From the IMG/VR virus record IMGVR_UViG_3300044739_000008, positions 1 through 50,925 of that record: a stretch of DNA of 50,925 bases, one strand, 5' to 3'. A program made the position numbers and the translations under genes. Numbering within the stretch: position 1 is the first letter of the stretch; every line of letters starts with the position of its first letter. This stretch comes from a virus. Lineage: Duplodnaviria > Caudoviricetes. Under the pieces are notes generated by a model. The model searched no databases. It saw only the letters and a program-made list of their open reading frames with translations, and was not told the origin of the DNA. Below are positions 1 through 50,925 of the stretch, one piece after another.

Positions 1-127
1 GGGCTCGTCTCGCCCCAGCGCTTGCGGCGCTCCTCCACCCAGGTCTTGCCCGTGAGCACGTGGTGTAGCTCGTCGGGGACCTTCTCACCCGTGAAGGCGG
101 GCAAGTCGAAGGCGCTGATGGCGATCT
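1..127. repeat. 127-bp direct repeat, left copy (circular overlap)
   Basis: Identical to 50799-50925; lies inside the terminase gene. Confidence 0.97.
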
Positions 128-755
128 CGTTCCACCCAGAGCCGGGGCGGCAACACTTCTCAAACTCGGTGGCGGGATCGTCCGGGTTGCCGATGGCGAG
201 GACCCTGGCGTCATCGTTCGTGGCCAGGGACTCGACCGCCTCCCAGAGCCAGGTCGGTATCCCCGCTGCCTCGTCCAGGATCACGAGGATGTAGCGAGCG
301 TGGACGCCTTGGAAGGCCTGACGCGCCTTGTCCGGGTCCGAGTAGTCGGCGGGCTTGCGCCCGAAGGCAACAAGCTCGTCGTCCCCGAGGTACCAATGAC
401 AGTCGAGCGTCAGGCGTCCAGGTAGCCCTCCCTTACGATGGGCAGAGCGAATCTCACGCCACAGGATCGCCTCGACCTGAGGTTGAGTAGGGGCGGTCGT
501 GACGACAAACGCCGATCCAACCGGATGCGTATCAAGCCACCACGCCGCCAATCGAGACGCAGTGAAAGACTTCCCTGTTCCATGGGCACTCCTTACGGCT
601 GTATGTCGATGGTCCCTCACCGACTCGGCGACCTCGCGCTGCTTCGACCAGGTGAACTCGCCGAGCTTCCCGTGGATCCATCCTACCGGGTCCAGCACGT
701 ACTTGTCCGCCTCGAAGCGGCTGGCGATCCGCTCAGCGTCTAGGAGGAGGTTCAT
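1..755 (-). CDS. terL: Terminase large subunit, N-terminal ATPase part (continues at 50798..50102; about 483 aa total)
   Basis: Manual translation from ATG at 755: MNLLLDAERIAS...AVRSAHGTGKS (Walker A)...TAPT...LVILDEAAG (Walker B)...IGNP; in frame with ORF 50102..50902. Confidence 0.93.
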   Translation of the reverse strand, partial: MNLLLDAERIASRFEADKYVLDPVGWIHGKLGEFTWSKQREVAESVRDHRHTAVRSAHGTGKSFTASRLAAWWLDTHPVGSAFVVTTAPTQPQVEAILWREIRSAHRKGGLPGRLTLDCHWYLGDDELVAFGRKPADYSDPDKARQAFQGVHARYILVILDEAAGIPTWLWEAVESLATNDDARVLAIGNPDDPATEFEKCCRPGSGWNEIAISAFDLPAFTGEKVPDELHHVLTGKTWVEERRKRWGETS

Positions 756-934
756 ACACCCTCCTTGAGACGGTGGGGATCGTTGAAGACCTTGGCGGGG
801 CGCGTCCCCTTCCCGCAGCTGGGGCAGAGGACCTGGTTGGTCACCTGGCGACAGGGGCGGCATACCCTGGCCTGGCGCCCGAGCGGGTAGGCGGGCTTCC
901 GCCCACCCCGGTTCGAGGGCGGACGCTCACGCAT
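752..934 (-). CDS. Small zinc-ribbon protein
   Basis: CRPC...CPSC; ATGA overlap with terL start. Confidence 0.65.
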   Translation of the reverse strand: MRERPPSNRGGRKPAYPLGRQARVCRPCRQVTNQVLCPSCGKGTRPAKVFNDPHRLKEGV

Positions 935-1112
935 CTCCGCGCCCTCCCCGTACTGGGGTGACCGGGATGATGGGGACTCGGGTGGGCCTCGCGGGCGAGG
1001 GAGCGGGCGGGCGATCGAGCGCGTCTATCCGGTCCGTATGCCGAGCCCAGATGGCGGCGGCGACCCACCACGCGCCTACGCCAGCGATGAACCCAAGGCC
1101 GAACCGGATCAT
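927..1112 (-). CDS. Small membrane protein
   Basis: N-terminal hydrophobic helix FGLGFIAGVGAWWVAAAIW; overlaps both neighbours. Confidence 0.6.
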   Translation of the reverse strand: MIRFGLGFIAGVGAWWVAAAIWARHTDRIDALDRPPAPSPARPTRVPIIPVTPVRGGRGDA

Positions 1113-1315
1113 GAGCGCCTCGTCGCGGCGTGGTTGAGGTCCTTGTTCGCGTACCCAGGCTTGACCTTCCGGCCCGAGCGCTTCACCTCAAGGACCCGTC
1201 CGCCGTCCCCATGTCGAGGGCAGCCTGGGTTCGAGCAGGACAGGGTCGCGTCCGCCAGAAGCTCCTCCCCGCAGAGAGGGCACCCATCGACGCCGAGCCC
1301 GAGCGGGAAGGCCAT
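1109..1315 (-). CDS. Small zinc-ribbon protein
   Basis: CPLC...CSNPGC; translationally coupled. Confidence 0.65.
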   Translation of the reverse strand: MAFPLGLGVDGCPLCGEELLADATLSCSNPGCPRHGDGGRVLEVKRSGRKVKPGYANKDLNHAATRRS

Positions 1316-1497
1316 CAGCGCGCCTCCTCACCGTTGGTGGTGATCAGCGCCAGCCGCTTCGCCCGAGGACCGGCATGCCGATGGATCTGCTTCCGAGTAA
1401 GGGGACCTCGGCAGTTGGGGCACTTGTCCGGGACGTTGCCGCCGACGAACCGCGTGAGAGGGCACTGGCCCTCGTTACACTGGTAGACGGTCAGCAC
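1315..1497 (-). CDS. Small zinc-ribbon protein
   Basis: CNEGQC...CPNC; coupled to next gene. Confidence 0.6.
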   Translation of the reverse strand: MLTVYQCNEGQCPLTRFVGGNVPDKCPNCRGPLTRKQIHRHAGPRAKRLALITTNGEEAR

Positions 1498-1516
1498 AGA
1501 TCATGGCGTAGAAGGG

Positions 1517-2101
1517 TCATTGATCTGTGGACATCGGTAGTGCGGCACGAACGGCGTCTGGGACCTTCGCACGCTGTTGCTTGGTGAGCCCGAGATGATG
1601 GATGACGGCTTCCAGCGCCACGGCGAAGTTGTCTGCCATCTGCTCCTTGGCGCGAGCCGATCGGTCCTCGATCCCGAGGGCGACCATCCGCGAGGACAAC
1701 CAGCCGACGCGCTCCCAGGCTCGTTGCTCCTCCTTCACCCAGTGGGTGAGCATCGCCTTGTAGGTGGCGATCTCCTCCCGCGTAACCTCGCCCCACTCGG
1801 TGATGATCTCCTCCTTGACAACCTCCTTGTCGCGGAGTACCCACAGCTGATCCTCGCGGAGCTTGGACGCCTCCTCGGTGGCGAAGCGCGCCCACTCGAC
1901 CGTCCGGGCGAGCGCTTCCTGTAGCGCGTCCTCCGGGGCGATTCGAGGGATGTCGATGCTGTTCAGATACGCCGACCGCCTGGCCTCTCCAAGGAGCCGT
2001 CGAGCGCCCTCTTGACGCTCCATCTCCTGCTTGTGGTCCTCCCGCTTCGCGCGGCGGCGCTGTACTCGGGGGCGGACCTTCGGTGAGGACGCGGCGGGCA
2101 A
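1517..2101 (-). CDS. Probable terminase small subunit
   Basis: Helical 194-aa protein with basic N-terminus, just upstream of terL. Confidence 0.55.
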   Translation of the reverse strand: MPAASSPKVRPRVQRRRAKREDHKQEMERQEGARRLLGEARRSAYLNSIDIPRIAPEDALQEALARTVEWARFATEEASKLREDQLWVLRDKEVVKEEIITEWGEVTREEIATYKAMLTHWVKEEQRAWERVGWLSSRMVALGIEDRSARAKEQMADNFAVALEAVIHHLGLTKQQRAKVPDAVRAALPMSTDQ

Positions 2102-2180
2102 TGGGAGCGGAGGCTACTCGCTCCGGTCGGACGGACTCGCGCGCGGGAGGCAAATCCCCCGCAAATCTATGGGAACGAGA

Positions 2181-2687
2181 TCAGGTCCCGAGGAGCCGGT
2201 TTAGCCGTAGGACGGCGTGCCTCACGGCATCACGGGTATGCGCCGATCCGACCTGCCAGAGCCCAAGTGACCGTAGCCGCTCGTTGGTCATCAGGTTCTT
2301 GGCGTCCGAGGGCTCCTGCCATCCGACAATCCCCGGTATCCCCGGACAACGGTGAGCGAGCCCGACCTCAAGACCTCCGAGCACCCAGGCCGGGGTTATG
2401 TCTGCGTGCTTGGTACGTAGGATGAAGTTCTCAACCACCAGGTGAATCTCGCTCCACGCAAACCCCTTGATGTTGCTCAACGCAAAGAAGTCCTGCCACG
2501 AGTCCGTCAGTTGATTCGACTGCTCAACGATCGAGCCTCGGACCTCCCACGAGTGAAGCTCCTCCATCTGCGACAGCGTCTCCCGTAGCGTCTGCCGGAA
2601 GCCGGGCACCGTCACCACGGCTACCCCGGTCACCTGCCCCGGATCGACCGCCATCACCGCCGCTCGGGCCGGGACTACGTGAGCCAA
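2181..2687 (-). CDS. RuvC-like Holliday junction resolvase (start uncertain)
   Basis: MAVDPGQVTGVAV, LVVENF and HTRDAVRHA acidic RNase H-fold motifs. Confidence 0.75.
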   Translation of the reverse strand: MAHVVPARAAVMAVDPGQVTGVAVVTVPGFRQTLRETLSQMEELHSWEVRGSIVEQSNQLTDSWQDFFALSNIKGFAWSEIHLVVENFILRTKHADITPAWVLGGLEVGLAHRCPGIPGIVGWQEPSDAKNLMTNERLRSLGLWQVGSAHTRDAVRHAVLRLNRLLGT

Positions 2688-2872
2688 CAGATCACCCCAA
2701 TCACGACGATGGTCCACGGGACCGCTAGCACAAAGCAGATGAGGCACCACCCGAAGATCCACCTACGCCGACTGATGTGGTAGCGCTCGCGCTCGCGCGC
2801 GGGTCCCGCGTACCCGCGCGAGGGCTCCCCGTTAGATCGAGACGAAAGAGACATCATCTCTACCTCTCTCAA
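2675..2872 (-). CDS. Possible small membrane protein
   Basis: C-terminal hydrophobic stretch; overlaps the CG-repeat region. Confidence 0.4.
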   Translation of the reverse strand: MREVEMMSLSSRSNGEPSRGYAGPARERERYHISRRRWIFGWCLICFVLAVPWTIVVIGVICWLT

Positions 2873-2970
2873 TTTTCTCCGCTAGCCCTCGCGCCGGTAG
2901 GCGGGACGGGCGCGCACGCGCGGGTCCCGCGCGATCCCGAGCGCGCGCGCCTACGCGCGGACGCGCGAGG
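2785..2970. repeat. CG-dinucleotide-rich repeat region
   Basis: CGCGCGGGTCCCGCG at 2796-2810 and 2917-2931; motifs shared with 19121-19238. Confidence 0.6.
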
Positions 2971-2974
2971 CACG

Positions 2975-3415
2975 TCACGTTCCCACTCGCCTAGCTAGCT
3001 CGCGCCGGAGCCGACGCACAGGAGCGTACATCACAGTCGCCTTGTTCGCGGCGAGGACGTGCTTGCGGACCTCCTCGGGCGACACAGCCTCGGCGCCCTC
3101 CCACGCAAGCTCGGTGGCGTCAAGGCTGTAGCGCTGAGGGATGGTCCCATCGAGATCGGGGTGGCGGACGTTGTGGCGCCGGACCGCGAGCGCGATCGCA
3201 TTCAGGAGGATCGCACAGACGCGGTTCGCCTCGGCGCGCTCCTCCTTGCTGAGGTCCGCGCTCATCCGGTAGGCGCGTACTCCCTTCGCCCAGTCCATGA
3301 TCCTCGACAACTCGCGCTCCATCTGCGCGTCTCCGATCGCGGGCACGCCTCCGGCGCCGATCGCCTGCGCCTCCTCGCGCTCGGGGCGCCTCCTCCTACG
3401 TCGCTTGCCTGGCAC
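2975..3415 (-). CDS. Hypothetical protein
   Basis: GTG start at 3415 with strong SD (AGGAGGT); helical protein. Confidence 0.7.
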   Translation of the reverse strand: MPGKRRRRRRPEREEAQAIGAGGVPAIGDAQMERELSRIMDWAKGVRAYRMSADLSKEERAEANRVCAILLNAIALAVRRHNVRHPDLDGTIPQRYSLDATELAWEGAEAVSPEEVRKHVLAANKATVMYAPVRRLRRELARRVGT

Positions 3416-3431
3416 TGACCTACCTCCTGGG

Positions 3432-3914
3432 TTAGACCCTCCGAGCCTCAGAGGGATTGAAAGGGGTGGCCGTTCTAAGCTCGCGGCGGGCTCGGCCCGC
3501 GAGGTAGTCACAGCGTTCGTTCTCGGGCATCCCCGAGTGGCCGGGGACGTGCTCGAAGCGGACGTGGTGGAACGTGACGGCGCGATCGAGCTTGATCCAG
3601 AGATCGCTGTTGGGGATCGGCTTGGTCCCTCGCTTCCAGCCCTTGCGCCTCCAGTTCTCCAACCAGCCCTGCTCGAAGGCGCCGACGACATAATTGCTGT
3701 CGGTGTACACCGTCACTTCGAGCCCGCCCATCTTGAGGGCGGCGAGCCCTTCGAGGACGGCGGTGATCTCCATCCGGTTGTTCGTGGTGTCGGTGTCGGC
3801 GCCCGTCCCCTCGCGCCGGAGCGAGCCCGCGATCAGGATGAAGGCCCAACCACCGAAGCCGTCGCCGTCCGCCGAGCCGTCCGCCCATAGCTCGACGGCT
3901 CGCCTACCCGGCAT
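3432..3914 (-). CDS. rnhA: Ribonuclease HI
   Basis: ADGS, TTNNRMEITA, YTDSNYV, NSDLW, HVPGHSG.PENERCD.LA motifs. Confidence 0.95.
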   Translation of the reverse strand: MPGRRAVELWADGSADGDGFGGWAFILIAGSLRREGTGADTDTTNNRMEITAVLEGLAALKMGGLEVTVYTDSNYVVGAFEQGWLENWRRKGWKRGTKPIPNSDLWIKLDRAVTFHHVRFEHVPGHSGMPENERCDYLAGRARRELRTATPFNPSEARRV

Positions 3915-4194
3915 GTAGTGAGGACTCCCTGAACACCCGCCCGAGGACGTGAACGGGGACCCACCCCACCTGAGGCTTCTCATTCGGCGTATCGCCATAG
4001 CCCATCGAGCGGAGTAGATCGCGCTCGACCAGGAGCCGGTCGTACAGGGTGTAGGTCCGCTCGATCGCGGCGATCACGTTGAGCGCCTCGACCGCCTCGG
4101 GGTGAGATGGGTTCGTGAAGAAGTCCATCATGATCTCGTTGGCCCGCTGGTAGCGAGCCCGCATCGCGTAGAACTCCAGGACGCGGGCGCTCAC
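3904..4194 (-). CDS. Hypothetical protein
   Basis: ORF coupled on both sides. Confidence 0.65.
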   Translation of the reverse strand: MSARVLEFYAMRARYQRANEIMMDFFTNPSHPEAVEALNVIAAIERTYTLYDRLLVERDLLRSMGYGDTPNEKPQVGWVPVHVLGRVFRESSLHAG

Positions 4195-4367
4195 AGCCTG
4201 GCCTGACCCTCGGCCATCGGCTCGAACACGAGATGAAAGCGTTCGCCGATCGTCCGCGAGCCCGTCAGCGGTAGCTCAAGCTCGCCGATCATCCTGCCAT
4301 CGTTGTAGACCTTGGCTTCCATCGTGGACTTGTAGTGGTCCATGTCGGTGATCATCGCGTAGATCAC
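4191..4367 (-). CDS. Hypothetical protein
   Basis: GTG start overlapping upstream stop, SD GGGAGG. Confidence 0.55.
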   Translation of the reverse strand: MIYAMITDMDHYKSTMEAKVYNDGRMIGELELPLTGSRTIGERFHLVFEPMAEGQARL

Positions 4368-4489
4368 ATCCGCCTCCCTAGCTCGTTGACGATCTCCTTG
4401 AGCGCCTTCGCGCACGTGTCGAGCCCTGCGCCGATCATCGCGCCTCCGAGGATCGCCCCGAGTGCGATGATGGTTGCTTCCCAAATCAT
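4364..4489 (-). CDS. 41-aa membrane peptide (not in ORF track)
   Basis: MIWEATIIALGAILGGAMIGAGLDTC...; ATGA/GTGA overlaps on both ends. Confidence 0.6.
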   Translation of the reverse strand: MIWEATIIALGAILGGAMIGAGLDTCAKALKEIVNELGRRM

Positions 4490-4764
4490 TCAAGCTCCCT
4501 TCCTGCGTCGATGAGTGCCTTCCTGAACTCGCGCCCGAACCGCTCGAACTGGACGCCCACGGCGCGCGCCGACTCCCCGAAGGCCTGGGAGATCGTCGTC
4601 ATGTCGCGTATCGCCTTCGAGACGCGGATCATCGCCCGCTTGTAGACCATCTTGCGGAAGTACGCTTGCGCCTCGCGCGCCTCCTGCTCCCAGTCCTCGT
4701 CCGAGGCCAGCTGGATGTCGTTGCGACGAGGCGCCCAGGCGACTACGCGCCGGTGAGTCATCAC
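4486..4764 (-). CDS. Hypothetical protein
   Basis: Coupled ORF. Confidence 0.65.
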   Translation of the reverse strand: MMTHRRVVAWAPRRNDIQLASDEDWEQEAREAQAYFRKMVYKRAMIRVSKAIRDMTTISQAFGESARAVGVQFERFGREFRKALIDAGRELE

Positions 4765-5066
4765 CCGCCGCCTTGGGCGTAGAACTCGACCAGGTCAAAC
4801 AGGCGGTCCCTGGTCTTGACCGCGTCCTGTAGGTGCCGCTCGACGGCGGGACCGGGTGGCGGAGCCTCGGACATCGCCGACGCTAGCTGGTCCCACTCCT
4901 CCTCCGACAGCGACAGAAACGCGGGCATCTCCTCGCCGGGTTGAGTTGGGACGAACCGGCGCGCGGCTCGCTCCTCGGGGACGCCGTACACGACCGCCCG
5001 GTTGTCCGCCGTCATGAGGTAGATATTGACGCGCTGGCGCGGCCAGTCGCGCTCGACCTTCATCAT
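4761..5066 (-). CDS. Hypothetical protein
   Basis: ATGA overlap with the thyX-like stop, SD GGAGG. Confidence 0.7.
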   Translation of the reverse strand: MMKVERDWPRQRVNIYLMTADNRAVVYGVPEERAARRFVPTQPGEEMPAFLSLSEEEWDQLASAMSEAPPPGPAVERHLQDAVKTRDRLFDLVEFYAQGGG

Positions 5067-6193
5067 CGGCGGTCCTCCGCTCGGGTCCGTCCGGCGTCCG
5101 GGTCGGCCAGCCACTCAGCCGTGTCGATCTCCTCGAAGGCGCCGCGCTGGACGCGCTCGCGGATCGTACACCCACGGTCGAAGTCCGCCGTGAACGGGCA
5201 GTGCCCGAGCTTGTAGCAGACCGGCTTGAACAACTCGCTCCCGGCGATCCGCTCGAACTGCCAGGCCTGGGGAGCCTCAAACGTGAGGTCCTCCTTCATG
5301 TACGCGGGCGGCGTGTGGTACTGGATCGCCTGGACGATCTCGATGAATACCGCCCGCCAGATGAACTGCGCCTGCGTACAGAGCCGGTTCCCCGCGTGCT
5401 CCACGAGGTTGCGGAGGTTCGTCTTGTAGTTGAGCCGGGTCGGCGTGGCCTGGGGCAGGAGCCCGCGCGCGTCCTCGGCGGGGACGCCGTTGTTCACGAG
5501 GTAGTTGTAGCCGTCCTCGATCGCGTCCACCGTCCCGGTCCAGATGTCCGCCGCGTCCGAGTCCTCGCGGATCGTCGGCGGGAGGCTCACCTCATCGGCG
5601 AGGTTCCCCTTGACGGCGAACCGCAGGGACTCCTGCGCGTACACCGCCGTCCTCTGACGGACCAGCTGGTGGGTGAAGGCGCGGTCCACGTTCTCGATGA
5701 AGAAGTGAAACTCCACCGTCTCGTGCGGAGCCCGCAGATGCGTCTTGAGGGACTCGGCCCAGTAGTGCTCGCGCTCCTCGTCGGTGATCTCGGCGAGGCT
5801 GTAGGTCGGCTTCCCCTCGTACATCCGACAGAAGGCGGCGACCGCTCCGAGCGGGTCCGGCGTAGCCCAGAGCAGGCTCACCTTCGGCCCGCCGCGCTCG
5901 ATCGGCGCCGCCTCGAACTGAGCGGCGTCTCCCCACTTGGTCAGGTCGGTGCCGGGCTCGGGACCGGGCTCGATCGTGATGGGGTCCGGGCCAAGCGTGG
6001 ACGCGGTGGCTTCATCGATCATGCCCATCCTGTGAAGCTCCTCGTCGGGCACGTCCCAGTACACCATGTCGCGCTGGAAGTAGCGGCGCCACACCTGGTC
6101 TTGATCGAGCCGCAGATGCCCGTCCTGGTCGATGCCGCGCTCAACGGCGCGCTGGTACTCGATCTTTGCGTACTGCGCGTCAGTCGGGCTCAC
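5063..6193 (-). CDS. thyX: Divergent ThyX-like flavin-dependent thymidylate synthase
   Basis: VDRAFTHQLVRQRTAVYAQESLRF, GVPAEDARGLLP, NLRNL...RLC..AQ; about 100-aa N-terminal extension. Confidence 0.85.
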   Translation of the reverse strand: MSPTDAQYAKIEYQRAVERGIDQDGHLRLDQDQVWRRYFQRDMVYWDVPDEELHRMGMIDEATASTLGPDPITIEPGPEPGTDLTKWGDAAQFEAAPIERGGPKVSLLWATPDPLGAVAAFCRMYEGKPTYSLAEITDEEREHYWAESLKTHLRAPHETVEFHFFIENVDRAFTHQLVRQRTAVYAQESLRFAVKGNLADEVSLPPTIREDSDAADIWTGTVDAIEDGYNYLVNNGVPAEDARGLLPQATPTRLNYKTNLRNLVEHAGNRLCTQAQFIWRAVFIEIVQAIQYHTPPAYMKEDLTFEAPQAWQFERIAGSELFKPVCYKLGHCPFTADFDRGCTIRERVQRGAFEEIDTAEWLADPDAGRTRAEDRR

Positions 6194-6420
6194 AGCCGCT
6201 TCCCTTCGACATCGTGCCGCGCGACGGCGGCGTTGCCCCAGAACATCGCCTCCTCTAGCGCCGTGATCATGAGAGACTTCTCACGGCACTCGAAGGGGAC
6301 GAGCGTGTTCAGTTCGACCGCCGCGACTAGGCAGCTATCGCGGATCGCCGAGTGAACCTCACCTTTGGCCGGGTCCGCCGGGTGGAAGGCGAACCTGTTT
6401 TGGATGTCGCCTGATTCCAT
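6190..6420 (-). CDS. Acb2/Tad1-like hairpin protein (putative immune-signal sponge)
   Basis: IQNRFAFHP...CREKSLMITALEEAMFWGNAAVAR; strong SD GAGGAGG. Confidence 0.72.
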   Translation of the reverse strand: MESGDIQNRFAFHPADPAKGEVHSAIRDSCLVAAVELNTLVPFECREKSLMITALEEAMFWGNAAVARHDVEGKRL

Positions 6421-9400
6421 TGTGCTACCTCCTCGTCAGTGACAGAGATGACCGCGAAGTCGGTGACGTATATCTCGCGGGCGGCTCGCCACGATGGCTT
6501 GTACCCTTGTACCCACACCACGTCCTTTTCGAGCGTGGTGCCCCAGATCGGCCGCTTGAACTGCGGGTAACGCCAGCGGTCGAATCGAAGTCTCAGAAGC
6601 TCCTTGCCGTCATCGCCGAGCATGAGCAGGAACTCGCGCAGATGCGGGTCTTTCATCGTCGCCTCGTCTAGCTCGGTGCCATGCGCGCGGTTCGTCTCGA
6701 AGATGTCGCGCAGGTTCCGGTTGAGGGCGACTCCTACCCAGGTGACCGTCTCCTTCAAGCCCTCGCCGTAGGGGACATCGAGAGAGGAGTGCGTCGGCGC
6801 GGTCATCGTCTCGCTCGCCTCGATCGCCTCGCGCGCGATGGCGATGCGCTTGTCGATCTCGAAGATGCCGAGCGGGTCGTCTGAGGCGCCGAACTCCTTG
6901 ATGCCCTCGATCGTCTTGGGGCCGATCCCCTTGACCTCGATCATGTCCTCCCAGGCGGTCCAGCGGCGCCGTCCCGGCGTCCTGACGATCTCCTCGGCGA
7001 GCGCGTCACCGACCTTCGGCAGCTGCTTGTAGCCCATGCGGACCTTCCCGCCGTCGCGCACCGGCGTCCAGTCGAGCGCCTTGCCTCCGAGCTTCGGCGG
7101 CGTGGCCTTGATGGCGTGCGCGTCGGCGTCTCGGAGGAGCGGGACGCGGGCGCCGTCGCCCATCGCTCGAAGCGCAGCCGCGTAGAACACCTCAGGGTGG
7201 TGCTGCTTGATCCACTGGCACTGGTAGCTGATCATCCCGTAGGCGAGCGAGTGCGCCAGGTTGAAGGAGTAGGCGCCCGCCGTTATGAGGCTCATCCAGA
7301 GCGCGTAGACCTTGTCGGGCTCGAAGTCCGGGTGCCGCCTCGCGGCGCCGTCTAGGAACTCCTGCCGCTTGCGGTTGAACGCCTGCTCGCCTTCCTTCTT
7401 GGCGATGATCTTGCGGATCGCGGCTGCGGCGGTCCAGTCGAAGTCGCCGACCTCCCGGACAATCCTGAGTATCTGTTCCTGGTAGACGATCTGGTGGTTG
7501 GTGAACCCGAGGATCGGCTCAAGGGACGGGTGCCAGCGCTCCGGCTCGACGTCACCGCGCTTGACCTGGACATACGCCTCGGCGGCGCCGTTGTGGAGCG
7601 GTCCCGGTCGTGCGATCGCGGGGACGAGGCACACCTCATCGAAGTTGTCGGGCTTGAGTTCGTTGTTGATGAGCCGGGTCGCCTGCCCCTCATACTGGAA
7701 GATGCCGATCACGTCGCCTCGGCGGAAGCCGTCGAGCGTCGTCTGGTCGTCCAGCGGGAGATCGTACATGTCCTGTAGTTCGAGCCCGAGCCACGTACAG
7801 GCGTAGTTGATCAGCGTCATCGTGTTGAGTCCGAGGTAGTCCATCTTCAGGAGCCCCAGGCGCTCGGCGTCCTTGAGATCGACGGACACAACCTCGATCT
7901 CGTGCCCCTTGATCGTCCGCTGGTACACCGGCGCGACCTTCCGCACGTCCCCGAGGACGAGCCCGGCAGCGTGTACGCCGAAGCCCTTGACGTTGCCTTC
8001 GAGATCGGCGGCGCGGCGTAGCTCGGGATAGCGCTCCATGACCTCGCGCGACTCCTCGAACTGCTCCACCGTGTCCTCGATCGTCGCCGACGCGCGCAGG
8101 TCGCCGGACGAGCGCTCGATGAGTTGGTCTTTGATCACCTTCACGTCCCAGTCCGGGACGTTGTAGACGCGGGCGACGTCATCCAGGCTGTTCTTGGATC
8201 GGTAGTAGGTGAAGGTCCCGAGGTTGTACACCCGGCCCTCGCCGTACTTGCGCACCAGGTACTCGCGGAGCTTCCAGCGCGTCTCCGAGTCGAAGTCGAG
8301 ATCAATGTCGGGTAGGTCGTGCCGGTTCGCATCAATGAATCGCTCGAACACCAACTGGTGGAACACGATCGGATCGACCTCCGTGATGCGCAGGAGGTAG
8401 GCGACGAGGGACGCCGCAGCCGAGCCTCGCCCCGGCCCGACCGCGACACCGTGATCCTTGGCCCAGACAACGGAGTCGGCGACCACGACGAAGTACCACT
8501 CAAAGCCCTTGGACTCGATCATCTCCATCTCATACAGCAGGCGCTTCCGGTACTCCTCGCGCTTCGCCGGAGCGAGCTTGTGGATGCCCCGATAGCGCCA
8601 GCCGTCCTTGATCCAGTCGCGCCAGAGGCTCCGCAGGTCCGAGTAGCCGGGAGGCAGCGGGTACTCGATCATGGGCAGTTGCGGGAGCGTCACGTTGCAA
8701 TCCTGGGCGATCGTCTCGGTGTTGAGGATCGCCTCGCGCGCGGCCTCGCGGCTCATCCCAGTCGCCACGAGTCGGCGGAACAGGACGTTGTCGTTGATCG
8801 GCGGGCAGAGCGGCGCGTCATAGCCCCAGTCGCGCTCAAGCTCCTCCAACGACCGCTTCTCACCCGGTCGGGTGTTGTGGAGTATCTTCTGAACCTCGGA
8901 TTCCTCAGGCGCCGTGTAGTGGCAATCAAGATCGGCGACGAGCGGGATGCCGGTGGCGCGGCTGATCCGCTCGATCATCGGATTAGCCTGGCGTGTCTTC
9001 TCAAGCTCGGGGAAGGCCTGAACCTCCAGGAAGTAGCGGTCACCGAAGTTCGAGCGGAAGCGCTCGGCGACTCCGAGCCCGCGCTTGTAGCTCGCGTCCT
9101 CGGGCTCGACCAGCTTGCCGCCGACGAGGGACGTGAACAGGAGCGAGCCCTGACAACCGCTCATGACGATGAGCCCGCTCCCCTCCTCCGCCAGCATCTC
9201 CTCGCTGACGGTCGGCTCGCTGTAGAACCCCTCGGAGTAGGAGCGCGAGACGAGGCTGATGAGGTTGCCGTAGCCCTCCTGGTCCTTGGCGAGGATCGTC
9301 AGGTGATTCTTCTTGCGGGTCCGGTTCGTCTCGTCCACGGCGCCGGTGTACAACTCGCATCCGAAGATCGGCTTGATGCCCTCGGCCTTCGCCGCCTTTT

Positions 9401-9779
9401 CGAGCTTGACGTGCGACGCCATGTTGCCGTGCTCGGTGAGCGCGAGCGCCGACATCCCTAGCTCGGCGGCTCGCCGCACGTGCGCCTCGGGTAGCTGGTA
9501 GCCATCGAGGTAGCTGAAGGTGGAGTGGTGGTGGAGCGAGACGAACCGCTGCGGCTTCAGGTTCCCGTTCTTGTCCCGCCGCACGCCCACCGGCGTCTTG
9601 TGCTCGTGAGCGTGCGGCTCCTCCTTGACCTCGCCTCGGAAGCCGAGCTTGCCGGCGCCGACCTGCGCGCCGGAGGAGCCCTGTCGATGGCTGTGGGTCG
9701 TGTCCTCGTCGGGATCACGCCACGAGCCCGAGGAGCCCTTGCCGGCGCGAGGGATGCGGACGTTCCGGCTCACCACCAC
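6327..9779 (-). CDS. dnaE: DnaE-like DNA polymerase III alpha subunit
   Basis: PHP motifs (LHHHSTFSYLDG, ALTEHG, DCHY), GPGRGSAAASLVAY, PDIDLDFD, LKMDYLGL, YSFNLAHS. Confidence 0.97.
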   Translation of the reverse strand: MVVSRNVRIPRAGKGSSGSWRDPDEDTTHSHRQGSSGAQVGAGKLGFRGEVKEEPHAHEHKTPVGVRRDKNGNLKPQRFVSLHHHSTFSYLDGYQLPEAHVRRAAELGMSALALTEHGNMASHVKLEKAAKAEGIKPIFGCELYTGAVDETNRTRKKNHLTILAKDQEGYGNLISLVSRSYSEGFYSEPTVSEEMLAEEGSGLIVMSGCQGSLLFTSLVGGKLVEPEDASYKRGLGVAERFRSNFGDRYFLEVQAFPELEKTRQANPMIERISRATGIPLVADLDCHYTAPEESEVQKILHNTRPGEKRSLEELERDWGYDAPLCPPINDNVLFRRLVATGMSREAAREAILNTETIAQDCNVTLPQLPMIEYPLPPGYSDLRSLWRDWIKDGWRYRGIHKLAPAKREEYRKRLLYEMEMIESKGFEWYFVVVADSVVWAKDHGVAVGPGRGSAAASLVAYLLRITEVDPIVFHQLVFERFIDANRHDLPDIDLDFDSETRWKLREYLVRKYGEGRVYNLGTFTYYRSKNSLDDVARVYNVPDWDVKVIKDQLIERSSGDLRASATIEDTVEQFEESREVMERYPELRRAADLEGNVKGFGVHAAGLVLGDVRKVAPVYQRTIKGHEIEVVSVDLKDAERLGLLKMDYLGLNTMTLINYACTWLGLELQDMYDLPLDDQTTLDGFRRGDVIGIFQYEGQATRLINNELKPDNFDEVCLVPAIARPGPLHNGAAEAYVQVKRGDVEPERWHPSLEPILGFTNHQIVYQEQILRIVREVGDFDWTAAAAIRKIIAKKEGEQAFNRKRQEFLDGAARRHPDFEPDKVYALWMSLITAGAYSFNLAHSLAYGMISYQCQWIKQHHPEVFYAAALRAMGDGARVPLLRDADAHAIKATPPKLGGKALDWTPVRDGGKVRMGYKQLPKVGDALAEEIVRTPGRRRWTAWEDMIEVKGIGPKTIEGIKEFGASDDPLGIFEIDKRIAIAREAIEASETMTAPTHSSLDVPYGEGLKETVTWVGVALNRNLRDIFETNRAHGTELDEATMKDPHLREFLLMLGDDGKELLRLRFDRWRYPQFKRPIWGTTLEKDVVWVQGYKPSWRAAREIYVTDFAVISVTDEEVAQWNQATSKTGSPSTRRTRPKVRFTRRSAIAA

Positions 9780-10135
9780 CCGCCTTCGCCGTCGCGGTTC
9801 TTGCCCTGGACGGCGCGGACGGCGAACACGACGAAGTTGATCATGTCGATCAGGTCGTCAATCTTGTACTCCATCGACTCGACGTCATCTGGATCGTAGT
9901 CCCAGAGATCGTCCCACGCTCGCTCGACGCGCTCCCGGATACGGAACAGGCAGCCGCGCCATCCGAACCGGCGCCAGTTGTCCTTGTAGCGGACGTTGCG
10001 CTGGTCATAGACCTTGAGCGCCTTGAGCATGATCTCGTGCTGGAGTCTCAGCGCCTCGTTCCCGTTGAAGTAGACCGTCACGCCGTCCGTCTCGGCGTTG
10101 TCCTCCCAACGCAGCTGGTTGCCCTCCTCGATCAC
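9770..10135 (-). CDS. Nmad1/DUF1599-like all-alpha NTP-pyrophosphatase (MazG-fold) protein
   Basis: RNVRYKDNW..FG..G...RI.ER..R...IDDLIDMINF pattern; GTG start overlapping the VOC gene stop. Confidence 0.65.
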   Translation of the reverse strand: MIEEGNQLRWEDNAETDGVTVYFNGNEALRLQHEIMLKALKVYDQRNVRYKDNWRRFGWRGCLFRIRERVERAWDDLWDYDPDDVESMEYKIDDLIDMINFVVFAVRAVQGKNRDGEGGWW

Positions 10136-10491
10136 GGGCGGACCTCCACGCGGATCGCGTTGGCTGCGAACTCCAGCCAACAGCGGTTGCTCTCGGGCGA
10201 GTCGCGCACGCAGAAGTCGGACGCGGCGCACGTGACGTATCGACCGGCGCCGACGCGGACGGCGAGATGGGCGAGCCCGATGTCCCGGACCGGCCACCGG
10301 CCCTCCTCCGTCGCCACGACGTGGATGGCCGGATCGGTCGCCACCCCTCCGTCAAACCAGCGGACACGCCAACCCTTCGGCACCGCCTCCTCCGGCGCGA
10401 TCTCCTCGAAGCCGATCAGCTTGAAGAACTCCGTCAGGTCGCCGTCCCCTATGCGGAACATCGGCACCTGGAACGTGATGTGGTCGATCAT
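10132..10491 (-). CDS. VOC (glyoxalase/bleomycin-resistance/dioxygenase) family protein
   Basis: MIDHITFQV...FFKLIGFEE...AIHV...AHLAVRV...RVEV; His/His/Glu metal-site pattern. Confidence 0.75.
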   Translation of the reverse strand: MIDHITFQVPMFRIGDGDLTEFFKLIGFEEIAPEEAVPKGWRVRWFDGGVATDPAIHVVATEEGRWPVRDIGLAHLAVRVGAGRYVTCAASDFCVRDSPESNRCWLEFAANAIRVEVRP

Positions 10492-11297
10492 CGGCTACCT
10501 CCGTACAGGTTGAGCCCTTGCCCGCTGAGCCACCGCATCGGTAGCTCCTCCACGAGGATGCGGACCACCTGGCCGATCTCGCGGGGTGTCAAGGCGTCGG
10601 GCATCTTCAGGTCCTTGCGCGCGTAGTCGTCCGCCTCCTCGCGGGTCCAGCCTCGCGCCTCCATCACACCGGCCTGGACTACCTCCCACATGGGCGTCCC
10701 CTCCACGTGGTAGGGGTGAACTACGTGGACGTAGTAGCCCATGTCGGTTAGCTCCCACCCGAGCGTCCGGGCGGCCATCGCCAGTCCGGCCTTCGCCGCG
10801 CAGTACGCCGTCCCGTTTGTGAACGGGTGATCGTGGGCGTAGCTCCCGACGAAGATGATGTGACGCGCGAGCGCGGCGGACCGCTCGCGGTCCTGCCAGT
10901 GGGTGTGCTCGGCGGCTTGGACGAACCTCCGAGCGCACTCCAGCGGAAGCTCCAAGCACCCGCGTAGGATGCGTCGCATCTCATAGTCCTTCATCTCGGC
11001 GAACGCCGTCTTGCCGGTCGTCCCGAGCGTGATGATGAGCGCGTCCGCCTCCCACTTCTGAAACTCCTGGTAGCTGGGCGCGTCATAGAAGGCGTAGGTG
11101 CCCGCCTCATAGCCGAACTCCTCGGCGGTGTCGCCGTGCATCTGGGCGGCGCCCTTCGGCCTCGTCGGCGAGCCGCGCAGGCAGTCATCCATCGTCACCG
11201 CCCAGTTCCACAGGTCCAGTTCGTCGGCAATCGCCTCGCCGATGTTCCCCGAGTCGGGCTTGGCGCCGAGAATGACGGCGCGGTTCCTACCTTCCAT
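10488..11297 (-). CDS. Short-chain dehydrogenase/reductase (SDR)
   Basis: GAKPDSGNIGEAIA Rossmann loop, IIFVGS, YCAAK (YxxxK), WLSGQGLNLYGG. Confidence 0.88.
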   Translation of the reverse strand: MEGRNRAVILGAKPDSGNIGEAIADELDLWNWAVTMDDCLRGSPTRPKGAAQMHGDTAEEFGYEAGTYAFYDAPSYQEFQKWEADALIITLGTTGKTAFAEMKDYEMRRILRGCLELPLECARRFVQAAEHTHWQDRERSAALARHIIFVGSYAHDHPFTNGTAYCAAKAGLAMAARTLGWELTDMGYYVHVVHPYHVEGTPMWEVVQAGVMEARGWTREEADDYARKDLKMPDALTPREIGQVVRILVEELPMRWLSGQGLNLYGGSR

Positions 11298-11970
11298 GTT
11301 GCTCTCTCCATTCGCTTAGACGAGCCTTGAGCAGGGCGGTCCCGGCTCGAAGGTCATCGATGTTCCTGTGCCAGGTGTTCTCGCGGTTCCAGATCGTCGC
11401 GCGCTTGATCGTCACGTCGCCGAACAGGTGGTGAGCCTCGTCCAGCTTCCAGACGAGGTCATCGACCACGGCCACGACGCGCTCGGGCTCGACGCGCTCC
11501 CGTAGGTCCCGGTACTTGTCCGGTCCATACAGCAGGTAGTTGTAGCCGATGCTGTGACGATCGAGCCAGGCGCGCGTGTCCGGGTCGATGCTGTCGTGCT
11601 TGAGGTAGGGGCGCGTCGTCGTGAGCCAGACCTCCGCGCCGTCGAACATCGTGTGGTTGACGAACTCGGCGGCGCCGGGGTAGGCGGGCATCGAGCGCTT
11701 CTGGGCGCCCTGTCGGTAGGCGAGCTTGATGTCCCGGAAGGTCCGGTCATCGACGCCAAACGTCCCGGTGAACCAGGCGCGGAAGGGCTCGCCGCCGCCG
11801 TACAGCATGCGGCCAGCGGGAAGGTACTCCACGTTGAGGTAGCCCGTGGCGAACCTGATGAAGTGCGCGTGGTAGTCGCCGAGCGTCCCGTCGATGTCCA
11901 CGGCGACTACCGGCTTGATCGGTTGTCCACAGCCGCTACAGAGCACGCAGTGCCTCCCTCGCTCGGTCAT
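11287..11970 (-). CDS. HAD-superfamily phosphatase (5'-nucleotidase-like)
   Basis: VAVDIDGTL (motif I), LTTTR (II), K (III), VVDD (IV). Confidence 0.85.
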   Translation of the reverse strand: MTERGRHCVLCSGCGQPIKPVVAVDIDGTLGDYHAHFIRFATGYLNVEYLPAGRMLYGGGEPFRAWFTGTFGVDDRTFRDIKLAYRQGAQKRSMPAYPGAAEFVNHTMFDGAEVWLTTTRPYLKHDSIDPDTRAWLDRHSIGYNYLLYGPDKYRDLRERVEPERVVAVVDDLVWKLDEAHHLFGDVTIKRATIWNRENTWHRNIDDLRAGTALLKARLSEWREQHGR

Positions 11971-12700
11971 ACGCCTCGTGGACGAGCACGCCGCGCTTCC
12001 ATTGGCCGAAGCGCCCGACGCGGAGGACGCCGGGGTGGCAGTCGCAGTTCGTGTAGAGAGGCTTGAACCCCTCGTACACCGTCCGGTTATGCGGCAGGTC
12101 CGCGTGCTCCGTCGAGCCGTGCCCGAACAGGAGGCTGGTCCGGTAGTAGGCGTCGGACTCCTGACCGTTGTAGATCACGCACGGGTCGCCGAGCATCTCA
12201 CAGATGTCGCGGTGCTCGCGCTCGATCCAGACGCGCTTCGCCTTGAAGCGATGATGAGGGCTCGGGCAGTACGCGGTCGGCGGGATCGAGGAGATGACGC
12301 AGCCGTCCTCCTCCGCGAGCGCCGCCATCGCCTGTACGTCGATGAGCCGCTCCTCGATGTACGGCGAGTAGGCGCCCCACAAGCCCTCATAGGCTCGCTT
12401 CATGTCCCAGGCGGGCCGGAGCCCGACCGGAAACGAATCCCACGAGCAGTCGGCGTCCGCCGCGCCGTACAGCTTCAGCGCGTAGCCCTCCCGCGTCCCG
12501 AGCTTCTCAAACTTGATGTGAGCCTCGGGCTCGTCGTCGGTCACGCCGGGGATCGGCTCGTGGATGTAGATCGCTCCGGGCATATCGCTCATCTGGCGCC
12601 GGGTCGCCAGGATACGAACCTGGTGCCCGGCGCCCTTCGCCGCGTGGGCCGCGAGGAGCCCTGCCGGTCCGCATCCGAGGATGGTGACCTTACTCGCCAT
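11936..12700 (-). CDS. FAD-dependent oxidoreductase (compact, UDP-galactopyranose mutase/PPO-like)
   Basis: VTILGCGPAGLLAA, PGAIYIH, ISSIP, C-terminal VGRFGQWK; ATG at 12700 with SD. Confidence 0.8.
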   Translation of the reverse strand: MASKVTILGCGPAGLLAAHAAKGAGHQVRILATRRQMSDMPGAIYIHEPIPGVTDDEPEAHIKFEKLGTREGYALKLYGAADADCSWDSFPVGLRPAWDMKRAYEGLWGAYSPYIEERLIDVQAMAALAEEDGCVISSIPPTAYCPSPHHRFKAKRVWIEREHRDICEMLGDPCVIYNGQESDAYYRTSLLFGHGSTEHADLPHNRTVYEGFKPLYTNCDCHPGVLRVGRFGQWKRGVLVHEAYDRAREALRAL

Positions 12701-12953
12701 GGATCGCCTCTCCCCTCCCGCAGTGAACGCCGACCAGAAAGGCGTGCGCGAGGAGCGTGTTGATCGACGGCTGGGCTCGTGGGTCCAGGTCCGGGACCGT
12801 CTGAGGTAGCCGCTGCTCAACGCAGAACTTGACGAAGTCGGCCATGGCGGCGGGATCGACCTGAGCCGACTCATAGACAGCGATCATCCCACCGGCCTCG
12901 CCTCGGACCTTCATGACTTTCTCGGCCCGCTCGATGTGCTCGCCCGAGATCAT
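12690..12953 (-). CDS. Hypothetical protein
   Basis: ATG at 12953 overlapping upstream stop. Confidence 0.65.
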   Translation of the reverse strand: MISGEHIERAEKVMKVRGEAGGMIAVYESAQVDPAAMADFVKFCVEQRLPQTVPDLDPRAQPSINTLLAHAFLVGVHCGRGEAIHGE

Positions 12954-13084
12954 GACTCCACCACGACCGGCTCCGTGCGGCGCTCGCCGCAGCGTGGGCA
13001 CTGACCCTTCCAGACGTGCATCGCGCCCGGATCGTCGTGCTCGGGGAACATCAGCGAACAGACCAGACAACGGAACCACTTCAT
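12950..13084 (-). CDS. 44-aa zinc-ribbon protein (not in ORF track)
   Basis: MKWFRCLVC...CPRCG; ATGA overlaps at both ends; SD AGGAGG. Confidence 0.65.
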   Translation of the reverse strand: MKWFRCLVCSLMFPEHDDPGAMHVWKGQCPRCGERRTEPVVVES

Positions 13085-15900
13085 GGGACCTCCTTGAGTA
13101 GGGTGTGGAACTCCGGCGTGGGCTTGTGAACCCCGTACTCGCCGCGCTTCAACATCCCGTAGTTGTACAGGACGCTCGTGAAGTTGTTAGCCATGTCCAG
13201 GTCCATCCCGGTCACCTGGACAAGGTCCTGCGCGCGGAACTCGTTGACGCCTCGCAGGAAGTGAGTGAGTCCGGCGTACTGATCCGCCGACCGCTTGAGC
13301 GCCTTGCGCGCCTCGGGCATCGACCCGCGCGCTCGCGTCCGTAGCTCGCGCTCGTCCTCGGACTTGCGGAGGTAGCCCGCGTCGGCGTACAGGCCATCCA
13401 GGAACCTCGCCGCGTCTCGCGCGTGCTCCTTGGTGACGACGATCCGTTGACCATCGTCGGTGCTGAACAGCCGAGCGGCGAGCGCGACGGTGAGCCGCGC
13501 GAGCTTGTGGTGTTGGTCCGCCCGGATGAGCGGCGGCTCCTCGGTGTAGCGCTCGCGGAGCTTCGAGGCTGCTCTCACAACGGCGCGCTCGGCGCCCTCC
13601 TCCCAGACCACCTGCTCGGGCTTCCGGGACCACACCCAACGGATCAGGTCTTGACAATCCTCGGCGGTGTACTCGGGTTGGCCCTCGGGGAGTTGGTACA
13701 TCTCGGCGGTGGAGACATCGTCACGGACGATCACAGCCATGTCGAAGCGCGCCACGTCCTCGCTCGCGCCGATCAGCGGGCGGATCGCGTCGATGCCGTG
13801 GAGGTGAGTGATCGTGTCGCCCTCCCGAGGGTTGCTGATCCAGATCGCCCGCGTCCGCGCGAGCGCCGACTCATGCCGGACCTTCTGGATGTTGACGATG
13901 CCGGAGGACCGGACCTCGGACAGCTTGCTGATCTCGTCGGTGCTCAGGCCTTTGACCTCGTCTAGGATGACCAGGCGCCGGTCGTTCATCGGGAGCGCTC
14001 CCCACGAGACGTACATGCGGTCGCCGCTCACTCGATCGAGCCCGCCCATGATGCCGACGATCGTGGCCGACTCGCACGAGACGAACGAGCCCGCACCATA
14101 GTGCTGCGACAGCTGGCGTGCCGTCTCGGACTTGCCGGTGCGGGTGTCGCCCACGACGAGTAGCTCAAGCCAGCCTCGCTCGATCCGCTTGCGGCGGAAG
14201 TCGAAGGCGAGCGCGGAGTGGAACACCAGGTCCATCGCGGCGGTTAGGTCCCGTCGCCCGTGGATTCCCGTCACGGATGCCATGCTCTCTGCCATGCTCT
14301 GCAGATGCTCCAGGGGAGTCTGGCCCGGAGCCGGGGCGAAGGTACGCAGCCGCGCTACGTCCTCCGGCGTGGGCTCGAACTCGTCGGTGCGGACGGCGAC
14401 CGGCTGGACCTCGCCCGCCAGGAACTCGGACTTGCCCCGGTAGGGGTTGACGGTGACGCGCCCGGAGATGCGGGCCGTGGAGTTGGTCGGCGTGTTCGTG
14501 TAGTCGCCGACCGCCGTGATCACCAGGTTGCGGTCGGGCCGGAAGGTACTCGCGCCGGAGTCGATCGCTTGTTGAGCGATGAATCGGCTCACCGGCGTCT
14601 CCGTCTCCGTCTCCTCAAGCCGGAGCTTCGAGCACTTGCCGTCCGGTATGCCGTAGTCGAAGGCGAACGCCTTGGCCAACTCCTTGAGGACGGTGAGGCG
14701 CGGCTTGTCGATGAAGAGGAGGTTGCGCGGGTCGGTCGGCTCGATCGTCTCGACGGCGCGACCCTGCGCGAGCATCGGGCAGTCCTCGCACTTCGAGCCC
14801 GCGTCTCGCGTACACCTGAAGACAAGCTCGCCGGGAGCCCACCACGTCTCGTCGGCCATCCCTCGGATCGTCACGCGCGCCGTGAGCACCTCATCGAAGT
14901 GCTCGCCCTTGATCAGGCTATCGACCTCGACCAACGCGGGCTCGGACTCCTCGGGCTCGGGCTCGCGCTCGCCGTACAGGGGCGCGTCGGCGAGCAGGCT
15001 GCGGAGGACCGTCTTGCCGTCCTTGGGGTGGTCTTCAAAGAAGTCGGTGATGTCCTTCCCGCCCTTGTCGCGGACGGGGTACGGGAGCCGGACCACGCGG
15101 ACCTCGGCGATGTCCTTCAACTCCTCGGCCACGCGCTCGTTCGCCCTCTGCCCCTTCACGTCCATGTCATGGCAGACGTAGACGCGCTTGCCCTCGAAGT
15201 GCCTGTTCCACTCCGAGCGCCAGGTGTCCGCGCTCGCCGTCCGAGTCACGGCGGGGAAGCCGAACTGGTTGGCGATGATCGCGTCCCACTCACCCTCGCA
15301 GATGATGATCTCCTCCGGCCCGGAGGCGAGCGTGGAGTGCGGGTACAGCGTGACGCGGCTCCCGGTGATCTGCCACATCTTCCGCTCGCGCCCGCCGCTC
15401 GGGTAGGGGTTGTAGAACCGGACGCCGACGAGGGCGCCCGAGGAGCCGTACACGGGGATCGTGAACGCCTGTCGGCGCGAGTCCCAGCCGATCTCGAAGC
15501 GCGCGAGCGTGCGCCTCCAGATGCCCCGCTCGTCCTCCATGTAGCTCAGCTGCGGGTCCTCGGGAGGCTCCTGGCTGATCAGCGTCTCCACCCACGCCTC
15601 GATGTACTCGCGGTTCGGTAGCTCCCCAGCCTCCCGACCCGCCGCCGCCTTCCCGTTCACGCGCCCTCGGGAGGACGGCGGCGGCTCCCAGGTGTCAGAG
15701 AGATCGACCAACTGTTCGACCGGCCCGCCCGCTCCGCACGCGTGACAGAACCACATCCCCTTATCGACCTCCAAGCTCGCGCTCCGGTTCCTGTCTCCGT
15801 GGAGCGGGCAGTACATGTCGATCTCGCCCTTGGCGTTAGGGCGAGCGTTGAGGAGGTAGGGCCGAAGCTCAGCTAGCTGCTCTGGCGTGACGGGAGGCAC
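13081..15900 (-). CDS. DnaG-type primase (Zn finger + TOPRIM) fused to MCM-family AAA+ helicase
   Basis: CPLH...WFCHAC; ICEGEWD...CHDMD; GDTRTGKS, WGALPMND, LVILDE, ISNP, ARFD. Confidence 0.88.
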   Translation of the reverse strand: MPPVTPEQLAELRPYLLNARPNAKGEIDMYCPLHGDRNRSASLEVDKGMWFCHACGAGGPVEQLVDLSDTWEPPPSSRGRVNGKAAAGREAGELPNREYIEAWVETLISQEPPEDPQLSYMEDERGIWRRTLARFEIGWDSRRQAFTIPVYGSSGALVGVRFYNPYPSGGRERKMWQITGSRVTLYPHSTLASGPEEIIICEGEWDAIIANQFGFPAVTRTASADTWRSEWNRHFEGKRVYVCHDMDVKGQRANERVAEELKDIAEVRVVRLPYPVRDKGGKDITDFFEDHPKDGKTVLRSLLADAPLYGEREPEPEESEPALVEVDSLIKGEHFDEVLTARVTIRGMADETWWAPGELVFRCTRDAGSKCEDCPMLAQGRAVETIEPTDPRNLLFIDKPRLTVLKELAKAFAFDYGIPDGKCSKLRLEETETETPVSRFIAQQAIDSGASTFRPDRNLVITAVGDYTNTPTNSTARISGRVTVNPYRGKSEFLAGEVQPVAVRTDEFEPTPEDVARLRTFAPAPGQTPLEHLQSMAESMASVTGIHGRRDLTAAMDLVFHSALAFDFRRKRIERGWLELLVVGDTRTGKSETARQLSQHYGAGSFVSCESATIVGIMGGLDRVSGDRMYVSWGALPMNDRRLVILDEVKGLSTDEISKLSEVRSSGIVNIQKVRHESALARTRAIWISNPREGDTITHLHGIDAIRPLIGASEDVARFDMAVIVRDDVSTAEMYQLPEGQPEYTAEDCQDLIRWVWSRKPEQVVWEEGAERAVVRAASKLRERYTEEPPLIRADQHHKLARLTVALAARLFSTDDGQRIVVTKEHARDAARFLDGLYADAGYLRKSEDERELRTRARGSMPEARKALKRSADQYAGLTHFLRGVNEFRAQDLVQVTGMDLDMANNFTSVLYNYGMLKRGEYGVHKPTPEFHTLLKEVP

Positions 15901-16147
15901 GGTGCTCGCGGAGGTACTCCATCATTCGGCGCTTGACGCCCTGGTGAGCCCGGTTGTAGCTAAAGGGCTCGACCAGAGCGTCACCGCCGTTGAGAGTCGT
16001 CCGGGCGGCGAGGATGTCCTCACTCCACTCGAACACCCACACCACCGTCTCGTCCCCGTCAAGCTCCATGCGCAGCGGGGAGATGCCCCGCCAGACAAGG
16101 TAGCTCGTGAGGACGAGCGAGTGAGTAGGGAACTCGCGTGCCGTCAT
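15869..16147 (-). CDS. DUF5659-like small protein
   Basis: T.SL.L.SYL...G...VWVFE...ALVEP..YN...VK pattern. Confidence 0.55.
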   Translation of the reverse strand: MTAREFPTHSLVLTSYLVWRGISPLRMELDGDETVVWVFEWSEDILAARTTLNGGDALVEPFSYNRAHQGVKRRMMEYLREHRASRHARAAS

Positions 16148-16150
16148 GAC

Positions 16151-16981
16151 CTAGAAGGGCTCCTCCTCATCGTCCTTGCGGAGCCGTGCGATGAGCTTCG
16201 CTTGCACCCCGCCAACGGGTAGCTCGCGTGCCTTCAGTTCCTTCTTGAGTTCGGCGACCGACAGCTCATCGTAGCCGTCGCCGTCCTCGGAGCCGGACGC
16301 CTCGGCCTCGGGCTCGCCTTCCGCCTCGGGCTCGCCCTCGTTGAGCGTCTCGGCGATCTTGACCCGCACGTCGTCGTCGGACATGTTCTTGTAGACGGTG
16401 ATCCCAAGCTCGTTCTCCTTGATGAACGCCTTGAGTGCGGCCCGGTCCAGTTCGTCCAGGTCCACCGTCTCCTCGTCCTCGGCCTCGGGCTCCTCGGCTT
16501 CGGGCTCCTCTGCCTCCGGCTCCTCGCCCTCTGCCTCCGGCTCGTCCGGCTCGTCGGGCTCGGGCTCGTCCGGGTCCTCGACAGCGCCGTTGTCGTCGGC
16601 GAGCGACATGATCTTGCGGACGTTCTCGCGGTCGTTGCCCTCGCGGTCCTTGCGGATACCGGAGAGCACGTTGACCTCCTCGCCCGCGAGCGCGTCCGTG
16701 TCGAGCGTCCCGGCGTCCTTGAGCCCGACCGCCTTGACCAGCTGCGTGAGGCGGCGCTGGCCCATCTCGTCGCCCTCCTCGGTGACGATGTAGTGCCACA
16801 TCTTCCGGCCCTTGAAGTCGCCCTTGTTCTGGACGACCAGGACCAGTTCGATCATCTGGTTGTTGTTCGAGGACTCCCTGACGTTCGCCTCGTCGATCTT
16901 GCAGCGGTACACCCCTGGCTTGACGGGCTTGAAGTCCGTCTCGGGATCGACGCCCTTGACGTTGTACTTGATCTTCGGCAC
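16151..16981 (-). CDS. DUF669-like SSB with acidic repeats, SAP domain and EEPF tail
   Basis: FKPVKPGVYRCKI...FKGRKMW OB-fold; YDELSVAELKKELKARELPVGGVQAKLIARL; follows Sak4. Confidence 0.75.
   Translation of the reverse strand: MPKIKYNVKGVDPETDFKPVKPGVYRCKIDEANVRESSNNNQMIELVLVVQNKGDFKGRKMWHYIVTEEGDEMGQRRLTQLVKAVGLKDAGTLDTDALAGEEVNVLSGIRKDREGNDRENVRKIMSLADDNGAVEDPDEPEPDEPDEPEAEGEEPEAEEPEAEEPEAEDEETVDLDELDRAALKAFIKENELGITVYKNMSDDDVRVKIAETLNEGEPEAEGEPEAEASGSEDGDGYDELSVAELKKELKARELPVGGVQAKLIARLRKDDEEEPF
16290..16580 (-). repeat. Coding PEAE/EPDE repeats in the SSB linker
   Basis: EPEPDEPDEPEAEGEEPEAEEPEAEEPEAE and EGEPEAEGEPEAE. Confidence 0.8.
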
Positions 16982-16987
16982 GGCTGG

Positions 16988-17803
16988 CTACCTCCTGGTA
17001 GTCGCGCGCGGCTTGACCCGCGCTTTGGTCTGACGCTTTGCGGGCGCCCTTTTCGGCTTCGCCTTCGGGCGAGCGGCCTCGATTGCTTCGATGATCTTCG
17101 GCATCGAGGGGTTGAACATCTTCCCCTCCGAGTCGTCCAGCGCGCCGATCTGATCACGAGCGTGAAAGTCGTCGGACTCCCTCGTGTAGATCACGGGTGT
17201 CCCCTTCTTGGTCTTGGTCATGTACGCGACGATGTGCATGTAGCCGCATATCTTCGAGGCCATCCCCTTGCCCTGGACGTAGGGCATGAGCTTCTCATCG
17301 GCGTCCTCGGTGTCCTCGATCGGGAGGTCAGCCGGGTGCGCCGTGATCCCGAAGTTGAAGAGCCCGTCATCGGCCATCCCAGCCATATGCCGGACCCAGC
17401 GCGAGAGGCGCTGCATGTTGATGAAGTAGTCGCCCTTGTCGAGCCCGAAGCGAGCGCGGTGCGGCTTCTCAGTGATGATCGTCTGCCACAGGTCGTCTAG
17501 CCCTACGTCCTGCCAGAGCGAGATCGAATCGAACCAGACCCAGTCATACTCCTCGTGCCCGCCGTGGCGCAGGTACTCGAACGCCTCCCACATCTCGTCC
17601 CAGTCCTTGATGACCCACTCCTTGGAGTCGCCGGACTTGATGGAGTCGGTGTTCTCGGTCGGCGCCCGGAGAATGAGCGCGCGCGGGCTCGTCCCCGCGA
17701 GCGGCGTCTTGCCGATGCCCCACGGTCCGTACACGAGAATCTTGACGCACTTCGAGCGTCCGTCCGCGACGGGTCGAATGGGCGGTGGTCCGTTGACTGA
17801 CAT
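16988..17803 (-). CDS. AAA_24/Sak4-like ATPase (single-strand annealing)
   Basis: ILVYGPWGIGKT, WVWFDSIS, ITAH; adjacent to Cas4-like nuclease and SSB. Confidence 0.85.
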   Translation of the reverse strand: MSVNGPPPIRPVADGRSKCVKILVYGPWGIGKTPLAGTSPRALILRAPTENTDSIKSGDSKEWVIKDWDEMWEAFEYLRHGGHEEYDWVWFDSISLWQDVGLDDLWQTIITEKPHRARFGLDKGDYFINMQRLSRWVRHMAGMADDGLFNFGITAHPADLPIEDTEDADEKLMPYVQGKGMASKICGYMHIVAYMTKTKKGTPVIYTRESDDFHARDQIGALDDSEGKMFNPSMPKIIEAIEAARPKAKPKRAPAKRQTKARVKPRATTRR

Positions 17804-17810
17804 AGTCCTC

Positions 17811-18800
17811 CTAGTGACGTTCGGCTAGCTCGTGTGCGGCGTAGGGCGACCACTCGACGTACTCCGTGCGGAGGTACGTCTTGAAGTCGCTGCCCGTCTC
17901 GTGAAGCTCGCACGGGTCCTTGAACGCACAGCCAGCGCAATTCGGCATGTACAACGGGCCGGGGTTCTTGTACACCCGGCTCGGGTCCTCCTCACACTCC
18001 ATGATGTCGCGGACCTCGGCCAGGACGCGCTCGTGAAGCATGCGCCGGTCCTCGGTGTCCCTGTAGACCGGCTCGCGGTGGAAGTAGGGAGCGGGTTGCG
18101 TCTTGCTGATCGAGCCGTCCTTGTTGAGGACCCGCCCTAGCTCGTCATAGGTCTTGTCGGGGTTCCGTCGCGCCTTCCGAAGGAACGTGTAGAGGATGTG
18201 ATCGATGGTCGCGCCCTCGGGGAGGATGCCCTGCTTGGCGAGCCAGCGCGGTCCATAGCACCAGTACCTCCCGGCTTGCTCGTCCATGGCGAGCCCGACC
18301 GTGTTGATCGCCGTCGCCGTCTTGTACTCCTTGAAGATGATGATCCCGTTCGAGCGGTTCTCCCAGACACCGTCGAGCGTCCCTACGTAGTTGAAGCGCC
18401 GACCGTCCGGGAGCCGGAGCGGGACCTGGAACACCTGCTCGCTGGAGAGCACCTTCCACTCCTGGTCCGCGTCCTGGTACGTCTCGACGTAGCCGTTGAG
18501 CATGGCGATCCCTAGCTCAAGCGCGTCCTCCCACGTCTCATCGACGTAGACGTTGAAGCCCTTGTCCTCGTGTTCCTTCGCCTGCTCGTGGTACAACTGA
18601 ACGAAGGTCTCAGCCGGGTCGGGACCGCGCTTGATCCCCGGCTTGTAGTAGGGCGCGAGCGCTCGGTGAACGAGATCGCCGAAGCGGAGCGCCGGTGTAG
18701 CCATCTGCGGTTCGAGCCGGTCCCGGTAGGACCAGGCCCAGCGCCATCGACAGGTCTTGAAGCTCCCTAGCTCTGAGCCTCGAACTAGGCGCTTAGACAT
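17811..18800 (-). CDS. Cas4-like/PD-(D/E)XK exonuclease
   Basis: FKTCRWRW, ALRFGDLVH, GTLDGV...EYKT, Q...Y, C-terminal CAGCAFKDPC. Confidence 0.88.
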   Translation of the reverse strand: MSKRLVRGSELGSFKTCRWRWAWSYRDRLEPQMATPALRFGDLVHRALAPYYKPGIKRGPDPAETFVQLYHEQAKEHEDKGFNVYVDETWEDALELGIAMLNGYVETYQDADQEWKVLSSEQVFQVPLRLPDGRRFNYVGTLDGVWENRSNGIIIFKEYKTATAINTVGLAMDEQAGRYWCYGPRWLAKQGILPEGATIDHILYTFLRKARRNPDKTYDELGRVLNKDGSISKTQPAPYFHREPVYRDTEDRRMLHERVLAEVRDIMECEEDPSRVYKNPGPLYMPNCAGCAFKDPCELHETGSDFKTYLRTEYVEWSPYAAHELAERH

Positions 18801-18865
18801 CACTGCTGGAACGGGCGGGTGGTGAACTCATCCGTAGGAACTCCTCTGATGGTTGCTGTAGCCGT

Positions 18866-19004
18866 CGAGCGGACCGGCGAGAGTCGGCGACCCTACCGGC
18901 TCGATCGGCGGACGCCGAGCCCTCGCCGCGTTTACCCCGCATCTTCCGTAAGAAGGGCGCAGGGCTCCCAGCCCGAGCCGGAACCCATCGGGCGGGTCCG
19001 CCCG
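18866..19004 (-). ncRNA. Candidate structured RNA element
   Basis: Nested stems 18866-75/18995-19004, 18896-903/18974-81, 18917-23/18961-67 plus internal hairpins. Confidence 0.4.
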
Positions 19005-19248
19005 GTCGTCCGGTATCGTCCCCGCCGTGCGGGCCAGAACGCTCGCGCCACACGGTGAACTCATCCTCTCGTGTTGCTGGTGAAGGGCGCTCCGGGCGGG
19101 GCGCCCTTCGCTCATCCGGGCTCGCGCGTCCGTCCCGCGTAGGCGCGCGAGGGGCACCCGTAGTCGTGAGAGGAGGCGAGGTTCAACCTAACCCCTCCTC
19201 CTCTCGCGTCGGGTCGTGTCGCCCGCGTAGGCGGGACGCGCGCGAGGG

Positions 19249-21129
19249 TCAGGCGGCGAGCGAGCGGAGCCCGCGCTGGCGCAGATCGAGGAGCGAGGAG
19301 TTGGTGATCTTCTTGCCCTCGCCGACCTCGGCGATGTACTCCTGGATCGTCCCCGCCGTCCGGTACGTGTAGACGACGAGGGCTGTGGTGCGCTCGCCCC
19401 GGTCGCCCCGGTCGATCAGCTGCTCTTGGTCGTCGGGGTTCCACGTCTCATCGAGGATGTGAACGCTCCCGGTGATCTCTAGGTTGAGCGAGACGCCGCC
19501 CGTTTGGGTCGTCATCACGATCACTCGCGGCTCCTCGGCGGTCCCGTCCTTGTACCACTCGATGACGGCGTTGCGGTCGGCGCCGGTGACGGTCCCATCG
19601 AGCCTCCTCGCGGCGATCCCGGCCTGGCCCAGGTACTCCTCCACGACCTCAACGAACAGCTGAGAGGCAGACGCGACGATGGCCCTCGTGCGCGGCTCCG
19701 GCTCCTCGACGCGAACACCCTGCTCGGCGAGGCGATCGAGGAGGAGCGGGAGCTTGCCGGAGTCGGTGGTGGGGTAGGGCGAGCCGTCCCGAAGCTCCTG
19801 GCGCGAGTTAGCGAACTGCTTCAGGCGCGTGTACTCGGTGAGGACGTTGGTCGCGGCGATCCGGCCCTCATCAATCGCAAGCTCGGCCTCCTTGGCGAAC
19901 TCGCTGTACTGGGCGCGCTGCTTCGGCGTCATCGGGCACTCGACCAGGTTCCACTGAACCTCGGGGAGTCCGGGGAGGGCTTCGCGCTTCATCCGGCGCA
20001 CCATGATCCGCGCGTGGGCGCGGTAGAACTCGTCCACCACGTCGCCTCGGAGCCCGCCGACGCTCTTGTAGCCCAGATCGTTCTCCGTGATGTGGAGCCA
20101 CTTCTCAGCCCAGGTCCAGAAGCTCGTGTATTCACTCGGCTGGAGCCACTGGAGCGTCGGGAACAGCCGCCTTGGCTTTCCACCCATCGGCGTCCCGCTC
20201 ATCGCTCCGCGCTTCGCCGCGTCGAGCCGCGCGGCTCCTCGGGCGAACAGGGACTTCTGGTTGGGCAGGCCGCTCTTGTGGAACTCGTCTATGAGAACGG
20301 ACTCCCAGGCGATCTTGAAGAGATCGGGGTGGCGCTCGGCGAAGGGGTGCTGGAGCTTCCCTTCGATCATCTTCTTGGGTTGCTCCTTGTCGCGGTAGAG
20401 ACGCACGTCATCGTAGCCGACGACCAGCCAGAAGGGCTCGCCCGCCTCGTCCATCCGCTTCGCCTCGCGGATCGCGTCGGCGCGTCCCTCGGGCGAGTCG
20501 CCCCAGAGCACCGGGTGGTCCGTGTAGCGGGTCAACTCGACCACCCACGGGTCCCAGTGGGCCGTGACGAGGTTGATGATCAGGTGAGAGCCGTTCCACT
20601 CGACCTCCGGCGTCTCGGCGACGGCGCCGATCCACTCCAGCGTCTTGCCGGTCCCCGGCTGATTCGCGTTGAGCGGGTTGCACTGGGCCATCATGGCGAT
20701 GTCGGCGCGCTGGTACGGACGCGGGCTGCGGTCGCGCATCAGCGGGTGGGGCTCGCCGTTCGGGAGCGGCGGGAGCCCGAGCCACGTCTGGGGCTTGCCG
20801 TCGATGACCTCGCAAAGCTCGGGGACGAGCGCCGGAGCGCGCGTCAACTCGGCGTCCTCGGCGACGGCGAGCGAGGCTAGGTTGCGCTCGCGCTGGACCT
20901 GATCCCGGCCCCAGGCGCGGAGCCCGTCACCGAGGACCAGATCGGGGAAGTGCCGCCGAAGCTCGCGCGCCGTCTCTAGATCGAGCGGGCAGCGCCAGAA
21001 GGGACCGCCCTTGTCCTTGCCGATGAAGCGGCGTCCGGCGACGAGCTTGATCTTGGCGACTGCGATCGGATCGTAGGGGAAGTGAACGTCAATCCGGTCC
21101 TGGCGCTCGCTGAGTTCGGCGAAGATCAT
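19249..21129 (-). CDS. SNF2-family helicase
   Basis: PRPYQ, NQPGTGKT, LIDEFH, MSGTP, GGVSLNL, WNP...Q..DR..R. Confidence 0.92.
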   Translation of the reverse strand: MIFAELSERQDRIDVHFPYDPIAVAKIKLVAGRRFIGKDKGGPFWRCPLDLETARELRRHFPDLVLGDGLRAWGRDQVQRERNLASLAVAEDAELTRAPALVPELCEVIDGKPQTWLGLPPLPNGEPHPLMRDRSPRPYQRADIAMMAQCNPLNANQPGTGKTLEWIGAVAETPEVEWNGSHLIINLVTAHWDPWVVELTRYTDHPVLWGDSPEGRADAIREAKRMDEAGEPFWLVVGYDDVRLYRDKEQPKKMIEGKLQHPFAERHPDLFKIAWESVLIDEFHKSGLPNQKSLFARGAARLDAAKRGAMSGTPMGGKPRRLFPTLQWLQPSEYTSFWTWAEKWLHITENDLGYKSVGGLRGDVVDEFYRAHARIMVRRMKREALPGLPEVQWNLVECPMTPKQRAQYSEFAKEAELAIDEGRIAATNVLTEYTRLKQFANSRQELRDGSPYPTTDSGKLPLLLDRLAEQGVRVEEPEPRTRAIVASASQLFVEVVEEYLGQAGIAARRLDGTVTGADRNAVIEWYKDGTAEEPRVIVMTTQTGGVSLNLEITGSVHILDETWNPDDQEQLIDRGDRGERTTALVVYTYRTAGTIQEYIAEVGEGKKITNSSLLDLRQRGLRSLAA

Positions 21130-21395
21130 TATTCGACCATACCGTCAGATGCCGCCGCCCACAAGAGGAGACCACACAGCCGGTCCTCCGACACGACGAC
21201 ATCCGCCTCAAGCTCGGAGCCCTCGAAGCTCTCAACGCGGAAGGTCCCCTTGCCCTTGGGCCGGTATCTGATGACGCGGAGCCCGCTCTGGAACTCGCGC
21301 GCGCTGGGGTGGCCGGGGACCTTGGCCACCTCAACGCCGAGCGCCCGCGCGTGGCGGGCGACTCGGGTTGCGGGGAGGTTGACGCGACGGCTCAC
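21129..21395 (-). CDS. Hypothetical protein
   Basis: Coupled ORF (TAATG overlap with helicase). Confidence 0.65.
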   Translation of the reverse strand: MSRRVNLPATRVARHARALGVEVAKVPGHPSAREFQSGLRVIRYRPKGKGTFRVESFEGSELEADVVVSEDRLCGLLLWAAASDGMVE

Positions 21396-21649
21396 GCGAG
21401 CCCGTCGCAGCAGGGGAAGAAGTGGCAGTCGTCGGCGCCTTCGCCGGGGCGCATCGAGCCCTCGGCGATGTGGTCGGCGTAAATCTCGTCGCCAACCTCG
21501 TCGCGGGACGCGGCCTCGATCGTCCAGCCGTGCCGGTACTCCGGCTCACGCTGGGCGTTGCGCTTCAGGTCCGCGCAACCCTCGGCGTGGACGTGGAACG
21601 TACCCTTGCTCTGGTCGTTCAGGTTGGGGCCGCAGATCGTCACCTTCAT
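21392..21649 (-). CDS. Hypothetical protein, possibly metal binding (HAEGC...FPCC)
   Basis: SD AGAGGAG; first gene after promoter; alternative in-frame start at 21679. Confidence 0.75.
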   Translation of the reverse strand: MKVTICGPNLNDQSKGTFHVHAEGCADLKRNAQREPEYRHGWTIEAASRDEVGDEIYADHIAEGSMRPGEGADDCHFFPCCDGLA

Positions 21650-21667
21650 GGTAGCTCCTCTTGGGTC

Positions 21668-21715
21668 GGTTGAACTCATCTAGACGATCATAAGGGCTAA
21701 TGAACGAACGTACAA
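21668..21715 (-). promoter_or_regulatory. Sigma70/SigA-type promoter with conserved downstream motif
   Basis: TTGTAC-17 bp-TATGAT then CGTCTA-GATGAGTTCAACC. Confidence 0.8.
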
Positions 21716-21717
21716 GT

Positions 21718-21760
21718 GGGAGGGGCGGCGGCCAGCCGGTTGAAGACCGCCACCCCTCCC
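21718..21760 (-). terminator. Terminator-like hairpin
   Basis: GGGAGGGGTGGCGG/CCGCCGCCCCTCCC 14-bp stem with one G-U; short T-rich tail. Confidence 0.55.
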
Positions 21761-21813
21761 TACCTCGGGTCCGGCGAGGGAGACGCCGGTGGGCTCAGCG
21801 CCCGAGGCAAGTG

Positions 21814-21960
21814 TTACCGGCGCCCGCTCCCTTCGCGGAAGCCGTCGCGGAGCGCCTTGCCGAGGACGCCGAGATGCTGCTTGGCCTCCTCCTTGCGGCG
21901 AGCGTTCGTGGTCTCCACGCGCTCCATGAAGCTCGGTTTGTCGGGCTTCCGGCGCTTCAT
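21814..21960 (-). CDS. 48-aa basic protein (not in ORF track)
   Basis: MKRRKPDKPSFMERVE...; ATGA overlap, SD GGAGG. Confidence 0.6.
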   Translation of the reverse strand: MKRRKPDKPSFMERVETTNARRKEEAKQHLGVLGKALRDGFREGSGRR

Positions 21961-22463
21961 GCGGCCTCCCTCACGCCCTCACCCGCAACGATCGTCGCGG
22001 CGTAGTGCTCGCCTCGCGGACGGTACACGTAGCCCGCCCGACCGTTCCGGCCTCTGTCCAGCAAGCCCTCCTTGCGGCAGGACGTGATCGCCTTCCAGAG
22101 GAGCGTGTCGCTGAACCGGGAGCCGAAGTGCTGCGGCTCCTTGAGGTCGCCGAACCTGAAGGACTCCGGCGCCTCGCCCTTCTGGATCCAGTCGCGCATC
22201 GTCTGCCACGCGGTGTAGGAGCCCGAGCCCTCCCTTGGGTACGGGTCCGCCAGGACCTCCTCGTCACTCCGGTTGGACGCTCCGGCGCGCGTACCTCGCC
22301 GCTCCGGCGCGTCACCGTTCGAGCTTGGCCGGGTCCTCGGCTGGATCGTGTCGAGGTAGCGCTCAGCCTCCTCGATCTCTCGTTCCAGCGCCCTGATCTC
22401 GATCCGAGCTTCGCGGATGCGAGCCTTCACGCCCTTGGCGAGCGTTGTCTTGAGGTCACTCAT
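21957..22463 (-). CDS. Coiled-coil plus probable winged-helix DNA-binding protein
   Basis: Heptad N-terminus; C-terminal LWKAITSCRKEGLLDRGRNGRAGYVY. Confidence 0.6.
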   Translation of the reverse strand: MSDLKTTLAKGVKARIREARIEIRALEREIEEAERYLDTIQPRTRPSSNGDAPERRGTRAGASNRSDEEVLADPYPREGSGSYTAWQTMRDWIQKGEAPESFRFGDLKEPQHFGSRFSDTLLWKAITSCRKEGLLDRGRNGRAGYVYRPRGEHYAATIVAGEGVREAA

Positions 22464-22747
22464 TTGCTCATCCTCCTCTTGACCCTCCTGCCGGGTATCC
22501 GGGCGGTCCCGAAGCACCACGGGCAGGAGGCTGTTTCGTAGGTCCGCCCGTTCACCTTGTGCGGGCGCTTCCATCCGACCGAAGCCCAGAAGCTCCGGCC
22601 ACACCGCTTACGCGGGCACGTCACCTTCAACATGGCGCCCTCCTCGGCGCCCTCGAACTCGAACCGCTCGACGGCGAATGCCGGGAGCGCGGAGGGAGGA
22701 GGCATGACCTCCTCCATCCTGGTCTGAAGTGCCGACTCTCTCGGCAT
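22460..22747 (-). CDS. Zinc-ribbon protein
   Basis: CPRKRC...CPWC. Confidence 0.7.
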   Translation of the reverse strand: MPRESALQTRMEEVMPPPSALPAFAVERFEFEGAEEGAMLKVTCPRKRCGRSFWASVGWKRPHKVNGRTYETASCPWCFGTARIPGRRVKRRMSK

Positions 22748-23091
22748 CAGAACGTCACGAGGTTGATTGACACGCTCGTCCCGTACTCGGGCTCGAACGG
22801 TAGGTTGGCGTCCTGAAGGAGCCCGCTGATCTCATCGACCTCGATCATCTCAACCCACTGACGCGACTCCCACACGACCTCGGCGGGCCACCGCTCGGGA
22901 TCGCTCCCCGGTCGGTGGCAGTTGATTCGATTGCCCATGATGTCCGTCGCCGACCGCTTGTCCGGCCACTGGCCGTCGAAGCGAGCCTTGATGTAGCCTC
23001 GGACGATCCTGAATGCGGCGGTTAGCTCCGCGTTCGGGTACGGGCGCGGCTGCGGGTCCGGCGTCGAGAGGCGCCGTCGCACCGGCGTCAT
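22747..23091 (-). CDS. Hypothetical protein
   Basis: Coupled ORF. Confidence 0.7.
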   Translation of the reverse strand: MTPVRRRLSTPDPQPRPYPNAELTAAFRIVRGYIKARFDGQWPDKRSATDIMGNRINCHRPGSDPERWPAEVVWESRQWVEMIEVDEISGLLQDANLPFEPEYGTSVSINLVTF

Positions 23092-23435
23092 CGAACTAGC
23101 TCCACGTGCGGACGAGCGTAGTAGCGGTCGATGTAGACCGCCACGGCTTCCCGCTGCGTCCGGCAGATGGCTAGCTCGGGCGCCAGGATCGTCGGGCGGT
23201 GCGTGAAGCCGTCCGCCTCCCGAACCTCGGTGCCCTCCTTAGCTCGCTCGAACCGCAACACGTACTTGCTGCGGAAGCTCGCCGAGTCGCAGTTCAGTCC
23301 GTGCGTCTCGATCACAGCAACCTCGCGCTCGTCCTTCACGAGGGCGATGCCCCAGACGGGCGGCCAGCTGCCTACGTAGTAGCGCTCGATCGTGATGCCG
23401 ATCTTCCCGAGCGCTTCCTGGTGTCTCTTGTTCAT
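23088..23435 (-). CDS. Hypothetical protein
   Basis: SD-led ATG, coupled downstream. Confidence 0.7.
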   Translation of the reverse strand: MNKRHQEALGKIGITIERYYVGSWPPVWGIALVKDEREVAVIETHGLNCDSASFRSKYVLRFERAKEGTEVREADGFTHRPTILAPELAICRTQREAVAVYIDRYYARPHVELVR

Positions 23436-23492
23436 CTCGTGCTCATCCTCTCGTTGGTCCTCTGGTTGTACACTTCGGGCGGGTGGACCGTA

Positions 23493-23529
23493 CCCCAGCC
23501 CTCTCGCGGACCGGCGCGGAGGGCTGGGG
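23493..23529 (-). terminator. Intergenic hairpin
   Basis: CCCCAGCCCT/AGGGCTGGGG stem with inner pairing; no clear U-tract. Confidence 0.45.
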
Positions 23530-23545
23530 AGACGGTGGGGAGACT

Positions 23546-24571
23546 CTAACCCCTTTCGATCTCCCGGCGCGCTCCCACGCGACGGCTCGGGGACGTGCCC
23601 AGGTCCGCGCGGGCGCCCGCTGCGCTCCCGGCGTAGTAGGCGGACATGTCGGTCGCAAGCTCGCGGGAGACGGCGCCGCCGCCCTTCGACTTCTTGCCGT
23701 CATCCTCGGGCGGCGGAAACATCTCCTGGTACATGTCGTCGGCGACCTGGCGGATGTCCCGGAGCGCGAGCGCGGCGGGGTTGTCGCCGGTGCCCTCGGC
23801 GCGAGCGCGCAGCTGGCGCATCCGCTTGCGGACCTCCGAGACGAAGCCCATCGCGTAGGAGCGCTGGAACACGCCGGGGTGAACGTAGTTGCGCTCCAGC
23901 CCGTTGTCTCTCGCGTGCTTCCGGTTCAGCTGGGCGAGCCGGTTCTTGATCACCTTCCAGTACGCCTCGGGGAGCCGGTCGAACGGCGTGGCCGCCTCGA
24001 TCGTCTCGCCGTCCCGGCTCATGTGCTCGCCGCGCGACGGCTTGACCATCCCGGCCTCCCAGAGGAGCTTGGTGATCCGCTCCCAGTTCATCCCGGCCAT
24101 CCGCATGTCGTAGACGTTCTCCGCGAGCGTCTTGTCGGCGGTCGGCTGACGCTCAAGCTCGCGCCCCATCTGGAGCATGAGGCTCGTGAACATCAGGTCG
24201 AAGTAGTCCAGGTCACTCGGGAGCCCGATCAGCGGCATCTGCGAGTAGCCGCCCGGACCGGAGCCCTGGCCCCGGTACGCGACGACGCAGCGGCAGTGCC
24301 GCGCGCACGCGGTGAACAAGCCCCAAAGCTCGTCGCCGCGCGAGTGCCCCCACCACCAATTGATATCGACGTAGCGCGCCTCCGGCTTCGGGCGGGCCGT
24401 GACGCCGTCCTGGGCCTGATCGACCTGCCACTGCTCGATCGCGTAGGCGGTCATCAACTCGTCCGCCTTCGCCCGGAAGGTCTCAGCCTCCTCGGGGAAG
24501 TTCGTGCTGTCGGCCTTCGCTAGGAGCGCTCGCACCCGCTCCAGCATCTTCGCGTTCCGGTCCTCGTTCAT
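23546..24571 (-). CDS. DUF2786-domain protein
   Basis: MLERVRALLAKADSTNFPEEAETFRAKADELMTAYAI; C-terminal AYYAGSAAGARADL. Confidence 0.85.
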   Translation of the reverse strand: MNEDRNAKMLERVRALLAKADSTNFPEEAETFRAKADELMTAYAIEQWQVDQAQDGVTARPKPEARYVDINWWWGHSRGDELWGLFTACARHCRCVVAYRGQGSGPGGYSQMPLIGLPSDLDYFDLMFTSLMLQMGRELERQPTADKTLAENVYDMRMAGMNWERITKLLWEAGMVKPSRGEHMSRDGETIEAATPFDRLPEAYWKVIKNRLAQLNRKHARDNGLERNYVHPGVFQRSYAMGFVSEVRKRMRQLRARAEGTGDNPAALALRDIRQVADDMYQEMFPPPEDDGKKSKGGGAVSRELATDMSAYYAGSAAGARADLGTSPSRRVGARREIERG

Positions 24572-24599
24572 CTCGTTCATCCTCCTCGTTGGTCTCGTG

Positions 24600-25202
24600 T
24601 TACCAGCCACGCTCGCCGCGACAGACCGGCCCGATGCCGACCGCGCGACTTGTCTCGTCCGTGAGCGTCCGTCCGCACACGCCGCACTCGCCTAGCTCGA
24701 CGCCGTAGCGCATCGTCGCCGCCTTCGGGTCCTCGGCGATCTGCTCCAGGATCGAGCGCTTCAGGTCCGGGCGCTTGATCGCTCCCTCGGCGGGCTCGCC
24801 GTGCGGTCCGCCTCGGAGGCTCTTGAGGAACGTGAAGCCCTCCCACCGGCCCTTGTCGGGGCGATCGACCTTGTAGAACTTCAGCACGCCGTCGCGCTCG
24901 ATCGCGTAACGGCCCTCGGGGACCTCGGGCCACTCGCCCGGACCCTGGCGCAGCTTCGCGTCGAGCACTCGGGTCGGCTCATCGACGCGGTGGGGCTGCG
25001 CCTTGAGCCGCGTGATGAAGTCCGAGGCGCGGAACTTGCTGATGTCGCCCGAGGCGATCCGAGCGTTCATCGCCTCGCGGGCGGCGTCGGGGACCTGCCG
25101 CTGCTTCAGCAGATCGGCGAGGTAGGACAGCTGCCGCTCGGTGGCGGGCGGTCCGCCTTCGCTCGCGGGCGGCGGGGTGGTGGGGTACTCGTTGCGGGGC
25201 AT
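24600..25202 (-). CDS. DUF6011-domain protein
   Basis: C-terminal CGVCGRTLTDETSRAVGIGPVC; N-terminal PATERQLSYLADL. Confidence 0.8.
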   Translation of the reverse strand: MPRNEYPTTPPPASEGGPPATERQLSYLADLLKQRQVPDAAREAMNARIASGDISKFRASDFITRLKAQPHRVDEPTRVLDAKLRQGPGEWPEVPEGRYAIERDGVLKFYKVDRPDKGRWEGFTFLKSLRGGPHGEPAEGAIKRPDLKRSILEQIAEDPKAATMRYGVELGECGVCGRTLTDETSRAVGIGPVCRGERGW

Positions 25203-25217
25203 ACCGGCTCCTCTGGT

Positions 25218-25265
25218 GGTTGAACTCATCGGGTCGATCATAACGCCAGATGCCCCGCCGTTCAA
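25218..25265 (-). promoter_or_regulatory. Sigma70/SigA-type promoter with conserved downstream motif
   Basis: TTGAAC-17 bp-TATGAT then CGACCC-GATGAGTTCAACC. Confidence 0.8.
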
Positions 25266-25286
25266 CTCCCTCGTGAACGGCGGGGC
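25252..25286. repeat. Perfect 13-bp inverted repeat overlapping the -35 box
   Basis: GCCCCGCCGTTCA-N9-TGAACGGCGGGGC. Confidence 0.85.
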
Positions 25287-25296
25287 GGGCGGCTGG

Positions 25297-25494
25297 CTAC
25301 TTGATCCCTACGATGTCGCCTTCGGCGACGGTGCGGCAGCCGCCCTCGGCGGCGATGAATTGGATCAACGGCTTCTGTCGGTTCCCGCCCGGAGCGCCAG
25401 CGGGGAGGTAGCGGCGGAAGTGCGTGACGCGGTGCGTGTCTTCGAGGATGGTGTACTTCCCCTCGCCGATCCGTACCTTGCTCATCGTCTCCAT
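25297..25494 (-). CDS. Hypothetical protein (start 25494 or 25485)
   Basis: Only plausible starts downstream of the hairpin region. Confidence 0.55.
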   Translation of the reverse strand: METMSKVRIGEGKYTILEDTHRVTHFRRYLPAGAPGGNRQKPLIQFIAAEGGCRTVAEGDIVGIK

Positions 25495-25546
25495 CCGCTT
25501 GCCTTCTATCAGAGCCGCGCGGTCCTCGGGGAGCGTGTGCTCATCG

Positions 25547-25595
25547 AACAACAGAGCGAGCGCGGTGGCGAGTCCTTCCGCCTCCCGCGCTCGCT
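25547..25595 (-). terminator. Intrinsic terminator candidate
   Basis: AGCGAGCGCGG/CCGCGCTCGCT stem followed by CTGTTGTT. Confidence 0.55.
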
Positions 25596-25622
25596 TGCTT
25601 CCCGAGCGATGCTGGGCTCCGC

Positions 25623-25955
25623 TTACTGAGGGTCCGAAGCGGTCTTGACGCGGACCGTGCGCTTGGCCTTGCCGGCCTTCGACGTGGACGTGGTGCCCTT
25701 GGCCTTCGCGCTCGACGCCTTCTTGGCGGCGGGCTTCGGGCCGGAGCCGTTGCGGACGATCGCCTTGGTGGTCTCGCCGGGCTTGACGCCTCCGGCGTTG
25801 AGACCGGCCTCCGCCATGATCGCGGTCATCGGTCCCGAGCCGAGCTTGACGCCCAGCGCCTCGCGGACCTCGTTCCACGTCTTGCCCTGCTTGCGCAGCT
25901 TGGCGATGGCCGTGGCGCTCGGGCGCTTCGGGGCGGTCTTGGTCTGTGCGGGCAT
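25623..25955 (-). CDS. Basic Lys/Ala-rich protein with HTH-like core
   Basis: IAKLRKQGKTWNEVREALGV; KPAAKKASSAKAK tail; SD GGAGGT. Confidence 0.7.
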   Translation of the reverse strand: MPAQTKTAPKRPSATAIAKLRKQGKTWNEVREALGVKLGSGPMTAIMAEAGLNAGGVKPGETTKAIVRNGSGPKPAAKKASSAKAKGTTSTSKAGKAKRTVRVKTASDPQ

Positions 25956-26008
25956 TTCAGCTACCTCCGGTGTCTCGCGGAGGGCCATTCCCTCCGTCGC
26001 TTCGGCGA

Positions 26009-26037
26009 ACCATACTACCAGATGAACCGGAGCACAA
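26009..26037 (-). promoter_or_regulatory. Sigma70-type promoter at start of early region
   Basis: TTGTGC-17 bp-TATGGT. Confidence 0.55.
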
Positions 26038-26047
26038 CCAGGAACTG

Positions 26048-26476
26048 CTAGGGGATCGGGACGGGTGGCTTGGTGCCGACCACGCGCCGGTCCTCGACCA
26101 CCGGGAGCCGGGGAGGGATCGCCGCGACGATCCTGATGTACTTGATCTCCTCGGGGTGAGGGAGCCGGACACCGCGCTCGGCGGGACGATCAACCGTCAG
26201 CACGCAGTCGAGAATCGCGTACAGCCTGATCGACCGCTCGCGCTCGGCTGCTTTGTCCTCGCGCTGACGTGAGTCGATCCGTTCGAGGGCGCGGACTACG
26301 TTGCCGCGCTCGCACCCGGTGATTGCGGCTTGGCGGACCGTCTCAGCAAGCTCGCGGGCGGTTGCGGCATTGTCATCGGCTTTGTCCGCCGTAGTGAGCG
26401 TGGTCCCGGCGACGACACCGAAGGCGCCGAGCCCGAGGACGATGCCGATTGCGAGTAGCCAACGGCCCATGATCAA
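26048..26476 (-). CDS. Membrane-anchored coiled-coil protein (lysis accessory?)
   Basis: N-terminal TM; GCERGNVVRA...ILDC. Confidence 0.7.
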   Translation of the reverse strand: MIMGRWLLAIGIVLGLGAFGVVAGTTLTTADKADDNAATARELAETVRQAAITGCERGNVVRALERIDSRQREDKAAERERSIRLYAILDCVLTVDRPAERGVRLPHPEEIKYIRIVAAIPPRLPVVEDRRVVGTKPPVPIP

Positions 26477-27381
26477 CCTCCTCCTGTACAGATGATCGGT
26501 AGCGGCAGGTTGTTGCAGACTCCCTCGATCACGTCTGGTAGGAGCCCTTGACCGGGATCAGGAGTCTCGGGGACCGGCACGGGCGGTAGCTCCGGCGTGG
26601 TCGGCGTCGGCGGGGTGGTTGGCGTCGTCGGCGTCGGGCTCGGGTCCCCGCCGCCACCGCCGTTCCCGTCGCCGCCGCCGTCGCCGCCTCCTCCGTCCCC
26701 ATTGCCTCTGGGTGCCTCCCTGGGCCTCTGCGGCTGCCCCGTACCGGGCTGGGGTCTACCCTGGGTAGGGTCCGGGGCGACCTGCGCGCGTGGGGAGGCG
26801 AGCTTGCGCGGCGGCGGGTCGCTCAGCCGGTCCAGTTGACGCTCGATCCGGTCGTCTCGGCGCCGCGCCTCCGGGTCCAGTTGATCGTCTCCCGGCGTAG
26901 GGTCCAGGAGCCCTTGAAGGTACTTGGCGACGAACGAGCGCTGCCCCTTCGGCCCGAGCGGGTCGGCGGGGTTGCCTTCGAGGTTCGGCTTGCAGTCGAG
27001 AATCGGGAGGTTGGCGCGCACTCGCCGGAGGCTCACCTTGCGTTGCGCCTCGGCGGACGACAGTAGCTGAATGACGATCGGATCGGCGCTCTGCGGGATG
27101 ATGATCGGTGTCGCGTAGGCGGCGTGGATCTCGGCGCGGTCCAGCTGATCCCTCGCGCAGATTCTGAACGCCGCCGTGCGCAAGCTCGCCGTGTCCTTGG
27201 CCTCCAGTTTCTCTACCCGGTCGATCCACGTGACGATCGTGTAGCCGCCGACCGCGAGCCCGACCGTAAGGATCACGATGAAAGCGATCATGATCCCCTT
27301 GAGCTGGTTGAACTCGTCGTGGGTGAGCAGCTGCGGCTCCTCCTTAGCCACCTGTCGAATGTCTCGCTTATCCGTCTCCAT
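26473..27381 (-). CDS. Membrane-anchored protein with Gly- and Pro/Thr-rich tail
   Basis: TM helix; ICARDQLDRA...ILDC; GGGG and PTPTTPTTPP repeats. Confidence 0.7.
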   Translation of the reverse strand: METDKRDIRQVAKEEPQLLTHDEFNQLKGIMIAFIVILTVGLAVGGYTIVTWIDRVEKLEAKDTASLRTAAFRICARDQLDRAEIHAAYATPIIIPQSADPIVIQLLSSAEAQRKVSLRRVRANLPILDCKPNLEGNPADPLGPKGQRSFVAKYLQGLLDPTPGDDQLDPEARRRDDRIERQLDRLSDPPPRKLASPRAQVAPDPTQGRPQPGTGQPQRPREAPRGNGDGGGGDGGGDGNGGGGGDPSPTPTTPTTPPTPTTPELPPVPVPETPDPGQGLLPDVIEGVCNNLPLPIICTGGG

Positions 27382-27568
27382 TTGCTTTGTCCTTTCCGCC
27401 TCCTCCGATTGAGATGACCTTCGAGCCGAGTAGGAAGCCGACCGCGATTAGCACGACCGGGATGACCTCGGGAGGCGCCTTGAACTCCGGGTCGAAGAAT
27501 GCCCGGAGATACAACGCAGTCCAGACGGCGAAGGCGACCAGCGCGACGATGGTCCGTATGTGTTGCAT
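27368..27568 (-). CDS. Two-TM holin-like protein
   Basis: Two hydrophobic helices joined by FDPEFKAPPE. Confidence 0.6.
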   Translation of the reverse strand: MQHIRTIVALVAFAVWTALYLRAFFDPEFKAPPEVIPVVLIAVGFLLGSKVISIGGGGKDKANGDG

Positions 27569-27570
27569 GC

Positions 27571-27729
27571 TCAGCGGAGGAGTATCCATATCGAGGCGAT
27601 CAGGAGGACCGCTGAGGCAACGTACACGCCGACCGCGTTGGCGGCGATTACCGTGACCAGGGCGCAGATCGCTAGGACGATCCCAGCGCTCAACTCGTCC
27701 CGCTCGCGCTGTCGGCTATGCCCGTTCAC
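27571..27729 (-). CDS. 52-aa two-TM protein (not in ORF track)
   Basis: AGIVLAICALVTVIAANAVGVYVASAVLLIASIWILLR. Confidence 0.55.
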   Translation of the reverse strand: MNGHSRQRERDELSAGIVLAICALVTVIAANAVGVYVASAVLLIASIWILLR

Positions 27730-27730
27730 G

Positions 27731-28447
27731 CTACCCCTTGACGGCGATCACGATCAGTCGGGCGACTCCTCGCGGCTGCCAACGCACCGGCGAGTTTCCG
27801 ATGCTGACTCCGAAGTGACAGGATGCCGCGTCACCCTCGTTGAGCGCGAGCCCTTGGATCAGGTGGAAGCTGCAGTCCTTGCCGCCCGTGATGTCGATCG
27901 GGACGGACGCGCCGGTGCCGCCGATCTGCGTGTAGCCGAACGCCGAGCCCGCGCCACCGCGCGTATCGACGCCATGCTGATCGGCGATGGCGATCATCGT
28001 CCCGTCGAAGGGCATCGTTGCGGCTCCCAGGCTGATGTACGTGACCTGCGAGTTGTCGTTGACCGGCGTCTGGTTGGTCGAGATACCCGAGGTCAGGTAC
28101 ACGAGCGTCCCCGCCGCGAGCTTCGAGAGGGCGATGCCCGCGTCGTCAACGATCTTGGCGTTGGTGACGCTCGCGTCAGTCGGCGTCCGCTGGTTGGCCA
28201 GGCGTGCGTCGCCTTCGAGGATGACGCTGAGCCACTCGTCCCCGTCATCGACGTAGACCGCCGCGCCGTCCGTCCTGCGGTACCAGCGCCCGGACTTTGA
28301 GGCAGCCGGTCGATCGGCCAGAGCACCCTCCGTCCAGACCGACATCTTGGCGTCCACGACCTCGGCGGCGGCCTGGATGTCGGCGGGGACATCGACGTCA
28401 TCCACGTCGGCGGGGTACGGGATTTGGTGCTTGGTAGTCGTGGCCAT
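27731..28447 (-). CDS. Tail fibre/minor tail protein
   Basis: TTKHQIPYP...DVPADI, GALADRPAA, SVTNAKI motifs; follows baseplate. Confidence 0.7.
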   Translation of the reverse strand: MATTTKHQIPYPADVDDVDVPADIQAAAEVVDAKMSVWTEGALADRPAASKSGRWYRRTDGAAVYVDDGDEWLSVILEGDARLANQRTPTDASVTNAKIVDDAGIALSKLAAGTLVYLTSGISTNQTPVNDNSQVTYISLGAATMPFDGTMIAIADQHGVDTRGGAGSAFGYTQIGGTGASVPIDITGGKDCSFHLIQGLALNEGDAASCHFGVSIGNSPVRWQPRGVARLIVIAVKG

Positions 28448-29140
28448 CTAGGACTCCTTGATCTGTTCGTAGGTCTGGCTGGTGGCCTCCAGGTCGCCAT
28501 AGGTCGCGTAGGCGGCGGCAAGCTCGGCGTAGGTCACGTGCTCCACATCGAGGTAGTCCAGGATGATCCCGGCAGGCTTCTGCGACCTGAGCGCCCGGTC
28601 CACGGCATTCGCGTCCGGCGTCTCGGCGTCGATCGTCGCCGCAGCCGCTTGCCAGGCGTTGCCGCCGACGCGCTCTGTGATGATGACGCTCTTGGTCCCG
28701 GTGAGGAACAGCTTGGCAGCCGCGATCATCGCGGCGGGGCGCCCTCGCTCGAAGCCGACGCGAGCCTCCACGAGGCTCTTGACCCGAGCGTGGTAGTCCT
28801 CGTCCGTCTCATCGAGGAGGCGCGGAGGAGAGACGATCCCGATGAACTGAGCGAGGTACAGGAGCGCGTCGAGCGACACGGTGTCGAGATTGAGCAGCAC
28901 GGAGTAGTCCGGCTGTCGCGCAAGCTCGTCCACGAACTCGAACGGCTGCATGAGAGCGCCGCAGAGCTTGAACAGGACGTAGTTCTGCTCCACGTCGTCC
29001 GGGTGGTACGGCTTGAGCCGGTTGTACAACTCGTTCTGGAGAGGGGTTGCGTCATCGAACGGCCCTGGCGCGGTATCGGCGAGCGGGTCGCCGAAGGTGC
29101 CTGAGCCGAACGTGCCTGATCCGAAGCCGCCTGGGGTCAT
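28448..29140 (-). CDS. Baseplate wedge / P2 gpI-like protein
   Basis: LLYLAQFIG, RG.PAAM, SQKPAGI motifs; ATG at 29140. Confidence 0.75.
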   Translation of the reverse strand: MTPGGFGSGTFGSGTFGDPLADTAPGPFDDATPLQNELYNRLKPYHPDDVEQNYVLFKLCGALMQPFEFVDELARQPDYSVLLNLDTVSLDALLYLAQFIGIVSPPRLLDETDEDYHARVKSLVEARVGFERGRPAAMIAAAKLFLTGTKSVIITERVGGNAWQAAAATIDAETPDANAVDRALRSQKPAGIILDYLDVEHVTYAELAAAYATYGDLEATSQTYEQIKES

Positions 29141-29898
29141 ATGATGTCCTGTAGGGTTCCGCCGACCTTGACTTGTAGCGCGTCCGGCGTCTGTACGGTT
29201 CCGCCGATCTTCACCTTGACCGGCTTGGTCACGACCGCTCCGGCGAGCTTCATCTTGACGGAGGGGACGGCGCCTGCGGGTACGGGCGGCTGGATGGCGA
29301 TGACGGAGCCGTTGTTGATCTGAGCCGTCCCGAGCACGCCTGTCTTCGGCCCGTAGGGAGTCCCAGCGCCTCCGCTGAGCAGCTGATCCGCCGCGAACAC
29401 CGAGTTGGCGATATTGTCGAAGGCGGTCATCCCAGCCGGAGCGGTCCACGAGGCGCACGGCCCGTCCGGGCTGAAGAACCCGAGCATGAAGCAGTCGGGG
29501 TTCGTCGGCGTGATCTGCGGCGCGACGCAGTTGGCGCTCGACGCGACTGCGTTCTGGTTGCCGCTCGTCAGGATCGGCGTCGTGGGGTCCGCGCCCGAGA
29601 GGGCGACGCATCTCCACCAGCGGAAGGTATTGGTGCCGCCGTAGGTGAAGACCCACGGACCCGCTGCGCCGTCATCGAACCGCCAGAAGGCGGCATAGCG
29701 GCGGGCGCCGTTCGTGACGTTGTAGATCGTGTTCCACCCGGCTCCTGCCGGTGCGGCGATGATCGTGGCGACCTCGACGGCGATGTGGACCACGAGGATG
29801 TTCCCGCCGCCCGAGCCCGCGCCAGCGGGTCGCGTGACGCTCGCGGTGGTCCCGCTCGCGGCGGCGAACCGACTCGTGCCTGTTCGTGCGACGGCCAT
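29137..29898 (-). CDS. Minor tail/receptor-binding protein
   Basis: Beta-rich, WT.PAG motifs, in tail-tip cluster. Confidence 0.65.
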   Translation of the reverse strand: MAVARTGTSRFAAASGTTASVTRPAGAGSGGGNILVVHIAVEVATIIAAPAGAGWNTIYNVTNGARRYAAFWRFDDGAAGPWVFTYGGTNTFRWWRCVALSGADPTTPILTSGNQNAVASSANCVAPQITPTNPDCFMLGFFSPDGPCASWTAPAGMTAFDNIANSVFAADQLLSGGAGTPYGPKTGVLGTAQINNGSVIAIQPPVPAGAVPSVKMKLAGAVVTKPVKVKIGGTVQTPDALQVKVGGTLQDII

Positions 29899-31610
29899 CA
29901 GGCGGTGTTGACCCAGATGTCGCCGTTAGCGAGGTTCGTAGGCTCCACGGTACAGAGCCAGATGTACTGCGCGAACTCGCCGACCGGGCGAGCCGTCGCC
30001 GCCGTCGAGCCCGCGTCGATGATCCCGAGCCCGCGCGTCTCAACGAGCGCGTTGGTCCCGTAGTTGCCTCGGGAGAGGTACGTGGCGGGTGCCGCCGTCT
30101 GCGTGAAGCTCGCTCCGGCGACCTGGTTGAACTCGCAGCCGATCACCCGCCAGATCGCCGTGGCGTCCGCGTTGCGGAGGCAGGCGCCCGCCGTCGAGCG
30201 GAAGCGCTCGCCCTCGCACGTGACATCGGCGGCTCCGACAGCGGCGGGGACGTACACCCACTCCGTCGCCGTCCCGAGGTACTTGTTCCCTCGGAGCTTG
30301 TACACGCCGTTGTCCTCGATGCGGATGGCGTTGGTGATCGCCGCGTTGGGCTTGAACACGTTGTCGTAGATGTCCCACTCGCCGAGCCCGCCCCAGATGA
30401 ACCTCGTCTTGAATCCTCGGAACAAGTTGCGACCGATCCGCACGCCCTTTGTCCCGCCGTCGCTCTGGGGCTCGATCCCGGTGGTGGCGCCCTCTCCGCA
30501 GAAGTCGTTGTCGAGGATGTCCGCGCCGCCGCCGTCATCGAAGCCGATCCAGATGGTGTCGGCCGCGAAGGTGTTGGCCTGAATCAACGGGATCGCGCCG
30601 CGAGCCGCGACCACGCAGCCGACCGTGAGGTCAGGGCCGAAGTAGTTGCCGACGATCTTCTGGTGCTTGCCGGCGTCGGCGTCGGTTGTGCCCTCGTCGT
30701 AGATGTGACAGCAGTACCCGGTCCCGACGCTCGACAGGAAGCGGTTGAACGCGATCTCGAAGCACCAGTCGGTGTAGATGTACAGGCCGTGGAAGTGGTT
30801 GTCCGCGCTCTGGCCGAAGTCGCGGAAGGTACAGAACATCACGCGGCAGAGCTTCTCACCGCCGGTCCCGTCCGAGTTGAGCATGACCGGCGTACAGAAC
30901 TCCTGCTCATCGCCGGTCGCGTAGCCGATGAACTCGCACCAGTACGCCTCGACGTTCCCGAGCCAGTTGCCCGCCGACGAGACGCGGAGCATCGACTGCG
31001 CCTTGTTGAACACGCAGTGCTCGGCTCGCATGTAGCCGGTGTCGCCGTCCGCGTAGATGACGTCGAAGATTCCCGGCACCCCGATGTTCGCCGGTCCGTT
31101 GATGACCAGGTCCTTGAGGATCACCGAGCCGCCGTCGCCGACCTTGAACAAGTAGGTGTCGCCGATCAGCGGGTCATTCGAGATGGTGATGGTCGTCGCG
31201 CCCTCGACTCCGGCGAACGTGATCTTGCGGTCCTCCACGTCGATCCCGCCGACCGCCTCGACATCGAACGAGTAGTCACCCCGAGGGACGAAGATCGTTG
31301 CGATGGCCTCGGCGGCGAGCCCGTCCACGATGTCTCGCAGCGTCTCGATCTGCTCGTCAGGGTCGGCGGCGTCATCGATGTCGGCGGTGATGAACATCCC
31401 GCCTGCGCCGCCGCCGATCCCCGCGAGCGCTTCGGCGATCTTGTCCTTCAGCGTCTCGCCGGGGAAGGCGTCGGCGCCGATCTTCTCCTGGATGGCGACG
31501 AGGGTGTCACCGATCTTGGTGTGGAGCGCCGGGTGAAGATCGACCTGGAACAACTCGTTGTCGATCGCCTCGTCAAACGGCTGGATCTCTTCAGGGAATA
31601 CAGTGGCCAT
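29898..31610 (-). CDS. Tailspike-like protein with parallel beta-helix (pectin lyase-like)
   Basis: TIFVPRGDY, ITFAG, repeated I..N.F motifs. Confidence 0.7.
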   Translation of the reverse strand: MATVFPEEIQPFDEAIDNELFQVDLHPALHTKIGDTLVAIQEKIGADAFPGETLKDKIAEALAGIGGGAGGMFITADIDDAADPDEQIETLRDIVDGLAAEAIATIFVPRGDYSFDVEAVGGIDVEDRKITFAGVEGATTITISNDPLIGDTYLFKVGDGGSVILKDLVINGPANIGVPGIFDVIYADGDTGYMRAEHCVFNKAQSMLRVSSAGNWLGNVEAYWCEFIGYATGDEQEFCTPVMLNSDGTGGEKLCRVMFCTFRDFGQSADNHFHGLYIYTDWCFEIAFNRFLSSVGTGYCCHIYDEGTTDADAGKHQKIVGNYFGPDLTVGCVVAARGAIPLIQANTFAADTIWIGFDDGGGADILDNDFCGEGATTGIEPQSDGGTKGVRIGRNLFRGFKTRFIWGGLGEWDIYDNVFKPNAAITNAIRIEDNGVYKLRGNKYLGTATEWVYVPAAVGAADVTCEGERFRSTAGACLRNADATAIWRVIGCEFNQVAGASFTQTAAPATYLSRGNYGTNALVETRGLGIIDAGSTAATARPVGEFAQYIWLCTVEPTNLANGDIWVNTA

Positions 31611-31620
31611 GGTCGTCTCC

Positions 31621-32760
31621 TTATGTGACCGTGCTCGTGATCGTCCCGGCTGACGGGAGCGCCGCCACACCGTCCATTGTGACGTCCACCGCCGCGAGGG
31701 CGCCGCCTTCGACGCCGATCGTGAGGGATGTCAGGTGTCCGAAGCCCGCAACGTTGTTGATGAGCGTCGCAACCTCCAGGTAGCGAATCTTGTTGTCCAC
31801 GTCCGGGTCGAAGTTCGCCGGTGACAGGAACTCGGCCAGGGCCGCGTCCACAGCCGCCTCGACCGTCGCCGGGTCGGCACCCGGTGCCGCCGTCCCTACA
31901 TATGTAGCAGCGATCTCCGTGTACTCGAAGTCGATGACGTGGACGACGAAGTTCAGTTCACGGAGGCTCTCAAGGTACGCCTTGGCAGCCGCGAGCGCGG
32001 GCGCTCCTACTACCTCGCCCGCCTCGTCGGCGGCGGCGACCGTCACCATCTTCTCATTGTCCTCCGTCTCGGCAACGGGGTCATAGCCGTCGATGGCGAC
32101 CGTGCGGACGATCGGCGGGATGCGACGCGCGAGGACCGCAAAGTCATTCGGGAGGATCGGCGTGGGCGTGAGCAGCGTCAACTCCTCGCGGAGCCGGTTG
32201 AGATAGTCCTCGTCCTCCTCCGCGTCGGTGCCGCCCGCCGTGTCTGCGATCAGGGTGGTGTTCGAGATGAAGCCCGCGTCGGTGTCGAGCAGTTCCGGGT
32301 CGCTCAGTCCGTTGTACTGGGCTCCGGGCTCGGCGCTCACGAGGACCGCCGCGCCGGCAACGGTCGAAGTCGAGCCCGCAGGGATCGTGATGTCGGTCGC
32401 AAGCTCGAAGATCGCTGTCTGGACGGTTCCGGGGATGCCCATCGTGAAGCGCGTCCCCTGCTCCACGATGTAGCCCGCGTCGTCCTCCGTCTCGATCGTC
32501 GCGTTGCCCGTCGCATACGCCTCGCTCACCGGCATGATGCCCATGATGGACGCGCCGAAGCTCCTGAAGATTGCCTCGGTGACGTCGCTCGCTACCTCGC
32601 GCGTCTCGGCGGCGACCTGGCACGCGGCCTCGATGAGTCGCACGAGCAGTTCGCTGTCCTGAGGCTCCCACTCGGGGAAGTGAGCCTCAATCCAGTCGTA
32701 CACCTGCTCGATTAGCTCCTCAGGGTCTTGCTCGATCGGAAAGGCGACAAAATCAGCCAT
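31621..32760 (-). CDS. Baseplate J-like protein
   Basis: EPGAQYN, AGGTDAEEDEDYLNRL. Confidence 0.9.
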   Translation of the reverse strand: MADFVAFPIEQDPEELIEQVYDWIEAHFPEWEPQDSELLVRLIEAACQVAAETREVASDVTEAIFRSFGASIMGIMPVSEAYATGNATIETEDDAGYIVEQGTRFTMGIPGTVQTAIFELATDITIPAGSTSTVAGAAVLVSAEPGAQYNGLSDPELLDTDAGFISNTTLIADTAGGTDAEEDEDYLNRLREELTLLTPTPILPNDFAVLARRIPPIVRTVAIDGYDPVAETEDNEKMVTVAAADEAGEVVGAPALAAAKAYLESLRELNFVVHVIDFEYTEIAATYVGTAAPGADPATVEAAVDAALAEFLSPANFDPDVDNKIRYLEVATLINNVAGFGHLTSLTIGVEGGALAAVDVTMDGVAALPSAGTITSTVT

Positions 32761-33076
32761 GCGGTCCTCCCACTCCGATCGCTATGTTGGCGATGCGGTT
32801 CATAAGGTCAGGTTGCTGGGACATGAGAAGGTCGGCGCGAGGCTCCCACTCGATGATCTCCTCTCGAAGCCGGTCCATGTCCACCAGGTGTACCTCGGCG
32901 AACTCGGGCGGCGTGATGCCGAAGGTCGGCGCGTCCGGGAGCGAGCCGCGCGGCGTCGTCACGATGCAGTGGACGCACGCCAAGATGTCGTCGTCGCTCC
33001 CCTGCTCGACGTACACGGGCTGGCCGCCGTCGAAGCGCAGCGGGAAGTCAAGGTGAGGTGTCGTCGGGCTAGGCAT
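32753..33076 (-). CDS. gp25/GPW-like baseplate wedge protein
   Basis: DFPLRF, T.RG....P.FG, WEPR. Confidence 0.85.
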   Translation of the reverse strand: MPSPTTPHLDFPLRFDGGQPVYVEQGSDDDILACVHCIVTTPRGSLPDAPTFGITPPEFAEVHLVDMDRLREEIIEWEPRADLLMSQQPDLMNRIANIAIGVGGPHG

Positions 33077-33326
33077 ATCGCGTCCAGCAGACCACCCAGT
33101 GGTCCTCCTCCGTCTCGATGATCAGTGCCTTGTCATCCTGGCTGGGCCACATCACCTGAACCTCCTCCTCAACCAGTTGAGTCTGAGCCATCCACAGGCA
33201 CTCGAACTCCTGGTCACCGACCTTGACGCGCAGCCGCTCATCTTCCGCCTCGACGTTGGCCATGACCCGGCCTTCGAGGACGGCGAAGCGCGGCGGCGTC
33301 TCGGTGAAGAACTCGTCGGAAGGCAT
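33069..33326 (-). CDS. Probable baseplate spike (short OB-fold)
   Basis: EGRV...RLRV...WPSQDDKALI; between hub and gp25. Confidence 0.55.
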   Translation of the reverse strand: MPSDEFFTETPPRFAVLEGRVMANVEAEDERLRVKVGDQEFECLWMAQTQLVEEEVQVMWPSQDDKALIIETEEDHWVVCWTRYA

Positions 33327-35248
33327 CAGTGACCTGGCCAGTGTCTCTCGGTGAAGCCCGAGTGGTCGCGGTGAGTCGAGCGGACGTGCGGGCCGGAAGG
33401 CGGTCCGCCGCCTGTGTCGGCGCGCTTGTGCTCGCGCCCGTAGAACTCCATGAACACGTGCCCCTCGTTCGAGCAGACGGTGAAGTGCTTCCCCGGTCCG
33501 GGCTCGCCCCAAGACATGTACTGGGAGGAGTGCGCCACGTTCCCGATCTTCGCGGCGAGCAGGCACAGGCCAACGTAGCCGGAGCAGTCGATGCCGCGTG
33601 ACGTCGCTCCCTCGCCGCCGTGCCCGCCGCCGTACAGGTACGGGATGTTCATGTTCGAGATGCGGACCGCCTCGTCATAGACGAGATCGTACACGCCGCC
33701 GTCGCCGCCGCCCGTGTCATCGTTCGGGTGGCGTGAACCGCCGCTCTCATTCTTGAGTTCGGCCAACGGCTCGGGGAGGACCGGCTGACGGCGCCGGAGG
33801 GTGATCGTCGCCTCGCGGCGGAACAGGTTGCGCTGGACCTCGCCGACGAGCCAACGCCCGTCGATCGGCTCGCCCTCGTCCTCGATCTCCACGATGGCTC
33901 CGGGCGGGACCTCCCAGCGCTCGATCCGGCAGTTCACGACGCACGTGGCGACCCGCTTGCCGGTGTTCCACTCCCAGTCGATCCAGTTGACTCCGGGCGC
34001 GTCCTCGGAGATCACGGCGCGCGGCGTCGAGCGCATCAGCTGACCGTCGCTCAGGAAGTAGATCGTGTTGAGGAACTCGAAGCGGCGCCAGCGGACCTCC
34101 TCTGCCATTCTCCCGAGGCAGTCCCAGCTGTTCTCCCTACTCCCAGCGTCCCCTCGGCGGAAGGCGTAGCGCTTGCGCTCGCCACCGCCTCCACTGCCAG
34201 ACTCGATCGAGCCGCCGTGGTAGGCGGCGACGATCTTCTGCGCATAGGGGACGTAGGGACCGTACATGTAGGTCCCGATGTTGTTCATCACCGAGCCCGC
34301 GATCACAGCCGGAGCCGAGCCGCGCCGAGCCATGTCGATCGCGTTGCCCGGAGAGGCGCCGGTGAATCCGCCCTTCTTGGTGAGGAACAGATGCGTGGAC
34401 TTGGAGATCGAGCGCGCGTTGGCGAGCCCGTGGAAGCCGATCCGCAGCTGGAGGATGCCGATGGAGTCGAGATCGGTGACCGCTTGATCGGTGATGTTCT
34501 GGATCAGCGTCTCGTTGATCGTCGCGGCGATGACGGCGACCTGCGCGGCCTCCGGCGCTCCGTCCTCCATACACTGGTCGAGCACGACGCTCGCGTTGTG
34601 CTTCTGGACGTTGTTCATCGGGACCACGTTGCCCTGGTGATCCCGGATCATGAGCTTCTTGGAGTTGGGCACGCCCTTCTTGCGGCCCGCATCCTTCTTG
34701 TCCTTGTCAGCCTCGCGCCGAGCCTTGCCCTTGCCCTCTCCCTTGATCGGCTGTTCCTTGTGAAGGTCCGGGGAGACGTACTTGATCTTGGGCTTCTTGA
34801 TCTCGCGGACGAGGGCTAGCCCGAACTCGGCGCGCGTGACCTGATCACGGTACGCCTTCTTGGGCTTGTCCTTCTGCATCAGCTGCCAGACCGCCTCGGG
34901 GATGAAGGTGACGGTGTAGTCGTCGCCTCCCTTCGAGATGGCGACCAGGCGCCACTTCGACCTCGGGCTCAACTCCAGCTGGACCGCCTTCGCCCAGATG
35001 CCGGACTTGCGGAGCTTCCGGCCCTCGTCGTGGATGACCAGGAACAGGCTCGACGCGCCGGTGCAGGTGAACGTCAACTCGCCGTCCACGATCGCCTCGG
35101 AGACTTCCGCGCGGACTCGAACGCCGTCCAGCTTCAACTCCTCGACCGACGTGTCAAGCTCGGTGAGCCGGTCGCCCCGCTTGAGCACCTTCAGGTCCTC
35201 GCGCTTCGCGCCCTTCGGCGGGAGGAGGACGTCAGCAGCCGGACTCAA
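33326..35248 (-). CDS. Baseplate hub with lysozyme-like insert and C-terminal NlpC/P60 peptidase
   Basis: ENSWDCLGRMAEEV, G.WLV..V hub motifs; INET...DSIGILQLR; PYLYGGGH..GIDCSGYV..HVF. Confidence 0.8.
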   Translation of the reverse strand: MSPAADVLLPPKGAKREDLKVLKRGDRLTELDTSVEELKLDGVRVRAEVSEAIVDGELTFTCTGASSLFLVIHDEGRKLRKSGIWAKAVQLELSPRSKWRLVAISKGGDDYTVTFIPEAVWQLMQKDKPKKAYRDQVTRAEFGLALVREIKKPKIKYVSPDLHKEQPIKGEGKGKARREADKDKKDAGRKKGVPNSKKLMIRDHQGNVVPMNNVQKHNASVVLDQCMEDGAPEAAQVAVIAATINETLIQNITDQAVTDLDSIGILQLRIGFHGLANARSISKSTHLFLTKKGGFTGASPGNAIDMARRGSAPAVIAGSVMNNIGTYMYGPYVPYAQKIVAAYHGGSIESGSGGGGERKRYAFRRGDAGSRENSWDCLGRMAEEVRWRRFEFLNTIYFLSDGQLMRSTPRAVISEDAPGVNWIDWEWNTGKRVATCVVNCRIERWEVPPGAIVEIEDEGEPIDGRWLVGEVQRNLFRREATITLRRRQPVLPEPLAELKNESGGSRHPNDDTGGGDGGVYDLVYDEAVRISNMNIPYLYGGGHGGEGATSRGIDCSGYVGLCLLAAKIGNVAHSSQYMSWGEPGPGKHFTVCSNEGHVFMEFYGREHKRADTGGGPPSGPHVRSTHRDHSGFTERHWPGH

Positions 35249-35922
35249 GGCATCCTCAGTTCTTGACCCTTGCGGATGTTACGCGGGTCGCGGATGTTGT
35301 TGAGCTTTGCGATCTCGCGCCAGCGCTTCGCTGACCCAAGCTCGCGTGCGGCAATCTCGGAGAGGGTGTCGCCCGCCTTCACCTTGTAGGTCTTGTTCGC
35401 GGCGCCCTTCTTGCCCGAGCCCTTCTTGCCGCCCTTGCCCTTTTTCTTGCGGCGCTTCCGGGCGAGCGTGATGATCGTCTCGTCGCCGATGTACTGCCAG
35501 ACCTCCACGGTGGCGATCTGCCGCGTGCGGAGTCCGGCTGCGTTGTAGATCGCGTCACCCCAGGCGATGTCGGCGATGACCCAGTCCACGCTCGGCGTCC
35601 GAGGGCGCGAGCCGACCGTCACCACGTGGACCACGGGCGGCTCCTCGTTCCCGCCCTGCTGGCGCGCCATCCGTTCGAGCGCGGCGATTTGCGGCTCAAC
35701 GGTCGTGCCCGAGGCGAAGCCGTCGAACAGGACCGGGATCGACAGCTTGTAGCCCTTCGAGCCCGCCCACTCGGTGATCGAGATGCGCTTGGGTCGATCG
35801 ACCTCTGTCCAGCCGCCGTAGCCGCCGCTCGGCGTGATGGGTCCGTCGCCGATCCAACCGGCGCTCGACAGCGGCGGGTCCTCGCAGACGAACTCAACCT
35901 GACCGGCGATAACCGGGCTCAT
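35245..35922 (-). CDS. Tail tube initiator with LysM domain
   Basis: YKVKAGDTLSEIAARELG...IAKLNNIRDPRNIRKGQELRMP. Confidence 0.88.
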   Translation of the reverse strand: MSPVIAGQVEFVCEDPPLSSAGWIGDGPITPSGGYGGWTEVDRPKRISITEWAGSKGYKLSIPVLFDGFASGTTVEPQIAALERMARQQGGNEEPPVVHVVTVGSRPRTPSVDWVIADIAWGDAIYNAAGLRTRQIATVEVWQYIGDETIITLARKRRKKKGKGGKKGSGKKGAANKTYKVKAGDTLSEIAARELGSAKRWREIAKLNNIRDPRNIRKGQELRMP

Positions 35923-37892
35923 GTCAGTGCCTTCCGATCCTCGAAGTCGTCAATCACGGCGTCGGCGAGGACGCGGCGCCCGACGACCAGCTGGATGACC
36001 TTCTTGCCGCCGCCGCCTCCGCGCGACATCTCGCTCAAGTCGATCGGTCCGGGAGGGCTGACGAGCGGCGTCACCTTCGCGCCGGTCGGCAAGTTGAGTA
36101 GCTCCGGCCCGAACTCGTTCATGATCGTCGGACCGCTGCGCGTGATGGTGCCTCCCATCCCGAGGAGCGGGATGTTGGGCGTGTCGATGTTGATGTCGGG
36201 GAGCGGTCCCGGTCCCTTGACGTGGAAGCCGAGATTGTTCCAGGCGCCGATGACGAAGTTGATCGCCGAGCGGAACGCCTCTTTGATCCCGTCGAACATC
36301 CCGCTGGCTGCGTTCTTGATCTTGGCCGGCATCCCGGCGATGGCGAGCACGACGCCCACGGCGCCCTTCTTGATGACCTCCCAGACCTTCCCCGCGATGG
36401 CGCCCGCTCGCTGGAACGGCGCCGGGAGGAGCCGGAGCACCGGCATGAGCTTCCCGCCGATCATCGCGCCGACTCTCAGCACAGCCTGCCCGACACCGGC
36501 ATAGATGCGAGTGACGAACTGGAACACGCGCCCGACCGTCCGCCCGATGAACGAGAGTCCTCGGAGCAGGAACCCGAGCTTGGTGGCGTTGCGGATCAGG
36601 AACAGGAACGGCCCGCCCGCGACGAACATGATGATCTTGGCGACCGCCTGAACGGGTCCGGGGAGCATCCCGAAGTATTTGCCGAGCGTCCCCATCGTCT
36701 GTCCGGCGATCGAGAGTGGCCGAGCGAGGACGCGGAGGAGCGCGACGAATCCGGCGACTCCCTTGATCACAGCCTTGATGATCGCGCCGCCGAAGAAGAA
36801 TGAGAGCAGGTAGCCGATGACCTCGAAGGCGGGCTTGAGCGGCGCAAGGAACTCGCCGATGAAGCCGAGCGCCTTGGCGAGTATGCCGATCCCGAAGATG
36901 GCAATCTTGATCGCGCCGACGAGCATGGAACCGATCCCGATGGCGAAGCCCTTGAGGAGGGGTAGCACGACGTTCTCGATGAAGGGAGCCATAGGCTTGA
37001 GAGCGTTCATCAGGTCCTCGAACAGCGGGAGGGCGCCCTGGATCATCTGGTTGAGGAACGGGAACACGTCGCTCTTGAGGATGTTGAAGAGCGGCTTGGT
37101 AACGTCGCCCATGAACTTGTTGAAGTTGTCCTTGATCGTGGACCACTGACCCTGGAAGGTCTTGGCCTGGGCGGCGGACGAGCCCTTGAACCGCTCGTCC
37201 ATCCCCTTGGTGAGGGCGGCGATGCCCTTGTCGGCTCCGATCGCGCCGGTGCGGAGCGCCTTCTCAAGCTCCTTGCCGGTCATGTCGAACTCCTTACGCA
37301 GGATGCCGAAGGCGGGGATGCCTAGCTCGGCCATCTGCATAAGCTCCTCGGTGCTGAGCTTGCCCTTCGCCTGGATCTGCCCGAGGGACATGACCAGTCG
37401 CTGAATCTCCTCCGTCCCGCCGCCGATCCCGGCGACCGCGTCACCGACCGTGTTGAGTGTCTTCTTGGTCTCGTCCGCCGTGAAGCCGAAGGCCAGGAAC
37501 TTGCGCGCGGCTCCGGCTAGCTCGGGGAACTCGAACGGCGTCTTGGCGGCCATCTGGTACAGGTCATCCAAGAACACCGTCGCCCTCTTGGTGGAGCCCA
37601 GGAAGTTCGTGAAGGCCACGGTGTTCGACTCCATCGTGGCGTTGAAGTTGAGGCCCATCTTCCCGGACACGGCGCCCATGGCGACGAATCCGGCGCCAGC
37701 GACCTTGGTAGCGGTTCCGATGCCAGCCAGCTGCTGGCGGGCTCCCTGGAGTCCGGTGTTGAACCGTCCCCACACTCGGGAGCCCGCCGCGCTGCTGATC
37801 GAGCGGAGGGCGGATGCGGAGCCCTTGGCGTCACTTTGGAAGCGGCGCGCATCGCGCATCCGCAGCCAGACCTCGATCCGCTCGGGGGCCAT
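35919..37892 (-). CDS. Tape measure protein
   Basis: AAKTPFEF, LGQIQAKGKL..EELMQ, QAKTFQGQWSTIKD; amphipathic repeats. Confidence 0.93.
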   Translation of the reverse strand: MAPERIEVWLRMRDARRFQSDAKGSASALRSISSAAGSRVWGRFNTGLQGARQQLAGIGTATKVAGAGFVAMGAVSGKMGLNFNATMESNTVAFTNFLGSTKRATVFLDDLYQMAAKTPFEFPELAGAARKFLAFGFTADETKKTLNTVGDAVAGIGGGTEEIQRLVMSLGQIQAKGKLSTEELMQMAELGIPAFGILRKEFDMTGKELEKALRTGAIGADKGIAALTKGMDERFKGSSAAQAKTFQGQWSTIKDNFNKFMGDVTKPLFNILKSDVFPFLNQMIQGALPLFEDLMNALKPMAPFIENVVLPLLKGFAIGIGSMLVGAIKIAIFGIGILAKALGFIGEFLAPLKPAFEVIGYLLSFFFGGAIIKAVIKGVAGFVALLRVLARPLSIAGQTMGTLGKYFGMLPGPVQAVAKIIMFVAGGPFLFLIRNATKLGFLLRGLSFIGRTVGRVFQFVTRIYAGVGQAVLRVGAMIGGKLMPVLRLLPAPFQRAGAIAGKVWEVIKKGAVGVVLAIAGMPAKIKNAASGMFDGIKEAFRSAINFVIGAWNNLGFHVKGPGPLPDINIDTPNIPLLGMGGTITRSGPTIMNEFGPELLNLPTGAKVTPLVSPPGPIDLSEMSRGGGGGKKVIQLVVGRRVLADAVIDDFEDRKALT

Positions 37893-38098
37893 TACTTCTT
37901 GATCGCCTTACTGAGGGTGCCGACAATCCGATGCGCCAACGCCTCGTCCCGCTCGCCCGCCCACTTGATGGCGCGCTCGGCGACGGCGCGGAGCAAGACA
38001 AGCTCCTCCCCGCTCGCCCGAGCGATGGCGAGAGGGTCCACCCCGGCGTTGGCAGCAGCGGCGATCAACTCAACGGCGCTGCCGGCTCGGATTCCCCC
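37892..38098 (-). CDS. -1 frameshift extension of tail assembly chaperone (gpGT-like)
   Basis: GGGGGAA slippery site at 38092-38098; -1 frame open to TAA overlapping the tape-measure ATG. Confidence 0.8.
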   Translation of the reverse strand, partial: GGIRAGSAVELIAAAANAGVDPLAIARASGEELVLLRAVAERAIKWAGERDEALAHRIVGTLSKAIKK

Positions 38099-38625
38099 AG
38101 GATGGCCTCATCTATCTCCTGAGACGTGTCCTGCATCCAGGTGGCGATCTTCATCGCGTGCGAGGCGATGGCGACCGCGTTGGACTTGAACAGGTACAGC
38201 ACGACATCCGTCGCCGACTCAGCCTCGACGCCGAGCAGGGCGGCCAGGTCGTGGTCGAAGCGGACCTGGACGCCGTGACCGTTGAGAACCGGCTCGATCG
38301 CGCCGGTGTCCGGGTCCCTCATCAGGACTCCCTCGCAAGCTCGCGCGAGAAAGTTGATGTCGGCTCCCGAGTCCGTGTTCTTGCCCTGGCGGGCTCGCTT
38401 CGCAAGCTCCTCCAGCTGACTCCGGTCAACCACCCGGTAGCGCGCGACAAGGTCGCCGCCCCAGGTGGGGATCGGAAGGGTCAGGGACTCGTTGGCGACA
38501 CGGATGTCCCGTGCCGCCTTGATGCGCCCGAGGAGGGAGCCGTTGGCGCTCGATGCGACCTCTGCGGCCGACACCGGCGTGTCCGGGCTTCCCTCCTCCT
38601 GCGGCGTCTCTACCTCTGTACTCAT
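38065..38625 (-). CDS. Tail assembly chaperone (gpG-like)
   Basis: Between tube and tape measure; ends ILGES at slippery site. Confidence 0.8.
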   Translation of the reverse strand: MSTEVETPQEEGSPDTPVSAAEVASSANGSLLGRIKAARDIRVANESLTLPIPTWGGDLVARYRVVDRSQLEELAKRARQGKNTDSGADINFLARACEGVLMRDPDTGAIEPVLNGHGVQVRFDHDLAALLGVEAESATDVVLYLFKSNAVAIASHAMKIATWMQDTSQEIDEAILGESEPAAPLS

Positions 38626-38654
38626 CGCTACCTCCTCTTGATACGGGTTGTGAA

Positions 38655-39068
38655 CTAGACCTGTGACGCCGTCGCGGCGGACATCTCCAGTTCGATCTTG
38701 GCCGGGTCCGAGGACTCGCTGTCGTGCTCAGGCAGAGTGACCTGCTTGAGCTTGCCCCGGTACACCGTGGGCTTCCCGAAGGCGACCCCATCGACGCCGA
38801 GCGGCTGCTTGGTGACGATGAAGTCGCCCTTGCCGACCTGGCCGAGCAGAAACGGGACCAGCTGGTGATCCCGTTCGAGCAGGTACAGGCGCCCGACCGT
38901 CACGTTGTTGACGGTCACGGACCCGCCCAGGCTGATCTGAGCCGCGAGTCCTCCCGGCCTGTACTTGGACTCCTCGCTGTCGATCTCGCCGCCGGTGTGC
39001 GAGTCCCAGATGCCCAGGTCCCGCTCGCCGATGGTCACGCCGACTGCGTACTGATCTTCGCGTGAAAT
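38655..39068 (-). CDS. Tail tube protein (probable ATT start; first canonical start GTG 39038)
   Basis: GGEIDSEESKYRPGG, NVTVGR, YRGKL, P..DS.S; follows sheath. Confidence 0.8.
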   Translation of the reverse strand: MSREDQYAVGVTIGERDLGIWDSHTGGEIDSEESKYRPGGLAAQISLGGSVTVNNVTVGRLYLLERDHQLVPFLLGQVGKGDFIVTKQPLGVDGVAFGKPTVYRGKLKQVTLPEHDSESSDPAKIELEMSAATASQV

Positions 39069-39084
39069 ACGCCATCACCCCTTT

Positions 39085-40548
39085 CTAGATGACCGCTTCG
39101 GAGGAGCGGACCTTGGACAGCTGGAGCACGACCAGTTCCGCGAAGGGACTCATCCGCAGCGCGACGGCGGCGTTGAGTTCGCGGTTGGCGATCGACTCCG
39201 GCGTGTTGACCTGCTCCCCGACATCGACGTTGAACGCCTCCTGAGGCGTGGCGCCGTAGAGGCTGTTCCACTTGGCCCAGTCCTCCGTGAGGAGGGCGAT
39301 GATGTCGCCGCCCGCCTTGTTGACGAGGATTCGCCGCCCGTCCAGTTCGCCGAACAGGTAGCGCTCCAGCACAGCCTCTCCGCGAGCGATCACGCTCATG
39401 AAGTACCTCGCGTTGCTGAAGTCCAACCAGTTGTCGTCGGTGGACGGGTCGGTGAGCGTCCTCCATCCGTAGGTACGGACCTGCCCGTACTTCATGATGG
39501 AGATGTTGACCCCAGCCGCGTTGAGGTCCTGACGGTCAGCGTCGCTGAACGTCTGCCGGACCTCCGTGGCGAACTGGGCGATGCCGTTCTCGCCCGCTGC
39601 GGGCTTGTTCGGCGAGTTGCCGGCGCCTTCCGAGCGCGCGATGTGAGCGCACACCCGAGCCGACGAGGGCACGACGCGATCCGTCCCCGAGACGATGCCG
39701 GGAACCGTGTCCCAGGGCGCGAACAGGGCGCCCTCGCGGCGCCTCGTCGTCTGGGCGCGGATCAGCGCGGACGCGGCGAGCAGCTGGGCCTTGGTCGAGC
39801 CCTCGGGCGCGTCCAGGACCGCCTTGCGGTTGTGAGTCCTCGCGTGGTCCAGCAACTGCTCGTGTCCGGCCTGGGTCGTCCGTCCGGGCGCGACCACCTG
39901 ACCGGGTCCGAGATCGCGCGGGAGCGCTTCGAGCGCCGCCGCCCACTCGGTGTTCGTGATGTTGAGGCGATCGTCCGTGCCTCCGGTCAGGCCGGTCGCC
40001 GCCGCAACCTCGGGATCGAGGCTCGTGCCCGCATCCGTGAGCGTGATGTACTCGCGGACGCCGAGCGTGTCGGCCCACGCGAGCGCGGCGGTCTTGTCGA
40101 CCAGGCTCGGGCTCGTGAGGGCGAAGTCCGTGTCGTCGTCGTGCGTCACGACGATCTTGAACTCACCCGCCTGATCACCGGCTGTGATCTCGACGTTGAA
40201 GCCGTTCCCGAACTCGCCCGGATCGACCGCAGCGACGATGAGCGCCGGGTCATCCGCCGAGTCCACCAGCGTGATGTCCGCCGTCTCCGGGTCCGGCCCG
40301 ACCACTCGCACGAAGTGAGCCTGACGGCCTCCCTCGCGGAAGTAGGTGTCGAGCCAGTCCCACACGAGCGAGTAGGTCTGGCGTGACCCCACGTAGTCCT
40401 CGACCTGCGACATCGAAGTCAGCTTCACCGGAGCCTCCGGCGAGCCCTTCGAGCTTGTACCGACGATGAACACCGGACCCGTCGCCGTGGGCGCGGACCG
40501 GGGCGGTGCGTTCTCCAGCACCAGCGTTTCGACTCCTGGGCGTGCCAT
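39085..40548 (-). CDS. Tail sheath protein
   Basis: MARPGVE, YFREGG, PG..GN, PSS, KPAAG, LNAAGVN, YGWRTL, SPFAE. Confidence 0.93.
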   Translation of the reverse strand: MARPGVETLVLENAPPRSAPTATGPVFIVGTSSKGSPEAPVKLTSMSQVEDYVGSRQTYSLVWDWLDTYFREGGRQAHFVRVVGPDPETADITLVDSADDPALIVAAVDPGEFGNGFNVEITAGDQAGEFKIVVTHDDDTDFALTSPSLVDKTAALAWADTLGVREYITLTDAGTSLDPEVAAATGLTGGTDDRLNITNTEWAAALEALPRDLGPGQVVAPGRTTQAGHEQLLDHARTHNRKAVLDAPEGSTKAQLLAASALIRAQTTRRREGALFAPWDTVPGIVSGTDRVVPSSARVCAHIARSEGAGNSPNKPAAGENGIAQFATEVRQTFSDADRQDLNAAGVNISIMKYGQVRTYGWRTLTDPSTDDNWLDFSNARYFMSVIARGEAVLERYLFGELDGRRILVNKAGGDIIALLTEDWAKWNSLYGATPQEAFNVDVGEQVNTPESIANRELNAAVALRMSPFAELVVLQLSKVRSSEAVI

Positions 40549-40757
40549 CAGTCGTCATCTCCCTTCTTGCCGCCGCTCCCGATCGTCTTGGGCGGGGCGC
40601 CCTTGGACTTGTCCTCACGGAGCAGACCGCGCTCGATGAGGCTTGCGTTGTGCGGTGTGGACCGATCGAGCTTGTCGGACTCGATCTGGTCGCCTGGCGC
40701 GAGCGGGCGCCCGTCGTCTAGCACGTCGGGCACCTTCCCGGTGTAAGTGAAGCCCAT
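40548..40757 (-). CDS. Small virion-associated protein
   Basis: Coupled ORF before the sheath gene. Confidence 0.65.
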   Translation of the reverse strand: MGFTYTGKVPDVLDDGRPLAPGDQIESDKLDRSTPHNASLIERGLLREDKSKGAPPKTIGSGGKKGDDD

Positions 40758-41413
40758 CAGTCCTCCTTGGGTTCGGCTTCAACATGGACAGTCTCTACCT
40801 CAGGCCGGTCGCCTGGGTCCTCATACGGGTCCGCCTCGGGTACGGCATCCGGGCTCGGGTCCACGGGACCGTCGCGCGTGCTGACCACGTCGCCGACCTC
40901 GATGTTGAAGTCCAGGCGGCAGATCGCAGTCGAGCGCTCCGTCTCGATCGGCAGTTCATCGTACTGCTCGTTGATCCACTCGACGCCTCGGACCCGTCCG
41001 TTGAAGGCGTTGTCGAGCGAGGGGCGCTGAAGGAGGAGCATCCTGAACGCTTGCCCGTACATGTTGACGAGCGCCTGGGTGTTCTCCTCCGTGTCGGCTC
41101 CGGCGATCACGGCGAGCGAGACGCGCCACTTGGCGCGGTAGCGCCCGCGTCCCTCCTTGGCGGGCTCGTCGGCGAGTCCGGGGCAGACGACGAGGAGCAG
41201 CGGCAGCGACTCCTCCGGCCAGACCTCCAGCTTGTTGCGCTTGGTCCAGGTATGGATCTGCGGGAGGCTCCGCACGATCGCGTCCCCGTACATGTCCTCC
41301 CACCGGCGCTCGATCTCGGCGAGGTAGGTGACCTCCCACTTCTGGAGCGTCCAGGTGACGGCCTGCTCGATGTCGTACTTGCCGAGCGAGGGGCCAAAGA
41401 GATTCTCACTCAT
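40757..41413 (-). CDS. Tail terminator/completion protein
   Basis: Synteny; LP..LVV motif. Confidence 0.6.
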   Translation of the reverse strand: MSENLFGPSLGKYDIEQAVTWTLQKWEVTYLAEIERRWEDMYGDAIVRSLPQIHTWTKRNKLEVWPEESLPLLLVVCPGLADEPAKEGRGRYRAKWRVSLAVIAGADTEENTQALVNMYGQAFRMLLLQRPSLDNAFNGRVRGVEWINEQYDELPIETERSTAICRLDFNIEVGDVVSTRDGPVDPSPDAVPEADPYEDPGDRPEVETVHVEAEPKED

Positions 41414-41892
41414 CAGAAGCTCACCCGCCCGGTCATGATGAAGTTCTGGAGCGTGCGGACGAGCCCTCGGCGGTCCTGCTCCGTGAAGTTGATCGGTCGG
41501 CGGACCGGGAGCGGGACGGCTGGCGCGCCGGTCTGGTGAGGCGCGATGTAGGGGAGATCGGAGCCGAACACCATGTACTCGGGCTCGATGATGAGGTTCT
41601 GGTTGGCGTCCCCTCGGCGGGTCAGGCTGTTGCGGAGATCGAGCGTGGCGTGGAGGATTCGAGGGTCAAGCCCGAGCCGCCGCTTGCGAGCGGAAGTGCT
41701 CTCCTTGAGAGGCGCCCAAGCGGCTCCTCCGCGAGCGCCCTGCGAGTCAAACTGCTCCTCCTCGATTTCCATGATGTCGTCGGCGATCTGGTCGAAGGCG
41801 GGCGACATATCGCCCGCGCGGTCGCCGACGCGGAGGATGTTCCGACTGACCTGTACGTCGCCTGCGACGGAGATGTCGATGCGAGCGGGCAT
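41413..41892 (-). CDS. Virion morphogenesis protein (Mu gpG-like)
   Basis: F..QG...WAPLK..T, IL..T..LRNSL, YIAPHQ.G, P.R. Confidence 0.82.
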   Translation of the reverse strand: MPARIDISVAGDVQVSRNILRVGDRAGDMSPAFDQIADDIMEIEEEQFDSQGARGGAAWAPLKESTSARKRRLGLDPRILHATLDLRNSLTRRGDANQNLIIEPEYMVFGSDLPYIAPHQTGAPAVPLPVRRPINFTEQDRRGLVRTLQNFIMTGRVSF

Positions 41893-42617
41893 CAGAACAT
41901 CTCCGTGACGGAGCCCTCGTCATCGAAGCGGTAGCGAGCGCCGCCAGCCGTCATGACGCTCTCACCGTCGCCACCTTGCTCGTTCGCCTCGGCGATTGCC
42001 TCCTTGGTGCTCTTGACGAGCCGGTCGAAACGGCGCTCCAGCAGCTGGTAGGCGCTCCGGTCGGCGCGCGTCTGCTGCTCGGGGAAGTAGGAAAGCTCGA
42101 CGTTCATCGAGGCGAGGAGCGCGGCAGCCGAGCGCGCGGCGGCTCGGATCGCGTCAGGGTCGTCGCCAGGCGCGTCCGGGAGCCGGGTGCCCCAGACGCC
42201 GGCAAGCTCGGTGACAGCCTCGTTGATCAGAAGCTCGACGTCATAGTTGGTCGGCGTCGTGTCCTCCGTGAACTCGCCCGAGTTGCCGAAGCGGTCGCGC
42301 GTCCGGGCGCGTAGCAGCGCCTCGATCTCGCTCTTGTCCGGCGTCCAGGTCCCGACGATCCCGGTGACCGTGAACTGCTCGTCTGACGAGCCCTCGCCGG
42401 GGACCGTCCAGACGGCGAGATAGTTGCCGGCGCTCGTCGGGAAGGTGATGAGGCTCCGGTACTTGCCCGTGGACCACTCCTCGATCTGCTGGATGGTCTC
42501 CTCGATGACCTCGTCCAGCGTGTCCTCGTTCAGGAGCTTGAAGGTGATCGTGCCAACCAGGCCGGTCTCACCCCAATCGAGGTAGATGTAGCGGGTAGCT
42601 CCGGGGAGGACGCTCAT
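41892..42617 (-). CDS. Head-tail adaptor with N-terminal beta domain
   Basis: LLRART...GEFT..T.PT; ELSYFPEQ. Confidence 0.7.
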   Translation of the reverse strand: MSVLPGATRYIYLDWGETGLVGTITFKLLNEDTLDEVIEETIQQIEEWSTGKYRSLITFPTSAGNYLAVWTVPGEGSSDEQFTVTGIVGTWTPDKSEIEALLRARTRDRFGNSGEFTEDTTPTNYDVELLINEAVTELAGVWGTRLPDAPGDDPDAIRAAARSAAALLASMNVELSYFPEQQTRADRSAYQLLERRFDRLVKSTKEAIAEANEQGGDGESVMTAGGARYRFDDEGSVTEMF

Positions 42618-42640
42618 GTTGGTCTCCTAGACGGAGGGGC

Positions 42641-42673
42641 GGGCGGCCAGAGCGGGAGGAGCCCTGGCCGCCC
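42641..42673 (-). terminator. Hairpin after capsid operon
   Basis: GGGCGGCCAG/CTGGCCGCCC 10-bp stem in intergenic gap. Confidence 0.55.
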
Positions 42674-42680
42674 TCCACCG

Positions 42681-43121
42681 TCAGTCGTTGCCTCCGGCGA
42701 TCTTCGCCAGACCCTCGATGAGGGACGAGCGCGGGTCGCCGTCCGTCGCCAGGTTCTCTGCCTCGACAAGGCGCGTGGCCAGGTCGGGGTTCCCCTTGGC
42801 GGCGTTGAGCACCTGGTTGACCGTGGGCTTCTGATCGCCCTCGAACTCGCCGTCTGAGTTGAGCCAGTCGCTCAACTCCTCGGTGTCGAGATCGTTGAGG
42901 GCCACTTCCTGCTCCTCAACGGCCTGCTCCTCCTCCTCCGTGTAGAAGGAACCGAAGCGCTCGCCCTTGGCGACATCGTAGGGCAGTAGCTCCACGGTGT
43001 CGCCTCGACGTGCCAGCCGCTCCACGAACACCGTCTTGTCGGGTTCGTAGGGGTGCGGCTGCTCCACCAGGTAGGCGAAGGCCAGGTGCTTGATCTTGCG
43101 TGACTCTGTCTTCTGTGCCAT
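42681..43121 (-). CDS. Head-associated hypothetical protein
   Basis: Follows major capsid; strong SD AAAGGAGG. Confidence 0.7.
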   Translation of the reverse strand: MAQKTESRKIKHLAFAYLVEQPHPYEPDKTVFVERLARRGDTVELLPYDVAKGERFGSFYTEEEEQAVEEQEVALNDLDTEELSDWLNSDGEFEGDQKPTVNQVLNAAKGNPDLATRLVEAENLATDGDPRSSLIEGLAKIAGGND

Positions 43122-43139
43122 GCTGATCAGTCCTCCTTT

Positions 43140-44048
43140 CTAGCCTGCCAGGCCGGTGAACTTGATGACCGCGAAGTCGTTGGTCACGTAGTGGACGGGG
43201 CGCACGTCGGTCTGAACGGCGGTCCTCTGCCGTCCCTCCTCGCGCCACGTCGCCGTGCCCAGCGCCTTTTCGATCCTCATCTCGCCGACCTGCTGCGCGG
43301 CGAGCGCGTAGGCGGTCCCAGCGGTCACGCGGTTCGACACGTAGACCTGCTGGTTGGTCTCGCTGAGGACTTCCCTCAGGTTCGAGACGCCGCCGTGGCC
43401 GATGATGAGGTTGGTGAACTCCTGGGGGTTGAGCAGCCACAGGCCGACCTCGATCCCCAGTTCGTCCTCCTCCATCATCTGGTTGGCCAGAGCGAAGTCG
43501 CGCAGCGGCATGTTCTGCGCGGTCGTCTGGCCGGCATCCGGGCCGGTCGGCGTTGCCGTGGCCCAGTTGCGCCCGGTGACCGTCCGTCCGCTCGCCGCGA
43601 TGCTGGCCTCCAGGAGGCTGATCGCAATCGCGTTGAGCTTCCGCACGATCGTGTTGGACAGGCGACGGACGCGGTTGGTGAACTGAGCAGAGTTGTTCCG
43701 CTCACGCGCCTCGTCGGTGATGTAGACCTTGCCGCCCCACTTGCGGACGGTGGCCACGAACGGCGCCAGGCGCTCGTCGGTGATCTCCGGGAACTCGGCA
43801 CCCGGTGCGACCTCCTCGACGTCACGAGCCGCGTACAACTCGTTGGCCTGGGTCTTGTCGTAGACCACGGCCCCACCCGTGACGCCTCCCGCCGACGCGA
43901 AGATGCGATCGGCGATGAAGCGCTGGAGCGTGAGGTCCATGATCATCTTGGTCACGCGCGTCGGCTGGTTCAGCATGGTGTCCACGGTGATCGTGGTCCC
44001 GCTGACGGTCGGCGGCGCGTAAGGGTGATACACGCTTGATGCAGGCAC
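43140..44048 (-). CDS. Major capsid protein
   Basis: EEVAPGAEFP, KWGGKVYITDEA, LLNP; synteny. Confidence 0.9.
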   Translation of the reverse strand: MPASSVYHPYAPPTVSGTTITVDTMLNQPTRVTKMIMDLTLQRFIADRIFASAGGVTGGAVVYDKTQANELYAARDVEEVAPGAEFPEITDERLAPFVATVRKWGGKVYITDEARERNNSAQFTNRVRRLSNTIVRKLNAIAISLLEASIAASGRTVTGRNWATATPTGPDAGQTTAQNMPLRDFALANQMMEEDELGIEVGLWLLNPQEFTNLIIGHGGVSNLREVLSETNQQVYVSNRVTAGTAYALAAQQVGEMRIEKALGTATWREEGRQRTAVQTDVRPVHYVTNDFAVIKFTGLAG

Positions 44049-44070
44049 TTACATCAACTCCTTTCTGAAC

Positions 44071-44481
44071 TCAGTGGAGCCGGACGAAGACATCTTCGCC
44101 CGCCGCCGCCGTGTTGATTGCGATTCCCGCCGAGACGCCGGCATCGAGCGGCAGAGCCTGCCCGGTCCCGTCCGACTCGACCTCGTCACCGGCGGTGACC
44201 CCGCCCGTCCCCGCGCGGACCGGCACGGTGTGGCCCGGTCCGAGCACGACGAACTTGGCGTTGATCGCCGCGTCCCGGTCGGCGACTCCGAAGGCACGCA
44301 GGCCTGCTCCGCACGGCGAGCAGACGATGTTGCCTCCGAGGACGCTCTCACCCGGCACCGCGTCGGCGCCAGGGTCCTTGTCGTGGCTGATGGCCACGAA
44401 CCTCTTGCCGGTGACGGCGGCTTCGGCCTTCGCCGTGATCGCCTGACCGGGCTGGTAGATCGGGATGCACTCGTTGGCCAT
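44071..44481 (-). CDS. Capsid decoration/cement protein (DUF2190-like)
   Basis: AVTGKRFV, FGVA..DAA, AGDEVESD..G.A, GIA..TAAAG. Confidence 0.8.
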   Translation of the reverse strand: MANECIPIYQPGQAITAKAEAAVTGKRFVAISHDKDPGADAVPGESVLGGNIVCSPCGAGLRAFGVADRDAAINAKFVVLGPGHTVPVRAGTGGVTAGDEVESDGTGQALPLDAGVSAGIAINTAAAGEDVFVRLH

Positions 44482-44487
44482 CCTGGA

Positions 44488-46077
44488 TCACGCTCCTCTC
44501 GGGTCGCGCTCGTGGGTGATCGGGCTCGGAGCCGCGCCGCCTGACGCGCGGGCGGCGACCTCCGGCAGCCAGTGCTCCGGGTACGCCTCGGCGGACCCGA
44601 ACTCACCTTCGCTGCTGCCCGCCTCGCCGCGCTCGGTGACCGGGATGACCCCGGTTGCGAGGGAGGCGAGGAGGTTCTTGGTGCCCTCGGGATCGGCGTC
44701 CCAGAGCTTGGTGTAGTGCTCGACCCGCGAGGGCGGGAACTTGCCCTCACCGACCGCCGCCTTGATCGCCTCGTCGCGCGCTGAGGTGCGGTAGCGAGCG
44801 TTGGCGGCGATGCCCTCCTCGGCACCGTGCTTCAGCTGCTCCAGCGTCTCGTTGTCGATGAGGGTCATGCCGTCCGGCGTGCTGGTCCGCTCCTCGTCCG
44901 TCTGCGGACCGCTCGGCGTGGTCGCAGGCGCGCTCGGCGCCTCCGGCGTCTGCCCCGGCTCCGGCGCGGGCTGCTTCGGCTCGCCGGACTCGCCGGTGCC
45001 GTCGCCCTCGCCGCCGTTCTCCTCGTTGTGCTCCGCGAGGATGACGGTGACCTGCTCGTCCGTGGCGTCGTCGGGCAGCTGCTCCTCAGTCAGCCCGAGC
45101 GCTCCACGGAGCCCTTGGATCATCGTGGGATCCATGCTGGTACTCCTTTCTCTGGTCCGTCTCGGACCGTGGTTGACTGCGAGGACCCGTCCTGCCTTGG
45201 GCAGTTGGGCGCTCACGAGGGGTGTGGCTTCGGTCTTGTCGTCCTCCTTGGCCTTGGTGTCGGGGACGTACTTGATCTTGATCGCTTCGGGGTCACCGAA
45301 CTCGACCGTGTCAGCATCGTCCCCGCCGTCCTTCAGCGTGAAGGGAACTCTCCACAGCTGATTCTCGTCCGGGTCCTCCGCTATGAACTCGTCAGGGTTG
45401 ACCAGTAGCTCGCGGTCCCACCACCAGTACCGATCGCCCTGCGCGAAGTCCTCATAGAAAGCCCGACGAATGTCGCCCACGTTGATCTGGGCCGCCACTC
45501 GGGGCACGTGACCTCCTCTCGGGGTTGACATCTCGATGACCGTGACCTTCGGACCGGCCTCACTGAACAGGTCCTGCAGATCGGCCAGCGAGGTACAGCC
45601 TGGTCCGATCACTCCGAGGAGGGCCACCGCGTCGATCATGAAGTTGTATTGCTTGTTGTTGGCCGGGTTGGTCCACGGCCCGCCCTCGATCGAGCGCGCG
45701 GGGTACGCGGTCTCAAGGATCGCCGCGAGCCACGCCGGGAGCCCGACCGCGTCACCGATCAGCGTCCCTCCGTCCTCCGAGGCTCGGAGGTTCTGCCAGG
45801 TGCCGAAGTTGGGGAGGGCGAACTGCTCGCCTGCGGCCTCCTCGCCCTCCTTCATCGTCTCCCAGAGGGTCTGAAGATCGTCGTTGATCGGGTTCTCCCC
45901 GTGACTGATCTTGATCTTGGGCGAGTCGATGTGAGGATCGTCCTGCTGCTCGACTACCTCGGCGATCATCTCGCTCGTCACCGTGAACGGGCCGGTGCTC
46001 GCGGGGTACTCGATCCCCGTCTCAAGCACCGGGATGTCGTGGACGGTGACGAACTCGGCTAGGTCGATCGTGGGCAT
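44488..46077 (-). CDS. Prohead protease/scaffold (Mu gpI-like)
   Basis: KISH, YPARSIE, AVALLG..P; scaffold-like C-terminus. Confidence 0.8.
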   Translation of the reverse strand: MPTIDLAEFVTVHDIPVLETGIEYPASTGPFTVTSEMIAEVVEQQDDPHIDSPKIKISHGENPINDDLQTLWETMKEGEEAAGEQFALPNFGTWQNLRASEDGGTLIGDAVGLPAWLAAILETAYPARSIEGGPWTNPANNKQYNFMIDAVALLGVIGPGCTSLADLQDLFSEAGPKVTVIEMSTPRGGHVPRVAAQINVGDIRRAFYEDFAQGDRYWWWDRELLVNPDEFIAEDPDENQLWRVPFTLKDGGDDADTVEFGDPEAIKIKYVPDTKAKEDDKTEATPLVSAQLPKAGRVLAVNHGPRRTRERSTSMDPTMIQGLRGALGLTEEQLPDDATDEQVTVILAEHNEENGGEGDGTGESGEPKQPAPEPGQTPEAPSAPATTPSGPQTDEERTSTPDGMTLIDNETLEQLKHGAEEGIAANARYRTSARDEAIKAAVGEGKFPPSRVEHYTKLWDADPEGTKNLLASLATGVIPVTERGEAGSSEGEFGSAEAYPEHWLPEVAARASGGAAPSPITHERDPRGA

Positions 46078-48233
46078 CAGATCACTCCTCCGAAGGGCTC
46101 ATCCGCGTCGGGCTCGGACTCCTCATAGATCGCCACGAGCGTACACCTGTCGCGCGGTCCTCCCTCGCAGTCCTTGTAGCCGCCTGTCGGGAAGTCCGCT
46201 TCGGCGTCGGCGAGCGACAGATACTGCGTCCCGTCACGCGAGACGCACTTGGCGCAGGTGTTCGTGTCGAGCAGGGCGCTCGCGTAGTAGCGGTCCGGCT
46301 GGTTGACCCGCATCGTGAGCTTCCGGCCCGTGTTGGTCGCCTGAACGATCGTCTCGCCCAGCTGATCCTCTAGGTATTTGGTAGACAAAGAGGACAAGCC
46401 CGTTCTGACCTCGGCGGCGACCTCAGCCGGGGTGAGCGAGCCTCCTGTCAGCCGGATCGCCCGCCGAGCCGCCGTCTCCGAGATCGAGCGCGCGAGGAGG
46501 GCCGACACGGCGGCGGCGCGAGCTTCGAGGGACGTGAGCGCCTCATCGATGTCCCCGAGCTTGGGCACCTTGACGTTCTGCTCGGTGGCCTCCTTGAGCG
46601 CCTGGGTAGCGCCCTGGGCTCCGGCGATCACCATCCGGTCGAAGATCGGCCCGCTGGCGTTCGGAGTCGCGGCGATCGACGCGAGCTTGCCCACGTCCTC
46701 TCCGGCGCCCACGATCGCGTCGTGTAGCTCCTCGATCTGCTCGGCCTGCTTGTTGCGGACCTGGGTGACAAGCGTGTCGCGGTTGAAGAAGAACTGGCTG
46801 TCCATCTCCGCGAAGTCGGTGGCCGCTCGGACCTCGTGGTCATACGGCTGACGGCGCAAGTCGCGGGCCGGGAGGTTGAGCGGGGAGGTAGCCGCTACCG
46901 CGCTCACCCCTCGCCGACCCGCGCTCTCACGCCTCGCCTCGGTGGGCGAAGGCTCGGGCGGCTCGTCGTCATCCTCCTCGTCGGGGATGAGCGGAGCCTC
47001 GATCCGTGGCGTGGTGCGCGCCGGGAGCTTGTGCCGCTCGCGGATCGTGTTCTCAAGCTCCTCGTCCACCTGGATGAGCCCGGTCGTGACCAGCTGGCCG
47101 AGATCGGTGATGCTCAACTCCGGGTCGGTGGAGTCATAGGTCAGGAGCGGGGCGGGCTCGTCCTCGCCGAAGTTCCAGTCAACATCGTCCTCGATCACGT
47201 GCTCGTTGAAGATGTCCTTGAACCACTCGGCGACGGTCAGCTGGGCGAGGCTGAATAGCTCGATGAAGGAGTCTCCGAGGGCGCGTGAGCCCGTCTCCGT
47301 CTGCCCGAGTTGCATGAACATCTCAAGGGCAGACCGTGCCATCTCCTCGTTCTGGAGTCGGATCCAGCCTGCTGCGTCCGGCAGCGCGCCGCGTACTCCC
47401 TCGAAGGTCAGTGACGCCTGGTTGGGGAGGGAGCCGCCCGCGTTCGTGCCCGCCCGAGCGGCCTGGGCGAACTTGTTGATGCGCTCGATGTCGGCAGGGG
47501 TAGCTCCGGGCGGTGCGACGCCGACCGGCACCCCGGCGCCGTTCCGCTCGATGCTCACGGTCCCCACCCTGAGCGTCCGGTCCTTGACGAGCCAGTTCTT
47601 GTACGCCTCTCTGAACATGGATCGTCCGGCCCAGTTGGCGCCTTCCCTGTCCCACACGTAGGCGACGAGCCTCTTGATGTCGATCGGCGGGACGTTCGGG
47701 CCGGTGTTGAACTGACGAATCGACTCCAGCATCCCGTCCTGGGCGATGTTGATCTCGGAGAGGGAGTGGGGCACCCGCTCGCTGAGCTTCTTACACCACC
47801 ACTGGCCGTCCCTGATCTCGCCGACCTGCTCGAAGTAGTAGTGCCCGTACATGAGCCCGAGGAGCGCGAGCCGCAGGTGATCCCCGAAGGCGAACCGGCC
47901 CTTGGTCCGGCCCTTGGGCTTCTCCTCCTGCCCACGGACGCGGAGCCCGTAGTTGTCGGCCACCTTGGTCACGACCTCGGGCTTGGCGCCGTTCGGATCG
48001 AGCCACCAGGCGTAGCGGCGGATCGGGAGCGTGGCCCCGAGGTACAAGCCCTTGACCTGGCTGTCGCTCCGCATCTGATGAAGCACCGACACCGACTGCG
48101 GCCACATCAACTCGGGTACGTGCTCCAGATCGTCCCCGTAGAAGGCGGTCCATCCGGGGATGCCTGGGAGCGGCGTCTGCCTCCCGGAGACAGAGCCGCG
48201 TTCGGTGGTCGGTGCTTCTTTCAGAGCGGACAT
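46077..48233 (-). CDS. Portal protein (DUF935-like) fused to MuF-like minor head domain
   Basis: MRSDSQV, YGHYYFEQV, G.S.FR.AY..W..K, GSRALG; C-terminal SALLD.NTC..C...CEGG.R.RC. Confidence 0.88.
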   Translation of the reverse strand: MSALKEAPTTERGSVSGRQTPLPGIPGWTAFYGDDLEHVPELMWPQSVSVLHQMRSDSQVKGLYLGATLPIRRYAWWLDPNGAKPEVVTKVADNYGLRVRGQEEKPKGRTKGRFAFGDHLRLALLGLMYGHYYFEQVGEIRDGQWWCKKLSERVPHSLSEINIAQDGMLESIRQFNTGPNVPPIDIKRLVAYVWDREGANWAGRSMFREAYKNWLVKDRTLRVGTVSIERNGAGVPVGVAPPGATPADIERINKFAQAARAGTNAGGSLPNQASLTFEGVRGALPDAAGWIRLQNEEMARSALEMFMQLGQTETGSRALGDSFIELFSLAQLTVAEWFKDIFNEHVIEDDVDWNFGEDEPAPLLTYDSTDPELSITDLGQLVTTGLIQVDEELENTIRERHKLPARTTPRIEAPLIPDEEDDDEPPEPSPTEARRESAGRRGVSAVAATSPLNLPARDLRRQPYDHEVRAATDFAEMDSQFFFNRDTLVTQVRNKQAEQIEELHDAIVGAGEDVGKLASIAATPNASGPIFDRMVIAGAQGATQALKEATEQNVKVPKLGDIDEALTSLEARAAAVSALLARSISETAARRAIRLTGGSLTPAEVAAEVRTGLSSLSTKYLEDQLGETIVQATNTGRKLTMRVNQPDRYYASALLDTNTCAKCVSRDGTQYLSLADAEADFPTGGYKDCEGGPRDRCTLVAIYEESEPDADEPFGGVI

Positions 48234-48237
48234 GCGG

Positions 48238-48369
48238 CTACCTCGCTAGGGCCATGACGGTCGTCGCCGACTCGGCTGCCTCGTCGTCCAGCGTGTTGAG
48301 AGCGATGATGACCAGGATCAGGGCGATGGCCCCGAGGATCACCAGCACCAGGATGCGCTCGGCGCTCAT
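48238..48369 (-). CDS. 43-aa single-TM peptide (not in ORF track)
   Basis: RILVLVILGAIALILVIIALN; ATGA overlap. Confidence 0.55.
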   Translation of the reverse strand: MSAERILVLVILGAIALILVIIALNTLDDEAAESATTVMALAR

Positions 48370-48725
48370 CGCTCCGTCACCGGCGCGGCCTCGTCCAGCG
48401 CCTCGTCGGGCTCGGGCGGCTCCTGCCCTGAGCGCCGGTAGAAGTCGATCAGCGCCTTGAGCCGGAGATCGCTCTTGAGGTAGCCGACGCCGAAGTTGAC
48501 GAGGGCGAACACGGGTGGCCCGATCAGGAACACGAGCAGGGCGATGTCGAGGTCATAGCCGTACTTGGCCGCCGCCGCTACCGCCCAGCCGCCCAGGGCG
48601 GTGGTAACGGTCGTGGCGATGACCTTGGAGTCCAGCATGTCCTCGATCGGCTTGTCAAACGTCTCTCGACGCAAGACCCTATTGATGAACTCTTGGATGA
48701 CGAGCATGAGACCTCCTAGCCCCAC
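48366..48725 (-). CDS. Holin-like membrane protein
   Basis: Two TM helices, SKV.A...GYL motif; directly after endolysin. Confidence 0.65.
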   Translation of the reverse strand: MGLGGLMLVIQEFINRVLRRETFDKPIEDMLDSKVIATTVTTALGGWAVAAAAKYGYDLDIALLVFLIGPPVFALVNFGVGYLKSDLRLKALIDFYRRSGQEPPEPDEALDEAAPVTER

Positions 48726-49879
48726 CAGTCGGAGTTGTACGTGCGGGTGTCGTTGTGAACGAAGCGAGACGAGGGATAGGTGCCCACGCCTCCTCCCCGT
48801 CCGGCCCGAGCGCGTAGGCGCTTGGACTCAGCGCCCCAGTCGTTCGCGTTGCCACGGCTGAACGTGGCGTCGGCGGCGGGCTGGGACTTGCGGACGTCAT
48901 AGATGTGAAAGCTGTTCGGCTCCCCTCCGATGCTCGCGTTGTAGCGCGTGTGCCGGTAGCCCGAGTTGATCGAGCCCGGTCCGTACTTCTCACGGAGCGG
49001 GTCCAGGATGCGCTCGCAGAGCACCTTGAGGTCGTCCTTCATGTAGCTCGGGAAGGGCGTGCCGTCGTTGCAGTCGAACTCGTGCTCACCGAAGTATTTG
49101 CTGATCTGCGGCTTGGGCTTCGGGCGCCGCTCCTCGGCCTGCTTCTTGAGGCGCTTGTCGCGGCGGAAGGGCTGGCGGACGAGCAGCTGGCTCTTCTGCG
49201 TCGGCATCGTGTGATCGAGCCCCAGCCGATGGGCCACCTTTCGGTACTGCTTCAACGTCTGGGCGCCGAACTCGCCGTCCACGGCGACCCGAGCCTTGGC
49301 GCCCATCTTGCGAAGCTCGCGGTTGATAGCGATCTGAAGCTGCTTGACGTCCGCGCCGCGCTCGCCGGTGTTGAGCTTCCGGTGCGGCTTCTTGGTCTTG
49401 TGGTACTCGGCCTTGGGCAAGGGGAACTCCTTGTGTACGGGCTTGCGGAACAGCGCGGCCTCGGCAGCCCTCCGGCGCCTCAGGCCTTCGAGCGGCTGGC
49501 CGCCCGCGTTGATCCACTTCCCGAACTCGCGGGCGGCGCTGGCGCGCTTCCCTGTGTTGAGTAGGTCCAGAAGCGTCGAGCCTCGCAGCGCTCCGATCCC
49601 GAGGTTGAACGTGAAGGAGACGAGCGCGTCAAACTCGTTCTGGTTGAGGCTCACGATGACGTAGTCCTCGACGGCGATCTCCACCTGGGTGAGGTCCTGC
49701 TTGAGGAGCGCGAGCGCCTGGCCTCGGGTGACGCGGTAGCTCGCGTCGATCGGCGTTGGCGGACCCAGGTGGACGGTGTGCCCGAAGCCGATGGCTGTGT
49801 TGCCGAAGTCGTTGTAGGGATGATCCACGAACCCCTCGAACTCGGCGATCATCTCGATGGTGGCCTCGCTAGTTCTCAT
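48716..49879 (-). CDS. Endolysin: GH24 lysozyme + peptidoglycan-binding domain + M15 peptidase
   Basis: EFEG...YND..AIGFGH, LNQNEFDALVSFTFNLG, GL.RRR..E; G.DVKQLQ..DGEFG; SGYR...N..GG...S.H...AAD...FVH.D.R. Confidence 0.92.
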   Translation of the reverse strand: MRTSEATIEMIAEFEGFVDHPYNDFGNTAIGFGHTVHLGPPTPIDASYRVTRGQALALLKQDLTQVEIAVEDYVIVSLNQNEFDALVSFTFNLGIGALRGSTLLDLLNTGKRASAAREFGKWINAGGQPLEGLRRRRAAEAALFRKPVHKEFPLPKAEYHKTKKPHRKLNTGERGADVKQLQIAINRELRKMGAKARVAVDGEFGAQTLKQYRKVAHRLGLDHTMPTQKSQLLVRQPFRRDKRLKKQAEERRPKPKPQISKYFGEHEFDCNDGTPFPSYMKDDLKVLCERILDPLREKYGPGSINSGYRHTRYNASIGGEPNSFHIYDVRKSQPAADATFSRGNANDWGAESKRLRARAGRGGGVGTYPSSRFVHNDTRTYNSDWWG

Positions 49880-50105
49880 CGGCCTGTACCACCACCCTCG
49901 CCGAGCGCTTGATGCCGTCCACGATCCCGAGCGCGGTCAGGACGTTGTCGGAGGTATCGACCACTGCCCTCATGGCGTGGTTGGGGCTGCTGAAGCCGTC
50001 CACCGACGCGGCGACGATCTCGTGGTTGGCCGCCTTGAGGCGCCAGCGCCACTCGTTGTCTGCGCTGGGGTAGACCTCGAAGCGGGGATATGGGGTGTTG
50101 TTCAC
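49869..50105 (-). CDS. YegP/DUF1508 family protein
   Basis: FEVY.....EWRWRLKAANHEIVA. Confidence 0.82.
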   Translation of the reverse strand: MNNTPYPRFEVYPSADNEWRWRLKAANHEIVAASVDGFSSPNHAMRAVVDTSDNVLTALGIVDGIKRSARVVVQADEN

Positions 50106-50925
50106 ATTGGCCTCGTGAGTAGGTCGCCGGTTATGGACTCCTCGCCGTACTGCTCGTTGCTCGCCTCGAAGTCCTCCATGGAGGCGCCCGTGAAGGTCGC
50201 CATCATGGCTCCGTCCGCGTGGTCCGGCGAGACGCCAGCGCGCTTGACGATGTCCTCCTTGGCCTCGATCTGGATGCGACCCGAGGAGTCCAGCTTGTAC
50301 TTCATGTTGCCTAGTTGGGCCGCTAGGTCCTGGTCCTCGGTGTCCAGGTCGAACAGGCCATCCTCGAAGCCCTCGCGCAGGTGCCAGTACTGCTCGGCGC
50401 GGCGGTTCTTGAACTTGTCGGGCTCGAAGGCGCGCTGGCCTCCGTGGAAGTCAATGACCGCGTACCCCTGCTCACGCAGCCGGTCGGCGGTCCCGGCGCC
50501 GAGCCCGTCCGCGTCGATCACGATGGGGACGCGCTTGCGCCCGCCGAGCGCCTTGGCGAACTGGCCCGCCGTCTCCATGGTGTCGCCGTAGGGCATCTCC
50601 ACGACCTTGCGGAGGACGCCGCCTCGATTGCGGTACAGGGTGGAGCGGTCCTTGCCGAAGCGCGCCACGTCGCCGCCGAACCGGCCGATGCCGATGCCAT
50701 CAAGCTCGCGCTCCAGCGCCTCGCGGATCATCTTGGGCGAGATCAGCATGTCGTCGCTGACCTCGGGGAACTCGCCCAGGACCTTCGAGATGTACAGCGG
50801 GCTCGTCTCGCCCCAGCGCTTGCGGCGCTCCTCCACCCAGGTCTTGCCCGTGAGCACGTGGTGTAGCTCGTCGGGGACCTTCTCACCCGTGAAGGCGGGC
50901 AAGTCGAAGGCGCTGATGGCGATCT
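50102..50925 (-). CDS. terL: Terminase large subunit, C-terminal nuclease part
   Basis: KVLGEFP, GDVARFGKD, IDADGLGAG..D, N.RAE, SPD.AD. Confidence 0.93.
   Translation of the reverse strand, partial: IAISAFDLPAFTGEKVPDELHHVLTGKTWVEERRKRWGETSPLYISKVLGEFPEVSDDMLISPKMIREALERELDGIGIGRFGGDVARFGKDRSTLYRNRGGVLRKVVEMPYGDTMETAGQFAKALGGRKRVPIVIDADGLGAGTADRLREQGYAVIDFHGGQRAFEPDKFKNRRAEQYWHLREGFEDGLFDLDTEDQDLAAQLGNMKYKLDSSGRIQIEAKEDIVKRAGVSPDHADGAMMATFTGASMEDFEASNEQYGEESITGDLLTRPM
50799..50925. repeat. 127-bp direct repeat, right copy
   Basis: Identical to 1-127. Confidence 0.97.

What the first reader, a model, noticed from the sequence alone, without database searches (positions are those of the whole stretch)
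5063..12700. Candidate undescribed nucleotide-modification operon built around a phage DnaE
Seen: eight consecutive overlapping genes encoding an FAD oxidoreductase, HAD phosphatase, SDR, VOC protein, Nmad1/MazG-like protein, DnaE, an Acb2/Tad1-like protein and a divergent ThyX. Established: phages that substitute a base usually pair a thymidylate-synthase-family enzyme with nucleotidases/pyrophosphatases that deplete the normal dNTP and with their own polymerase; Nmad1 was named for its association with such systems. Not seen: the markers of known pathways (aGPT-PPlase/hmdU kinase, TET/JBP, PurZ, Que/DpdA, glycosyltransferase). Inference: FAD enzyme, SDR and VOC protein make or tailor a side chain that the altered ThyX installs on a pyrimidine nucleotide, which DnaE incorporates, possibly as anti-restriction armour.
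Basis: partly seen in the sequence, partly recalled or inferred. Interest (0 to 1): 0.88.

Follow-up and report, generated by a model that had tools for sequence, protein, structure and literature searches.

The report
Conserved phage ThyX-like thymine-modification gene module
A soil phage carries an eight-gene block, shared with many actinobacterial phages and distantly with Pseudomonas PB1-like phages whose DNA was recently reported to hold sugar-decorated thymine, and it probably makes an unusual thymine-type base by an unstudied flavin-enzyme route.

Summary
Eight overlapping minus-strand genes (5063-12700) encode a small FAD flavoprotein (A), a HAD phosphatase (B), an SDR (C), a VOC-fold protein (D), an Nmad1-like protein (E), DnaE (F), an Acb2/Tad1-hairpin protein (G) and a divergent ThyX-like enzyme (H).

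A, H and DnaE co-occur almost without exception in relatives. B and E are common. C and D are optional. G is unique to this phage.

All 60 full-length ThyX-like genes found beside A lack the canonical RHR histidine (RQR, RSR or RTR). Three ordinary phage ThyX controls keep it.

Six of 80 related IMG/VR loci add a TET-associated glycosyltransferase. Five of them were checked over the whole record and showed no TET/JBP match (that search had no positive control) and no ThyA-type hydroxymethylase.

The same gene set recurs distantly in Pseudomonas phage 14-1 and Serratia phage SMP. A 2025 preprint reports hypermodified thymidine in PB1-like phages and names no genes for it.

Best reading (0.55): a ThyX-based pyrimidine hypermodification module joined to the replicase. 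Nothing shows modified DNA in this phage. The window has no recognised glycosyltransferase among the models run and no kinase among the 20 ORFs scanned. An ordinary dTMP-supply role remains a live rival (0.3).

The parts
11936..12700 (-). A: 254-aa FAD-family flavoprotein (phrog_8720; annotated 'oxidoreductase' in SEA-PHAGES genomes). It is UGM-like in fold but much shorter. Found almost only in viral records.
11287..11970 (-). B: HAD-superfamily phosphatase with a DIDGT motif, possibly NT5C-like (5'-deoxynucleotidase). The true start may lie at an internal GTG.
10488..11297 (-). C: short-chain dehydrogenase/reductase with YxxxK (YCAAK). An optional part of the module.
10132..10491 (-). D: 119-aa VOC/glyoxalase-fold protein, assigned by structure only. 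Among relatives it is seen only together with C.
9770..10135 (-). E: 121-aa three-helix protein of an Nmad1 (DUF1599)-like family.
6327..9779 (-). F: DnaE-type DNA polymerase III alpha, 1150 aa. This is the phage replicase.
6190..6420 (-). G: 76-aa Acb2/Tad1 hairpin-domain protein, a candidate cyclic-nucleotide sponge. It lies inside the block but is not part of the conserved module.
5063..6193 (-). H: 376-aa ThyX-like enzyme. The Thy1 domain spans residues 107-295, the motif is RQR-x7-S-x-R, and the C-terminal extension is conserved. The N-terminal ~85 residues are not conserved.

Best explanation
The block is a replication-linked pyrimidine modification module, most likely for thymidine.

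Its conserved core is the ThyX-like enzyme H, the small flavoprotein A and the DnaE replicase. A HAD phosphatase (B) and an Nmad1-like protein (E) usually accompany them.

Proposed mechanism, all inferred. H binds dUMP like ThyX. Instead of, or in addition to, reducing the exocyclic methylene intermediate to dTMP, it releases a C5-functionalised dUMP, most simply 5-hydroxymethyl-dUMP. B and E adjust nucleotide pools. DnaE incorporates the analogue. A, with the optional SDR (C) and VOC protein (D), makes or tailors a sugar or polyol group that ends up on the base. G is an unrelated anti-defence insert.

Shown here: gene identities, synteny, co-occurrence, the motif changes, and homology to the Pbunavirus and Serratia phage gene sets.

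Inferred: every catalytic step, and the existence of a modified base in this phage.
For: 1. Co-occurrence.
- Of 57 IMG/VR loci found through H that have at least 8 kb upstream, 57 hold DnaE, 54 A, 40 B, 36 E, 12 C and 6 D. Two of the three loci without A are cut off at B.
- Of 85 loci found through A, many cut by contig ends, 75 hold DnaE, 65 B and 62 a ThyX-like gene.
- In GenBank phages, A hits 126 records. Exactly 126 records cover at least 80% of the H core.

2. A is essentially virus-only. There are 2 full-length hits in one genome for each of 185,579 species, and both are MAG contigs.

3. The ThyX motif.
- All 60 full-length ThyX-like ORFs beside A lack the RHR histidine: 28 RQR and 32 RSR/RTR. 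One further ORF is truncated.
- Canonical phage ThyX from Gordonia Octobien14, Thermus phiYS40 and Bacillus Anath keep RHR, 3 of 3.
- Against T. maritima ThyX, the motif Arg, Ser and Arg and the ARxxLP arginine are kept. Two His become Gln, and the Tyr after the motif becomes Phe.

4. Modification-type neighbours in relatives.
- A TAGT-like family occurs in 6 of 80 loci. In five of them PF20691 matched once per locus, best 8.2e-10.
- Those five whole viral records have no ThyA-type gene (0 of 5; the control rang in 10 of 14 genomes). They also have no TET/JBP match (0 of 5; no positive control).
- MazG, methyltransferase and UDG-superfamily genes also occur.

5. Distant conservation.
- Pseudomonas phage 14-1 has an A homolog, gp66 (hhalign probability 93.7, E 1.8e-7, 181 columns).
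- It has a ThyX-like gp60 with RTR.
- Its gp58 joins a HAD_PNKP domain (1.1e-10) to an Nmad1-like C-terminus (E-family profile 9.6e-6). DnaE follows.
- Serratia phage SMP has A-like, ThyX-like, SDR (3.9e-29), VOC-like and DnaE genes.

6. Experimental link. PMC12191111 reports that about a quarter of thymidines in Pbunavirus F8 and 14-1 are hypermodified. The nucleosides weigh 362 and 390 U, and the modification sits in a TG context. The authors write that searching for gene homologs already implicated in modification can miss such phages, naming Pbunavirus as the example. I read the abstract, passages and section 8. Phage 14-1 has no ThyA-type gene.
Against: - There is no direct sign of modified DNA for this phage. 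Only assembled contigs of two soil runs hold it.
- No glycosyltransferase was seen in the window, either by the whole-record TAGT search or in the 20 ORFs scanned. No dNMP or DNA kinase and no dCMP deaminase appeared in those 20 ORFs. The classical hmU pathway needs a kinase (PMC8989533 passages).
- H keeps every nucleotide-binding residue I could align, so it may be a normal thymidylate synthase of a divergent clade.
- In Pbunavirus three quarters of T stay canonical and the modification is motif-specific. That points to a DNA-level enzyme not identified here, so the shared genes may be bystanders of a shared replication module.
- C and D are in only 12 and 6 of 57 relatives. The window's D shows no sequence relation to the VOC-like family of other relatives (hhalign probability 0.1).
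- My paper searches found no report of modified DNA in the cultured actinophage clusters that carry A and H.
Confidence: 0.55

Rival explanations
1. This is ordinary nucleotide supply for a DnaE-type replicase. H is a true but divergent flavin-dependent thymidylate synthase. A is its dedicated flavin or redox partner. B and E are pool-sanitising enzymes. C and D are auxiliary metabolic genes with no role in DNA. The DNA is canonical.
For: - H has a full Thy1 domain (1.4e-31) with the nucleotide-binding Arg, Ser and Arg kept.
- The block sits inside a standard replication cassette of primase-helicase, SSB, Sak4, exonuclease and helicase.
- Databases annotate the homologs as thymidylate synthase.
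- The window has no recognised kinase or glycosyltransferase among the ORFs and models checked.
- C and D are dispensable in most relatives.
Against: - The RHR histidine is lost in 60 of 60 neighbours of A but kept in 3 of 3 canonical controls.
- H falls below the curated thyX equivalog cut-off.
- Canonical ThyX is not known to need a separate flavoprotein (my recollection, not from a call), yet A accompanies H in 54 of 57 loci.
- TAGT, Nmad1 and MazG genes are in the same block in relatives.
- Pbunavirus, which has the homologous set and no ThyA-type gene, is reported to have hypermodified T.
Confidence: 0.3
2. A modification exists, but H only supplies dTMP. The base is altered after replication by other, still unrecognised genes. 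A, C and D make an activated sugar or polyol donor, and an unknown transferase attaches it to thymine in DNA.
For: - In Pbunavirus the modification is partial (about a quarter of T) and tied to a TG context, which suggests a DNA-level, sequence-reading enzyme.
- A's closest fold is a nucleotide-sugar mutase.
- SDRs commonly act on nucleotide sugars (general knowledge).
- Some relatives carry TAGT or a GT1 glycosyltransferase.
Against: - No TET/JBP-type thymine hydroxylase was matched in the window, in the five TAGT-bearing relatives, or in 14-1 and SMP. That search had no positive control.
- A is about 110 or more residues shorter than the matched mutases, and no GLF hit appeared.
- This reading does not explain why every H beside A has the altered motif.
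Confidence: 0.1
3. The co-occurrence reflects shared descent only. These are lineage markers of one large phage group, and the genes have no functional link to one another.
For: - All loci share the same replication cassette and gene order.
- Many of the 80 loci are near-duplicates, for example L008/L009, L015/L016, L032/L033, L047/L048, L052/L053 and L078/L079.
Against: - The set persists across hosts as distant as Actinomycetota and Pseudomonas or Serratia. DnaE identity is at most about 44% even to the nearest isolated phages (actinobacteriophages).
- Gene order is reshuffled in some relatives. A lies directly next to H in Microbacterium phage Kate, L027 and L034.
- In 14-1 a HAD domain and an Nmad1-like domain are fused in one protein.
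Confidence: 0.05

Closest known systems
Hypermodified thymidine of Pbunavirus (PB1-like) Pseudomonas phages, Yee et al. 2025 preprint, PMC12191111
   Same: Phage 14-1 carries distant homologs of A (gp66), H (gp60, RTR motif) and E (the C-terminus of gp58), plus a HAD phosphatase domain and DnaE, in one block. It has no ThyA-type gene.
   Different: - Identity is very low: H about 29%, and A is detectable only by profile methods.
- HAD and Nmad1-like are fused in 14-1 and separate here.
- The HAD domains belong to different Pfam families, and hhalign did not link B to gp58 (probability 2.2).
- The passages I read assign no genes to the modification, and its Extended Data were not seen.
- Whether this soil phage has any such base is unknown.
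Pre-replicative 5-hydroxymethyl-dU pathway of Bacillus hmU phages (SPO1 type) and its hypermodifying derivatives (M6, ViI, SP10, PhiW-14), as described in PMC8989533
   Same: The logic matches: a thymidylate-synthase-type enzyme, nucleotide phosphatase or pyrophosphatase-like proteins, and the phage's own polymerase (passages).
   Different: - Those pathways use a ThyA-family dUMP hydroxymethylase. None is present here.
- They also use a dNMP kinase, a 5-hmdU DNA kinase and aGPT-PPlases. None was seen in the 20 ORFs scanned, and no dedicated model was run.
Canonical flavin-dependent thymidylate synthase ThyX (T. maritima and M. tuberculosis structures)
   Same: It shares the Thy1 domain and the conserved motif Arg, Ser and Arg and ARxxLP.
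   Different: - RHR becomes RQR, a second aligned His becomes Gln, and Tyr becomes Phe.
- There is a roughly 80-residue conserved C-terminal extension, with four Cys invariant in the 36-sequence alignment.
- It falls below the curated equivalog cut-off.
- It is always accompanied by flavoprotein A.
UDP-galactopyranose mutase (Glf/UGM)
   Same: It is the best structural match to A (Z 15.3, rmsd 3.5 over 242 residues; two more UGMs at 13.3 and 13.2). Both have an N-terminal GxGxxG FAD fold.
   Different: - A has 254 aa against 363-473 in the matched chains.
- Identity is 13-15%.
- There is no Pfam GLF hit.
- The lead over other flavoenzymes is only about 2 Z units.
PolB, the ThyX paralog of polyoxin biosynthesis (mentioned in PMC5954106)
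   Same: It is a precedent that ThyX paralogs can be recruited to C5 chemistry other than dTMP supply (passage).
   Different: PolB is a cellular Streptomyces enzyme acting on UMP and dUMP. No sequence comparison was made here.

Membership tests
ThyX / flavin-dependent thymidylate synthase (PF02511, TIGR02170) | Thy1 domain over the Pfam gathering score | tested here: met
   110.2 bits against a 24.8 cut-off, residues 107-295
ThyX / flavin-dependent thymidylate synthase (PF02511, TIGR02170) | Score over the NCBIfam thyX equivalog cut-off | tested here: not met
   67.9 bits against 87.9
ThyX / flavin-dependent thymidylate synthase (PF02511, TIGR02170) | ThyX motif RHR-x7-S-x-R (motif wording recalled; checked against PDB alignments) | tested here: not met
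   The window has RQR-x7-S-x-R. The His is replaced while Arg, Ser and Arg are kept. The change is family-wide, in 60 of 60 neighbours of A.
ThyX / flavin-dependent thymidylate synthase (PF02511, TIGR02170) | Forms dTMP from dUMP, CH2-THF and NAD(P)H | not testable with these tools
   Needs an enzyme assay or complementation.
UDP-galactopyranose mutase | FAD Rossmann domain plus beta-sheet domain of the UGM fold | tested here: met
   Z 15.3, 13.3 and 13.2 to three UGM entries covering model residues 1-254. Foldseek top 10 are all UGM.
UDP-galactopyranose mutase | Sequence family match (Pfam GLF) and the helical uridine-binding domain | tested here: not met
   No GLF hit even at E up to 10. A has 254 aa against 363-473 in the matched chains. 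Absence of the helical domain is inferred from length, not mapped.
Nmad1 (PF07659, DUF1599) | Match to the Pfam model | tested here: inconclusive
   The window's E has no hit. 13 of 30 aligned family members hit, best 1.6e-6. ESM features score 0.94 to an Nmad1-named cluster.
MazG-like all-alpha NTP pyrophosphohydrolase | Helical-bundle fold with significant similarity to MazG, dCTPase or AF0060 | tested here: inconclusive
   Foldseek best is 2p06 (AF_0060) at E 0.31 and TMt 0.69; dCTPases score E 1.5-2.8. The profile against PDB gives 2p06 at E 0.74. hhalign against a MazG family gives probability 0.7.
VOC / glyoxalase superfamily | Paired beta-alpha-beta-beta-beta fold | tested here: met
   TM 0.69-0.74 to eight Glyoxalase clusters over residues 1-119. 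No Pfam, PHROG or NCBIfam hit. Metal ligands were not examined.
Short-chain dehydrogenase/reductase | adh_short domain and catalytic YxxxK | tested here: met
   7.3e-11. YCAAK is present, and the glycine-rich motif is degenerate.
HAD phosphatase, NT5C-like | DxDGT nucleophile motif and a family model match | tested here: inconclusive
   DIDGT is present. phrog_415 matches at 4.8e-15. NT5C scores only 0.06 for the window copy. NT5C at 7.7e-7 matched 3 ORFs in related loci whose identity the output does not give.
Acb2/Tad1 cyclic-nucleotide sponges | Acb2_Tad1 hairpin domain | tested here: met
   PF24729 at 1e-16, 61.3 bits against 27. Only weak PDB sequence hits: Acb2 homolog at 0.071 and Tad1 at 0.091. 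Ligand binding was not tested.
SPO1-type hmU pathway | ThyA-family dUMP hydroxymethylase | tested here: not met
   PF00303 found in 0 of 1 (whole record); the control rang in 10 of 14 genomes.
SPO1-type hmU pathway | Phage dNMP kinase and dCMP deaminase | tested here: inconclusive
   None among the 20 window ORFs scanned with Pfam. The rest of the genome was not scanned.
aGPT-PPlase / 5-hmdU DNA kinase thymidine hypermodification | aGPT-PPlase and P-loop 5-HMUDK genes | not tested
   No dedicated model was run. None was seen in the 20 ORFs scanned.
Pbunavirus-type gene set | A-like flavoprotein, His-less ThyX-like enzyme, Nmad1-like and HAD domains next to DnaE | tested here: met
Pbunavirus-type gene set | Hypermodified thymidine in virion DNA | not testable with these tools
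   Only Logan contigs of two soil metagenome runs hold this phage.

The most novel reading that the evidence does not exclude
H and the UGM-like flavoprotein A carry out a folate-independent reductive C5-alkylation of dUMP. A reduced-flavin N5 iminium is formed with an aldose, as UGM does with galactose, instead of with the folate methylene, as ThyX does. The sugar carbon is passed to C5 of uracil, giving C-linked polyhydroxyalkyl-deoxyuridines. SDR and VOC enzymes then tailor them.

My own arithmetic fits the two Pbunavirus masses. dU (228) plus pentose (150) minus water (18) plus 2H gives 362. dU plus hexose (180) minus water gives 390.

The O-linked readings fit equally well. hmdU (258) plus tetritol (122) minus water gives 362, and hmdU plus pentose minus water gives 390.
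Probability: 0.08. Interest if true: 0.95.

Novelty: new variant of a known kind. Interest (0 to 1): 0.8.

Why it matters
Known thymidine hypermodification pathways, as described in PMC8989533, start from a ThyA-type hydroxymethylase or a TET/JBP dioxygenase. This module has no ThyA-type gene and gave no TET/JBP match, and it is built on a ThyX-like enzyme plus a virus-specific flavoprotein.

It is widespread. A hits 126 GenBank actinophage genomes and at least 198 IMG/VR stretches. H has 2,699 relatives at E <= 1e-3 in the protein collection.

The homologous gene set in PB1-like therapeutic Pseudomonas phages gives concrete candidate genes for a hypermodification. The passages I read of the preprint that reports it assign no genes. 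That open question becomes testable with a few deletions.

Several easily grown SEA-PHAGES phages could be checked by LC-MS at once.

If the ordinary reading is right instead, the result still defines a distinct, histidine-less ThyX clade with an obligate flavoprotein partner.

Tried and rejected
- **Near-identical DNA in GenBank phages.** Only a 55-bp DnaE match turned up.
- **tblastn of D and E against GenBank phages.** No match.
- **PDB sequence search with B.** Nothing meaningful.
- **E-family profile against PDB.** Nothing significant.
- **hhalign of the E family against a MazG family of relatives.** No support.
- **hhalign of the VOC-like family f27 against the window's D.** No support, although f27 matches the Serratia phage VOC-like protein at probability 99.3.
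- **hhalign of the B family against 14-1 gp58.** No support.
- **Complex prediction of H (residues 85-376) with A.** The verdict was 'no answer', score 0.00, and the controls were not run. It counts neither for nor against binding.
- **TAGT-like protein against GenBank phages.** Only a partial hit in Nonlabens phage P12024L.
- **Cellular homologs of A.** There were 7 loci. Two are full-length and both are MAG contigs. The other five match only the first 34-44 residues.
- **Four-Cys metal site in H.** I considered it as a defining feature. It is invariant in the 36-sequence alignment. The homologs in Microbacterium phage Kate (0 Cys) and Arthrobacter phage Wollypog (1 Cys) lack it, so I dropped it as a clade-wide feature.
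- **Sequencing runs.** Two soil metagenome runs hold the stretch, both kept only as assembled contigs, so no read-level signal of modification could be sought.
- **Paper searches.** Eight searches found no paper assigning a function to the actinophage 'oxidoreductase' plus 'ThyX-like' pair, and none assigning genes to the Pbunavirus modification.
- **Material not seen.** Supplementary and Extended Data files were not seen and may bear on this. For PMC13326640 I saw only the abstract and outline. For PMC12390725, PMC7302621, PMC5954106 and 10.64898/2026.05.19.726188 I saw only passages. The last one turned out to be irrelevant.

Full report
**What the window is.** It is a complete 50,925-bp viral record with direct terminal repeats. 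GC content is 65-68%, and essentially all long ORFs lie on the minus strand. It has no close relative among 50,697 GenBank phage records. Its DnaE is at most about 44% identical to those of actinobacteriophages. Two soil metagenome runs hold the stretch, and one of them may be its source.

**The observation.** Eight minus-strand genes run from 12700 to 5063 with overlapping ends of 35, 11, 4, 4, 10, up to 94 and 4 nt.

Direct HMM matches cover four genes:
- the SDR (7.3e-11);
- DnaE (3.5e-65, 1.2e-37 and 7.4e-36 for three domains);
- the Acb2/Tad1 hairpin protein (1e-16);
- the Thy1 domain (1.4e-31).

The other four needed more work.
- **A.** It has only Rossmann-motif hits, but it belongs to phrog_8720 (4.5e-51). 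With a 44-sequence alignment it folds at pLDDT 96.9. The model is a two-domain FAD-family protein. UDP-galactopyranose mutases are the best matches in both searches. In Foldseek all top ten are UGM (E 3e-9 to 3e-8). In VIA-align, three UGM entries score Z 15.3, 13.3 and 13.2, and other flavin oxidases and monooxygenases score 13.0 or less. A has 254 residues against 363-473 for those mutases.
- **B.** It has the HAD nucleophile motif DIDGT, a PHROG match to the polynucleotide-kinase/phosphatase family (4.8e-15) and a weak NT5C match (0.06). NT5C matched three ORFs in five related loci at up to 7.7e-7. That output gives counts only, and I take these to be B homologs.
- **D.** It has no HMM match. 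The ESM Atlas holds this exact sequence, and its model aligns to glyoxalase/VOC clusters at TM 0.69-0.74.
- **E.** Trimmed to the GTG that overlaps D's stop codon, E has no match of its own. In an alignment of 30 syntenic relatives, 13 members match PF07659. Pfam describes that family as Nucleotide modification associated domain 1. Its model has three long helices (pLDDT 83.7). The best structural neighbours are AF_0060 and dCTP pyrophosphatases, but at non-significant E-values. 'Nmad1-like' therefore stands, and 'MazG-like' remains a weak lead.

Over the whole record there is no match to TAGT, TET/JBP, TGT, adenylosuccinate synthetase or ThyA models. The TET/JBP search rang in no control genome, and the TAGT controls gave only sub-cut-off matches.

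**Is the block more than a chance neighbourhood?** In GenBank phages, A is found in 126 records: Gordonia 46, Microbacterium 36, Mycobacterium 32, Streptomyces 9, Arthrobacter 2 and Nocardia 1. Exactly 126 records cover at least 80% of the core of H. I did not check that the two sets are identical.

Annotated examples show the same order in five phages: Mycobacterium phage Delton, Streptomyces phage Gibson, Arthrobacter phage Wollypog, Microbacterium phage Kate and Gordonia phage Yikes. The order is oxidoreductase, a phosphatase or phosphohydrolase or hypothetical gene, sometimes a methyltransferase and a FabG-like reductase, then DnaE, then a ThyX-like thymidylate synthase. Kate has the smallest set, with A directly overlapping the ThyX-like gene.

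In IMG/VR, 198 stretches encode a relative of A, and 80 loci were fetched. I examined 85 loci, the 80 plus five GenBank ones. By tblastn at E <= 1e-3:

| Gene | Loci with a hit, of 85 |
|---|---|
| DnaE | 75 |
| B | 65 |
| ThyX-like | 62 |
| Primase-helicase | 55 |
| C | 18 |
| E | 15 |
| D | 1 |
| G | 0 |

Many loci are cut by contig ends. Clustering raises the E family to 42 loci.

In the reverse direction, 80 loci were fetched through H, and 57 of them have at least 8 kb upstream.

| Gene | Loci with a hit, of 57 |
|---|---|
| DnaE | 57 |
| A | 54 |
| B | 40 |
| E | 36 |
| C | 12 |
| D | 6 |
| G | 0 |

All six loci with D also hold C. Two of the three loci without A end at B. The two locus sets share contigs, and several loci are near-duplicates, so these are not independent counts.

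A is almost confined to viruses. A scan of one genome for each of 185,579 prokaryote species gave two full-length hits, both on MAG contigs.

**The ThyX-like enzyme.** H has 2,699 relatives at E <= 1e-3. The best 120 are 52-69% identical over about 77% of its length, so the first ~85 residues are not conserved, whereas the ~80-residue C-terminal extension is.

Alignment to solved ThyX proteins shows which residues are kept and which are changed. The residue roles are from my memory of the ThyX literature, not from a call.
- The motif arginines and serine and the ARxxLP arginine are kept.
- The motif reads RQR instead of RHR.
- A second histidine, aligned to the T. maritima sequence ...RADSHAQ..., is glutamine.
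- The tyrosine after the motif is phenylalanine.

Of 61 ThyX-like ORFs found beside A, 28 have RQR, 32 have RSR or RTR, and one is truncated. None has RHR. Three canonical phage ThyX proteins, taken from the weak end of the same tblastn list, all have RHR. H scores below the curated thyX equivalog cut-off.

Four cysteines are invariant in my 36-sequence alignment. They are missing in the Kate and Wollypog homologs.

**What else sits in the block in relatives.** Pfam on representatives of the recurrent families gave:
- a TET-associated glycosyltransferase (PF20691, 38 bits against a 27.5 cut-off) in 6 of 80 loci, twice directly upstream of the ThyX-like gene and once between A and B;
- a VOC-like family directly after the SDR in seven loci;
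- SAM methyltransferases;
- a MazG protein in the position of E;
- a UDG-superfamily protein;
- an HU-like protein.

I scanned five TAGT-bearing loci in bulk, and PF20691 matched five ORFs, one per locus. Their whole viral records, four of them at least 90% complete, have no ThyA-type gene (0 of 5; the control rang in 10 of 14 genomes). They also have no TET/JBP match (0 of 5; no positive control). By its Pfam name, this glycosyltransferase is associated with the TET enzymes that make hydroxymethyl-pyrimidines. Here it lies in genomes whose only recognisable C5-pyrimidine enzyme is the ThyX-like protein.

**The link to Gram-negative phages.** The tblastn hits of H include 291 Pseudomonas records.

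In Pseudomonas phage 14-1 the 'FAD-dependent thymidylate synthase' gp60 has RTR, the same RLC stretch and C-terminal cysteines. BLASTP to H gives 1.4e-21. Two genes of that region also match:
- gp66 matches the A profile at both ends and by hhalign at probability 93.7, E 1.8e-7, over 181 columns.
- gp58 joins a HAD_PNKP phosphatase domain (1.1e-10) to a C-terminal region that matches the E-family profile (9.6e-6 in a 249-ORF search).

A proofreading exonuclease and DnaE follow.

Serratia phage SMP has, in order, an A-like gene, the ThyX-like gene and a 471-aa unknown. Next come an SDR (3.9e-29; BLASTP to the window's C 9e-12) and a VOC-like protein, which matches the VOC-like family of the IMG/VR relatives by hhalign at probability 99.3. 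An exonuclease and DnaE close the block.

Neither phage has a ThyA-type gene. Neither has a TET/JBP match, though that search again had no positive control.

**What is known about those phages.** I read the abstract, passages and section 8 of a 2025 preprint, PMC12191111. It reports the following.
- DNA of Pbunavirus F8 resists restriction enzymes whose sites contain TG.
- F8 and 14-1 DNA contain new nucleosides of 362 and 390 U that replace about a quarter of thymidines.
- Searching for gene homologs already implicated in modification can miss such phages, with Pbunavirus named as the example.

I found no paper in the library that assigns genes to this modification. I also found none that discusses the function of the actinophage oxidoreductase plus ThyX-like pair. 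Extended Data and supplements were not available to me.

**Interpretation.** The best-supported reading is that this is a ThyX-based pyrimidine modification module travelling with a DnaE replicase. The core is H plus A. B and E are frequent helpers that are fused in one Pbunavirus protein. SDR, VOC, methyltransferase, MazG and glycosyltransferase genes are interchangeable tailoring or pool-control parts.

The simplest chemistry rests on an intermediate described in PMC8989533 (passage): ThyX passes through an exocyclic methylene. I propose that H releases 5-hydroxymethyl-dUMP by hydration of that intermediate instead of reducing it. The hydroxyl would then serve as the anchor for sugars or polyols.

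This is inference. Several points count against it.
- The window has no recognised kinase or transferase among the ORFs and models checked.
- C and D are absent from most relatives.
- The Pbunavirus modification is partial and context-dependent.
- H may simply be a divergent thymidylate synthase whose flavin is served by A.

I put 0.55 on the modification reading and 0.30 on ordinary dTMP supply. I put 0.10 on a post-replicative route in which H is a bystander, and 0.05 on co-inheritance alone.

G, the Acb2/Tad1-like gene, is not part of the module. It is absent from all 165 related loci, and its ORF overlaps the 3' end of DnaE.

**Verdict.** The module is a new variant of a known kind of system, phage thymidine hypermodification. 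It is built on different enzymes, and it offers specific candidate genes for an open question.

Noticed in passing
window 6190-6420 (-): The Acb2/Tad1 hairpin-domain ORF overlaps the 3' end of DnaE by up to 94 nt. Its only other in-frame starts are at codons 51 and 59, inside the Pfam domain. It is absent from all 165 related loci, so it looks like a recent anti-CBASS/Thoeris-type insert.
   Followed up: partly
L035:15034-15846, L045:15627-16439, L076:10786-11616, L026:3165-4157, L070:301-1122, L083:19-270: TET-associated glycosyltransferase-like genes (PF20691) occur in relatives. In the five whose whole records were searched (L083 was not), no ThyA-type gene and no TET/JBP match were found. 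In L035 and L045 the gene lies directly upstream of the ThyX-like gene, and in L076 it lies between A and B.
   Followed up: partly
L071:12413-13072 and family f45 (L072, L080, L084, L086): A uracil-DNA-glycosylase-superfamily protein (PF03167, 3.6e-21) sits between B and DnaE in five related loci. This is odd for phages that may carry uracil-derived bases.
   Followed up: no
L065:8930-9640 and family f22 (8 loci): A pyrimidine-dimer DNA glycosylase-like gene (Pyr_excise, 2.2e-8) lies just upstream of A in eight related loci.
   Followed up: no
L010:9536-9937 and family f13 (17 loci): An HU-like DNA-binding protein (Bac_DNA_binding, 1.9e-4, just under the cut-off) lies directly upstream of the ThyX-like gene in many relatives.
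   Followed up: no
L004, L005, L040, L070, L072, L073, L084, L086: DnaE is split into two ORFs in several relatives. In Arthrobacter phage Wollypog an HNH endonuclease gene lies between the halves.
   Followed up: no
L173:7027-8043 (Pseudomonas phage 14-1 gp58): The gene annotated 'polynucleotide kinase/phosphorylase' has a HAD_PNKP phosphatase domain and a C-terminal Nmad1-like region. Pfam found no kinase domain.
   Followed up: partly
window 23546-24610 and 24600-25265 (-): Two adjacent genes carry DUF2786 with DUF7168, and DUF6011. DUF6011 also occurs in two of the five TAGT-bearing relatives.
   Followed up: no
window 5063-6193 (-), residues 272, 326, 332, 342: Four cysteines are invariant in 36 close relatives of H, which suggests a metal site in the C-terminal extension. 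They are missing in the Microbacterium phage Kate and Arthrobacter phage Wollypog homologs.
   Followed up: partly
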